Positions 1-64,000 of a stretch of DNA of 64,000 bases are shown here, in pieces (positions within the stretch are counted from its first letter, which is position 1; each line of letters opens with the position of its first letter). The notes under the pieces are model-generated. The model saw only the letters and a program-made list of their open reading frames with translations, searched no databases and had not been told where the DNA came from. The stretch spans positions 56,911,074 through 56,975,073 of the forward strand of contig JASCQW010000162.1 in the NCBI GenBank assembly GCA_030264375.1, written 5' to 3'. The DNA comes from Carcharhinus longimanus. Taxonomy: Eukaryota. The position numbers and the translations under genes are program-made.

Positions 1-839
1 CATCAGTGAATACATTTTTTGAATAGGTTTGAGTTTTGGCTACAATAGTAATAGTATGAAAGGTATTTTTACAGTAATTTACCCACATTGCAACCTTACT
101 TACTATTAAGCCACAGAAAAGCACTCAACCCAAAATGGTAGAATAAGACATCATTAGTTGAACAGCAGCAAATGGATATTTAAGATATTATGAACCAAAT
201 CCCTTTATAAGTCTCATTATCTTTTACAACTTATTGATTTTATTCAGAAAACTTTATAATGATCATGGATTTTCCTGGAAACAAGGTTAAGCAGGCCAGT
301 GCTCATATAAGCAAGACCGACGGAGACACAAAGTGTATCAGAATGGTGCAGACACACCTTTTGTAAGGTATCCCCAGCCTCTATCTTTCTTCTATGAGCA
401 TTGGAAGCCCGCAGGTCACATCTGGAATAATCACAGCTTCACTTGAGAAATACACTTGTTATGATTTCACTCTGGGAATATGGAAAATTATGCTACCATA
501 TGTTGTAATGAACTAAGTGCTGTGGAACATTACTTGGAAGAAATATTGAAATGTTTTTTTAATCAAAGCCAAGCTATTTGTTTTTGTTGAATGTTGGCTG
601 TGACTGGCTAAGATATGATTGCAGTGACATAACTGATATATTGGATAAACATAAACATACACAGATATTCAAAACTATAGGTGTTATCCAGTCTAAGCCA
701 TGGGGACGATCTTACCAAAGAAATTCTAAGAGCCAAACGAAAATGAAAAGCAGAGAGAAACACGCCCATTTTTACGGCAAGAGAAAATCTCAAATTTTAG
801 GTAATAAAAATGAGGCAAAGTCTGATACTCACCACTTGG

Positions 840-1512
840 GGAGTAGACAGAGTCTATTCATATTGGGAAGCTGGCTGCTGACTGCCAGAAGGTGCTGTTG
901 TGCATGCGCCCGATCTCCCACTGCGCTATGAACTATTTTACCCCCACATACCGCCTCCCCAACACTCCCCCCGCACCCCCCTCCGATTACAGAATGCGCA
1001 GCCTCCACAAGCTGCCTTCCCTTCAGGCCCCACTCCCCAAGGGCCACACCTTGGCACTGCCCAATGGCACTGTCAGGATCCCTGATAGATAGTGTCTGGA
1101 TGCCAGTATGGCACTGCCAGGGTGCCAGGCCTGCACTGCCCAACAGGCTCTGCCCCCGCCCCTGCCCCTGACCACTTGTGGGGGGGCCTAAATGGCCCCT
1201 GATCCCATCACGAGGCTATTACGTCCAGTCTCTGTTGGTCCAGGACCAATACATGATCCCCAGCAGTAAGGACCTCCACCAGCAAGGCCGTTAATATAAG
1301 TCAGCCCGGGCGATAGCGTCCCAGATTCACAAAACATACTAAAATCAGCTTATGAATATCCTAAGCGTGAGGGTGATTACATTGGCAGTTCAGTGCCAGG
1401 AGTATCATGAGAGGTGAGAAATCGGGCACAAACCCATTTTTTTGCCGCTCTTGCAATCTTACCGGCTGTCTCTACACCGATTGACTGGCATGACGAGCCA
1501 GTAAGATCCCCC
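840..1512. mobile_element. GC-rich non-autonomous DNA element (degenerate), related to 59050-59769
   Basis: Internal repeated GGCACTGCC/GGGTGCCAGG motifs shared with 59380-59445; ends in GTAAGATCCCCC, resembling the MITE termini elsewhere in the window. Confidence 0.4.
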
Positions 1513-2051
1513 TAAATCGTGCACTTTCCCCTCAACTCTTGATCACGTATCTCTCTCTCTTACATCATCATGTGAACAGTACTCCTTCTCCAAAGCTAGA
1601 CTTGTCTGACAGCTTGCATCCTTAGTTACCACTTTTGGTGGATGGATAAGTGTGGAAGCTCTTATAAAGAACTCACTACTGTTGGATGAATGTGGTGTTG
1701 TACCAATATTCTATCACTTGAGGTTTCCACTATTAACTCATTCAACCCTGAGCATCATAATACCACTGAATTATTTACGGAATGATTTAAAATCTTTGGA
1801 TTGTTAAGTGACTAATAGCTTAAGCTATTACAAAATCCTAATTTGTTTGTACTGGTAAGATTCTACTCCATTGTTTGTTCGTGTAATAATTCCTCTTCAC
1901 CATTTAATTAAATAACAACTGCAATATTTATGTACATATAACTAATACAGAGGCTTGCAGCCTCATGGCTGCCAGTCAATGTCCAAGAAGACACTGAAGG
2001 AGAAAACCTGAGATTATTATGGTGATTCCCCCACTTTGTTCCTGGATTGGG

Positions 2052-2334
2052 AAGTGCACAGTGGCACAGTGGTTAGCGCCAGGGACCCAAGTTCAATTCC
2101 CAGCTTTGGCCATTGTCTGTGCGGAGTTTGCACGTTCTCTCTGTATCTGTGTGGGTTTCCTCAAGGGACTTTGGTTTCCTCCCATAGTCAAAAAGACATG
2201 CTGGTTAGATGCATTGGGCCATGCTAAATTCTTCTTTAATGTACCCGAACAGACAAGAGTGTGGCGACTAGAGGATTTTCACAATAACTTCATTGCAGTG
2301 TAAGTGTAAGCCTACTTGTGACCAATAAATAAAA
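2052..2334 (+). mobile_element. HE1-like tRNA/V-SINE with alternative 3' tail
   Basis: GTGGCACAGTGGTTAGC head, TGTCTGTGCGGAGTTTGCACGTTCTC core, tail GTGTGGCGACTAG...CTACTTGTGAC-AATAAA. Confidence 0.85.
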
Positions 2335-2494
2335 GCTTAGGTCATATGACCCTTACTCCGCAAAGGGACAATCGCCGCATCCCTCGGGCTCTAAATCCTT
2401 TACATAGTCCAAGATAATTAAACATTTAGTACATGAATTAAGTGTTTCAGGGGGTTTCCGAATCTTTGTGGAGCAGCGTAAAGCCTCTATCTGG

Positions 2495-3200
2495 CCAGGT
2501 CACTCCCACTTCAGTGGGGCTGCAGCAGACAACCTTTGTTGTAATTGTCACAGCACATAGATCTTGACTAGGCCCTCAATGTCAGCATCAATGCCAGGTC
2601 ACAAGACATGACTTCTGGTGAGTGAGCATCTTCATCTTAGATATACCCTGATGGGCACTGCAATTCAGCAAAGAACAATTTTCTTCCTGGTACAGGGATG
2701 ACTACTCTTGCTCCCTGAAGTATGATGCCATCTTCACAACTTTTATACATAGTATGGTTTCACCTCTTCAAAAAAAAAACTCATTGGCCCAATCAGTATT
2801 CTATGCCTCACTATGGACAACAGCAGATCTCTGCTGGTCCAATATTTGATTTGCTGAGCCAAAACTGGCAAAGTGTCTAAGAAGTTCAACACTATAACCA
2901 CTCTCTGGTAAAGACAAGCAACTAAGCACATCTGCATTTTGTGATATGTGTTCCAGGCCTGTGTTTGAATATATATTTGTAGAGGGACAGAATCAATGCC
3001 CAACACTGAATTCTTGCTAGTGTGTTTGGCAGAATAGCCTGGTCATCTTTAAGGAAATTCAAAAGTGGTTTGTGGGCTGTAACAGTGATAAAGTGTCTCC
3101 CATACATGTATTGATGGAACTTCTTTACTCCATATACTATTGACAAGCCTTGTTTTTCAATCTGGGAGTAGTTTTTTTGACCTCTGAGAGGGTTCTCAAG
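2495..3200 (-). mobile_element. Ty3/Gypsy pol remnant (RNase H to integrase N-terminal region), frameshifted
   Basis: Translation GVKKFHQYMYGRHFITVTAHKPLL...ARIQCWALILSLYKY..HRPG matches Gypsy RNase H; downstream EDGIILQGARVVIP and PGIDADIE-like segments. Confidence 0.9.
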
Positions 3201-3217
3201 CTGTACTCTTTAGGTCT

Positions 3218-3750
3218 TACATAAGAACATAAGAAATAGGAGCAGGAGTAGGCCAACTAGCCCTTCGAGCCTGCCCCGCCATTCAATAAGATNNNNNNNN
3301 NNNNNNNNNNNNNNNNNNNNNNNNNNNNNNNNNNNNNNNNNNNNNNNNNNNNNNNNNNNNNNNNNNNNNNNNNNNNNNNNNNNNNNNNNNNNCGACTCAT
3401 GCACAAGGACCCCGAGGTCCCTCTGCACCGTCGCCTGCTGCAGTTTTTCGCCACGTAAGTAATAATCTTACAGACTCATCATTCACCTTATGGTATGCCA
3501 GCACTATATGGAGAGGAATCACAGATTAACAACAATTCCTTAGAATCATAGGATTGTAAGGACAGAAGGAATAGGTGGAGGAGTCGGCCATTTGGTCCCT
3601 CAAGCCTGCTCCGCTATTCAATAAGATCATGGCTGATCTGTTTGTGGACTCAGCCCCACTTACCATAACCCTTAATTCTTTTACTGTTGAAAAATCTATC
3701 CATCTTTGCCTTAAAAATATTCAATGATGTAGCCTCAACTTCTTTACTGG
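3218..3750 (-). mobile_element. CR1/HER1 LINE 3' fragments (one spanning an N gap)
   Basis: ACATAAGAACATAAGAAATAGGAGCAGGAGTAGGCC tail in reverse orientation; QRDLGVLVHES RT motif. Confidence 0.8.
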
Positions 3751-3756
3751 TAGACT

Positions 3757-4248
3757 CATTAGAATCCCAACAGTGCAGAAAAGAAGGAGGCCATTCGAGC
3801 CATTTAGTCTGCACCTATTCTTTGTTCTACTCTGTAACCCTGAGCATTTCCCATGGTTACTCCACCTACCCTAAAGACACCCAATCCAGAGTCAAACTTG
3901 GATCCCTGGCTCTGTGAGGCAGGACTGCTAATCATTGTGCCACCAATTCACCTCCAGAAGGAGGCCATTCAGCTCATCGTGCCTGCACTGCCAACAATCC
4001 CATCCAGCTCCTATCTCTGTAACCCCATGTATTTACCCTGTTAATCCCCTTGACACTAAAGGGCAATTTAGCATAGCCAATCAATCCAACCTGCACATCT
4101 TTGGACTGGGGTGGAAACCAGAACATCCGGAGAAAACCTACACAGACCTGAGGGGAACGTGCAAACTCCACACAGACAGTCACCTGAGGCCAGAATCGAA
4201 CCTGGATCTGAGAGACAACAGTGCTAACCAATTGCCACCATGCTGCCC
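3757..4248 (-). mobile_element. Two adjacent HE1-type SINE copies
   Basis: Reverse-oriented tail AGAATCCC.ACAGTGCAGAAGGAGGCCATTC and GCAAACTCCACACAGACAGT core. Confidence 0.8.
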
Positions 4249-4334
4249 TAAGATGGCTCGAAATGCACGAATAAACTCAACAAATGTAATACCTGCTTTA
4301 CTCTGTTAAAAGATTCCCTCTAAGAAATCTTCCA

Positions 4335-4672
4335 AAACCAACACTGGTGCTTCTTTAGCAGCGTATGAAAGGGAGCCAATATTGTCAACAAATTTGGTGG
4401 AGAACGTCCATAGTAATTCACCATTTCAAAGAATGACTTGAGCTCCAGTGTGTTCCTGGGGCTGGTGCCTCCTTTATTGAGATGACCTTGTTTTCCATGG
4501 GTGTAATCTTCATGCGTCGATGTGATACCCCAGACAGGCTATCCCAGTTGCTTGAAAAGTAAATTTCTCCTCTTGGGGCACGCTCCAACCTTTGAAATCT
4601 CTTTAGCGCCTCCTCTAAATTCACTGGGTGCTCAGCTTCCGTCAATCCAGTTCTCAAAACATCGCCCAGGTA
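4335..4672 (-). mobile_element. Ty3/Gypsy reverse transcriptase remnant
   Basis: YLGDVLRTG..EAEHPVNLEEALKRF (decayed YLDD motif), IKEAPAP, ELKSFFEMVNYYGR segments. Confidence 0.9.
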
Positions 4673-4990
4673 TCATAGCACCCCTACAGTGCAGAAACAG
4701 GCAATTCAGCCCATTGAGTCTGCACCAACCACAATCCCATTCAGGCCCTACTCCTGTAATCCCACATATTTATCCTGCTAACCCCCGGCACTTGGGTCAA
4801 TTTAGCACGGTCAAAGAAACCTAACCCACACCTCTTTGGACTATGGGAAGAAACTGAAGCACCTGGAGGAAACCCACATAGATATGGGGAGAATGTGCAA
4901 ACTCCACACAGTGACCTGAGGATGGAATTGAACCTGGGTTGCTGGTGCTGTGAGGCAGCACTGCTAACTACTGTGCCATCAGGCCACCCG
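4673..4990 (-). mobile_element. HE1-type SINE
   Basis: Reverse-oriented head GCTGTGAGGCAGCACTGCTAACTACTGTGCC plus HE1 tail. Confidence 0.85.
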
Positions 4991-5431
4991 TATACTATAA
5001 CTCATGACAGTCCCTGCAATAAACTTCCAATTGTTCCATGGAAAATAGCACATACTGACCAATGTCACAGGTGTGTAGGTGAGTATACTGAAACAAGTTT
5101 TTGTGTGTGTTTATCGTAAAATAATAGCTGTGTAGTGATAAAAATAAAAATGCACAGGAAATGGCTGCTTGCAACATTTCTTGCAAGAGTTCCTATTGTC
5201 TGTTTTGATGGATGAAAAAAGAAAAGTGCACTTAGCAGGTACAGAATGTGACCCACTAATCAAATCCTTGCATGTGGACTACTGAATGCATTAGTGTTGA
5301 CTTGGAAACCCAAAGGACAAGGAAGGGGATGTACCACATCTCAAGGAAAACACTAAGATCAGGTACAGCCAGAACTTGAAGTGTTGTATTCTTAAGGCCT
5401 TTTGCAAGTAAAAATGTAGTCATCACAAACA

Positions 5432-5590
5432 AGGAATTCTTCTCGGTATCCTGGCTAATATTTATTCCTCAACCACATCATTAAAAAAACTGATTAGTTG
5501 ATAATTATCACATTGCTGAACATGGAATCTCATGCTGCCATGTCATATTACAATGTGAGTACATCTCAAAAGTATTTAATTGGCTTCTTT
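5432..5590 (+). mobile_element. DeuSINE-like (SacSINE1/AmnSINE-related) fragment
   Basis: GGTATCCTGGCTAATATTTATTCCTCAACC...ATTATCACATTGCTG, similar to the Deu domain and to other copies in the window. Confidence 0.6.
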
Positions 5591-5790
5591 CAGGTAGAAA
5601 ATCTTGTAACGGGACTAAGGCCTTGCACTGTATATTGTTATAAAATAGATTTAGACATCCTCATGGCTACATCTAAAGTTTTAGAAACTGGACAAAGACA
5701 TTTTAAAATGGCTGAAACTATGTCTGTCCGTGACCCTGAACAAAAAGAGCTGTCAGGGCATTTTTGCGGAAACTTGCACCTTGTTATTAT

Positions 5791-6067
5791 GATGCCGGAG
5801 TTGAGGGGGTTGAGCTATGAGGAGAGGCTGAATAAACTAAGCTTGCACTCGTTAGAGTTTAGAAGAATGAGGGGAGATCTCATTGAGACGTATAAGATGA
5901 TGAATGGGATGGATAGGNNNNNNNNNNNNNNNNNNNNNNNNNNNNNNNNNNNNNNNNNNNNNNNNNNNNNNNNNNNNNNNNNNNNNNNNNNNNNNNNNNN
6001 NNNNNNNNNNNNNNNNNCAGATGGCCTACTCCTGCTCCTATTTCTTATGTTCTTATGTTCTTATGTT
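5791..6067 (+). mobile_element. CR1/HER1 LINE 3' end spanning a gap
   Basis: MPELRGLSYEERLNKLSLHSLEFRRMRGDLIETYKMM; (TTCTTATG)n tail. Confidence 0.9.
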
Positions 6068-7838
6068 TTTATCTCTGACCCCATGTGGGTTGCAGTGACC
6101 AAATTCAAAGAGACCCATACAAAGGCCACCTATATTTCAGACCTCAGGCAGCCAAACTTAGTCTACCAGGCTGCTAGGACAAAGGATCCCATAACCTTCC
6201 TTTCAATTCTTAATGGATGAGACACCAAACCCTCTTGAACCCAGGCTAGGGAGAAATACCTTGACAAAGATAATGTAAAGAGTTGGACCTCTACCATCAG
6301 AAAACCAATCATACTGTCTTGCTGTTCTGCAAACTTAATCCACCATCTTATCATCTGTAAGCAGAAATCCGGAAAAGAGGTCTGCGAAGTTTTGAATGCT
6401 GGACTCCATCAATATTGTTTCTACTGGAACTTCTGTACTATCACCCCCAAGACTGATTCTTTTTCCCATACCGATCTCATCATGGACGTCAACTCCACTG
6501 GAAAAGTGAATTATACGGCATCAGTTTTCAACCTGCCAACATCAGTGAAGGAATACATCACTGGTCATTGATCCCACATGAAAGGCTATTTCTTTTCTTT
6601 GTGGTCCTTGCCCTGTAATCTTTCTTTTCTCCATGTATCTTTTACTGTATGAGTGCACAAGGGGCATGCTGGTACTAAATCCAGAATCAAAGCAGCACAA
6701 CTCTGGATCACCACGTATATTTTGGCCTGAACTTCATAAGGCTCCATCAGCAGTATAGATCCTCACTACAGTGAGGGAGGGCTGTAAAATTGGGCGCACA
6801 TACCTACGCAACACATTTTGTCCAATTAAAACTGCAATGGTGGATCCAAAATTGGAATTCATATCATTCCTGATGACCTCTCCCTCAGTGTACAACTGCC
6901 TTCAAGGCACACACATGACTGGTTGGCTGACCAGACCTGGACAAGTAGGCTTCTTACTCTGAGAAGTTGATTCCAAAGTTTAATTATTTGTCACCAAGGA
7001 CTTGATTTATTCTGCTTGTTATTTACTGTGCTGATTTCTGTTTAGAGTAGCTGACTTTTGCAATGCAAAACTTTAGGTTAATAGCCCTTTCTTTTCAGTA
7101 GCCATGGCTGGCACTGGCAATTTCATTTGCAGCAAAGCTCTCTGAATGGAAATTTCTTTGGAAATTTCAGTAGCACAATAGGGTACAGCTGAGTAAGATG
7201 GGCTGCCTGAAAGGATAATAAGGCTAGTACAATGATACCTCAAACGTTATTGACATGTAGTAATGGCAAGGAACCTCAGCAAATACCAATGCATGTTGAA
7301 AAAATTGTTTCATTTGCATTTTCATTACTGCATTTATTTTTAACTCATGCATTACAAGACCTACACTTTTCAAATCTGCTTTACAACAACAATCTTGCTT
7401 CTAGCTGCAGTTTTGCTTACAGCACTCCAAGTGACCAGGTTAGCAATTTTTGGGAGCCATTCAAATGCTAGAATTTGCATTTTCTAGCCAAAGGAAGTCC
7501 TTTTGGAGTTTGTCAGAAATTAGCTCTGCTTAGTATTTCCTCTTCGCATATGAGACTGCCTGAATTGCTATGTTACTACTTGATGGTTGACCTAGGGACA
7601 ACTTGCATCACAGAGATTCTCATTCCTATAGATGTGAAAGTCCCTGCTGTATTGTAATTTTACACACATATGCCAAATTACTCAGTCAGTTGTGTACAGA
7701 TACATCAAACAAGTGACAGAGGCCTTGTCCTCTACATGTTCATCAGTTTCCCTGTGGAAAAAATGGCATCAGATCAATAGAGCATGGAATGTCTGTCAAC
7801 TGCAAGGATTCCCAGATTTTAAAATGTGTATAGTACAT

Positions 7839-8790
7839 TGTCATGACCCTAGACAAGACTCTGAAGTACTCAGTAAGATCCAGTTAGGGTCCAACAACTT
7901 TTCATTGAACATTGACAAAAGATTCAAGATACTTGATAAGAGATTAAAGCCACAAGATTCCAAGGGTTTTGAACAAACAAAAATAAACTTTACTATACAA
8001 GATCAAAAGGATAAAACAATTCACAATATCTATCTTATACTCCAACATTCAGGATTAATAGGAGGTACATGTGAATTAACAGGCAACTTGAGGTCGAACT
8101 CACCATGCAGAACAATAAATGGCGAAGGAAACCAAAACAATTTCCATGGATTTCACAACAGCCCACCCAGATATCAGTAAATATGTGAGTCAACGAATCT
8201 TACTGAAACGCTGTCTTTCTCATGAGGAATTACAGTTTTTACCTTCAAAGGTCTTGTCTTGGAATTTTCTCCAAAGGGAAGGCCTCAACAGCAGCCCACC
8301 TTGCAGGGTTTCAGTCTTGTCTCCAGATATTCCATTCCGCTGGATTCCCAAGTATGCACTCAAGCACCAACTCATAAACTTCTGCTCTTTGGCATAGAAC
8401 ACAACTGCTTTTCAGAATGACCTTCACCCCAGGGGCCCAGATCACAGAGAAACCAATCTTCTGTTGCCCTCTTCAATCACCACTGAGCTCTCATCACTTA
8501 CAGTCTGCCAACTTTTCCTTGGAATACTTTCCCGGCTTCTCTCGCTTTCTTTGTAAATTTGGGACCTTTCCCTATTTCTGCCTGGAACTTATCCCTGGTT
8601 ATGGAAGCTCCATTCCCAGCCATGTGACTGAGGCTTTGGTGTTGTATCTTTTTTATCTGTTGATGGAGGCACCCTGAGATTTCCAAAATGTCCATTGTCC
8701 ACGTACAGCTCGCTCTCGGTCCACGCACGCGTGGAAACTCTTGAATTATGCAGGACTCCTGACAACAAATCAAGTCTGGATTTCATGACA
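7839..8790. mobile_element. Putative solo LTR, 952 bp
   Basis: Begins TGTCATGA and ends TCATGACA (perfect 8-bp inverted termini, TG..CA); flanks ACAT/ATAT are a near 4-bp target duplication. Confidence 0.7.
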
Positions 8791-11385
8791 ATATTCAAAA
8801 AACTTGATTTGTTTTATGAATTTTCTTCAATAAGATAAGTATTCCACTTACATTATGGAGTTGCAAGTGTATTTTTCTTGCCAAATCTAATGTCATAAGA
8901 GCAGTGTTTTGGTTAACTTGCTATTTACAACACCGTAAGTGTTGCTGTTTTTAAGCCTTATCACACAAAATATCGTGTACAAACATACTACTTCTAATTG
9001 TTTGTATTAGTTTCTCCCCTTGCTCATACATCATTTTAGGTAATATGTGATTGTAATAGATTGCTTGTTGTATAAAACTTAACTGAACGTATTTTTCTTC
9101 TAAGTGCTCCATTTGAAAACAATCCATAGTTACTGTATGATTCTGATTGCTAATTAATGTCTGTTACCCTTCCAGCCTCATAATTGGCTGTAAACTTGAA
9201 TAATTGCTAATGTTAATGTAGGAGCTATACACAAATGGTACTGGTTTAATTTAAATGCCAGATTTAAATGTTATTAATGTTCTGTTCTCCAATTGTACTC
9301 TGACTGTACCTCAATATTTGAAATAAGCACTTTGGTCTTTGGTCAGATTTTTGTGCTTTTAGCACTTGCAATGATGTTGGCCTGTTTGATTCGATCTCAA
9401 CTCCTATCAGAGCTGCTGATAGCCAAAGTAGTGTCAAATGCATGAGATTCCACTCTCTAGAAAATGAATTGCACCAGAATGCTGAGGTCAGTGCAGCTAA
9501 TTGACATATTCGTCATCCCTTTAATTCACCAGAAAATTGGGAGTCCTGCGTTGTTGTTGAGTGAGGCTCACCATCAGCTTGTAAAATCGACTTCGATAAA
9601 TCCACAGAGATTATGCTGAGGCTTTCTAATGCTCTGTGAGTATTGGGTACAGTTTGGTTACCATGCATCCAAAGAGATACACGTTGAAGAGGGGGCGGAG
9701 AAGAGCAACAAATTGATTATAGTGTGATGGATATGAGCTGAGGAAAATGTCAAGCATCAACAGTACAATCTAAAGAGACATAGGCTGAACAAACATCATC
9801 AAGATATATAAAGCATCTTTCAGTGAGGTTCCCTTTTTGGAGTGGAGGCTTACCAGAAGGAACATAGGTCAGAGATATAGAAACAGTGTTCTCTCATCTG
9901 CTCTCATATCAAATGATAATACACTCTGGGAGAGTAGCATCACTGAATTTATTCTATACTGTATTAAATGACATGCATAAGTTAAAGAAAAACGACAAGA
10001 TAAATCAGGTGAATTGGGAAAGGGGGCATACATTTAAATTAGTATAAAGTCAAGTCTAAAGTTACATTAAAAAATTCTGTTTTAGAGGAATGTTAAACAT
10101 TTTTCACAATTCACCAATAAAAGGGTATAAGTTAAATATCCTCTTTCGTGTTGTAAGATATGCGCTTTATATTAGAATAAGCCTGTGTTATTGCCACGTT
10201 TGGAAAGAAAGGTAAAAGGACCAAAGGTAGTACCAGTGGGCANNNNNNNNNNGAAAGGTTTCTGGAGATTGTTCCAGACAGTGAGGTCAAATAGCTGAAT
10301 GTTCTGCATATACAAGTTGCTAGAGGTAAGGTAGTAAAAACGTAAGTTAGCCAAAGACCTTTAGAACAATGCAAATGTAGTTGAATATGACATTAGATAA
10401 ACTGGTGCACCATGAATAAAAACCTTTGACTATTCTCTGTGATTTTTAAAATACTATTTTAAATAATCCCAACATTTAATGCATTAATTGCCATGCTTGG
10501 TGAGGCCTAGTATCTTTGCTGTTATTACATAAAAATCCCAACCATACTGTTCAAATCTGAACTTCAGTTCGTCACCATCTCTCGAAGTCAGAAGTTTAGG
10601 AAAATTCAAGCTGAATTCCAGCATTTGAGCACATAGTCTAGGATGGCATTACAACACAGATTATAGAACCACTGCTATGTCATCTTCCAAATATGACATG
10701 GATTTGAGGATTGCTTCCTCGGGAAGGTGCAGAAGCCTCTTTGACAAACAAGAGTAGAAAGTAAGTCAATGTTCATCCTTCAACCAACACCAGTAAAAGG
10801 CTGATGTGGGAATTTTTTATCAAATCAATAAGATTTTTAGACTGCAGACATTTAGAAACTGGCAGGATTACTGGCAAAGAGTTAAGTGATTCGTAAACCA
10901 AAATTGTAAGCTAATAAAAGAATAAGTTACACGCATGTGAATGCAGTAAGAGAATTAAACATGTAAGTATGATTTCAACATATGTGCTGATATTTTAAAT
11001 GTAAACATCAGACCTATTTGGAGAGGTCTGGCTGCTCCCCCAGAGCGCTAACTCAACCTTTTGATGGTCTCCTAGCTGCTGATGGTCAAATAAAGTTATG
11101 TCCTTGATTCAGAAACATTGGCTTTGTGAATCTTGTATTGTCTAAGTTTTCCTGACAGTACTGGTCACCTCGGGACCCTACAACACAGGCTAACTGATTA
11201 ATCATCTCTTTTTGGTTGAAGGCCCATTTCTATGAGCAAATCTGCCGTCATTGCCCTTCAAAAGTGTAACTTATTTGCTGTAACATCTTGAGGGTTTGAA
11301 AGGCCCTGTATAAAAAGCAAGTTCTTGCTTCATCTTTTGATTTGTTTATCTTACTTTGCTACATATATTGTAAAAAAAGAAATGC

Positions 11386-11741
11386 GGAAGCTGTAGCCTA
11401 GTAGTATTATCACTAGACTATTAATCCTGAAACTCAGTTAATGTTCTGGGGACTTGAGTTTGAATCCTGCCATGGCAGATGGAGGAATATGAATTCAATA
11501 ATGAAACAAAAATCTGGAGTTAGGAATCAACTAATGACCATGAAAATACTGTCGAAAAAACCTATCTAGTTCACTAATGTCTTTTAAGGAAGGAAATCTG
11601 CCGTCCTTACCTGGTCTGGCCTACATATGACTCCAGAGCCACAGCAATGTGGTTGACTCTCAACTGCCCTCAGGCAACTAAGGATGGGCAATAAATGCTG
11701 GCCCTGCCAGCGACGCCCATGTCCCACAAATAAATAAAGAA
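11386..11741 (+). mobile_element. tRNA-derived SINE (second family) with LINE-shared tail
   Basis: tRNA-like head (CTAGTAGTATTATCACTAGACT..GAGTTTGAATCC), GGAAATCTGCCGTCCTTACCTGGTCTGGCC body, GGATGGGCAATAAATGCTGGCC tail; other copies at 14657 and 58659. Confidence 0.8.
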
Positions 11742-11779
11742 AAGAAATCAGGATTAAGTATATTGCCATTAGAGTCAGA

Positions 11780-11918
11780 GGGCTGGATTCTCTGACCACA
11801 CCCACAGCTGGGATTCTCCAGTCCCGCTGCAGTGAACGGAGATTGGGCTGAGTGCCAAACTCTCTGTCCTCGCCGGCGGGGGTGGTTTGCGGTGGTGAAG
11901 AGCTGGAGAATTCTGGCC
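11780..11918. mobile_element. MITE with GG..CC terminal inverted repeats
   Basis: GGGCTGGATTCTC ... GAGAATTCTGGCC; internal sequence similar to 37847-37972. Confidence 0.75.
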
Positions 11919-12175
11919 ATAGTCATAATAGTACAGAAGAAGGCCCTTCGGCCCATCATGTGCCTGTCTACGTGTTATTTGATTGGAACTCAAAACGGCT
12001 CTGGATCGAATATAAATTGAGGGCATAAAATTCAATTTTCAAAAATACTGCAGGAGGAAGAATTTAAAAAAGAAGATGCACACATTACAGATCGACTCAC
12101 ATCGTGGAATTCAGAACATTGGAACAGAAGCAGCCCCTACAGCCTGTTCCACCTTTCAGTTAGATCATGACCCCA

Positions 12176-12490
12176 TAGGTAGGTGAGTCTAAAACTAGAG
12201 GGCAGAGGTTTAAGGTGAGAGGGGAGAGAGACAGAAGTCTGCAGAGGGGCAATTCTTTCACTCAGAGGGTGGTGAGTATCTGGAACGAGCTGCCAGAGGT
12301 AGTAGTAGAGGCGGGTACAATTTTGTCTTTTAAAAAACACTGAGACAGTTACATGGGTATGATGGGTATCGAAGGATAATGGGCCAAACGCAGGCAATTG
12401 GGACTAGCCTAGGGGTTTAAAAAAGAGGGGCAGCATGGACAAGTTGGGCCGAAGGGCCTGTTTCCATGTTGGAAACCTCTACGACTCTAA
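12176..12490 (+). mobile_element. CR1/HER1 LINE 3' end
   Basis: AAACTAGAGGGCAGAGGTTTAAGGTGAGAGG...TTGGGCCGAAGGGCCTGTTTCC. Confidence 0.85.
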
Positions 12491-13328
12491 TCTGTATCTT
12501 GACTCCATTAATATGCCTTTGTTTTGTAACCCTTAAAACTAAAACTACAACTGGCGACAGAGTCTAAAAATCCTTTCAGGAATGAAATTAGTAAATGCTT
12601 CCTCGAACAAAGGGAGACAGAGGCTTGGAATTCTCTTCCACAAATGGCAATTGATGCTGGATCATATTGTTTAAGTTAGTGATTGATAGATTTTTGTTAG
12701 CCAAAGGAATGCAGGGATACGAGGCAAAGGCAGCTTTCTGGCACATTGATCTTATTGAAAGCTGGAACTGGTGTAAGTGGCGGAATGGCCTTGTCCTGCT
12801 CCGAGTTTCTTCCCTTGCCAAACAGAAACCCGTTCTTTCTGGTTGGAAGTTTTGAATTGAACCCCAGTCCCAAAGGCTCTTTGGGAGAGAGGCTTCCTGG
12901 TTTCCACTGCCTTTAGTGTAAGGATGTGCGTTCTGCCATCACCCCTGAATGGTCTGCCTCCAGTGATAAAGATATGGCCTCTCGTTTTAGAATTCTACCC
13001 CCCGCCAACCCACCGCACTCCCCACTCCCCCCATCCACCCCCAGGGGAAACAATTTTCATCCATCAATCCACAGAGACTAATTTCCAAATCTGCGGTCAA
13101 CTAACCCAGCAGTATTAGTTAAGAAAAAAAACTCTTCAGATACCACGGTTATTTTGAAAGGTATTTATTGGATGTGGGACTGTCTGACTGAGTCAAGAAG
13201 CATTCGGTTGGTAAAGAAGAGGATCCTGGCTTTCTGATTGGCTGTGGGAAGGATGGACATGTTGGGTCACCAATTGGCCAATTAGTGGAATGCAAGGCGG
13301 GGCTTATGGCAGTGAAATGTCACATGTT

Positions 13329-13593
13329 GACAGCGCCAGGGGCCCGGGTTTGATTCTGATCTCGGTCACTGTCTGTGTGGAGTTTGCACATTCTCCCTGT
13401 GTCTGCGTGGGTTTCCTCCCACAGTCCGAAAGGTGTGCAGGATAGGTGAACTGGCCATGATAAATTGACCTTAGTGTCAGAGGATTAGCACGGTAAGTGT
13501 GTGAGGTTTGCAGGAATGGGGCCTGGGTGAGATTGTGGTCTGTACAGACTAGATGGACTGACTGGCCTCCTTCTGTACTGTAGGGATTCTATG
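13329..13593 (+). mobile_element. HE1-type SINE (5' truncated)
   Basis: CAGCGCCAGGGG..GGTCACTGTCTGTGTGGAGTTTGCAC...TGTAGGGATTCTATG. Confidence 0.85.
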
Positions 13594-14656
13594 AAAGGCA
13601 TTTTGTACACAGCACAGGAACAAGCCATTTGGCCCAACCAGTCCACACTGGTGTTGACAAATTCCAGCTCAAGTTTCCTTGTTAAGAGGAGTCAGTTCCT
13701 GTTCTTATTTGTCACACTGAACTGGAATGCTTAGAGGGTGTTTAAATTAGTAGCTGAATAATACATGGGGAACAAAAACACTTGTGAGGCATTTACTGCT
13801 TTTCCCTGTCACTGGCCAATGGAATATAGGAACATATTGGAGCATGAATAGGCCATTTGGCTCTTTCAACCTATTTCTCAGCTCAATAAAATTACAATGA
13901 GCCGACTTTGGAACAGGTAGTGACGCTGCTAGTTTACACTCAATAAATGTTTTTACCTATGAACGTGTTACCAGTAGTCTGGGTATTGACTGGGTTCACT
14001 TGGCAGCATCTTTTTGCAAAACAGGTCTGCCAAACCAACGGAGTGGAAAATCAGTACCTCGTTCTCAAATTGAAAAAGGTTCAGCTGATTTTTCAATGAT
14101 TCTCAACAACCCTTTGGTACTTTGCATGGGCAAAGGAGTGACTTCAGAAAAAAATTAACTTGCTCATTTGTGGAGCAGGAAGTAAATTGTATTCTATGCA
14201 TCAAATCTGGTTCACATATCAAACTATTTTACAAACTTCTGGGAATAATCATACTGTGTTTCAAGAAGAAAACTTTGTATTTGAGCAACTTCAATGTGTG
14301 CACCACATATGTTTGCAAGTATGAAATATAGATAAATCTTTGAACCGATTAAGCAATTTTCACTTTTCAAACAGGAAGTAAGATTGTTGCCACAGGATCT
14401 GATAAGAGTTGGTGATGTTTTCTGCCCTACTTTATTTAGTTTATTATTTAAAATATTATTAGGAGGATTAAAATATTATTAGGAGGGATTATTATTTAAA
14501 AGGCGAAAAGCTGCAGCATGCTACGGTGCAGAGGGACCTGGGGGTCCTTGTGCACGNNNNNNNNNNNNNNNNNNNNNNNNNNNNNNNNNNNNNNNNNNNN
14601 NNNNNNNNNNNNNNNNNNNNNNNNNNNNNNNNNNNNNNNNNNNNNNNNNNNNNNNN

Positions 14657-14797
14657 CCGTCCTTACCTGGTCTGGCCTACATATGACTCCAGAGCCACAG
14701 CAATGTGGTTGACTCTCAACTGCCCTCAGGCAAGTAGGGATGGACAATAAATGCTGATCAGCTAGCAATACTCTTGTCACACGAATGAATAAAAAAA
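14657..14797 (+). mobile_element. 3' part of second tRNA-SINE family
   Basis: Near-identical to 11601-11735. Confidence 0.8.
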
Positions 14798-17019
14798 ATA
14801 TTATTTTCTCTCTCCTTACTGGTTCCAATTCCTCAGTATGAAGAGTTTAATTTATACTATATAGCAAGATTTCTTCATGTAAACTCAAGTGTCCTACAAG
14901 TGTCCTATTGGAAATTACAATAGGAGATGAGCAGCAACCTGATATAAGTCTTCCTCTGACTTTTTATTGTCAATGTAAACTTCCTAAATTTAATATTGGG
15001 CACCACGTAAAACAACCCCCATCTATTCAAGTATTTTATGCATGACTCCTGAAGGCAGTGTTTTGAAGAGTTAAACTTTCCATTATGCTAATTCCAATCT
15101 CCCTGTAATACTGCTGGTAGGCTAATACATAAAAAAAATGCTGCTACTATTAAACATAAACAATGTTTTAAAATTGAAATCAGGATGCTTACTTCCAATT
15201 CAGGACAGATTGAAATGACTTCAATACAGATTTGAAAAGGAAGCTCAGACTCGATTGCAAATGACAGTTGAAATGATTTGTAAATGCACCCCATTTGAGA
15301 TTCACACCATCACACTTGCTCGACCTCATGGGGAGTTATTTATCTCCTTGCAATTTAAAAGATTTCAACAGGCCATGTGTTTCACAAATAAATGAGGAGT
15401 GAACTAACTGGTTGAATCACATAAAGGTAACAAAATCAATGGTCCATAATTGTCTCATCAAAGCAGAAAATGATGGTAGGCATTTGCAGTTTTGTGTTTT
15501 AAAAGTGAAAATGAAAGCAGCAATCATTTACTTTTTCCTTTCCGTGCTGTGTTGTTTTGTCTGTTTGTCAGCACGATGTAAATTAATCAGATAAAAGACT
15601 CCACCCCATCCATTCTCTTCCCTCCCTCAGTTGACCACTGACTCTAACACACACATTTAATTAGCACTGCAGCAACAGAAAAGAAAGGAATTCAGCATTG
15701 CAAGTAATGAAGAGCTCGACTCCCACTTATGATATTACAGGTTCAATTCCCAGAGCTGCCTGTCACTCAAACCCACCTCCCTTGGTTGGAACAAGATGGA
15801 ACACCGTGAAACATACATGGTTGAGTTTTTCAGGTAGTCAGGTTTCCTGCGGAGCCTGATGAAAAAAAAAATGAATGACAAACAACCATTTAACAGTGGC
15901 AGTCACTACTGCTAGAACAACGGCGAGTCCCAGGAAAAAAAAATGGCGGGAGCATGGGATGCAAGTAACATGGGGTCTCTTGGTAGGGACAGGAGAGGGG
16001 TCCCAGGGTGGTAAGGGCTGAGTTGCAGGGTTGGGGGAAAGAGGTGGAGGGGGGACACAATCAGGAAAGGGAGGGGGGGGACATGGGGGAGTGGCCCCAG
16101 CTTCCTGCCTGAGACAAGCTAACCTGCAGCCACTCCACTAGCCCTGATCTCCTCCCACTGGCTGAAATATTACAGGGAGGTGGGAAGCAGCCTTAAGATG
16201 ATCATTCATTGGCCACCTAAGGCCCTCATTGGGGGTGAGGGTGGGCCTGCAGTGTTGAGGGCAGGAAGGGCATGTGCAGAATTTTAAGGGCCTCTCTGCC
16301 TGAAGATCCACCAATGGGTGACCATTACATTCCGCCAAAAATGTTCCATCATTTGAAAGAAGAGGGGCATATGGGGAACAAAGGGAAACATAAAATTGGT
16401 GTTTCTTTTGTTTGAAATTATCTCTTCTGGAAAAATCGCTTCAGTTAAGCACTAATGTTAACGATAACTTAGAATGGTAAACTAATGTTGCTGAACTGCA
16501 TACCATGACCAACATGATGTGTGTCTATGCTACACAGATAATGGACACATTAATTTCACTGTGCTGCTGAGGAATTGTCCTGCATGGTTCTGTTTACCTG
16601 GCAAGAGTTCAAAACCATACTTATCAATGGTCTAATGGCTATTGGTTTGGGGGAAATGAGAATGATCTCTCTGCGTTCAAATCGTCTACAACTGATACTG
16701 CTATTTTATGTCTGGGGAAGTAGTTATAGTTCATTATTATGGTAAACAGTCCATTCAACAGCTTTGTGCATGGTTACCTCCCACCTGCCTGTAATATTTC
16801 AGCCAGTGGGAGGAGATTAGGGCTTGTGGAGTGACTGGCAGGTTGGCTTGCTCAAGCCTCAGGCAGGAAGCAGGCACCACCTCCCACATGGACTCCATTT
16901 CCTGATTGTACTCCCCCTTCCCAGCTTTGCAACCTGACCCCTCCACCCAGGGACCCCTCCTGTGCCCCTGCTGACACCCCAGGAATGGATCTGACAGGCT
17001 AGAAGTTCAGTATATGGGT

Positions 17020-18050
17020 GATGATATGGACACAGTCACAATTTGAGTTATTCTTCAGTTTCCAGTGGTGCAACAAGTGGCCACATCTCCCTTTGCCTGT
17101 CCACAAACATCTGAGGAACTGGCCAGATTTTCTATGGAAGATTGAAACCTGGGACTTCTCTACACGAGTCAGCTATCAGGCCGTGGCAGCTTTCAGGCTG
17201 TGATTGGTGGGGTTTGCAGTCAACAAGGGATGTGCCATCGAGAGGTGGGGCAGTAGTTAGTTTGTAGGGTGTGGAGTGTATGCCAATTGGGATTTCTGAC
17301 AAGCGTGTTGGGGTTTTTTTGAGCTTCAGTGTCAAAGGACTTAGCTGTCAGCCGGTGGTGTTGTCTGAGGGGTATGTTCTCCCTATGGACATTAAGAAGT
17401 TCAATATGTGCCAGTACAGGAAGTGAATTGAGCTATGTTGGTCTCGAGGTTCAAGAAAAAATCTTTGTAGCATTTGGGAGGTGTNNNNNNNNNNNNNNNN
17501 NNNNNNNNNNNNNNNNNNNNTGCAGCAGGACTCTGCTGCTGGGTAGACAATGGTGAGCAAAACAGAGTTTAGTGTGTTGGTTTTGCTGTCCTAAAGGCTA
17601 CCCGCCAATTTCTGTATGAGATTCACTTTCATTTTAGTCCTGGCTCAGGTGTTGCTGATGGGTCAATGTGACATCAAGATTATCCCTGGGTATTCTGGCA
17701 TTGAGAACTGGACCTTCAGGTTGTTCAGGTGGAAGACCAAAAGACAGTCTTGGCAGTGTTTGGTCAACGTCTCCATTTTCTGAAGTAGGCTTCCAAAAAT
17801 CATTGATCTACAGTGAGTATTTTCTCAATGGAAAGCCAGGGCTTAGTCATCAGCACAGGTGAAAAGCTGTAACTCTGTGGGAGGATGGTACATGATGTGA
17901 GCAATGATCCCTGTGGGACAAGTGTTGTTGGTTAGGCATAGACAGCTGGTTTGATCTACAAGGTGCCCCCTGAAACTGGGGGTTGTTGGCCATGCAGCCG
18001 ATTAAGAGTTTTCACACTGCAGGTGATCAGCAATTGATCATCGAAGCTGA
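17020..18050 (-). mobile_element. Vingi/Ingi-like (I-group) LINE 3' remnant
   Basis: Minus-strand pieces VNLIQKLAG, IVYPAAESCC, TSRPT*LNSLPVLAHIE, PGFNLP*KIW and TGKGRCGHLLHHWKLKNNSNCDC resemble the Vingi RT C-terminus and zinc-knuckle region. Confidence 0.7.
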
Positions 18051-18065
18051 TAATCCAAACAATCC

Positions 18066-18300
18066 TGATCACTGTCTCTGTGGAGTTTGTATGTTCTCCC
18101 ATGTTCTCTGGATGCTCCAGTTTCCTCCCACAGTCCAAATGCTGTGCAGGTTAAGTTGATTGGCCGTGCTAAATTAACCCTAGTGTCAGGGGGATTAGCA
18201 GGGTAAATATGAGGTGTTACAGAATTAGGGCCTGGGTGGGATTGTGGTCAGTGCAGTCTTGATAGGCTGAATGGCCTCCCTCTAGGGTTCTAGAATTCTA
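18066..18300 (+). mobile_element. HE1-type SINE (5' truncated)
   Basis: TCACTGTCTCTGTGGAGTTTG core and HE1 tail. Confidence 0.85.
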
Positions 18301-19829
18301 CATATCATTAACACACACTTTCTAGAGCCAAGAGGATAAACATAAAGCCTGCTCCTGGACCTACCTCTGGTTCTGTAACTCGAGCACTGAAGACAAGGAT
18401 ACTGGTAGATGATTGCTCCTCTGAACCTTCCTCCCCCCTGTACAAAACTGACTGGGGCCACTCAACCCCATCTGATGAAAGGGATAGATGAGATTATCAA
18501 CTCAGCTAAATTATACCTTTTTATCCTGACAAAACCAGCAAAATGATTCTATTCAATAAAGAATGGATTTCAAATCCATAGTATTCTGTCTCCAGTATGA
18601 GCCAGTAGCAAAGGTCACCACAGGTAAAGGAGAATCAGAGAGCCACATTATCTGCACTTTAAATGAGTGTCTATGCTGATTAAATCAGTGAGCCCTCAAA
18701 CGAGGTACAGAGATCACAGTACGTGATTTTCTCACACCCATTCCAAGTGATGCAGACAGCACACCAGCATCATGCTGGTTGTTCATTATAATGATTGTAG
18801 CCTGCAACCCAGTGATGAATGCACTGCTGAGTGACTGCGCACCTCAGCAGGGGCGCCCAAGTTTGTGCAAGACCAGTGCCTTAAAGCAAGCCTATAATAC
18901 TTAAAGCCAGACTGCATCTCTTAAAGAAGTGCACACTGACTGCAGAAAAGGTTGAAACTGGTTCAAGAACAGCTAAAACCAATAAGAACCTATAGGAATT
19001 GCATAACATGCCACAACGTTCTCAGGTGCTACACTAGATGCCTTAAGGTTTAGGAGTTGGGGAGAGATTCTCTTCCATCAAGCAGGCGTTAAGGCAGTAG
19101 GATCACATAGCAAAAGACATTGATGCAATTCTGAATAGAGTTCATTTATCTCACATGGTCAGTGAATACATCTGCTCCCAACATCACCATGAGCCTCACA
19201 CACTGTTCCATTACTGCACCCCCTTCTCCCTGTATCTCTCTCAGTCATAAATCACATCTAACTTTCTCAGCGTAACCACAGTCTCACACACACAGCATTG
19301 ATACCAGCTGCATAGTCACATCTCTACTTGCATAATCACAACCTACACATATTGCCAGCTATTAAACAGTGGCAGGCATATCCCCTAAACACAGCGAATG
19401 TAAACTTTCCTTTCTAACATGGAACACAGTAACCCATGATAAGAATCAAAAGCAGCTAACAGGTGTGCAGGAAGGCAGCTCCATTGTGGAGATGGCTTGA
19501 AAATAATTGCAATGGCCTGCGTTAACACAGGGGCCAGTGGTGGGGCTGAAACTATTGGGAATGACAGTACATTCCTATCTAATCTACCTTCTCAGATCTC
19601 ACCCTCATTCCCCAATTTCTTATGACTTACTATTGGCTGACAGTGTATCCATACCTCTCTTCCCTTTTGCCAGATAGGAAAGCAGAGTTGAAACCCAACT
19701 TCATGTTCAATGATAAAGCAAACTTGGCAGGTCATATAGTCTACTGTTGCTCCTTTCTTGCATTCTTGTGTTCTCACCCCAATCAAGGAAGCAGTACTCA
19801 GCAAGCTGATGGGGCTATGGGCTGACATG

Positions 19830-20420
19830 TCTCTGGGTCCTGATGGATTTCAACCGAAGGTATGAAAAAGGTGGCTAATGATATACTGGTGCTAATTTTC
19901 TGGTGCTAAAATTCATTTGATTCTGGAAAGGTTTCATCAGACCGGAAAGTAGCAAATATGGCTCCTATATTCAAGAAGGAAGGGAAATAAAAACAGAAGT
20001 TTTTGGCTGGTAGGATTAAGGAGAATCCAAAGGCATTTTATTCCTATATTAGGAGCAAGAGAGTAGTTAGAGGGAAAANNNNNNNNNNNNNNNNNNNNNN
20101 NNNNNNNNNNNNNNNNNNNNNNNNNNNNNNNNNNNNNNNNNNNNNNNNNNNNNNNNNNNNNNNNNNNNNNNNNNNNNNGTAGGGTGATGCGGCAGCGCGG
20201 GCTTGTTGGGCCGAAGGGCCTGTTTCCCGTGCTGGGTTGTTCTTTGTTCTTTGTAAGTATACAGGCCATTTAGCTTAATGCCTGTTTGAGGAAGATTTTA
20301 GAATTGACCTTTAAAGAGGTTATAGCTGAACATTTAGTCAAGCTCAAGATCATTGGGAAGAGTCAGCATGGTTTTATAAAAGAAAAATCATGTTTAACCA
20401 ATTTATTACAATTCGTTGAA
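19830..20420 (+). mobile_element. CR1 ORF2 fragments with nested younger CR1 piece across a gap
   Basis: TGGAAAG..GCAAATATGGCTCCTATATTCAAGAAGG (ANxxPIFKK-like) and AGTCAGCATGGTTTT (SQHGF) RT motifs. Confidence 0.75.
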
Positions 20421-20422
20421 GG

Positions 20423-20970
20423 ATTTGATATGATTTGATATATTATTGTCACATGTATTAGTATACAATGAAAAATATTGTTTCTTGCACGCTATACAGA
20501 CAAAGCATACCGTTCCTTGAGAAGGACATGAAAGGGTGCAGAATATAGTGTTGCAGTCATAGCTAGGGTGTAGAGAAAGATAAACTTACTGCAAGGTCAG
20601 TCCATTCAAAAGTCCAAACGCAGCAGGGAGGAAGCTGTTCTTCAGTCAGTTGGTACAGAATTTTGTATCCTTTTTCCTGATGGAAGGTGAAAGAGAGTAT
20701 ATCTGGGGTGCTTGGGGTCCTTAATTATACTGGCTGCTTTGCCGAGGCAGTGGGAAGTGTAGACAGAATCAATGAATGGGAGGCCAGTTTGTGTGATGGG
20801 CTACATTCACAACCTTTTGTAGTCTCTTGCGGTCTTGGGCAGAGCAGGAGCCATGCCAAGCAGTGATATAACTAGAAAGAATGCTTTCTCTGGTGCATCT
20901 ATAAAAGTTGATGAGAGTCGTAGTTGACATGTCAAATTTCCTTAGTCTTCTGAGAAAGTAGAAGTATTGG
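20423..20970 (-). mobile_element. Rex1/Babar-like LINE 3' end
   Basis: YFLRRLRKFDMSTTTLINFYRCTRESILSSYITAWHGSCSAQDRKRLQKVVNVA; ATCAA-type tail. Confidence 0.8.
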
Positions 20971-20974
20971 TGGA

Positions 20975-21888
20975 GTAACATGTGGTGTGGATAGAGGAGA
21001 GCCTGTAGGCATACTATACTTGGATATAATGGGAAATCTCATTGACATTGACAGTGAAGGGACCAGCAGAGAATTCTGCCAGTGAAGCTTGCAGATGGAT
21101 ATAGATAGGTTGAGTGAATCGGCAAAAATCTGGCAGATGGAAGATAATGTTGGGAAAATGTGAAGTTGTTCAATTTGGCAAGAAAAGTTTTTAAAAAGGA
21201 GAGCGTTATCAAAGTGGAGAATGCCAAGGTGCAAAGGGATTTAGGTATTCTGGTGCATGAGTCACAAAAAGTTAGTATGCAGATGTAGCATGAAATCAAG
21301 GCAGGTAATGGAATGCTATCCTTTACAATGGAGTAATTGGACTTAAAAGGATGTTATGTTTCAATTATATTGGACACTGGGAAGACTGCTTCGCGAATAC
21401 TGTGAGCAGTTTTGGTCATCTTATTTAAGGAAGAATGTAAATGTGTTGGAGATGGTTCAGAGGAAATTTACTAGATTGATACCCAGAATGAGCATGCTGT
21501 CTTATGAGAATAGAACGGAAAGGCTGGGCTTGTTTCCACTAGAATTTATAAGAGTGAGGGGTGACTTCAGTTAAGATCCTGAATAGTATTAACAAGGTGG
21601 ACATTGAAAGGACATTACCTCTTGTGTGTGAAGCTAGAACTAGGTTTAAAAATTAGAGGTCACCCTTTTAGGACAGAGATGAGGAGGAACATTTTCTCTT
21701 ACAGCGTTGTGACTTTGGAACTTTCTGCCTCAGAAGGTGGTGGAGGTGGAGCATGGGAATCAAAGGTTACTGGGGGTAGAGGGGGAATATGGAATTCAAC
21801 ACAAACAGACCAGCCATGATCTTATGGATGGTGAAGCAGGCTTGAGGGGCTGAATGGCCTACTTTTGCTCCTATTTCCTATATCTGTA
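20975..21888 (+). mobile_element. CR1 ORF2 RT C-terminus and 3' UTR (degenerate)
   Basis: EYCEQFWSSYLRKNVNVLEMVQRKFTRLIPRM..LSYENR..RLGLFPLE; LKIRGHPFRTEMRRN. Confidence 0.9.
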
Positions 21889-23053
21889 TGCAGTCCTGTC
21901 CTTGATTTATTATGCTTTCAGATAACCAAGAATTATTACCTGGCTAATAGTGTGGCAGGAGGAAGGCCTAGGTAAAGAGACTGATCAATATGACACTTGC
22001 AGCCACTAGCTCAGATACTAAGACTATGTGAAATTTAGAGATGAGATCTGCACATGAAGAACCATTGGTCACATATAGGCTGCAGCAAAGCCAGGCAGAA
22101 AGGATAACGCAATAACCAGCTCCCCAAGGGCAAAGTCTCACACAAATCCTGCAGCAAAGAACTCCGGTGAGGACTTTGATGGGATAGTGAACAAAATGAT
22201 GATGGACATGCAGACAGGAATCTTTGGTGTATGCTGGCATGCTTCTGGGGAGTCTGTGTCCACAATCAAGAAGGTGGAGGAGTTGAACTACTATTTGACA
22301 CTCGATTTAGTGCAGATCTTGAAGCCCATCCTTTCCAGTGTGATAGTGACAACCAACTTCAGAAGAGCACTTGTGAAAATGACCATGATGCAACTGATCA
22401 CCGCAAATTGGGACAGCCACTTGAAAAAGTGTACTGGAGGACTCCTCCAGAGTGGCCAAGGCAGCAGGGCTTTGTTTCAACACCACAACTATCAGCTCAG
22501 TGATATTTCTTGTGGTAATACGGCTCTCATTATATGAGTGCTAGCCATTAGTTCTTGCTTTGCGAAGAGCTTGGATAGTGGACCTTCATTAGCTTGGTAA
22601 CTTCAACTCTACATTCTGCAAGTTGTAACCTATGTGTGTCTCTGCATTGAGTTGTGGCACTTGCAAAGCCATGTGTATGTAACAGAGGCACTGTGGCATA
22701 GGGAAGCCAATTTTCCTGGCAAATCCACATACAGTGAGGCAGTGATATCTCCTCCCCTGCATATATAGACTCTATCGCCTCTCTGGGGTAATAGCTCACT
22801 GGGACGTGTTAACTACCTTGTCTGTTTCAGCCTGGAAGGATTCTGATTTGTAGAAATTGACAGCTACAGTTACATTCACTACCACTAACAATGCTGTCCT
22901 CACATGGCTCTCAGGCTACAGGTCTAATTCCAAGTGGATAGCAGAGTTCCGTGACCACTGACTTCATGAATATCAGCCACCAAACAGGCTCCTCCTGTTA
23001 GGTTGAAGGAAGAAAATTGTTNNNNNNNNNNNNNNNNNNNNNNNNNNNNNNNN

Positions 23054-23166
23054 GGCCAGAACTCTCCATTCACCTGACGAAGAGGCAGTCCCCTCGAAAG
23101 CTTGTGAGTATATTATCAAATAAATAGGTTAGACTAAAACCTGGTGTTGTCAGACTTTTTACTGTG
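23054..23166 (+). mobile_element. Penelope-like element terminal repeat fragment
   Basis: Hammerhead core followed by AATAAA and GACTAAAACCTGGTGTTGTCAGACTT tail; 5' side lost in a gap. Confidence 0.65.
23069..23108 (+). ncRNA. Minimal type I hammerhead ribozyme motif
   Basis: TTCAC-CTGACGA-A-GAGG-CAGTCC-CCTC-GAAA-GCTT-GTGAG: conserved CUGANGA and GAAA cores, stem I TTCAC/GTGAG, stem II GAGG/CCTC, palindromic AAGCTT helix III. Confidence 0.7.
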
Positions 23167-26099
23167 AATGGTGTGGCCAGGGGCCTTGCAGTCGTAATTA
23201 ATATCTTTCCGATGTGCACTACCACTTGCTGCAGTATTCACCAACATTGAATAAGGTACCAACGATTAACTTCCACAAATTCTGACAAAATCAGTAGAGA
23301 TTAATAAGTAACTAACTTGAAGATGTTGAAACAAGATTCACAATGGCAGCGCTGGTATCAAATCACATCGCACATTGACTGACATCACAATCTACATTCT
23401 TCTATAACCAACTCTGCATACTTCCATTGCAAGCCTATAATTACTATGTTAGCTAACACTTGTACCAAGATGGCATTTGACCCAGGATATGCTAGAACTG
23501 GGCAGACATGGCACAATGTCCATTTTGCTTCCAAAGCACTCTTGATACCAAAACTACTGATATGACAAAGCTGAATTTTGCAACAATGTATCTTTGACCA
23601 ATCATTCCAAAAGTGCAAAATGCTTTTTTTTAAAGAACTATTCCTGGAATAGATTTTAGTGCAGAAATACTACTGCAAGTCATCAGTAGGTTAAAAATAC
23701 ATTAAAATGATGGAAGATGTATGGTGATGGTGACGTTCTTTACACATACTGATATAATAAATTAAGCAATAATTTCACATCATGACATGTAGGAAGAATC
23801 GCACTGAAACTGAATGAAGCACAAACAGCAAATGGAGATCATCTTGATTTTTTTAAAAATGGAATTCTCTTTAAAATCAACCAATCCCACATAACTCAAT
23901 TCAAAGGATTCTATAGTTTGACCTTCAATTCTGCACCAATTATACTACTTATTATTTTTCACTATGGTTTAGTTTAACGTCCACAATACATGCAAAAAGC
24001 TAAGTTCAGCATTTTTTTATTATTATCTCATATATAATGTCTGCGACCTGCTTAGAATCTCTGAGTGATTTGGGTCAGTTCATTACAGACCCTCCGACAG
24101 TAATTTTGTCCCTTTAATTGTGTGTGTGCTTGCTGTTATATGAATTATTCCACATTCCCTGGAGTCATTACTATCTGAATCTCATTGTAAAGTGGAGACA
24201 GTCTGTAACCCATTGGCTATTCTTTGGCAGAAACTGATAGTTTGTACTTTGTTATGCACAGCTGAAGATCCCATGCACAATGACTTACATTTGCCCAAAA
24301 GGACTTTATGGCCCTTCTGCAGAAAACATGTCTTAATTGCTTGGCAACCTCCCAATTCCTAATGATCACAAATCTAATCTTATTCAATAAGCAAGGAAAA
24401 TTTAATTTCTATTTTAGCAGAAATCTGAGATAGAAAAGACACAGGCATAGAATTATTTCTCTTTATATTTGATTGCTTGCAGGGAGAGCATTTTAAAATA
24501 GTTCATAGAAGCTTTCACGCATACCAATGAGCTAATTTTAACTTCAACCACAAATCCTCATTTGAATTTAATATTCCATAATCATAGAAATCATGTTTAA
24601 AAAAACCCTAATTCCGAATAGAATTGCTCAGTCAAATTTTTAAAATACCATTACATGGGGATTCAATTCATGACTCCCACCATCCATTGAAGTAGATACA
24701 TCAGGCAAACACATATCTACCATGAGCCATGGTTCACCCACCATGAACTTCACTGACCTGCCATAGACTCATTAAACAAACTTCCACTGAGCTTATGAAT
24801 GAACCAATTCTCAAACTTAAATTGCATCAATTTTTCATGATCTCCTTTTTTTTGATAATAACCAGTTTTGCCCAATTCAGATCTGAAGCATACTGTTTTT
24901 GCAAATTATGAAAGGGAGTAGAGTGTCTTTCTGTGCACGCACCCTGACCCTGTCTATCCTGAGAGCAAAGGGGACAGCTGCTGTCAGTGCCAGTCAGTCC
25001 GATGAGACCTTTTATGGATTCATAGAGGAATGTGCTCACCTCCTGGCAGTTTAGCAAATTGTTTGATCCAAGGAAAATCCACTGGATCTGCTCTCTGACA
25101 TTTCCTGGTGATCTAGTGTTTTGAGATCAGCATTGGATTTATAACTTTGCTAGCACTTGGATTTTCAGATTTCTGCAGTTGAAACATGGATTTCTTTTAG
25201 AATTAAGTAAAATATTTTAGCATTACAGTAACAGCCAATGTAAAATCTGCTGTGCCTTGCCCTCTACTCTTACCATGCATGCCTCGTGTTTCAACTCTCC
25301 TTATTTACCAGTACCTTTTCAAGTCCCCTGGCAATCTCGTCACTGAGATCTGCTTCCAAATTTCATTACTTAACTTTTAAACTCCCACGTCCTTCACCTT
25401 TTCTGATAGTTTTTACTCTACACACTCAAGCCTGGGAGTCATGCACTTGAGTATACTTGACTGGTTTGGTCTCAAGGAATTCAGGTTCTCTGTCCCTCTG
25501 GTAAATGATTTCACTGCTGGATTATTCTCAGGAGCCCTTATTAACAGATTATCTCATTTGAATAATACAATGAGTTCATGAAATTGAGGCTAACCAGTCA
25601 TCTGCGTCTCCACAGTCCTGATTAGGCTTATTTCTTTCATGACGTATACTGTCTGCTTTACGAAATTGATTCCTCCCAGTGCAAATGTTATTGTTTTTCT
25701 CAGTCTCTATTGTGAACACCTAACTTTCACAATTCCCCTTCAACATATCTGTCGACACTTCGTCCTCAAAGTCTGCATTTATCCCTCTGTACTCTCAAAC
25801 TACCACTTAATTGTTAACCACCATTTCCTTAAGGTCCTGGAATAGTCTTGTCAACCAGNNNNNNNNNNNNNNNNNNNNNNNNNNNNNNNNNNNNNNNNNN
25901 NNNNNNNNNNNNNNNNNNNNNNNNNNNNNNNNNNNNNNNNNNNNNNNNNNNNNNNNNNNNNNNNNNNNNNNNNNNNAGCTTGAACATTATTTGCAGCATT
26001 AAGACTGCATTGGTTGAAGTCACCAGTGTCATTCTATGATTGTTGTATGCTTTTTTGTGGCATTCGGTGTGGCCATCCTGCCTGTCCTCTTACATTGTT

Positions 26100-26700
26100 T
26101 CTCCTATATGGTCCTCCTCTCTGAGACCACCTCATTCAACTTTAATTCTTTTGGTCCCATTGAAGCTAGTACTGGTCTTTCATCTATGGTCTCCTCAGGA
26201 ATCGCCCAAAGTTCCATCTTTGGTCCTTCCTTTTTGTCTTTGAAATGTTACCCTCAATGACATTGCATCTGTTTCCATACGGGTGCTAGCAACACGCAGC
26301 TATACCTCTCTGCCACAGCATTCAACTCTACAACATTCACAATGCTCTTATGTACGTGGATCCTATCACATAACTTCTTCTATCTTAAAATAGTAGGATT
26401 CAACCTACCTTGTTCAGCTCTTGCCAGAAATTCTATACCCTTGCCCTCAATTCCATTATCCTAGCTGATTACTCACTCAGGCTGTACCAGATGATTCTGC
26501 AAAATTTCAAGCTCCATATACTATCCATTGGTCACTATCTTTACAATATTGGCCAACCTGCTCTTTCCTCACCACCAATTGCCACTGAATCACTCAGCCA
26601 CAGTTTTGTTACATGAGATTTAAATCCTACACTCCTTGCCAATCTCCTAGGTTTTCTCCTATATAAAGCCCTACTTTGCCAAACTCAATTCCCCCATTTC
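26100..26700 (+). mobile_element. Old L2-like LINE RT remnant
   Basis: SGIAQSSIFGP (GVPQGSILGP-like) and ASNTQLYLS (YADDTQLYLS-like) segments. Confidence 0.6.
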
Positions 26701-26784
26701 TCAATACATTGGTTGCTGTTTACCTTACCCCAAAATACCCCTGTGACCTATTCCAATCCTCATCTCCAGTCAATGGCCAACCAC

Positions 26785-27006
26785 AATCCTGACTTGGAAA
26801 TATATCACCGCAATTCCTTCACTGTCACTGGGTTAGAAACCTGCAATTCCCTTCTGAACAGCATTGTGGCTGTACCTACACCTCAAGGGCTGCAGCCATT
26901 CAAGAAGGCAACTCACCACTTTCTTCTGAAGGACAACGAGGGATGGACAATAAATACTGGCCTGGGCAGTGATGCCCACATCCACTAAATGAATAAAAAT
27001 AAAAAA
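26785..27006 (+). mobile_element. LINE 3' end sharing its tail with the second tRNA-SINE
   Basis: TTCAAGAAGGCAACTCACCAC...GGATGGACAATAAATACTGGCC...AATGAATAAAAA; homologous reverse copies at 31907 and 53043. Confidence 0.75.
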
Positions 27007-27135
27007 TCCTCTTTTTTATTGCATGACCAGTGACAGATTCTTGAGCAGTCTCAGTCCTATAATCTAAAAGTCTTTCCTGAAGCCACTCCATCTCGTGAGC
27101 ACTTTTCCCACTTTCAAAGCCTTCTCTAAACTTTC

Positions 27136-27329
27136 GAGCGGGTTTTCCCAGTCCATCCTGTAAGCAGGGCTGGGCGATCCCCCATGGAAATTTTCCTGGC
27201 ACCAAAGCCTCGAGCATCTCAAATGACCATTGACTTTAGTGAGACTGAAAGATCCTGCTGGCAGCTACCTCTGCCACCCAAAAATCACCATGGGGGAGTG
27301 GGGTGATAGAGAGGCAGAAAATCCCTGCC
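27136..27329. mobile_element. MITE (GG..CC family)
   Basis: GAGCGGGTTTTCC ... GAAAATCCCTGCC termini with internal GAAAGATCCTGC subrepeat. Confidence 0.65.
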
Positions 27330-28821
27330 ATTATCCTTTGACCAGGCCAGCCTCCTCTCCTTCCACTCTTTGTTGGCGCGCAATATCCATTTCTAAGCAG
27401 TGAAGTGCCTTAGAAATTCACATTAAAACTACCATGGAAGTAGAAATTGCTGATGATGCTGTCTATGTAGCACAAATGATCTGATTCTTGGCCTCAAATG
27501 AATAATTAAGCTTAAGATAGAGTTAAATAGTTGGTAAATTTTATGAAATCACAAAATGTCTCCTTCAGTTGCCAGTGTTTATAGCAAGACATTTATACGC
27601 AGATTATGCATAAATATTCGACTGAGGCTACCTTATCTCAGAATTCTGAAACAGAACACTTTTGGAAAGGAAGTTCAATATCCATTGCAAATGACCATTA
27701 AAATCACATGCAAATGCACCGCATTTGAATTGCCCAACATCACAGCTACCAGACCTCATGGAAGTCATTTGTACTCTGAGTTCAAAGGGCCTGGAAAAGC
27801 TTTTTGCTTCACAAATAGGATTATAGGGTAAAATAACATCTGAATGAAATAAGTGCAGAAGGTGTCAGTTCAGCATTTTCAATAGTTTGCTCATCAATAT
27901 TTAAACAGCCCACATAAAGCACGCTTTAAACGGTTCAGCTTTACTTAACGTCGATCAAAATGAAGGATATTTTTTCAAAAACAAAAATATAATTTTCCCG
28001 TTTTTGCACTCCAAGGTATTGTATTGTCAGTTAATCTCTCAGGGTTAATCTGAGCTGATGTTACCGTGCCTGAGTGTAAGTAATATGGAGACAAAGCTGT
28101 AAGATGCACAGCACTGTTAAGACCCTATTTGATTAAAACTGTACTTGGGCCTGTTGAGACAAATCTACCATATTCAGTGAGTTAATCAAAAATGTAATTA
28201 AACCACTTTGAAAAACAGTTTTGAAAAGTTTGCATCCTTGTTAGTAAGGCATCTGCAGAGGCTTTAAAAAAAAACACTGCTTAGCTGCTGTAGAATTAGA
28301 GGACAAAACAACCAAATTATATCAAAATACAAAATGTTTTGGTTGAGAATATATTAAATATTATGATAATTTCACAAGTAGATCTTGAATTTCTGCAAAA
28401 AAAGGCGACAGTGAGTCAGCAACCCCTTTTTCATACTTTCCAGTTTCTTTCCCCATAATCTATGAATTCCCCGAATCCCATTTTACAATATTTAGTAATT
28501 AATACCCAATAGACCAACCTTGCTCCAAATTCCTATAGCAAAGAAACTGGCGCATTTTAAATATCAAACATTTTAATATATTTTTACTTCTATTAATATA
28601 TACAGAACAGTACAAAAGCTCAGATTTTGACAGTACAGGAGGAGCAATGACTTTTTTCTGAGGTAATTATTCACTTGGCTCCATTCCCCAATTCCCAGTT
28701 AAATGTTTCCCTTTCAGGTATTTATTCTTTGCCCTCTTTAAAACCATTATGAATTTTGCTTCTGCCATTATTTCTGCCTCATCATTCCATTATCAGTTCA
28801 TTATCATGTGGCTATGCAAAA

Positions 28822-28975
28822 AATTGCCCTTAGTGTCCTGAGATGCGTAGGTTAGAGGGATTAGCAGGTAATTATGTAGGGATATGGGGGAGGGCCTGGG
28901 TGGGATTGTGCTCAGTGCAGACTCAATGGGCCAAATGGCCTCTTTCTGCACTATAGGGTTTCTATGATTTCTGTG
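28822..28975 (+). mobile_element. HE1 SINE 3' half
   Basis: AAATTGCCCTTAGTGTC...ATGGGCCAAATGGCCTC...TTCTATGATT. Confidence 0.8.
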
Positions 28976-29066
28976 ATGATCCTTTCTTAACTCTCTCTCC
29001 TCCAATGGAAAGAGCTCTGTTTTCTCTCTTCTCTCCTCATAACTAAAGCCTCTTACCCCTGATAGT

Positions 29067-29280
29067 GGGTGGGATTTTCCATCCCTCCTCCACTCCATGA
29101 TGTGTTCTCTGGTGGTGGAAGTGGCTTGCCATTGGCTGGCGGCAGGATATTTCAAAATAGCTGACGTCTACGATGTTTTGAGTGACTCGTCCATCTTGTT
29201 GCCAGGAAACCTGCCAGGGGAGGTTGCCTTTGGTGGAAGTGGAAGATCTTGCCTGTGAGAAGGGCAAGAAAATCTCACTC
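29067..29280. mobile_element. MITE (GG..CC family)
   Basis: GGGTGGGATTTTCC ... GAAAATCTCACTC. Confidence 0.7.
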
Positions 29281-31906
29281 ATTATCTTAGAAGGGGGCAG
29301 AAAAGAATTTTGAATGTTTAACATGTGACATGAAATAAGTTATACAAAATTAATCATAATTAAGGCATAATTAAGGCACTCTCCCTGCCACATTTGAGAA
29401 TATCATGTCCAGTCACATCCCATCAGTAACTCGGCTGGCAGGGCGTTATGGTCACTTTGGGGTGGTGTTCACCTGTTTGTTCATTGGTAACTTAAATGTT
29501 TGTACTGCCTGCTCTGCCAGCCCATTTGATACTGGGTGCTAAGGTGCTGACCTCACATAGCAAATGCCATTGGACTTCAATAATTTTCGGAACTGTACTG
29601 ATTGCTTTGCTCTGCATCAGGTCTGTCAGTGACCTTTCTTGTTTCTCTTGAAGCACACATAGCTTATGCACCGACAAACTTCTTGGGAGTATGAGTCCCT
29701 CCTCGATNNNNNNNNNNNNNNNNNNNNNNNNNNNNNNNNNNNNNNNNNNNNNNNNNNNNNNNNNNNNNNNNNNNNNNNNNNNNNNNNNNNNNNNNNNNNN
29801 NNNNNNNTCCTCGATCCGTGGTCCACGCCCTCCTGCCAATTGGCTCAGCTTCCCACCGGGATGATCTGTTAGATCCTCAGTGATCAGATGACTCTCAGGG
29901 AATACCTTCACCCCCATCCCCCCACCTCATTAAGGGATCTTGCTACTACCGCCTTCTAATTCTGAATTCAATTAGTAAAACAATTATACTGATTCGCTAT
30001 ACCCAAAATATACATACTAAACATTCAGTACATTACAACTGTGATTAAAATTTGAAAAGGACATTACTGGTAGTGAAGAAGGTGTATAGTTCATCCTTCC
30101 TACTGTTTGCTGCAGAGAGACAGTGAATTATAGCACTCTAAAATGGCTGTGTTCAGTGGTTATCACATGATTTAAAAACCTTTATTGTTGATCAACAAAA
30201 CCAGAATCACAAAATACTGGAGTGCAGAAGAGACTCTTTGGCCCATCAATTCTGCACTGATGCATGAAACGCCCTGACCTGCCCACCAAATCCCACTTGC
30301 CAGACTTGGTCCATAGCCTTGAATGTTATGGTGNNNNNNNNNNNNNNNNNNNNNNNNNNNNNNNNNNNNNNNNNNNNNNNNNNNNNNNNNNNNNNNNNNN
30401 NNNNNNNNNNNNNNNNNNNNNNNNNNNNNNNNNNNNNNNNNNNNNNNNNNNNNNNNNNNNNNNNNNNNNNNNNNNNNNNNNNNNNNNNNNNNNNNNNNNN
30501 NNNNNNNNNNNNNNNNNNNNNNNNNNNNNNNNNNNNNNNNNNNNNNNNNNNNNNNNNNNNNNNNNNNNNNNNNNNNNNNNNNNNNNNNNNNNNNNNNNNN
30601 NNNNNNNNNNNNNNNNNNNNNNNNNNNNNNNNNNNNNNNNNNNNNNNNNNNNNNNNNNNNNNNNNNNNNNNNNNNNNNNNNNNNNNNNNNNNNNNNNNNN
30701 NNNNNNNNNNNNNNNNNNNNNNNNNNNNNNNNNNNNNNNNNNNNNNNNNNNNNNNNNNTATCAGTTCTCCAGCTTTGGTCTCACCAAAGTTCTAACCAAC
30801 TCCATCATGACCTCTCAGCTTCCATAATCTAAAAAATTTATTTATATAATAAAATCAAATCTGTTTCCTGTGATCCCAAGGTGAGAATGTTGTTCAGTGG
30901 AAAATCCATCTAACATTGGTCATAAGGAAAAGAATTGGGGAAGAAGAGAAATTTCGAATGTAAAGATTGCTGCATGTTATTTGCACTTTATCAGGGACAG
31001 TATTTTTCTGATGCAGCAAAGCAACACAATGAAGATTGCCAGATGGTATTTGAGCTAATGTAGAGGACAATGTTGATGGTGATCTTGTTGTTCAAATGAT
31101 TGCAAAAATGTGGACAGGAGGACTTCTACAAGGGTGCAAACTATTTACTTATTATATCAGATGCTGTCCAAAAAGCAACCAGTCATGTGGCTGGGTGTTT
31201 ATTGTGCACAGCTAACATCATCTCCCTGGCTATACAAATGCTTCTGAAGTGATTGTCACCCTATTGGTCAGTTTCTGCTTCTGTCAAGTAACCATTTCTC
31301 GAAAATTATATTTCTGAGCCACATCATTAGAATTGAGAAGTTCTGGGAAAGTGAGGTGCAGACAGAAGGCTCAATGTTGGTACCAGCTTCAACTGGGGTC
31401 TGAATTAGACCTGCGAAGGTTGCAGACCAATAGACTAATTAATGTACTATCGTTCTTGCTGAACTCAGACTAACAAGCAAGGACGTGCTTGAAAAGATCT
31501 TGGGTCTACCATCATTTGCATGAGGACCAAAGAAGGGAACATCTATTCAGTTTGTCAACTCATGCAAGTGTAATTTCTGATACATACCTGTCCAGGCAAA
31601 TGACACCTAAAACCCTTAGGGAAAATCAGGCCACAGTGATACCACCACACACTGGCCCAAATCAGAAGGTGTTTGTTAAGATTGAAACTTTAAAGGGAGT
31701 TTCAAGGAAGCTGTGAGCAGGTCTTCAGAAGTAGAGAATGTTAAGGATTAACAAAAAGCCAGTGTTAAATCAAACTGAGTTTGATTTTAAAAAAATCTTC
31801 ATAATTAATGGAATGCTGAGGGTAGCTTCATTATTACTGCATGTGAAAGGTGGTGAACTGGTGTGTATGAAACTGTCATGGGCTGTTTTACATTTAAGGC
31901 AGTAAA

Positions 31907-32225
31907 TTTTTATTTCATCCGTTCTTGTGATATGAGTGTTGCTAGTAAGACCAGCATTTATTACCCACTTCTCTTTGCCCTTGCAAACTTGATAGTAAGC
32001 CATTTCCTTTAATTACTGAATTCCAAGTGCTCCCACAATGCTTAGGCAGGGAGTTCCAGGATGTCGACCCAACAGCAATGAAAGAACAAGGATATTCTTT
32101 CAAGTCAATACTGCACATGACTTGTAGGCAATAGTCTTCCCATGTGCCCTTGTCTTTCATGGTGGGAGAGATCACACATTTGGAAGGTACTACTGAAGAA
32201 ACCTTAACAAGTCTGGGCTGTGGTA
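31907..32225 (-). mobile_element. LINE 3' end (same family as 26785-27006)
   Basis: CCAGCATTTATTACCCA..GGGAGTTCCAGGATGTCGACCCA reverse homology. Confidence 0.65.
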
Positions 32226-33334
32226 TTTGGACACACACCTCAAGTTGATTTTGTCTGATATATTCTCAAATCGCCTGCTTTAAAGCAACTAAGCAAACAC
32301 AAAGTCCATCTGCTTCAGAAGTTGTTGTTGAATTGTGAAGGCCATTTTAATAATTTAATATTTACACCCTATATGGAGCTACCTGTGTGAGGGATGTAAC
32401 TCAATGCAATATCCTATCACTGAGGGACATGAGAAGGTTCCATATGTAGTATCCAAGGGATTATTTTTATTTCAAGAGACTGTTATTAACTAAAAAGATT
32501 TTCAGAGCTTTCATGAAGTGCATGCTATGGATCACAGTTATCTTATATTCAACCATAGTTTGTGGCTCTACCAGATTTAGGTTTTAGCCTGGTTAAGTAT
32601 TTTCTGTTTATTCAAGATGCGTGTGGGAATGCAGCGCAAGGTTAAGCTTGATTTATTGCAGTACTACAATGACATTAAAACACCCAAGTCCAGGTATTCT
32701 GCAGGAGCACACAGCAAATGAACACAGATTTTAGATCAGTTATCAAATAGTCCTACTATGGGAAATAACGTTAGGCCGCTGAATGAGAAAATGAATGCCA
32801 GAGAACCCAAAAGTAACAACACTAATATTGGACCACTTTAGAGTTAATGTTCACAACAAAGGGAGATTGTGTGTTTGTATTTTATACTTTATCAGTGTAG
32901 GGACCATGAAAAACTTTTTCTTTAATAGTTATTTTGAATGGCCTACAAAATGAGCAAGCAAGTAAGCTCAACATTTATTTCCAAAACTTCTGATACTGCA
33001 TATGGTAAATGAGGGCCTTTTTTGATTTGTCTGAATTTCTGAAGCATTTTCATGCATTCCATGCTCTGCGGCAGGACTGTCAAAATGGAAATTTATCCTA
33101 TGGTTTATTGGTGCCCTCAGTATTTTGATAAATAAGTGCAAAAAGAAGATAATGTGAGGGGTATTAGAACCATTTTAAAGGAGCTATTTCAGATAACATT
33201 GAGCTACATGTAATGTTTCAAAATAATTTATTGCACAATTTTGAAACTGTGCACAAAGTTCAATATTACCTGCTGCAACTCTCCAGAAATCATTCACATA
33301 CCTCTCCAGAAATCATTCACATACCTCTCGTCCT

Positions 33335-34710
33335 TCTGGCAAATGGAGGATAATGCAGGCAATGCGAAATTGTCTATCTTGGCAGGAAGAATAATTGCAA
33401 AGATTGTTATCTAAATGGGGAGAGATTGTAGAACTCTCAGATGCAGATGGATCTGTAAATCCTAGTGCATGAATCACAAAAGGCTAGTTTGCCGGTACAG
33501 CAAGTAATAAGGAAAGCTAATAAAATACGTTATTGTTTATTGAGAGAGGGACTCAATGTAAAAGTAGGGGGCTATGCTCTGTTGTATGCTTCAGATGTGG
33601 CAAGACCACATCTGGAGTATTGCATACAGTATTGGTCTCCTTATTTAAGGAAGGATGTAAATGCATCAGAAGCAGCTCAGAGAAGTTTTACACGACTAAT
33701 GGATGGCTTCAGTAGAATCCCTATTGTGCAGAAGGAGGCCATTCAGTCCATCGAGTTCTCACCAACCCTCCAAAAGACCATTCTAAATAGGCCAATTCCT
33801 TTGCCCTGACTCGGTAACCCCACACAATGATCGTGGCCAATTCATCTAACCTGTACATCTTTGGACACAATCAGGCAATTTATCATGTCCAATCCAGCTA
33901 ACATGTACAGCCATCAGGAAAAGGATAGAGAAGTCTGAAGTCACGTACCAACCAACTCAAAAACTGTTTCTTCCTTGCTGCCATCAAACTTTTGAATAGA
34001 CTTACTTGATATTAAATTGATCTTTCTCTACACCCTAGATATGATTGTAATACTATATTCTGCACCCTCTCCTTTCCTTTGCCCTTCTGGACTCTATGAA
34101 TGGTATATTTTGTCTGTACGTGACAATAATATATCAAATCAAATCTTTGGACTGTGGGAGGAAACTGGAAGACTCAGGAGAAACGCACAAAGACATGGGA
34201 GAATGTGCATCCCCCACAAAGACACTCACCTAAGGCCAGAATTGAACCTGAGTTGTTGGCGTTGTGAGGCAGCAATGCTAACTACTGAGCCAGCATGCCT
34301 TTCTCAAAGATTAGACAGGCCAGGCTTATGTCTGCTGAAGTTTAGAAGAGTAAAAGGTGACTTGATTGAAACCTACGTGACCCTGAGGGGTGCTAACAGG
34401 GTAAATGTTGAAAAGATGTTTCCTCTAAAGGGAGAATCTAGAACTAGAGACCACTGTTTAAGAATAAGGGGTTATCCAATAAAAAAAGTGAGAATTTTTT
34501 TCTCTCACAGTGAAATGAGTCTTTGGAACTCTTTTCCTCATAAGTCAATGAACATAATGTCTTTGAATGTTTTTAAGGCAGAAGTCAATAAATTCATGGT
34601 AAACAAGGAAGTGAAAGGTTATCATGAGTAGGTGAGAGATGACAATTTGATCAGGCGTGATGTTATTAAAAGGTGGAGCAGGCTCGACGGGCTGAGTGGC
34701 CTACTCCTAA
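33335..34710 (+). mobile_element. CR1 RT/3' UTR remnant interrupted by a reverse HE1 SINE that is itself interrupted by a Rex/Babar 3' end (about 33912-34142)
   Basis: RPHLEYCIQYWSPYLRKDV; FRRVKGDLIETY; nested HE1 pieces 33713-33905 and 34143-34295. Confidence 0.8.
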
Positions 34711-35317
34711 TTCGAATGCTTCCTTCTTTTTTTTACCTCGCAACCTGCTACTCATAGCAGCTCCAATTAATCCCGCAATGATTGTTTCATACAATCATAC
34801 AAACTACAGAATGCTGCTTTCTCTTATTTAATACTTAAAGCAACAGTCTTTCAACAAGGAAATTGCAGAAGGTATACACAACTGTCAGGTGCATTTACAA
34901 GGAAATGGCGATCTGCTGTTCTAAGTGGGGTATACAGTTGTTTGCAAAGATTATTATAGAATGTCTTCCTGTCAAATTCAATATTGCCCAGAAAAAAAAT
35001 GAATATTGAACTGCAACCTACTTCTTATAACATCAAAACATGTCATAATAGTGGTTGTCACCCAAGTTCAATTCTGCAGTATTTCCTGGGAATATATAGA
35101 GCCACTTTAAGTATGCTTCACAAGCCACACCACCCCTCATTATAAACAGAGTTCCCACCCCAAACCTTGTGGTTTACACAAGTTTACGATGATGGAATAT
35201 GTACGCAATCAATTAAACAAAGTATACATGTTGGTAACAGCTTTAAAATATTTCAGAGGACTGTCAGAAATAATTACTGCAAGGGTTCTCAGTCAGCGCA
35301 ACTGGAAATTCACTTAC

Positions 35318-35460
35318 TTTCAGTGTAAGTGAGTCTGATATTCTCAGTCCAAGTGCTTAATACTAAATTATTCATCCTTAGCCAGTGCAGCATTGCGTCT
35401 GATCACAAGGTAAGACAGAAGCTGGCGAAGGCTGCCAGTTTGAGGTGGTAACCTTGTAAC
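35318..35460 (-). other. Candidate exon (stop codons in all three frames)
   Basis: Minus-strand T-rich tract..TTCCTAG acceptor and AAA|GTAAGT donor. Confidence 0.25.
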
Positions 35461-35764
35461 CTAGGAAATTACCATTAATAACAGAAAAAGAAAAAAAAGG
35501 CTAAATTTGGTTACTGCTCTCAGAAGTAGCAGAGCCAAGCATGAGGCACACACAGTTTGGCAGCTTTGAGAGTTGGCCTGATGACGCCCGTTTCTCCTTC
35601 AATTTGGAATTTCCTGGGAAAATCATTTTCAATAGGAGGCCCAGAACTTCCGATAATTTTAATAAATTAAACTGGACACATAAACTACTAACTTCCTTGC
35701 TAGAAATGTGTACTCTGTCTCGATAACATGAATAATGCTGCGCTGCTGTTTGTCACAATTTGTG

Positions 35765-35959
35765 ATCATAATTCTCAGCCTTTTGGCTCAGATCAAGCTG
35801 AAGATGGGCTGCAATGCCTTTCTTGTCAACTTGGATCTTGTTTGTCTCCCTTAAATTAGATTCAATTTGAATTTGGTTTTTGGAGCAAGGAAGGAGATGG
35901 ATTTGGGTCTGCCTTGTCCACCCTGAGCATTGGCTTTGTGACTTTAAGAATGCAGTAAA
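35765..35959 (+). ncRNA. Divergent U2 snRNA-derived element (retrocopy, U2-derived SINE or variant snRNA)
   Basis: TTCTCAGCCTTTTGGCTCAGATCAAG matches vertebrate U2 nt 6-31 at 24/26; colinear blocks TTCTTGTCA, TTTTTGGAGCA, GGAGATGGA, GTCCAC, GCAT, TGCAGTA follow in U2 order. Confidence 0.85.
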
Positions 35960-37037
35960 AATTTGTTTAAAACCTGGCAGTGGGGGCTTGGATTTTGGAG
36001 TTATGTTTTTGCAATGACTTGATCTGCCTTATTTTTGTTACATTCTTTTGTAACTTGTTTCCATCACCACCACTACCCTGCAGTCCACACAACCCCATTT
36101 TCAGATTGGGTGGGCACCCCCTGCAATTTCCATTTGTGGATCCCTGGGTGCTCCAATTCCCATTGCAGCAATAAATATGCCTCTGGTTATCCACTCATTT
36201 TTGAGGAGATGTATAGAATCTGAGTGGGGCTGGGAGTTGGCAGGGGAGTCAGTATTTGAAAGAGGCAGGGTGGAAATCGGTGGCAAATCTGCTTACAACA
36301 GAGGTAAATTGCTCAATCTCAAAACACCCAAGCAGACCGAGCACAATTACCCAGTCATGCCTTAAGTAATCTGTCTCTGCTGGCTGCTCTTTGCAAGGAA
36401 GGCAGTCAAAGTGATGCTGTCTCCTCCAGGCTACATCTAAACAAGATTAATGGCAGAGTCAAACTATTTTTACGTATACTGGTGACCACAGGAGTGAACT
36501 TTTATGCTACTGGATCGTTCCAAACTACCACAGGGGATATATAATCTGATTACTGAATTAGCATTGTACCAATGCATATACTAAGTGACAGCGAAACCTC
36601 TCAACACTTACCCAAGGAAAAACAGCCAACAAGTCAAAAGGACGGTTTAATCTATTCAAACACCATAAACCGGTACATCCTAAAGTGCGTCAGTATGGTT
36701 CTCTCAGTAGAAGTGAAAGTGTGTCCTCCTTAAATGTTGTAACAGGTTTTCCCGAGTTTATATTTTCCCATGTGGATGAAAAGTAAGGTAGAGATTGAAC
36801 CTTAGAAGCATTTTCCGTTAAATTTTCATGTCTAAATTATTATTTTATGCTTGCTTTTTGCTTCAAAGATAAAGCCTAACTCAAGTGAGGAAACAACAGA
36901 GAAAGATGAGGGGGTGGGGGGGTGGAAATGGTGTGCAGACATCATGGGGGAAAAGCATTGGAAAAGTCCTCAGGCACAGAGGCAGTTAATCCAGACCTGT
37001 TGTTTCCAAAGTAGGCAGCTCACAAGATTTGCATTAC

Positions 37038-37137
37038 CTGCTGATTTAAATGATTGCAACATGCAGCCTGGCTTCCCTTTTTCCTCTTCAAGCAGCCTAA
37101 TCTTCTCTTGCAGCCTCTGTTCATTCTCCCTGACATG
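37038..37137 (-). other. Candidate exon, coiled-coil-like frame HVRENEQRLQEKIRLLEEEKGKPGCMLQSFKSA
   Basis: CTGCAG acceptor with weak pyrimidine tract and CAG|GTAATG donor; protein not recognised. Confidence 0.25.
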
Positions 37138-37410
37138 CTGCAGTTCATAGCAAGAGTCGATAGAAATCAATCAACATTTGGGGAGCACTTCAAGTGCATG
37201 TTCATTTGTGTAATGTTAAGACAGTACCCGAAGTGTAAGCTTCAAAATGGCAGTGCCAGTGTCAAAACAGCTCTGTGCACTAGTTGATGTTACAATCGGC
37301 CCACCTTGCACTCTTCCAGTAGTGTTGCTGGTGTCCATGCGGCCCACACTCGAGGGACATGCACATTCTGCAGATGCCCCTTCGGAAGCAAAATGGCACC
37401 CAGCATAAAA

Positions 37411-37560
37411 AAAGACACAAAGATAAAAGCAAAATACTGCGGATGCTGGAATCTGAAACAAATAAAGAAAATGATGGAAAACCTCAGCAGGTGTGACAGC
37501 ATCTGTGGAGAGAGAATAGAGCCAACAATTTTGAGTTGGGATGATCCTTCATCTGAGCTT
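37411..37560 (-). mobile_element. Penelope-like terminal repeat with decayed hammerhead
   Basis: GATGCTGGAATCTGAAACAAA..CTCAGCAGG..AGCATCTGTGGAGAGAG; reverse strand CAGATGA-AGGATCATCCCAACTC-AAAA (mutated core). Confidence 0.65.
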
Positions 37561-37846
37561 CGTCACAGAGGAAAACTGAATGCTGTACTCCTGACTTTTG
37601 TGACCCATCTGTTTTGTTTTACATTTANNNNNNNNNNCCATTGTTGAATTGTGTGTTTTCACAACATTATTAAGTTTGCTTGTCCCAAGCATATAAACAA
37701 TTGAAGCTGGTGTTGCCATATGTCCCCTTAAACCTGCCTTGCCATTTATTAAGATCATGGCTGATCTTCTATCTTAGTTCTGCCCTATGCCCAAATCCCT
37801 CAATATTAATGCCTAAAATTCTAGCGACTTAGTTGTGCATTTACTC

Positions 37847-37972
37847 CGGCTGGAATTCTCCGACCTCACCCACGGCTTGGATTCTCCGGTCCTGGTGCGG
37901 TGAATGGAAATTTGGCTGAGCACCAAACTCTCTGTCCTCACTGGCAGTGGTAACAGGATGGAATTTCATCCC
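37847..37972. mobile_element. MITE nested in an old reverse CR1 fragment
   Basis: GGCTGGAATTCTCC ... GGAATTTCATCCC; homologous to 11780-11918. Confidence 0.7.
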
Positions 37973-38988
37973 ATGCCTGAAAACTCAGAGCCTCTGGGGT
38001 ACAGATTCACAGCCCTCAGAGTGAACAAATTTCACCGCCTCTTAATTACCTCTGGTTCTACACTCTTGACACAGGGGAAAGAGCCTTTCAACACATACCC
38101 TGTTAAGCTTTCTAAGAATTTTACATATTTCAAAGACATCAGCTCTCATCTCCAGAATATAGGGTCATTCTACTCAATCTCTCCTTTTAATCAGCCTCTC
38201 ATCCTGGAAAGCAATCTCTCAAACCCTTGGTGCACCTGTTGGTGAGAAATACACCATTCTTGAGGTTACGAAACCAAATTTGCGCGCGGTGAAAATAACT
38301 TGCAGGTGATTAAAAGAAGCTTTTTACAGCAATATTTTAATCAAAACTATTTTAATCAATTTTTTAAACTTACTTTGGAGAAAGGCAGAAGGCTTTCAGA
38401 ACCTATTTTTCCATTTATTTATATTTAGATTTTAAAGCAATTGCTGTTTTCTGTGGAGATTTAACTTTGAAGTTGTCCCAAACTCTTTTACAACACCAAA
38501 TCTCCGGAAGATCACTCACACTACAATTGAGAGTCCCAAGGATTTCCATCTCCATTCCAGTGCTACCAAATTGCAACATCTCTCCTGCTGCAGTTAAACT
38601 CCTCAAACCTCCCCAATATTATCAAAACCCCAGAATTCCTTCCCCAACAGCAGTGGAGGTGTTTCTTTCAGAATGTCCCCTTCTCTTGTTGGGTTTGCCA
38701 TGTGCTGGATACAAAGATTCTCTTGAATGCATTTTAAGAATTCTGAGTCCTCTAATTTTAACGCTGAATTTATCCCAGTTGATACTCAGATAGCTAAAAT
38801 CCCCTGTTATCGCTACATTATTAACCAGGACTTTTCCTGTCCCACCTGCCATGGCACCAGAAATTCTTGCCCAAAGTCAACAGACCTTTGGCTAATCCAT
38901 CAAATTTTCCGTCCCAGCTGCAACAATTTCCACATGAATAGGGCTGTAATATTTAGACCATTGGCCAAAATCTTCCATCTTCCTTTAT

Positions 38989-39101
38989 GGCTGGGATTTT
39001 CCAGTGCTGCTGAAAGTTACCGAAGTTTTGGCTGGAATGCCAGATTTTGCATCCTCACTCGCAATGGGTCCTGCCACCAACAAGACTGAAGAATCTTGCC
39101 C
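38989..39101. mobile_element. MITE with AT target duplication
   Basis: AT|GGCTGGGATTTTCC ... GAAGAATCTTGCCC|AT. Confidence 0.7.
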
Positions 39102-39207
39102 ATTGTTTTTGCACTTCTCGGCAATTTATCGACATATTTGACTATTTATCTCCTTACTGATTGGGGTGGCTATATATTCACAGCAGTGTGACTGCCCCTT
39201 TTTTGTT

Positions 39208-39800
39208 CCTGATTTGATTTATTATTGTCACATGTACTGGGATACAATGAATAGTTTTGTTTCTTGTGCGCTATACAGACAAAACATGCCGTTCACTGAG
39301 TCCATAGGGAAGAAGGAAAGGATAGAGTGCAGAATATAATGTTAAGTTACAGATAAGGTGAAGAGAAAGATCAGCTTAGTGCATTAATTATTCTACACTA
39401 ATAAAAGACCAGAGGCACATTGGCACAGTGGTTAGCACTTCTGCCTCACAGCGCCAGGGACCCAGGTTCGATTCCCGGCTTGGGTCACTGTCAGTGTGGA
39501 GTTTACACAGTCTCCCATGTCTGCGTGGGTTTCCCCCAAGTGTTCTGGCTTCCACCCACTGTCCAAAGATGTGCAGGTTATGTGAATTGGCCATGCTAAA
39601 TTGCTCCTTAGTGTCAGGGGGACTAGCAGGGTAAACCCTTGGGGTTATGGGGATAGGGCCTGGATGAGATTGTGATCGGTACAGACTCGATGAACCAAAT
39701 GGCCTCCTTCTGCACTGTAGAATTCTAATTCTATATGTTAGGTCCACTCAAAAGTCTGATGGCAGCAGGGAAGAAGCTGTTCTTGAGTCAATTGGTACAT
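39208..39800 (-). mobile_element. Rex/Babar-like 3' end interrupted by HE1 SINE
   Basis: Homologous to 20423-20660; resumes after the SINE at GGTCCACTCAAAAGTCTGATGG. Confidence 0.8.
39412..39735 (+). mobile_element. Full-length HE1-type V-SINE
   Basis: A box TGGCACAGTGG, B box GGTTCGATTCC, V-domain core, GCACTGTAGAATTCTA tail. Confidence 0.92.
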
Positions 39801-41745
39801 GTTCCTCAATTCAAATCATATGGCTTAATGTGATGATCCTGCTAGCACACATTATCCCCCTCACAGTTGAGTGTCCCTTTAACCAAAGCTGTGACAATCC
39901 CCTTTCCTTTTTCATTCCTCTCTTATCCTGTTTGAAAACCCTGTAATCAGGGGTGAAGGGTTGCCAGTTCTGCTCTTCTTTAAGCTACTATTCAGTAATA
40001 GCTATGATAGTATATTTCCAAATGCATGTCTGTGCCCTGAGTTCATCCACTTTATTCACAAAATACCCTTCATTGAATTATTTTATATCCACGCAGTCAA
40101 GCATCATCCCCGCATTTTTCGATGATGGGAGATGCACAAATGTAATTGAAACCATCACTTCAGCTGGTTTAGTTCTTTAGTCTGAGCCAGATAACTTGAA
40201 CTACCGATTTAAAAAAGCTGAGAATATATTTCAGAAAAGAATTAATGAGTTAGCTCTGTCATAGAACCTGCTTTGCACAATATTTAAACATAGACAATGC
40301 TTGTGTAACAAGCCTGGATCTTCTGTAGGTCAGGAGGTCTCAAATGAATAGCTTTAAATGAATAGCCATTTCGACTATTAATGTATTAAACTCTGGCAAG
40401 AGCCAGCTTTAAAATCACTAATCACATATGCATAAATCATCAATTTTACTCAATGACCTGTCTCCATTCTGAGTTCGTTGTGCATTAAGACGGTTGACTA
40501 TATGCTGTGTGACCCAAAGTTTTTAACCCTTTTATGTCATGTTAAATGTTTGTAATGTATCCAAATGAATAAATAATGCAGACAAAAAGTGATCTGGTGA
40601 CAGTGGGGATGGAGATCCCAGCTTCTGGACAAAGGGATTATGGGGTCAATTAGAGACAGATTGGGGAAGGGCTGGTGTCCACCAGTCTAGAATAATCCTG
40701 TCATCTAATAGCCCAGAAGAAAGGCGGGCCCTACATTACGGAACACAGTTCCAATTGTATGGCGGCAGTGGCGAAGGGAGAAGGACCCAGACTCTGAGAG
40801 ATGGATGAGTCTTCAAATGTTGGGATGGTTCTGTTGTTGAGCAGCACTAAGATGGCAGAACTGAGAAGGAAGTCTTTAGATTTTGAAGCATGGAGGATCT
40901 GACAGGATCTGACAGCTTGCGGACTGCAGTGGGCCTGACACTATGGTGTTCCTGGAATTTGCCAGTTCAGAGGAACAGGACAATGAATCATTATTCCTTT
41001 TTCCTGTTCACAAATATCCACTATAATTGATGAGGGTGGAGATGACCATTCCAGTGTGACTCCACACCACATCTCCTTATCTTCCACATTTTTCTATTAT
41101 TCTCCTATACTTCGCTTGATGTAATTTATCCAACAGACAAATAGACAGATCATTCCAGGACGTGGTGAACCTGGTGGGATGATATTGGTATCGGCAGGTC
41201 AGAGAGGACAAAGGCAGAGTTGAGATTTATTAATGGCAGATTTGAAATAAATACTGCAGCAAATGGGTGAATAAGAACTGGTAATGGGGAGGGACTGATG
41301 GAGATAAAGGGATTTTATAGCCTCATTTATCCCGAAACTATAAAATCCCACCCGAGGTCAATGGACCTTTCTATGGTCCGACCCTTGCCTGCTCCAATTC
41401 TTGTGGCAAGCGGGACAATAAAATTCTGGCCAAAGGGTTTAGTGATATTTGAAGAACGAGGGAGGACAATGAAGGATCTCAATTGTCATGTTCTCTCGCC
41501 CCACCATCTGTGCACTCATCAGTGGCCACATCCCCAGTCCTCACCGGCAGTCCCCTTGATCTATCCACTTCTTCACCAAATTACTCAATCCTATTTACCC
41601 TCCTCCCAATTTGTTGAAACACTTTCAGTCCCATTTCCTCCACAGTGGGTGGAAAAACAAGCTGAAGAGCAGGCTTGAGTGAAACACATTACAGTGCCAC
41701 TAATGATGGTTGGACTGTAGTGTGAATGAAAGGTAAGTTTTTAAG

Positions 41746-42046
41746 TTAATCTATTAACATCACAAGTAGACTAACATTCACAGTGCAATGAAGTTCCTGT
41801 GAAAATCCCCTAGTTGCCACACTCCGACGCCTGATCGAGTACATAAGGGAAAATTTAGTATGGCCAATGCAACTAATTAGCACGTCTTTTGGACTGTGGG
41901 AGAAAACCGGAGGATCTGGAGGAAACCCACACAGACACGAGGAGAACATGCAGACTCCGCACAGACAGTGACCCAAGCCAGGAATCAAACCAGAGCTCCT
42001 GGCACTGTGAAGCAGCAGTGTTAACAACTGTGCCATCCTGCTGCCC
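41746..42046 (-). mobile_element. HE1-like SINE with alternative 3' tail
   Basis: Same head and same alternative tail as 2052-2334, reverse orientation. Confidence 0.85.
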
Positions 42047-42900
42047 AGTATGGATATTTTAGTTTATGGTATTAAAAAACAGGCAATTTGAGTGTTATAT
42101 TCATATTGATATTACTTAAACATTACTCTGCATCAGGTGAATATAACAAAACTAAGAAATAAGAATCAAAGTTGAATCAATATCACCCATTTCACTCAAG
42201 CAACTGACTCTAAATTACAACCCATATTTTTAATACTAGTCAGCGCACTTGTTGAGATGGCTAGTGTGCAATATAAAGTAAGGAAAACAGCTCAAGCTCA
42301 ATTCTCTTTCCAGTTGAATTAGACTGGAGATCTGCCTCCGCACCCTGACTGAGTTTTGGAGGGCAGTGGTAAACTACCACTGGCAAAAATTGCCAAGAAA
42401 GCTGCTGAGAATGAAAGATGAACATGCAATGAACCGTGGACCTGCTTTCAGGCACAGGATGCATCCCATACACCTGCAATTTCTCATACTACATGTTGAG
42501 CTTTATAGGTCAGTTATCAAATTTATTATCATTGAAAAAAATCCAATTATAGCACCACCTACTGGCATCACAGGGAATGATTAAAGCTAAATGTAAATGA
42601 TAAGGACATTTTCCCATGAGAATGCTTATAGGAATGTTTACATAGGACTTTTCATTGGGAAAACCAGATGGTTTTAAGAATTTTAATGGATGCTAGTATT
42701 TTTTAATGCTTATTGGAAGACTGACCACCTTGTGCTGTTGCACTGAAACCAATGTTTGCTTTTTTTGTGTAATTTTAAAATATTGATTTAAACTATTGAT
42801 TAATATTTCCCAATTTGTAATAAATGAGCATCAAAATATATCCCATAAAACATATTTTGTAGTTCTTTAGATAACTGTTAAAGTCCCTTCTGTTATATAT

Positions 42901-43378
42901 CGGTGGCACAGTGGTTAGCATTGCCGTCTCGCGGCACCAGGGAACTGGCTTCGATTCTGGTATCGGGTCATTGAGTGTGTAGAGTTTGCACATTCTCCCT
43001 ATGTCTGTGTGGGTTTCTTCCAGGGGCTCCAGTTTCTTCCCATACTCCAAAGATGTTCAGGTTAGGTTGATTGGTCATGGTAAATTGCCATTTAGTNNNN
43101 NNNNNNNNNNNNNNNNNNNNNNNNNNNNNNNNNNNNNNNNNNNNNNNNNNNNNNNNNNNNNNNNNNNNNNNNNNNNNNNNNNNNNNNNNNNNNNNNCCAT
43201 ACTCCAAAGATGTTCAGGTTAGGTTGATTGGTCATGGTAAATTGCCCTTTAGTGTCGGGGACTAGCAGGGTAAATAGGTGGCATTAAGGAGAGGGGGTCT
43301 GGGTGGGATTGTGGATGGTGAAGACTTGATGGGCCAAATGGCCTCCGTCTGCACTGTATGCTATGATTCTATGATTCT
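42901..43378 (+). mobile_element. HE1-type SINE spanning an artefactual gap
   Basis: GGTGGCACAGTGGTTAGC head; (ATGATTCT)n tail; sequence duplicated on both sides of the N run. Confidence 0.88.
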
Positions 43379-43574
43379 CATCTTGTACTCAGCTCCAGGA
43401 AATAATCCAGGCTCCACCTCATCTCCCCTCTATTCAGCTCCAACTGGTTAATTGCCATTTTCTAACCACTTTGTCACAACCTCTCCATTGTTCTGACTTG
43501 ATTCCTTTTTTGCATGTAACTATGGGTAGCCTAGCTTGGCCTAGTTTTATAGAAACCAACAGAGATGGAAAAAA

Positions 43575-43835
43575 TATCTTGCATTTTTACAGTGCATTCC
43601 ACCACCTTAGAACGTCCATTAAGCTCTTTTGAATTGCAGAAACTGTTGAAAGGTAGGCAATGCGGCAGCCAATTTATACACAGCAAGCTCCCAGAAACAG
43701 CACATAGTAATTGTCACATAGTCTATTTTGGCAATGTTGACTGAGGGACAAATTTTCGCTTGGTCACCAGTGATTACTCACCTGCCCTGCTCTGAAGTAT
43801 TGGCACTGGAATCTGTCACAGCCAACTGAGAGAAC
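43575..43835 (-). mobile_element. DeuSINE-like fragment
   Basis: GCGGCAGCCAATTTATACACAGCAAGCTCCCA..GTTGACTGAGGGACAAAT reverse homology. Confidence 0.65.
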
Positions 43836-43936
43836 AAAAAGGAAAAACAAAGCCCTTCAAATTGTGGAAACCTGAAATTAAACACGGAAAGTTCTGGAAA
43901 TACATGACAAATCAATCATCATTGATGAAATATCGA

Positions 43937-44133
43937 AGGCGGGATTTTCCAGACATTCCAGCCAGCGGGATTGTCCGATCACGTCAACTGTGAGCACCTG
44001 TAGGCAATGGAGGGTGTAAAGAGTAGGAAAATCCATTGACAACGGTGGGATCCCAACTGCCCGCCAATGGTGGGTCGCCTCCTCCGCTGCAAGACACGCT
44101 GAGAGGGGGGTGGCATGGCAGAAAATCCCACCC
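43937..44133. mobile_element. MITE (GG..CC family)
   Basis: AGGCGGGATTTTCC ... GAAAATCCCACCC. Confidence 0.7.
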
Positions 44134-45095
44134 TTACCATTGCATTGCTAGCATTCTCTGGCTGTTTCTTACAACACACTTTCATGCCTTTATAGAATCT
44201 CAGCAAACATTCTCTAACTCATTGCTCTCTAAATTTCTCACATGAACAAAGAGTTAGATTGTTGCTATCTGGTGTCATTCTCTCCCTCCTGCCACCCTGA
44301 ACCCCTGCATGATGTGTTTGTTGGGACAAATACTGCATTCCAGTCACACCCTTTCTGTTCCATCCAGTTTTCTTCATGTGGTTTTAAGAACCTGCTCCTG
44401 GCAGGCCTGTGTTCATCTTCACAGTGTTGACAGAGCTAAACAACTGCATTCGCTTGTTCAGTGGCATCTGCCAATGCTACAGAGACCATCCTGACAACAT
44501 TATTGATCACCTGTAATCCCTTACTTTCAGAAAGTTAAATAATCCAGCTGTAAAAGGTTGCTTCTCCAAGGATCACCTGTCAATCTGATGAACACAAACC
44601 TCAATATTATCGAGCCCAGGCTCCAGTAATGGAATATGTGATTCAAATTGTTGGACAGGTAGCAATTAATAGCTAAACTGTGCTCATAACAGAAGCGCAG
44701 TAGGAATCATTACTAAGAAGAACCTTGTTCTATAAAGCAATCACTGGTGTATTGAAGAGATCTGGATTTACATTTGCAAAGGAAATGATTGATAATTAGT
44801 CAAATATGAAGGACGCTCAGGTGCCAGAGCACATGATTATGTTAATGGACTAGTAATCCTGAAGCCCATGCAATAATGATTCGGAGACATGAGCCCAAAT
44901 CCCAATACGACAGAGCCGAATTTAAAATCAGTTAATTGAATTCTCTCACCAACAGGATAGAATCATCAGAGCTGGCAGCAAAGAAATATACCATTAGGAA
45001 AGAATGGCCCTGTGACTACTTTAATATTGTTTCTGAAATCCATGAAGTCACATGACAGCATGGGACCAGGAAACTTCCAGTTAACCATCACTTAC

Positions 45096-45281
45096 CCAGT
45101 TCACTCAGCTGATGAATCAGTCTTTCCTGTTGAACATCCCTTGAAAGAGAGCCCTGAGAGTAACAAGGACACAGCATGTACTCTGGGTCACAGACTTGGA
45201 CATCCATTACAAGAGTTGCTTGGTAGTAGCACTGCTGACGGAGCTGGCCAAGTCCTAAAGGCCGTGTCTGAAAGATTGAAC
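45096..45281 (-). other. Candidate 186-bp symmetric (phase 1-1) exon: SIFQTRPLGLGQLRQQCYYQATLVMDVQVCDPEYMLCPCYSQGSLSRDVQQERLIHQLSEL
   Basis: Strong acceptor (TTTTTTCTTTGTATTGTTTCTCTCACTACCTGCCGCAG, CTCAC branch-like) and consensus donor TGG|GTAAGT; one open frame; length divisible by 3; protein not recognised. Confidence 0.45.
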
Positions 45282-45397
45282 CTGCGGCAGGTAGTGAGAG
45301 AAACAATACAAAGAAAAAACCCACTTAAGTTTGTCTTCGCCAATCTACATTTCGCAGATGCATTTGTCCATGACTGTATTGGTAGGAGTGAAATCCA

Positions 45398-45590
45398 TGG
45401 AGATTCTCTGGCCTCCCGTCAATGGGAGGTGGCGTGTTGTTTGCCAGCGGTGGGATTCTCAGGTCCCGCCGCTGTGAATGGCAATTCCCACTGATGTCAC
45501 CCTATGGAGGCAGGAAATCCACGGGCAGGGGTGCGCTGCTGGCAGGACCGGAGAATTCCGCCAGCGTAAATGGCCGGAGTTTTCTGGTCC
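45398..45590. mobile_element. MITE (GG..CC family)
   Basis: GGAGATTCTCTGG ... CCGGAGTTTTCTGGTCC with internal GGGATTCTC/GAGAATTCC subrepeats. Confidence 0.65.
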
Positions 45591-45919
45591 ACGTAGTTCT
45601 CGAGGAAACAAAATTTGTCTTCAGACTGAGGACACCATCTGTCATGTTGCTAAATGTGATGGGCGCAGAACAATTTTAGCTGCTGAAAATTGGGTATCCG
45701 TAAGATGTTGTGGGCCATCAGCAGAAGAATTGTATTCCATCAAAATATGTCACCTCAGAGTCTACCATATACAGCAAACAAGGAAACCAATCCTAGTTTG
45801 ATGAGGAGGGTAAGAGAGAATACTAGGAACAGCACGAGTCATATCTGAAAGTGAGGTGCTAACGTGGTGAAGCCACATCACAGGAGTGCATACATGCTAA
45901 ACAGTGGAAACAGCATTGA

Positions 45920-46195
45920 AGCAAATTACCGGAGATGCTGGAATCTGAAACAAAAACAGAAAATGTGGGAAAATCTNNNNNNNNNNNNNNNNNNNNNNNN
46001 NNNNNNNNNNNNNNNNNNNNNNNNNNNNNNNNNNNNNNNNNNNNNNNNNNNNNNNNNNNNNNNNNNNNNNNNNNNNCGGAGATGCTGGAATCTGAAACAA
46101 AAACAGAAAATGTGGGAAAATCTCGGGAGGTCTGACAGCAACTGTGCAGACAGAACAAAACTAACTTTTTAAGTCTGGATGCCCCTCCATCAGGA
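45920..46195 (-). mobile_element. Penelope-like terminal repeat with decayed hammerhead
   Basis: Homologous to 37411-37560; reverse CTGATGG-AGGGGCATCCAGACTT-AAAA. Confidence 0.6.
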
Positions 46196-46703
46196 CAATG
46201 GCAGCAGCACACAGTGGTTAAGGTTAAGGGTCTGACAACCAGCAGATCAGACCAAACTCTGCCACAACCAGCCATGAATCATGGTGAACAATTAATCGGA
46301 AGAGGTTCCATGAACATCCCACTCCTCTATGCTGGTAGAGCCCAGCATGAGTGTGGAACGCAAGGCTGAAATTTACAAACATCTTCAGCCGGAGGTGCCA
46401 AGTAGATGATCCATTTCAATCTCATATCAAAGCCAATCTTCTGCCATTTCAATTCACTCCAAGCAACCCTGGAGGCTAACTCTCCCCCTTGTCCCAAATG
46501 CATCATCCTCTCCCAAGGCCCACTCTCTTACAAGCCCCTGTCCACCCCCCCCTTTCTTGCCATCTGAGGCCTGACTCCTCCAGCCCTCCACTAGATGTAA
46601 CACTACCCAGAGACTGTATCACCTCCACTGAGCCCTGAACCCTGCCCACCCCTTCCCTCATCATCTAGGCTTCTTTTAGAAGAGTCTTTTAGATTCAAAA
46701 CAT

Positions 46704-46904
46704 CAGCCAGATTTTTCCAACCATTAACGGTGGCAGAATTCTCTGGTCCTGTTGGCAGCACAGTCTCTGCCATGGGTTTCCCAGTGGTGTGGGCTGGCTT
46801 NNNNNNNNNNACTCCCATTTATAGTGTAGGACTAGAGGATCCCACTGCCAACCAACAGAGCGCCACCGAAAAAAGCACTGAGAGGAGGCCAGAGAATCTT
46901 GTCC
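46704..46904. mobile_element. MITE with AT duplication, inserted in a Penelope-like 3' end
   Basis: AAAACAT|CAGCCAGATTTTT ... AGAATCTTGTCC|ATTAACTG. Confidence 0.7.
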
Positions 46905-47029
46905 ATTAACTGTTACCCTCTCCATTGATTTTGCTAGACCTGTTGAGTTTTTCCAGCATTTCCTCTTATTTATTTACACAGTTAATTGCTTTTTCTTTAA
47001 GACTGTTCCTATCTTTACTTTCTTAGCTA

Positions 47030-47830
47030 ACCACAGATGGTAGGTCATCTTGGAATTGTTTTTTGTTGGAATGTGTATTCTGGGAAATTCCTTAAAATGC
47101 CTGCCACTGCATCTCTAGTGACCTTAAACTAATATGTCAGTTCGCTTTAGCGAGATCTGCTGTCATGCCCTCATAACTGCCCCAATTTAAGTTTGAAATA
47201 CTAGTCTTGGATCCACTCTTCTCTCCCTCAAAATGAATGTAAAATTCAATCATATTATCACCATTACTGTCTAGGGACACCTTCACAATGAGGCTGCACA
47301 ATCCCAGGTCTAGTATAGTCTGCTCTCTAGTTGGCAGCAGAAAGTGGTGTTCTTCCTAGAAATTATGCCAAAAACGTTCTATGAACTCTTTATTTGGGCC
47401 ACCTTTGCCCTCTGTGATTATCATTGTGTCTTTCTGACAACATCTCATTTGCCTCTTTTTATTCTGTCCTACTATGTAGCTACTGTTACATGGCCTGTAC
47501 ACCATTCGCACGAGTAACTTCTTGCCTTGATCATTTCTCATCTCTACCCAAACTGCTTTTACATCCTGGCTTCCTGAACTTAGGTCATCCCTTTCTATAG
47601 TGCTAACACCATCATTAATTAACAGATCCACCCTTTTATTTATTCTTAACTTCTCCTCCTTCCTAAATGTCACATATTCAGATCCCAATCTATGTCATCC
47701 TACAGTCATGTCTCTGTAATGTCTATCAGATGGTATTTATTCACTTCTATTTACACTTTCATTTGTTTTGTTTTGAATGCAATGTGCATTCAGATACAAA
47801 ACCTTCAGTTTTGTCCTTTTATTATTTTTG
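47030..47830 (-). mobile_element. CR1 ORF2 endonuclease-domain remnant
   Basis: LKVLYLNAHCIQNKTNE; VKAVWVEMRNDQGKKLLVRMVYRPCNSS. Confidence 0.85.
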
Positions 47831-50039
47831 TAACTATCTTTATCTGCTGACTTACTTTTGTATTTGTATTCTCTATCCTTTCCTATCATGTTCTGATTAT
47901 CATTTCCCGTATTAATGCTTTTTACTTTTGTTTTGTTTCTAGTCTTTGATTTACTACATCTTCCCAAATTTGATCCTTTATCCCCACCAATTAGTGCAAA
48001 ACTCTCTCTACTTCCCTAATTACGTGGCTAGCACTGACGGCCCACACCAGTCCCAGCACAGTTCAATTGTCAACGATCTAAATGGTAGAAATCCCACTTT
48101 CCCTCGTCCTGTGCCAATGCTCCACAAACCAGATTATTACCTTTGAGGTTTGGTTTCTTAATTTGGTGTGTAACTCCTCATATTGCCATCCTTCCTCATT
48201 GACTATGTTTTTGGTACTCACATGGAACCATGGCAACTGAACCCTCCCCTCCCACTCCAGGTTCTTCTCCAGTGCTGAGCAAATGCCCCAAACCCTGGCA
48301 CTGTGCTGACACCACAGCCTTCTGGACTCTAGCTCTTTGCTCAGAGAACAATATCATTATGTTCCTTTTTGCTCTTTCCAGTTGAATGGCTCCCTGTAGC
48401 ACAGTGCCATGATTGCTTAGCTCATTACAATACTTTTCCAATTGTCAAAGTGTCTCAGTGATTTACTCTTTCACAATGACTATGTACCTATGAAGGTTGA
48501 TACTATATCTGTAGATGACAATGCCATGGAGGAGCACATATGCGGGGAAGAGGAGGGGCCAAGGATTGATACTTGGGGCAACTGAGAGCTAATTGTGTGG
48601 GGCAGCAAGAGAAGCCACTTCTAGAAATACTCTGACTATATTAGCATGGGTTAGAGTGGAGCCAAGTGAAGGTGGGCTCACTGAGTTGAGACAGAGGAGA
48701 CAACCGTATGACTGCAAACTCTGCAGGAAAACTGAAAAGGACAAGAAGGAAAATGTACTATTGTCATGGTTACAGAGGACATTATCTGTGACTTTGATTT
48801 GGGTTGTTTTGATGTTATGACAAGAATTTTCTAACAGGCAATGATGGGAAATGTGGGTATGGTTTTGGAAAGCAGCAACAATTTGGGGGGCTTGGAGAGG
48901 AAAGTAAGGTTGGAGATGTAGTAAGGGATGTGAGGATGAGTACTTTCAGGACAGGGTTGCTGTTTGGAAAGGGAGGGAAAAATTTATAATATCAATGAGC
49001 ATGGGCACAAGGAAGGGAAATTCAATGACCAAGATATACCCTAGCACTGGTGGCATCTCAAATACTGATGCATTTTTGACAGCTAGTCAAGTTAAAACAT
49101 GGGAGGACAGTAAAAATCAAAGGCTCGGGCCCTTGCTTACACAGTGATTGTCAGCACCAGATAAATTTAGAAATAAATTACTGTTACAATGCCAAGTGTT
49201 GAGGGGCAAACTGCAATGTAACAAGTGCCACAAGTGATTTTCTCCATTACTCCTTCCCCACCAAAGATTAGTGGCTCAACAGCTGCAGAAATATGACCAC
49301 AAACTCAAAGAAAATTAAATGGGCATTTCCTGAACCACCAGGCCATGTGTTTGACCAAGACAAGCAAGCATAAAACCATCTCAGCCATCAAACTGAGGCT
49401 CCCACATAAATTTCCAAATTTAACGGTAAGCGAGTTATTAAATGTAATTTTTTAAAAAGCCCCAAATTCCTATTAGATCAAGGAACAATTCAGAACAGTT
49501 CATTTATAATTGGATTATCTCATAATTTAACACACATCCGATAAATTCCCATTTCACTTACAAACAATAACATCTGAATTTCAATATGTCTTCAAAAAAA
49601 TCTAAAAGCTTGGCCATTCCATTGCAAAAAGGAAAGAGGGCAAAAAAAAGCCAACCTGTCAAGAGACAGAGGAAATTCTGTCAATATTAGACATGCTGAC
49701 CTGTTTTTGAAACAAATATTGGCAGATCAGTGTTAAATCAGGAAACGGCTGAACATTGGAATGCAATTCCAACCACAAGAGGGCCGAGCTGCAGAAAACA
49801 CACTGGGGTTTTATGGCTTCACTCAACGCGAGACGGGAAAATTCCGCCTGAGGTCAATGGACCTCCCACTGTCCGCCCATCGCCCACTCCAATTCCCATG
49901 GCGGGCTGGGTGGTAGAATTCCCATGCCTTTGTGAGAGCCCAAAACATCTTTGCCAACCCTAAGGTATGGTTAAGGATCCATCAAAGAAAATTAAAGTGT
50001 ATAGGACTTTTCCAACTGCAAACAGAAAGGAAGCAAAAG

Positions 50040-50660
50040 AAAAACTGGCATTTACTTAATGCTTCTCAGAACATCACAGAATAATGTAGAGTCAGTGAAG
50101 AACTTCTAAAACTATGGTTGGGATTTTCCGGCCCTTCCCATCTACTGAATTTTCCGTCCCTGTCGAAGAAGACGCTCCATGGTGGGTTACCCGGCAGCAC
50201 GTGGGCAAGTCATATAAAACACTGTAGGGCTCAGTGGGAACAGAAGATCCACCCAGCAGCCAATGGCAAACTGCCTTCCCCACCAGAAAACACACCACAG
50301 GGAGTGGAAAATCTCAGCCATGGTCACCTCTGTATACTGGAAACATGACAGCTACTTGTCCCACTAACAGCAATGAAGTAAATGATCAGATCGTATTTTT
50401 CCGTTGTTGATTGAATAAGAAATGTTGTTTAGGACACTGGGGGTAATTTCTCTATTCACTTTCAAATAGAACCATGGGATCCCTTCTTTCAGTCCAAAAG
50501 AGTATTTTCATGTCTCATCTGAAAAATGGGATTCCCAACAATGCGACATGTCCTTGGTACTGTGCAGGAGTGTCAGTCTTGACTATGTGCTCAGGTCTCG
50601 AGTGGGGCTTAAAGCCATAAAGTTCAAAGACAAGTATGCTACCATCAAGCCAAAATACTC
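50040..50660 (-). mobile_element. DeuSINE-like copy interrupted by a MITE
   Basis: GTTGATTGAATAAGAAATGTTG..GGACACTGGGG..CCATGGGATC reverse Deu-like block; tRNA-like head near 50600-50655. Confidence 0.65.
50116..50319. mobile_element. MITE with AT target duplication
   Basis: AT|GGTTGGGATTTTCC ... GGAAAATCTCAGCC|AT. Confidence 0.75.
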
Positions 50661-51305
50661 AAGAAATATAAAGAAATTTTAAAGCCAGGTATAGAAGCAA
50701 AAGCTGCAAAATTTGTGATAGTGATATCTTACTAATCTATTGACATGTCAAACAATGCACGCTCACTTAAGAGATTCAGACCCAATAAAATCCCCCTAAC
50801 ATTTATAAGTGCAATGAATTGGCTGTTGCTCAACTTGTACCCGAAACATTTGCTACAGTGTGAAACAAAGTGAAAAAAAAGACTATTTGACCGTATTGTA
50901 CCCCAATGAAAACTGGGGGAGAAAGAAAACCAAACTGTTGTTAATTTGGAACCTGATAGTACGATTGTGTTGGGATAATCCTCAATTTGACTCATAACAT
51001 GGCTGGTATAGAAACAAGAAAGCTCGGAAGACTAATGTCATCTTTAGAGACTTCCTGCAGAGTTGTAACTAAAGGATGCTATTGTTCAATTATTGATTTG
51101 CTGTATTGCTGACAGAAAAAAAAAAGTGGGGTTACTGGGATGGGATCTGGGTGGGATTGTTGTCGGTGCAGGCTCGATGGACTGAATGGCCCCCTTCTGC
51201 ACTGTAGGGATTCTATGAAACGCCTGGTCAACACATAATTTTATAACCAGACAAGAAACTGAAATGTACTCAACTTCAACTTTCTCAACACAAGTCAAAT
51301 AGCTA

Positions 51306-51570
51306 TGTAATAAGTCAAGGGCAACTCGGTGGCTCAAAGTAACAATGATTTATTGTCAATGATAAATAAGCATTTATAACAACAGGCCAGACAGAATCAA
51401 CTGTATGACAATACAACTCTCCTTCCTGGCTTCAATTGCAGGATCTCCTCAACCCAGGAAACGTGCCCTTGCTCCCAATTGGCTCAGCTTCCCACCTTGA
51501 CAGACGATAGGATCCAGCCCAATCACTTGGGCCTCAGGGAACATCCCCTTAAAGGAGCCACACTACCACA
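51306..51570. mobile_element. Short solo LTR-like element
   Basis: TGTAATA start, TACCACA end, core AATTGGCTCAGCTTCC shared with about 29838 and 60228. Confidence 0.6.
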
Positions 51571-52744
51571 GCAAGTCTTCAACACAGTGTGCATGGCTAA
51601 GCTAGCTGAAATGCTCTATATCTAGCTTTAAAGAGCATCAACCAAACAAAAAAATGTTCAAAAAAAAAACATTTTCAACTTTCCAAATATGTCCCTCCTG
51701 ACATTAATTAATGGCATCAATAGAATGCCATTTGCTATTGCTGAAAAACTGGTTCAGACCACCGGGTTACTGCTCCAATTGGCGGTAACAGTGAGTCATT
51801 TACTGAAGGCCTATTCTGCCACTCAGGATACAAATCACACACTTTACCATGAAAAGTAAACTATCCACAAGACATCTTTCACAGCTGCCTGTACAACCCT
51901 GTGTTGTTAGATCAAACATTCAAGTATTGAAACAGGCGAAGCATGATGTCTTGTCAGCTATTAAAGTGTCAGATTTTACCACTCAAGTGAGCAGCAATGT
52001 TAACCCTCCTTTATGCAGCGGGTACAGGCAAGCAATCTGGATGAATTCACACATGGTTTAATGCACGCCAATCACTAGTTATATTTTTATTGGTAAAGTT
52101 GGTAATGCTGTGCGCATTATCCCAAGAATTTCCAACGGAGATGATAAAAAGTGCTTGCATCCAAAGGGGCTGTCACAGTAATAAAAATAATTCTAAAGTT
52201 AATGGGGAACTGACAGTTCCTGTTGCTGCTTATTTCTTGGCTCTTGGGGAGTGTATAAGCTGCAGATTTCTCTTCTGGTCTGTCACAACACTCCCAGAAT
52301 TATGACACTGAATAATGAATGGTTTTACATATGACAAAAACTATTCATGGGGTTGATTAATACAGTACAATAGATACACTACCTGTAGGTGTCTGTGACA
52401 TGTTTTGGAATCCTGCACAAGTAAATGGAGTGAAGAACTTAAGGTAGGAAATTATTGTGACTTCATTGTAATGGTCAGGTTCTGTGATCCTTTTCAAAAG
52501 GCCATGTGGAACAATTTGTTACCTCTTTGATATTTTTTGAAAGAATCGTCTCTTTTGTCCATGCTCCATTCCTCCCAAGACAACTATGTCAACTTTCAAA
52601 AGTCACCCATAAGTTTAGATGCTTCAATCAGCATTCAACCTCGAGGGGTTTCATAACTTATCACAGTTCATCTCTTTCAAAGCTGACTGCGAGTCACTCC
52701 ACCACCGCCCCCCAATACCCAAAACATACACAAGTAGGGTTTTT

Positions 52745-53041
52745 GGTGGCACGGTGGCACAGTGGATAGCACTGCTGCCTCAGAGCAATTGTGATTTGGG
52801 TTCAATTCTGGCCTTGGACGTCTTTCTGTGCAGAGTTTGCACATTCTCCCCATGTCTGCATGGGTTTCCTCCCACAGTACAAAGATGTGCACGTTACGTG
52901 GATTGGCCATGCTAAATTGCCCTTTAGTGTCAGGGGGAAAATACATGGGGTTGTGGGGATAGGGCCTGGGTGGGAATGTGGTTGGTGTAGGCTTGATGGG
53001 CCAAATGGCTCCTTCTGCACTGTAGTGATTCTATGATTCTA
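52745..53041 (+). mobile_element. Full-length HE1-type SINE
   Basis: GGTGGCACGGTGGCACAGTGG head; GATTCTATGATTCT tail. Confidence 0.92.
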
Positions 53042-53042
53042 T

Positions 53043-53340
53043 TGATTCATGGGATGTGGGCACTGATAGCTAGACCAGCATTTATTGTCCATCCTTAGAC
53101 GCTCAAGAAGGTGATGATGAGCTGCCTTCATGAACCACTGCAGTCCATGTGGTACAGGTACACACAGAGTACTGTTAGGGAGGGAGTGCCTGAATTTTGA
53201 CCCAGTGACAGTGAAGGTCCTGCAATGTAATTCCAAGGCACGATAGTGTGAGTCTTGAAGGGAAACTTACAGGTGGTGGTGTTCCCATGCATCTGCTGCC
53301 TTTGTCCTTTCAGGTGGTAGAAATTATGGGGTTGGAACTG
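53043..53340 (-). mobile_element. LINE 3' end (same family as 26785-27006)
   Basis: ATTCATGGGATGTGGGCA..CCAGCATTTATTG..GAGCTGCCTTCATGAACC. Confidence 0.75.
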
Positions 53341-53473
53341 GCAACAAGAAATTTAATTTTGAGAGATTTTTTGGAAAAAACTAGAGAGAAACTAAGATTT
53401 GATATTCTCCAAAATCATTACAAGTTTCAATCATTCAGGCTCCTGCTGTCATTGATTTTACTGGCATGTCTTT

Positions 53474-53783
53474 ATAGAATCATAGAATCCTTACAGTGCA
53501 GAAGGAGGCCATTTGGCCCATCGAGTGTGCACTGACCACATTCCCACGCAGGTCCTATTCTCGCAACACCACATATTTTCCCTGCTAATCCCAGACACTA
53601 GGCTAAATTTAGCATGGCAAATCTCCATAACCCTAACATCGTTGGACTGTGTGGGGAAACCAGAATGCCTGGAGGAAACCCACGCAGACACAGGGAGGAT
53701 GTGTAAACTCTGCACAGACAGTGACCCGAATTGAACCTGGGCCCCTGGCACTGTGAGGCAGCAGTGCTAACCACTGTGCCACC
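53474..53783 (-). mobile_element. Full-length HE1-type SINE
   Basis: ATAGAATCATAGAATCC ... GCAGTGCTAACCACTGTGCCACC. Confidence 0.92.
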
Positions 53784-54134
53784 TTTATATTTGATAACAA
53801 GGTTTTGGGGAGTTATTAACACAATAATACAGCCTTAAAATGTAAAGTATTTAAAATGATTTACTGACTTTGGTCGTCTCAAAGTAATTCTCAATCAGCC
53901 GAGTGAAGAAGTGTCCTCCATGGATACAATGACAGAGATCCAGAACTCCAACATGGAGAGAGTAATACAATTGTTTAACATGAGAAAGGAAAATGTGACA
54001 CTGGATTGTGCAACACAGTTTATGCACCCACATGTCCTGAGGAATAATAGCCTCATCACCTGAACAGCAAGCATTGTGGTTTTAACAGCATTTGAACCAT
54101 CAGCATATATGCAAGGCGGCATGATGGACTGGCA

Positions 54135-54459
54135 GTTATATACCACTTTTCGCAAGCTTAGAACATCCCAATGTGCTTTATGGTCAATGAAGTACTTTTT
54201 GAAGATATAGTCTCTGTGGTCTTGGAAACGTGATTCATTTGCACATGGCGGAGGTCCCACTAACCACAAAGTGATAGTGACAAGCCAACTCATTTCTGTT
54301 TGTATGGTGTTGATTGAAAGATAAATGTTGGTAAAGACACTGGGGTAACTTCCTTACTCTACTTCAAAATATTGCTTTGGGATCTTTCAAGTCTACTCGA
54401 CTGGGTAGAAGAGGCCTCGGTTCATGATCTCATCCAAAACACAGCCTCTTTGTCAGTGC
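54135..54459 (-). mobile_element. DeuSINE-like fragment
   Basis: CAATGAAGTACTTTTTGAAG..GTTGATTGAAAGATAAATGTTGG..GACACTGGGG. Confidence 0.65.
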
Positions 54460-55231
54460 NNNNNNNNNNNNNNNNNNNNNNNNNNNNNNNNNNNNNNNNN
54501 NNNNNNNNNNNNNNNNNNNNNNNNNNNNNNNNNNNNNNNNNNNNNNNNNNNNNNNNNNNNNNNNNNNNNNNNNNNNNNNNNNNNNNNNNNNNNNNNNNNN
54601 NNNNNNNNNNNNNNNNNNNNNNNNNNNNNNNNNNNNNNNNNNNNNNNNNNNNNNNNNNNNNNNNNNNNNNNNNNNNNNNNNNNNNNNNNNNNNNNNNNNN
54701 NNNNNNNNNNNNNCCGCACTTATTTGCGCGTTAACAGCCCGCCCCACCTCCAGATCATTATTCGGGGCCCTATAGACAACACCCACCAGAGAGGCAGAGG
54801 AACTACTTCTCAATGCAGCGGGAATGGCGCACCATATCTGACCTGTCAGATGACCTGGGAATGGCTACAATGGCCAAGATGCGTTGAATCAAAGTAATTC
54901 CATTCCCCATCACTTTAATCCTTCAAGAACAAAAATAAACATGTTCCTATCTCAGGTAAAATTGCACAGCTTGCCATAAAGTGGCAACCTGGTAAATTAT
55001 GCATGGGGAGAAAAAATTACATTCACTTCTACTCCCTCTCAGCCATTAAACTAAATTTAAGATGTAAACTTCAGTCGTGGAAAGAAAGAAAATCCCACCA
55101 AAATGTGTGCTATTGAAATAATGGTTGAGCCAGAAAACGTGTATACAGTTAATGCAATGCTTAATTTAGTTTATGGATGAAAGAAAAAACAATGACTCGA
55201 CATCAGGCACAGTACAGTAGAAATTGTATGA

Positions 55232-55420
55232 TCAGAATATAAAATCGTAGCACTGTCTCAGAAAATGTGCATTCAGAATACTAAGTCATATCATCCTTCA
55301 CAAAGCATGCACTCAGAATTCAAAACCACATCGCCCTCAGAAAATGTACAGTCAGAATTTAAAGTCACTCCACCTCTCAGAAATGGTGCACAGAGAACTC
55401 AAAAGCCATTACCACCTTTT
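55232..55420. repeat. Degenerate ~40-bp minisatellite, about 5 units
   Basis: Units start TCAGAAT at 55232, 55273, 55313, 55352 and AGAGAAC at 55392. Confidence 0.75.
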
Positions 55421-58400
55421 GATACCTTTGCGAAATATGGGCTTTCTGTCCAAATTTAGAGGCATCAAGAATCTTCACAAAAGCGAAACACCTAGAAGAC
55501 AGAACTGTCTGTTACTAAGCTTACTTCTGAATGGCAAAGTTATTGCATGATCAGCCCTTGCTAAAATATAAATGACAGCCTTGATCAACTGCTAACGAAG
55601 ACTAGTCCATCTTTTTCAACCAGTGGCACTTCTGTTATTTCTTGCAAAGGGATTTGCCAGAGAATCTTATTCATAATATTTGCAAACATACAGTTCAATG
55701 ACATTTTTCATGTCACCAATGCCACTATGACAAAAATGATGTATCACAATTCTGACCTCTTCATTCCCCTTTAACAATAAATTGAAACACATAGGAGTCC
55801 TTAAATAGCAAAATTAACAGTTGTAATTGTGCACTCATATCAATAAATATTGGAAATAAAAACAGATGTAGTTTGCTGGAATATAGAAAACAAAGCCATT
55901 TTGGGATTTGAGGTGCACTTTATCCATAGAAAAATATATATGCAAATCCCAGGTGAAAGACAGAAAACACAAAAAATGTACACATTACCCAACATTTGAT
56001 AAAAATGTAGGTTAAGAATTTGAGCTAGAGATCCTTTGTCAGAACAGGAAAGTTGAAAAAAAGAGTGTCCTTGCAGAGCTAAACAGTAGAAAAATGCGAG
56101 GAGTGTGGATAGGCTATTTTGCCAATATAAAGGCATGGCTAATAGGTTTTAATAGCCTCAGTACAAATTCAATACAAGTTTAAAGAGAAACATACTGAAT
56201 ATGTAAAATCATCAGTGTCACCTTCACGAGAGCTATTGGAAAGGCAAAAAAGATGAATAATATAATTCCACAATAGAGGCAAACAATGAGAAATGTAAAT
56301 TGGGGAAACAGGGATGTAAGATGTCCAGCATGTAGTTGAAATACTATTGTTGATGTTTGCAGTGAGCTTGGTTGGAATAGTACAAGAAGCCAGACACTGA
56401 AAGGCCAAGGTAAGAATGGGAGAGACAGTTTGCAGTCACAGCTGGGTAGATCAGGATGATGCTTGCAGGCTGAACAAAAGTGCTCAGAAAAGCAGTCACC
56501 ACATTTAATGGGGCTGCAGTGAATGCACTACTTGGAATTGGAGGAAATTTTAATTGCTGCCCTGCAGAGTTTAAAGGTTGAATTGTTATTCTGGGCTCTA
56601 AATAAGGGCATGAGCAGAAACAAATGATTGTGTGCATTGGATAGCATGGGAAATATTTTTATCAGCTTTAATTCAAAATGGTGGTCGAGGATATTGCAAA
56701 TGCTCCACAATAACAATTTGTTTTTTAGCATTTGAAGCTGGTGAAAATTTTGTCGTGAGTGTTGACTACACAAAATGGTGACATCTTTGGTTCTATCTGC
56801 CAGTAAATCCTTTGCAAATTCTAAGGAGATAATTTTGAACATGCAACTAGAGATAGCTCCAAGACCAATGATCAACATGTTGAAACAGAAGCCAGTAATT
56901 GTTGCACAAACTCTCAAAATCTGGTATATAGGTTTGATTGCTCCTGTCCAGGACTGCTGTGATTACAGGTAGTTCAAGCAGAGATTGTTAGGCATAATCT
57001 GTAAGCTGAGAAATGACTTAAGATGCTCTGTTAGCATTGAAATTCCAATGGGGACTAAGTCCAATAGGTCCCAATAACAAAGGCATGGGTTGCTCTGTGT
57101 GATGAGTCCAAGTTTGATTGCGATATAAGCAGGAAGCTAATTCCATGGGCTAATTATGGCACAGAAAGAGGGACATTGGGTCCAACTCTTTTGAGTTAAA
57201 CAATTACATTAAATTAAACATACTGAGGGATGTATTACAAGGGGCAGCCCCTCAAAGGAGAACTGATCAAGTTCAACAAAGCTTTCAAGCTATTAATCAG
57301 AAGGGATGGGGGCGGAATATTTTGGCCACTCTTGGCCCAAGGCCGGAAAATGGTCCAAGGCCAGCGGACCTTTGCATTGCCCATGTCCCGGGCAGAATGG
57401 TAAAATTCCACCCAGGGTATTGAGAGATAAATTAGTTCCACTGAGAGGTGAGTCTAGGACTAGAGGAGCATAGAAGAGTTAGAGTCAGACCTTTCAGGAA
57501 TAAAATCAGAAAATGTTTCTACATACAAAGGGTGGAAGAAATTTGGAGTACCTACAGATAACAACTGATGTTAGATTAATCATTAATCTTAAAGCTGAGA
57601 TTATTTGAATGGAGAGCCACTCACAAATGAGGGCCATATATATGGATAGCAGAGTTCATACATGGGGAGCTGTTGACAGAAGATAAAGAATAAAGATTAT
57701 TATGTTTTGGAACTGTCTCTTTGAGGTAAAATAGAGTCGTGAAGGGGTCATGTGACCTATTCTGAATTTGGCTTGACAACAAGCCTGAGTGATTTGGTTG
57801 CTATGGGGAAAATAAGGCCCAGATTGTTTTACAGCAAAGAAAGTGCAAGACATTCACACCTGTGGACAATGGGAAGAGCACCTGTGTTGATTCTGTGCCG
57901 ACTGTTTGTCACCAAGTCCCAAGGAAAGCCTGGCAATGTCAGGTTTGATAAATAGTTATATTTTAAACTGTCTATTAACTTCAAGTTAGAACGGAGTTGG
58001 GGGAAGATAGATAATTACCAATTCTACCTGGATACTAAGTCTATGTGATTCATAATGCTATGGAGATTGGATCTGGGGAGGGAGGGGTCCACAGAATGCC
58101 ACTGTAGGATGATTTTCTAAGATAGCACTGAAGCTGCCAGAAGCAAAATAGGCTGTAAGTGTCTGACAGAGAGAGAGAAAGAGAGAGAGAGAAACAAAGA
58201 TGGAGACAGAGAATAAAAGGAGTAGAGAGTAAATAGATTAGCTAGTCCTGCAACTGTAAAAGGGAAAATGCTGACTATTATCCAGTTTGCAAAATGCATG
58301 TGGGAGTTCACTCAGGTTGAAAAGACCAAGTTCATGGGATTTTAAACAAGGCTAAGTTTTGTCTTACTTTGGTCAGAGGGAAAAATCTCCAGGGTAACCC

Positions 58401-58658
58401 TCACCATAAAAATCAATTCAGGGATTAAAAGCTACCTGACTGGGAAAGGTAGAAGGAAGCTGGTCAATAGAGGCAGTGAACAACTTTGGACTGGGTCCAG
58501 GAGACTGAAGTGTCCACTCAAGGAACAGAATAAAGTATAACCATGGTGTGGGATTGTTAAAGGGGAAAATCCTTTCTGTAGTTTTAAGTAAAGGCTGCCT
58601 AATCAACAGTAGTTAGTCAATGTTGTTTTCAGTTTGCTGATCACAATTGAACTTGATC

Positions 58659-58970
58659 CTTTTTTATTCATGGAAAAAGAGCACTGCTGGCTGGCCAGCA
58701 TTTATTGCCTTAATTGCCCGAGGACAGTTGAGAGTCCATCACATTGCTGTGGCTCTGGAGTCACACGGAGGTCAGAGCAGGTAAGGACAGCAGATTTCTT
58801 TTCCAACAATTGACAATGGTTTCATGGTCATCATTAGATTCTTTATTCCAGATTTTTTAAAATTAAATTCAAATTCCACCATCTGCCGTGGCAGGATTTG
58901 AACCCAGGTCCCCAGAACATTCGCTAATTTTCTGGATTAATAGACGAGAGATAATACCACTAAGCCATTG
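58659..58970 (-). mobile_element. Second tRNA-SINE family copy
   Basis: Reverse complement of 11386-11741. Confidence 0.8.
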
Positions 58971-59049
58971 CATATTACATGAGATTCAAATATATTTTTA
59001 AAAGTTATCAGCATTAATGGGAATCTTAACAATGGATGGAATTTTACAC

Positions 59050-59769
59050 TAGAATTCTGGCCAAGGAACAAAACCAGTGTGCATCCCTCCAGGTACTCAG
59101 CCGAGTTTTCTCTCCAGATTCTGTGACTCTATGCACAAAAAGTTTGGGGACATGGTTTTCACTGTCATGCTGGAAGGGCAGAGCCTGAAAGCAATGCCAG
59201 CTCCACAGAGATAGAAACACCATTTTTAAGGGAGCCCCAATCTGCCCTGAATTGAAACTCCTCCTCCTCCAAGCTCCCCTCCACTGATAAAGAAGAACAC
59301 CACCCCTGTCCAACAAGCACCAGGGATCACTCCGCACACATAAGGGGAACTTGCCCAATGGAGCACCCCAGAGGGCACGCTGTGGCACTGCCTACCTAAG
59401 GGTGCCAAAATGGCATTGCCAGGTTGCCAGGGGAAGTGCCAGTCCGGCTTGACTCCCCCCCCCCACCCACCTCCAGAGATACACTTATTTTTGCGCTGCC
59501 GACGAGTTCCCCTCAACTGCTTTATGTTTTGTAAATCAGTTGTAAACCTTGCCGACGTGATGTCACATCAGTGAGGGGCGATTGGGGGAAGGGGGGACAT
59601 ACAGTGGGGAAGCCCTTTGAAGTATATTTACATTCATTAAAATGTGCCAGCAAGGGATGCGAAATATCACAGAATGCCAAGATTCTTGATTCAGTGAGAG
59701 AACTTTGCAAGAATTCCCACCAGAGTCACCATTTTCACCCACGGCGAACACCAGCAGAAAATCCCAGCC
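59050..59769. mobile_element. Larger GC-rich non-autonomous TIR element
   Basis: Ends GCAGAAAATCCCAGCC like the MITE TIR; internal GGCACTGCC/GGGTGCCA repeats. Confidence 0.5.
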
Positions 59770-60085
59770 TGTAGGTGGGCAATAAATTTGGAGCTCAGAG
59801 GACAAATCAATATGGAGGCTGATAACCAAGAATGAGGTGTCATTCAGTGTGGACGCCAAAATGAAAAAGGAGGGAGATTACCTCGCGGAAGCATTTGAAA
59901 AGGAGCTTGGAGGAGACATTTGAAGGCAAAGGTACCAGAGCAGGAGCCTTGGTGATAAGGGACAAATCCTCACACAGGACAGGCGGTGGACATTGTAGCC
60001 AACTGAGTCTTAGGCGTCAGTCAATTGAGTAGCATTCTAAAATTAATAGGAAATATTACTCAAAACATTTTACTCAAAACATTAC

Positions 60086-60354
60086 TGTAATAGATTGAGT
60101 CCAACTCAATGTGATTTTAACAGAATAAATATTTACATACAACAAGTTTAGACTAGATTACAAATGCAACTGCTCAGCTCAACTCAACATGAGCTCATCC
60201 TGGACCCATGGTATGCGCCCTCCTGTCAATTGGCTCAGCTTCCTGCCAGAACGAGCCATCAGCTCCTCACCGATCACGTGGTCCTCAGGATACACTCCCG
60301 GCTAGCACTGGGGTAGAATTCCCCCCACCCCTCTTAAAGGGCCACGTTATTACA
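60086..60354. mobile_element. Short solo LTR, 269 bp
   Basis: TGTAATA...TATTACA perfect 7-bp inverted termini; flanks ATTAC/ATTGC are a near 5-bp target duplication. Confidence 0.75.
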
Positions 60355-61233
60355 ATTGCCAGTGCTAAGCTAGACCAGATTCAGATGAAAGTACTTTCTG
60401 ATAATAAGAAACAATAAGAATGTGATGGTTTACATTTTCACATGACAGCTTACTGTTGAGACCAAGCAGAACTTCTCCTGGGAAGGACTTTAGCCAGATC
60501 ATCAACCAGAAGTTAGTTGTCCCTTTGATCTTCCTTAATCAGGAAGAAAATGGGATGCCAAATGATGAAAAAGAAGATGCAAATCCACATAAAGCCAAGT
60601 GCTCTATAAATCTGGTTATAGTAGATGGAGCAATGGAGCCGGATGAGGCATTTTGATTCAAGTACTCAACAACGGTGAACCGCTCAGGTGATTTACCCAG
60701 TCTTCTGCCTTGTTTTGTTAATCTCTCAATTGTACCTTTCATTTCCTTCAAAAGTCAATCTGTATAGTTGTTGAATTGATTGAAGATGATTGATTCACTT
60801 AAATGAAAGTACAGCAGCAAAACCACTGGGTTAAGTGATTTTCATCACGTATGTGAAATCAAAACATTTGATGTACTTAACTGTCTGAAAATGTCAAAAG
60901 TGTCATAAAAACTGCCATTGAGAATTGATAATTGTCTCTGTAGCAGGTTCGGGGATTGTTCCTCAACCCCATGCTCCGTAATGCTCACAACAGGTTTGAG
61001 GTCAATCTGAGATGTAGACTAAGCTAGTTGACAGAATAACTGGAATAGTGCCTGTTATAAAAAATGAAACTTGCTTTTGTAAAATCAATATTTCAGAGAA
61101 GCGAGGAAAATTAAATGCTTTTGTTACCTTTTGGTATAAATGTCTTTCTAGCACAGTACAACAAACCCATTGAAGGGATAATCAACACGAGGTGAATTCA
61201 CGTTAATATGACCATACCTGATGTTGCATAGTA

Positions 61234-61600
61234 GCAGCGTGGTGACATAGTGGTTAGCATTGCTGCCTCACAGCGCAAGGGACCCAGATTCAATTGTGGC
61301 TTTGGGTGACTTTTTGTGTAAAGTCTGCATGTTCTCCCTATGTCTACATGGGTCTCCTCTGGGTGCTTCGGTTTCCTCTCACAGTTCAAAGATGTACAGG
61401 TTAGGTGGATTGGCCATGCCAAATTGCTCCTTAGTGCCCAAATATGTGTAGGTTAGGTGGATTAGTCATGGGAAATATGTGGGTTACAAGCATAGAGTGA
61501 GGGGGGGGAGGAGTCTGGATAAAATACTCTTTCAGAGCATCAGTATAGACTCTATGGGCTGGATGGCCTCTTTCTGCAGTGTAGGGATTCTATGGTTCTG
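61234..61600 (+). mobile_element. HE1-type SINE
   Basis: GTGGTTAGCATTGCTGCCTCACAGCG head; GTAGGGATTCTATG tail. Confidence 0.88.
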
Positions 61601-62079
61601 TGAACTGCCAGTACCTAGAACCTGTTTATTCTGATGCTTCACTATTCTCACTTTGAGGATGATTTTGATCATTTCATCAATTCTTCATTACTGATAACAA
61701 GCACAAAGGTTTATAATTTCCCTGGTTATCCTTTTATCACCATTTATGAATACTGGATAAAACCCAAAGACTAGATTTGCAGTAAATGTTGTGTCAATGT
61801 TCAAAAAGAACAGGGTGAAATTTGGAAATGATAAGGCCCAAGTTTCATAGTGGGAGGTTGCCACAGATAAAAACTGAAGAGCGTAAATCCCAAATGGATT
61901 TCAGAGCAACAAGTTCATGATTTCCAAATTCACTGGAATTCTTTGAAGAGGTCACTAATGTGATTGGGCAAAGGTATACCAGTAGACAATGCTCAGTTTG
62001 ATTTTTACAAGACAGTCAATGAAATTCCTTATATAAAACTGATAGGAAATGTTCTGAGACATCTATTATTCATTGTGTT

Positions 62080-62310
62080 TCAGATAGAGAAGTTAAAGTG
62101 AACCCTTGTCTACCCTGTTGGGTGGATATAAAAGATCTTGTGACACTATTTAAAAGAAAAGGGGAGTTATTGTCCAATATCTATCCCTCAATCAACGATC
62201 CAAAAACAGATTATCTGGTCTTCATCACATTGCTGCTTGTGGGAACTTGCAGTATGGATATTGGCTGCTGTATTTTCTACATTACGTGAACCACTGCACT
62301 CATTTAATGG
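62080..62310 (+). mobile_element. DeuSINE-like fragment
   Basis: GTGGATATAAAAGATC..CACTATTT..GGGGAGTT..CCAATATCTATCCCTCAATCAAC..CAGATTATCTGGTC. Confidence 0.7.
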
Positions 62311-62411
62311 ATCCTGTTCCATTCTTGCTAATTGCTGTATTTGCATTCATAACTGGAATAAATGCACATCAAAGCTAACAAACTGGATGTGAAACACTTT
62401 GGAGAGATGCT

Positions 62412-63178
62412 TTTTGATTTGATTTATTATTGTTACATGTACTAGCATGTAGTGAAAAGTATTGTTTCTTGGGCACTATATAGACAAAGCGTACCATTTA
62501 TAGCGAAGGAAAGGAAGTGCAGAATGTAATGTTACAGTCATAGCTAGGGTGTAGAAAAAGATCAACTTAGCTCAAGATAAGTCAATTCAAAAGTCTGATG
62601 ACAGCAGGGAAGATTCTATTCTTGAGTTGAAAATGAGAGGGAGAAAGTTTAGAAGAGATGTAAGGAGCAAGTTTATCACCCAGAGGGTGGTGAATCCCTG
62701 GAACACGCTACTGGAGGCGGTGATGGAAGCAGATTTTATAACAATGTTCAAGAGGCATCTGGATAGTTACTGAAATAGGCAGGGAATAGAGGGATATGGA
62801 CCACATAGAGGCAGGAAAATATTAGATTGGGGAGGCATCTGTGTTGGCACAGACTTGGTGGGCCGAATGGCCTGTTCCTGTGCTGCGCAGCACTGTTCTT
62901 TGTTCTTTACAAAATGGCTTTAAAATGTGGAAAGGAAGAGGCCAGAAGACGCAACAAATGATAAAATGTTGTGGAGAGTGAATAAACAAATATAATTGCT
63001 GGAGTCGATTGGTACATGACCTCAGACTTTTGTATCTTTTACCCGATGGAAGAAAGTGAAAGAGACCATGTCCAGGGCGCATGGGGTCCTTGATTACGCT
63101 GGCTGTTTTTGAGGCAGCGAGAAGTGTAGACAGAGTCAATGGATGAGAGGCTGGTTTGTGTGATGGACTGGGCTTCAC
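62412..63178 (-). mobile_element. Rex/Babar-like 3' end interrupted by a plus-strand CR1 3' end (about 62630-62908)
   Basis: SVIKDPMRPGHGLFHFLPSGKRYKSLRSCTNRL; homology to 20423-20800. Confidence 0.82.
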
Positions 63179-64000
63179 TCGCTGAAATGATTCAAAATAA
63201 TTTTTGCCATCAGTTCTGAAGGAAGACTCTTATTTTTGCTGAAGAGATGAATGTAAAGCACAAAATAAGCTTTAAAAATAATGGAAAGCCAAGTTTAACT
63301 TAGACAAAGGGCATAGGACTGCAGGACACAAAAAAGTTTACAAATCTTGAGCAAGGTTAAATTACAAAACCAATCTTCCGGCAGAATAATGGGTAGAGAT
63401 AGAGAAAAGGTGCCTTATTCAGGATTACTTAGTAACTCCAAGTGAGAACTGGATCGATAACCATTGAATAGGGAGTTGGAGGGTTTCAGAGTTATTCACA
63501 GCACTATCACATACTTTTTCTCATGAGAAAAGCAGCAATTTAGTCTTCCTTAAAGTAAGGGATTACTAGTTGTTGGAGAGCCTATGATAGAATCTTTCGC
63601 ATGGACTTTGCGTGGATCAGATTTCAAGGCCTTTTTCTGACTTATGGTCTTTTTTATGTTGCTATGTTCATCAAAATATCATTCATTTTTACAATAAAAT
63701 GGAGAGGATAGCTTCCCTAAAAGTACATTAAAAAACTTGCCAGTCCTGTGTTATAAGAATCAGATTTGTTTCATCCTTTTAAACCCATGATATGCCAGCC
63801 ATGAATAGATAGAATTTCTGGGTGCATTTATGCTGGTCAAAATTCTCAGAATCTTACTTAATAAAATGAAGGATAGATTTTTTTGATTTCAATGAGGAAA
63901 CCAGAGAGAACCCCATCAGCATTGTCGGTGAGAAAAGTTGTTATATTTCCAATTCATTAAAAAAAGTCATGAATTTCACACAGCGCCTCTGGCAGTCAGC

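Follow-up and report, generated by a model that had tools for sequence, protein, structure and literature searches.

An old U2-derived retroposon copy in a shark genome carries a hairpin likely selected in the source RNAs of its family

The window, a 64,000-nucleotide stretch of the Carcharhinus longimanus genome, contains a copy of a short U2-derived retroposon, designated family A, at 35771..35960 on the forward strand. The copy was identified by profile search, by the Rfam U2 model and by matches elsewhere in the genome. A profile built from other family A copies recovers it by nhmmer with an E value of 6e-56, and relative to a consensus of 30 copies it is substituted at 8.4% of positions and carries deletions of 11 nt and 1 nt. 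The Rfam U2 model (RF00004) scores 30.6 bits at 35768-35947, short of its gathering score of 46 bits, and the whole window yields no Rfam match at gathering scores. Four weak non-U2 Rfam matches near the locus (E 0.4-9.5) were taken as chance. A scan of 149 reading frames, comprising most of the 160 N-free frames of at least 72 aa and one other, identified no host gene, a set that short exons would escape; it gave two matches only, both read as repeat-derived. An RT RNase H-like domain fragment lies at 2925-3209 on the reverse strand (PF17917, E 3.5e-14), probably part of a broken LTR-retrotransposon. The window is rich in repeats, and a large share of it consists of LINE 3' ends and numerous copies of an abundant SINE-like repeat, for example at 13359-13611, 18062-18305, 39413-39748, 42897-43372, 52748-53036 and 61236-61597. 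A weak match to the family A 3' end is also present at 38250-38291 on the reverse strand (E 0.0025).

Family A is colinear with U2 through stem III, with two exceptions: 12 nt (U2 22-33) are duplicated, and another 12 nt have been inserted ahead of the Sm site. The U2 5' head of the window copy, located by alignment to the U2 model and to the host U2 locus L031, occupies 35768..35789 and corresponds to the stem I region, approximately U2 nt 1-23. It is followed by the 5' arm of an outer stem (35790..35798), assigned to U2 24-32 by comparison with host U2 and by the reconstruction described below. This arm includes G25-C28, which pair with U6 in U2/U6 helix Ia of real U2 (PMC13019295). The 5' arm of an inner stem (35800..35809) is built from the duplicated U2 22-31, the 5' strand of the U2 branchpoint-interacting stem-loop (BSL), and contains private pair-breaking changes at 35800 and 35809. 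The terminal loop (35810..35816) derives from U2 32-38. Its branch-point recognition sequence GUAGUA has become GCAAUG in the window copy and the consensus alike, and the loop varies freely between subfamilies. The inner stem 3' arm (35817..35825) represents U2 39-48, the BSL 3' strand, and has lost one base after 35820, where other copies have A. A conserved UCA internal loop and the outer stem 3' arm, both from altered U2 49-62, complete the hairpin at 35826..35838.

The remainder of the element is a reduced U2 3' part. Stem IIa is lost, with 2 of 6 Watson-Crick pairs in the family A consensus versus 6 of 6 in host U2, and the 11-nt deletion removes the stem IIb sequence from the window copy. 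The Sm-like site (35876-35882) carries an A-to-G change in the window copy, and GG precedes the U run in 31 of the 43 copies in which the site was read. A weak A/U-rich 12-bp hairpin is predicted over this site at 35853..35883, with z scores of -2.46 for the window copy and -1.52 for the consensus; 45 of 500 shuffles of the consensus were as stable, and the hairpin was set aside as too weak to rely on. The U2 stem III derivative (35893..35924) is still foldable in the consensus (-13.9, versus -15.1 for U2). The 3' end of the element lacks stem-loop IV, in which it resembles the shortened U2 variants L046-L048, and passes into an A/T-rich tail (35925..35972). No target-site duplication is recognisable at the window copy.

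Besides its low score, the window copy lacks GUAGUA, stem IIa, an Sm site of the form AU(4-6)G and stem-loop IV, features of a functional U2 gene. Other U2-like sequences were also encountered. L046, L047 and L048, on three small contigs, are short U2 variants that lack stem-loop IV and share flanks on both sides; they resemble the family A 3' end and possibly form a variant U2 gene family. L032, L033, L034 and L058 are divergent full-length U2-like sequences with different 3' halves, L033 and L058 being of one type. Rfam scores of 181 and 178 bits were recorded for L032-L034. These loci, together with L058, may be variant U2 genes or contamination on small contigs.

The sequence-only reading of this locus had drawn a 49-nt fold-back at 35790-35838, and folding recovers it with all five named helices: AGAUC/GAUCU, AAG/CUU, UGA/UCA, AGA/UCU and GGGC/GCCU. 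Folded alone, the 49-mer has a predicted energy of -16.7 kcal/mol and a z score of -2.50; 3 of 200 shuffles, and 4 of 500 in a second run, were as stable. For a hand-picked segment this is modest evidence by itself. The consensus of 30 copies folds at -22.5 with a z score of -3.66, a stability reached by 1 of 500 shuffles, and host U2 24-62 folds at only -1.8. Because the family consensus folds better than the window copy, the hairpin is not a chance feature of one decayed sequence. In the family register, an inner stem of 10 bp runs without interruption up to a 1x3 internal loop, and the outer stem has 8 bp and a single bulge. Only the window copy has the UGA/UCA and GGGC/GCCU registers, as a consequence of decay at 35799, 35800 and 35809, loss of A after 35820 and a G-to-A change at 35829. 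The window copy ranks 14th in stability among the 30 copies. When its full-length element is folded, another partner is predicted for the outermost AGAU, with 35790-35791 contacting 35923-35924 at a probability of about 0.87. Thus the proposed sequestration of AGAUC holds in the isolated 49-mer and in the full-length consensus, but not clearly in the window copy itself. An HDV-like ribozyme, a kink-turn, an IRE and a SECIS element were not matched by eye, and none came from Rfam.

The hairpin had been described as new and formed by the non-U2 positions of the element. Comparison with U2 amends this description, since duplicated U2 already provides most of the pairing and the inner stem is a known structure. 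The duplicate of U2 22-33 pairs with U2 39-48 in the BSL register. The partner of the original U2 25-32 is altered U2 52-61, and this pairing takes the place of stem IIa. U2 BSL pairs are formed within 25-45 (G25-C45, U27-U43 and C28-G42), and a U43A change repairs the U27-U43 mismatch (PMC13019295). Family A contains the equivalent of U43A. By sequence comparison, the inner stem is a BSL in which the mismatches have been repaired. A reconstructed U2 with the 12-nt duplication and one shared deletion forms 15 of the 18 pairs at -4.8 kcal/mol, and 16 substitutions lead from this ancestor to family A, with 18 of 18 pairs at -20.9 kcal/mol. When the same types of substitution were placed at random positions, a fold as stable arose in only 23 of 20,000 cases and 18 pairs were never reached, in line with the earlier claim that the departures from U2 create pairing. 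The ancestor is a reconstruction and the register was picked after the hairpin was known, so the energy comparison is fairer than the pair count. On these models, U2 supplies the scaffold of the hairpin and the departures from U2 lock the fold.

Family A is a dispersed repeat of old age. A search of the 2.68 Gb genome with the element returned 2,531 candidates, and all 40 that were scored match at 77-100% identity. In 30 aligned loci the similarity extends over about 200 bp, the tail is A/T-rich and the flanks are unrelated; the elements are non-coding and about 190-210 bp long. An 18-mer from the 3' part occurs exactly 526 times versus 0 in the control and is present in 18 of 70 near-full copies sampled, which corresponds to about 2,000 family A copies, likely a floor. 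Target-site-like repeats of at least 12 nt flank 13 of 68 copies, compared with 12 of 600 mismatched pairs, and the U2 13-24 head is detected in 53 of the 68. The copies, like the window copy, end in a mixed A/T tract. The hairpin alone contains 16 diagnostic substitutions common to the copies, which also have insertions in common and thus descend from a source element of their own rather than arising as independent U2 pseudogenes. The 29 other copies average 8.7% from the consensus. For a near-consensus copy, the best relative among 40 scored of 3,862 candidates is 90% identical, and no young or source copy was found in that set. Family A therefore looks old. U2-derived elements are often arranged in tandem or separated by no more than a few hundred bases (L004, L019, L024, L027, L066, L071, L089, L114, L140 and L145), suggesting a preference for earlier copies.

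The age of the window insertion is also apparent in other organisms. Family A words occur in DNA-like sequencing runs with five organism labels, at shares of 0.41-0.59, and joins between flank and element of the window locus are present in contigs from runs X1, X8 and X10, which carry three labels. The 5'-side contigs from the three runs differ by 0, 7 and 36 letters over 549, 349 and 520 bases, placing the insertion before a split of about 7% divergence. This sharing across species is a sign of age, not of constraint.

A second group of elements, family B, was found through the U2 matches L059 and L060; 40 of its 2,460 candidates were scored. Each element contains two tandem hairpin modules whose outer stem is as in family A and whose inner stem is different. 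The layout (L060:1250-1530 and L061-L090) starts with an exact U2 1-39 head, after which come a masking arm, another U2 head, the two modules and an A tail. Mean divergence is 5.1%, indicating that family B is younger than family A. Target-site-like repeats of at least 12 nt flank 5 of 28 copies versus 2 of 600 mismatched pairs, and the 3' ends are A-runs. The re-acquired exact U2 25-39 is covered by the element's own 15-bp arm, and all 6 departures of this arm from a perfect complement give G-U pairs (P 0.017), a test run with the self-masking idea already in mind. Several subfamilies carry the whole hairpin module as a head-to-tail duplicate, joined by an ATGTA linker 33 times and by TTGTTT-type linkers in a few cases. 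The head-masking arms of L104 and L109 are near-exact complements. At L111:1390-1700, L114 and L027:1715-1930, U1 5' heads are joined to the U2-derived hairpin body, similar to the U1 plus U2 layout of SINEU-2.

Genomic copies of family A decay without regard to the fold. Divergence from the consensus is 8.6% at paired positions (90/1,041), 8.4% at unpaired positions (29/347) and 8.8% in the rest of the element. Single changes give G-U and A-C with similar frequency (11 versus 12, 7 versus 13 and 6 versus 6), and compensated double changes are rare (1/246, 1/264 and 0/246 cells). Selection on genomic copies is rejected on the equal decay of paired and unpaired sites and the equal frequency of G-U and A-C. 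The window copy, whose five private hairpin changes include no compensated pair, looks inert by these sequence comparisons. In family B, paired sites are less diverged than unpaired sites (3.0% versus 6.0%). The difference is large for variants shared by at least four copies (0.0% paired versus 2.2%) and smaller for rare changes (2.8% versus 3.8%). A gap that consists largely of shared variants fits constraint on source elements.

Comparison between subfamilies gives a different picture from comparison between copies. The exact outer arms occur 3,461 times in the genome versus 0 in the control. Modules collected from loci, 20 chosen for variety, numbered 148; after exclusion of ten 47-mers and of three rows with shifts or deletions, and with the window copy included, there were 136 rows, in which the constancy of the outer arms is partly built in by the search pattern and filter. 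Among 126 distinct hairpins, 89.1% of cells pair versus 82.2 +/- 0.4 after shuffling, and 188 cells are changed on both sides versus 69 +/- 9 (0 of 500 shuffles reached this number). Slid registers are 30-49% paired. The two-sided cells come from four inner pairs, which alternate between C-G and U-A, between A-U and U-A, between A-U and G-C, and among U-A, G-C and C-G. One pair is G-U in 46, A-U in 43, G-C in 38 and A-C in none of 135 rows; the presence of G-U without A-C points to an RNA read from the plus strand. From A to B1, 10 inner positions differ, three adjacent pairs changing together, and 9 of 10 pairs are kept (P 0.0025 under random change); for A to B2 the corresponding P is 0.038. 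Alongside this covariation of the inner stem, sequence is conserved in the outer stem, the C/UCA internal loop and the bulged G.

Some measures are less favourable. Neither the count of pairs nor that of pair types exceeds what shuffling gives (232 and 391 of 500). RNAalifold returned no structure for all 136 rows, which we suspect reflects its penalty on many decayed rows; on 10 hand-picked rows it predicts the same hairpin with 6 of 18 pairs changed on both sides. The covariation represents few independent events, namely four positions in three large subfamilies and one small one, inherited by many copies. As far as these alignments go, the fold was likely selected in the source RNAs of the retroposon families and not in the genomic copies. 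The sequence-only reading had anticipated that a fortuitous hairpin would be no stronger in the consensus and would lack compensatory changes; the consensus is more stable, and compensatory changes exist between subfamilies. Its suggestion of selection for a different RNA structure is not supported for the window copy, with its neutral decay and middling rank, and is retained for the source elements, where any selection would sit.

Several junctions suggest how such elements are mobilised. Seven exact poly(A) junctions occur at U2 nt 39-40, the insertion site of Keno and Utopia (PMC4640811): two come after family B copies, four after LINE-like tails and one after poly(A) alone. L060 contains one further, near-exact poly(A)-U2 junction, and family B copies lie at U2 nt 39-40 in L059, L060 and L096. 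These junctions are seen for family B and LINE-like tails, and none is shown for family A. Three stretches of 9.6-9.8 kb preceding poly(A)-U2 junctions contained neither an intact partner LINE nor a hairpin module at a LINE end. Two LINE tails have no detectable similarity to families A and B. No promoter or source gene was found for the element by comparing the upstream sequences of 30 family A copies, which share none, or among 40 scored of 3,862 candidates. At L091/L092 (64.14 Mb on one contig), two U2 pieces with poly(A) at nt 38/39 are nested among broken ORF2 fragments, which are presumably L1/Tx1-like; Pfam recognises only zf-RVT, on one of the two L092 fragments. The stretch L059:2240-2100 on the reverse strand, directly upstream of the U2 5' end that carries a family B insertion, is one that we take to be 5S rRNA-like.

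On balance, we favour the reading that the window element is an old, neutrally decaying copy of a U2 retroposon whose hairpin was selected in source RNAs, locking the BSL and hiding the splicing-active region. Source copies would be transcribed, probably from U2 or neighbouring promoters, and their transcripts reverse-transcribed by an L1/Tx1-type (Keno-like) LINE. A locked BSL, together with the lost branch-point sequence, stem IIa and Sm-site A, would keep the transcripts out of U2 snRNP function, and masked transcripts could then accumulate without poisoning splicing. Masking is favoured because all three of these U2 features are gone and because family B re-covers U2 25-39. Against strict masking, 44 of 68 family A copies carry one more U6-pairing segment upstream, which the hairpin is not required to cover, and the window copy's full-length fold pairs the outermost AGAU elsewhere. 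Masking may also be unnecessary once the branch-point sequence is gone. U43A is described as lowering U2 accumulation in human cells (PMC13019295), and an RNA with this change might be unstable.

The main rival to masking accepts the same origin and selection, and regards the hairpin as a handle, bound either by proteins of the partner LINE or by a host RNA-binding protein, through which retrotransposition or RNA stability is increased. It is a possibility of clearly lower standing than masking. A constant outer stem, C/UCA loop and bulged G beside a covarying inner stem and a free terminal loop would fit such a handle, although the constant outer arms are partly an artefact of how hairpins were collected. 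Head-to-tail duplication of the whole module also speaks for it, as masking alone calls for no second module. However, the hairpin lies near the 5' end of the element, away from the 3' tail, and stringent LINEs read their RNA at the 3' tail; that no similarity to two LINE 3' ends was found counts against it as well. A reading without selection on RNA, in which an inverted repeat arose and was repaired by template switching, either in DNA replication or in reverse transcription, and was merely inherited by the subfamilies, is improbable. Template switching is reported to create and maintain hairpins with multi-base compensatory changes (PMC8794818), and both the joint change of three adjacent pairs between A and B1 and the near-exact arms of L104 and L109 would fit it. 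Yet template switching makes Watson-Crick complements and is strand-symmetric, whereas G-U persists or arises here without an A-C counterpart. The asymmetric loop and the bulge are retained, and compensated doubles are rare in genomic copies. Template switching may have made some arms, but it does not explain the G-U bias.

A role of the fold in serving the host, within a functional variant snRNA-like RNA produced by the window locus or by a source gene that escaped detection, is very improbable. Stem I, the Sm-like site and stem III are retained and the insertion is common to other organisms (contigs of X1, X8 and X10, with three labels), as such a role would have it. The window copy nevertheless has five uncompensated hairpin changes and lacks stem IIb through its 11-nt deletion, the 30 copies share no upstream sequence, and the best relative of the near-consensus copy among those scored is only 90% identical.

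Among known systems, the closest are the SINEU-1, -2 and -3 families, described as found only in crocodilians (Kojima 2015, PMC4494074). According to the main text of that paper, SINEU elements, like families A and B, are short, have U2-derived (in some cases U1-derived) heads and have had snRNA pieces added or duplicated at the 5' end; like the shark elements, they include tandem insertions, possess target-site duplications and reach thousands of copies. They have no internal pol III promoter and are likely mobilised by a Tx1-type element (PMC4494074). SINEU-3 keeps the first 32 nt of U2 and is nearly all U2 (PMC4494074), as is family A, but it deletes about 50 nt after U2 nt 32, a region that family A keeps and remodels with the 12-nt duplication. 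The main text describes no conserved hairpin in SINEU (PMC4494074). The target preference reported for SINEU is Mariner-N4_AMi, whereas some family B copies sit in U2. A 3' poly(A) tail is expected of a SINEU element, and the family A tail is mixed A/T. The likeness to SINEU is drawn from its published description. Four features that characterise SINEU are found in the shark elements: an snRNA head, a dispersed non-coding unit of <500 bp, a shared diagnostic structure and family-level target-site duplications. The element is probably, from its sequence organisation, part of a SINEU-like radiation outside crocodilians with the hairpin as its conserved core.

Other comparisons set the element apart from U2 and its known parasites. 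The family A inner stem uses the same positions as the U2 BSL (G25-C45, 27-43 and 28-42), with the branch-point sequence in the loop (PMC13019295). The BSL of U2 is weak and protein-supported and must unwind, whereas that of family A has 10 bp, is repaired, lacks GUAGUA and rests against an outer stem not present in U2. Autonomous U2-targeting non-LTR retrotransposons are represented by Keno (Tx1 clade) and Utopia (PMC4640811); the element described here encodes nothing and most copies lie outside U2 genes. U2 processed pseudogenes (host loci L035-L045) are dispersed, retroposed and U2-derived, as is family A, but they diverge independently from U2, unlike family A with its common hairpin substitutions. 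The literature consulted contains no description of a U2-derived SINE family in sharks, and the family may already be in Repbase or Dfam.

The window copy by itself matters little, being an old shared insertion with no sign of selection. The wider family bears on how snRNA-headed SINEs are transcribed and tolerated, a question left open in the main text of the original SINEU description (PMC4494074). This question becomes testable with small RNA constructs now that a second lineage offers thousands of copies, a covarying hairpin whose every base can be followed back to the BSL, and junctions at the Keno/Utopia site. Human work in which BSL stabilisation by U43A alters U2 accumulation provides a parallel. 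We tentatively propose that cartilaginous fishes may host an independent radiation of snRNA-derived SINEs, whose core would be a locked-BSL module with a fixed internal loop. Such a module might disarm the splicing function of U2, double as a recognition element for a U2-targeting LINE or host factor, and so let elements that lack a promoter of their own draw safely on U2 promoters. If this is true, the subfamilies of the radiation would constitute a natural mutagenesis series for the exit of an snRNA from the snRNP pathway.
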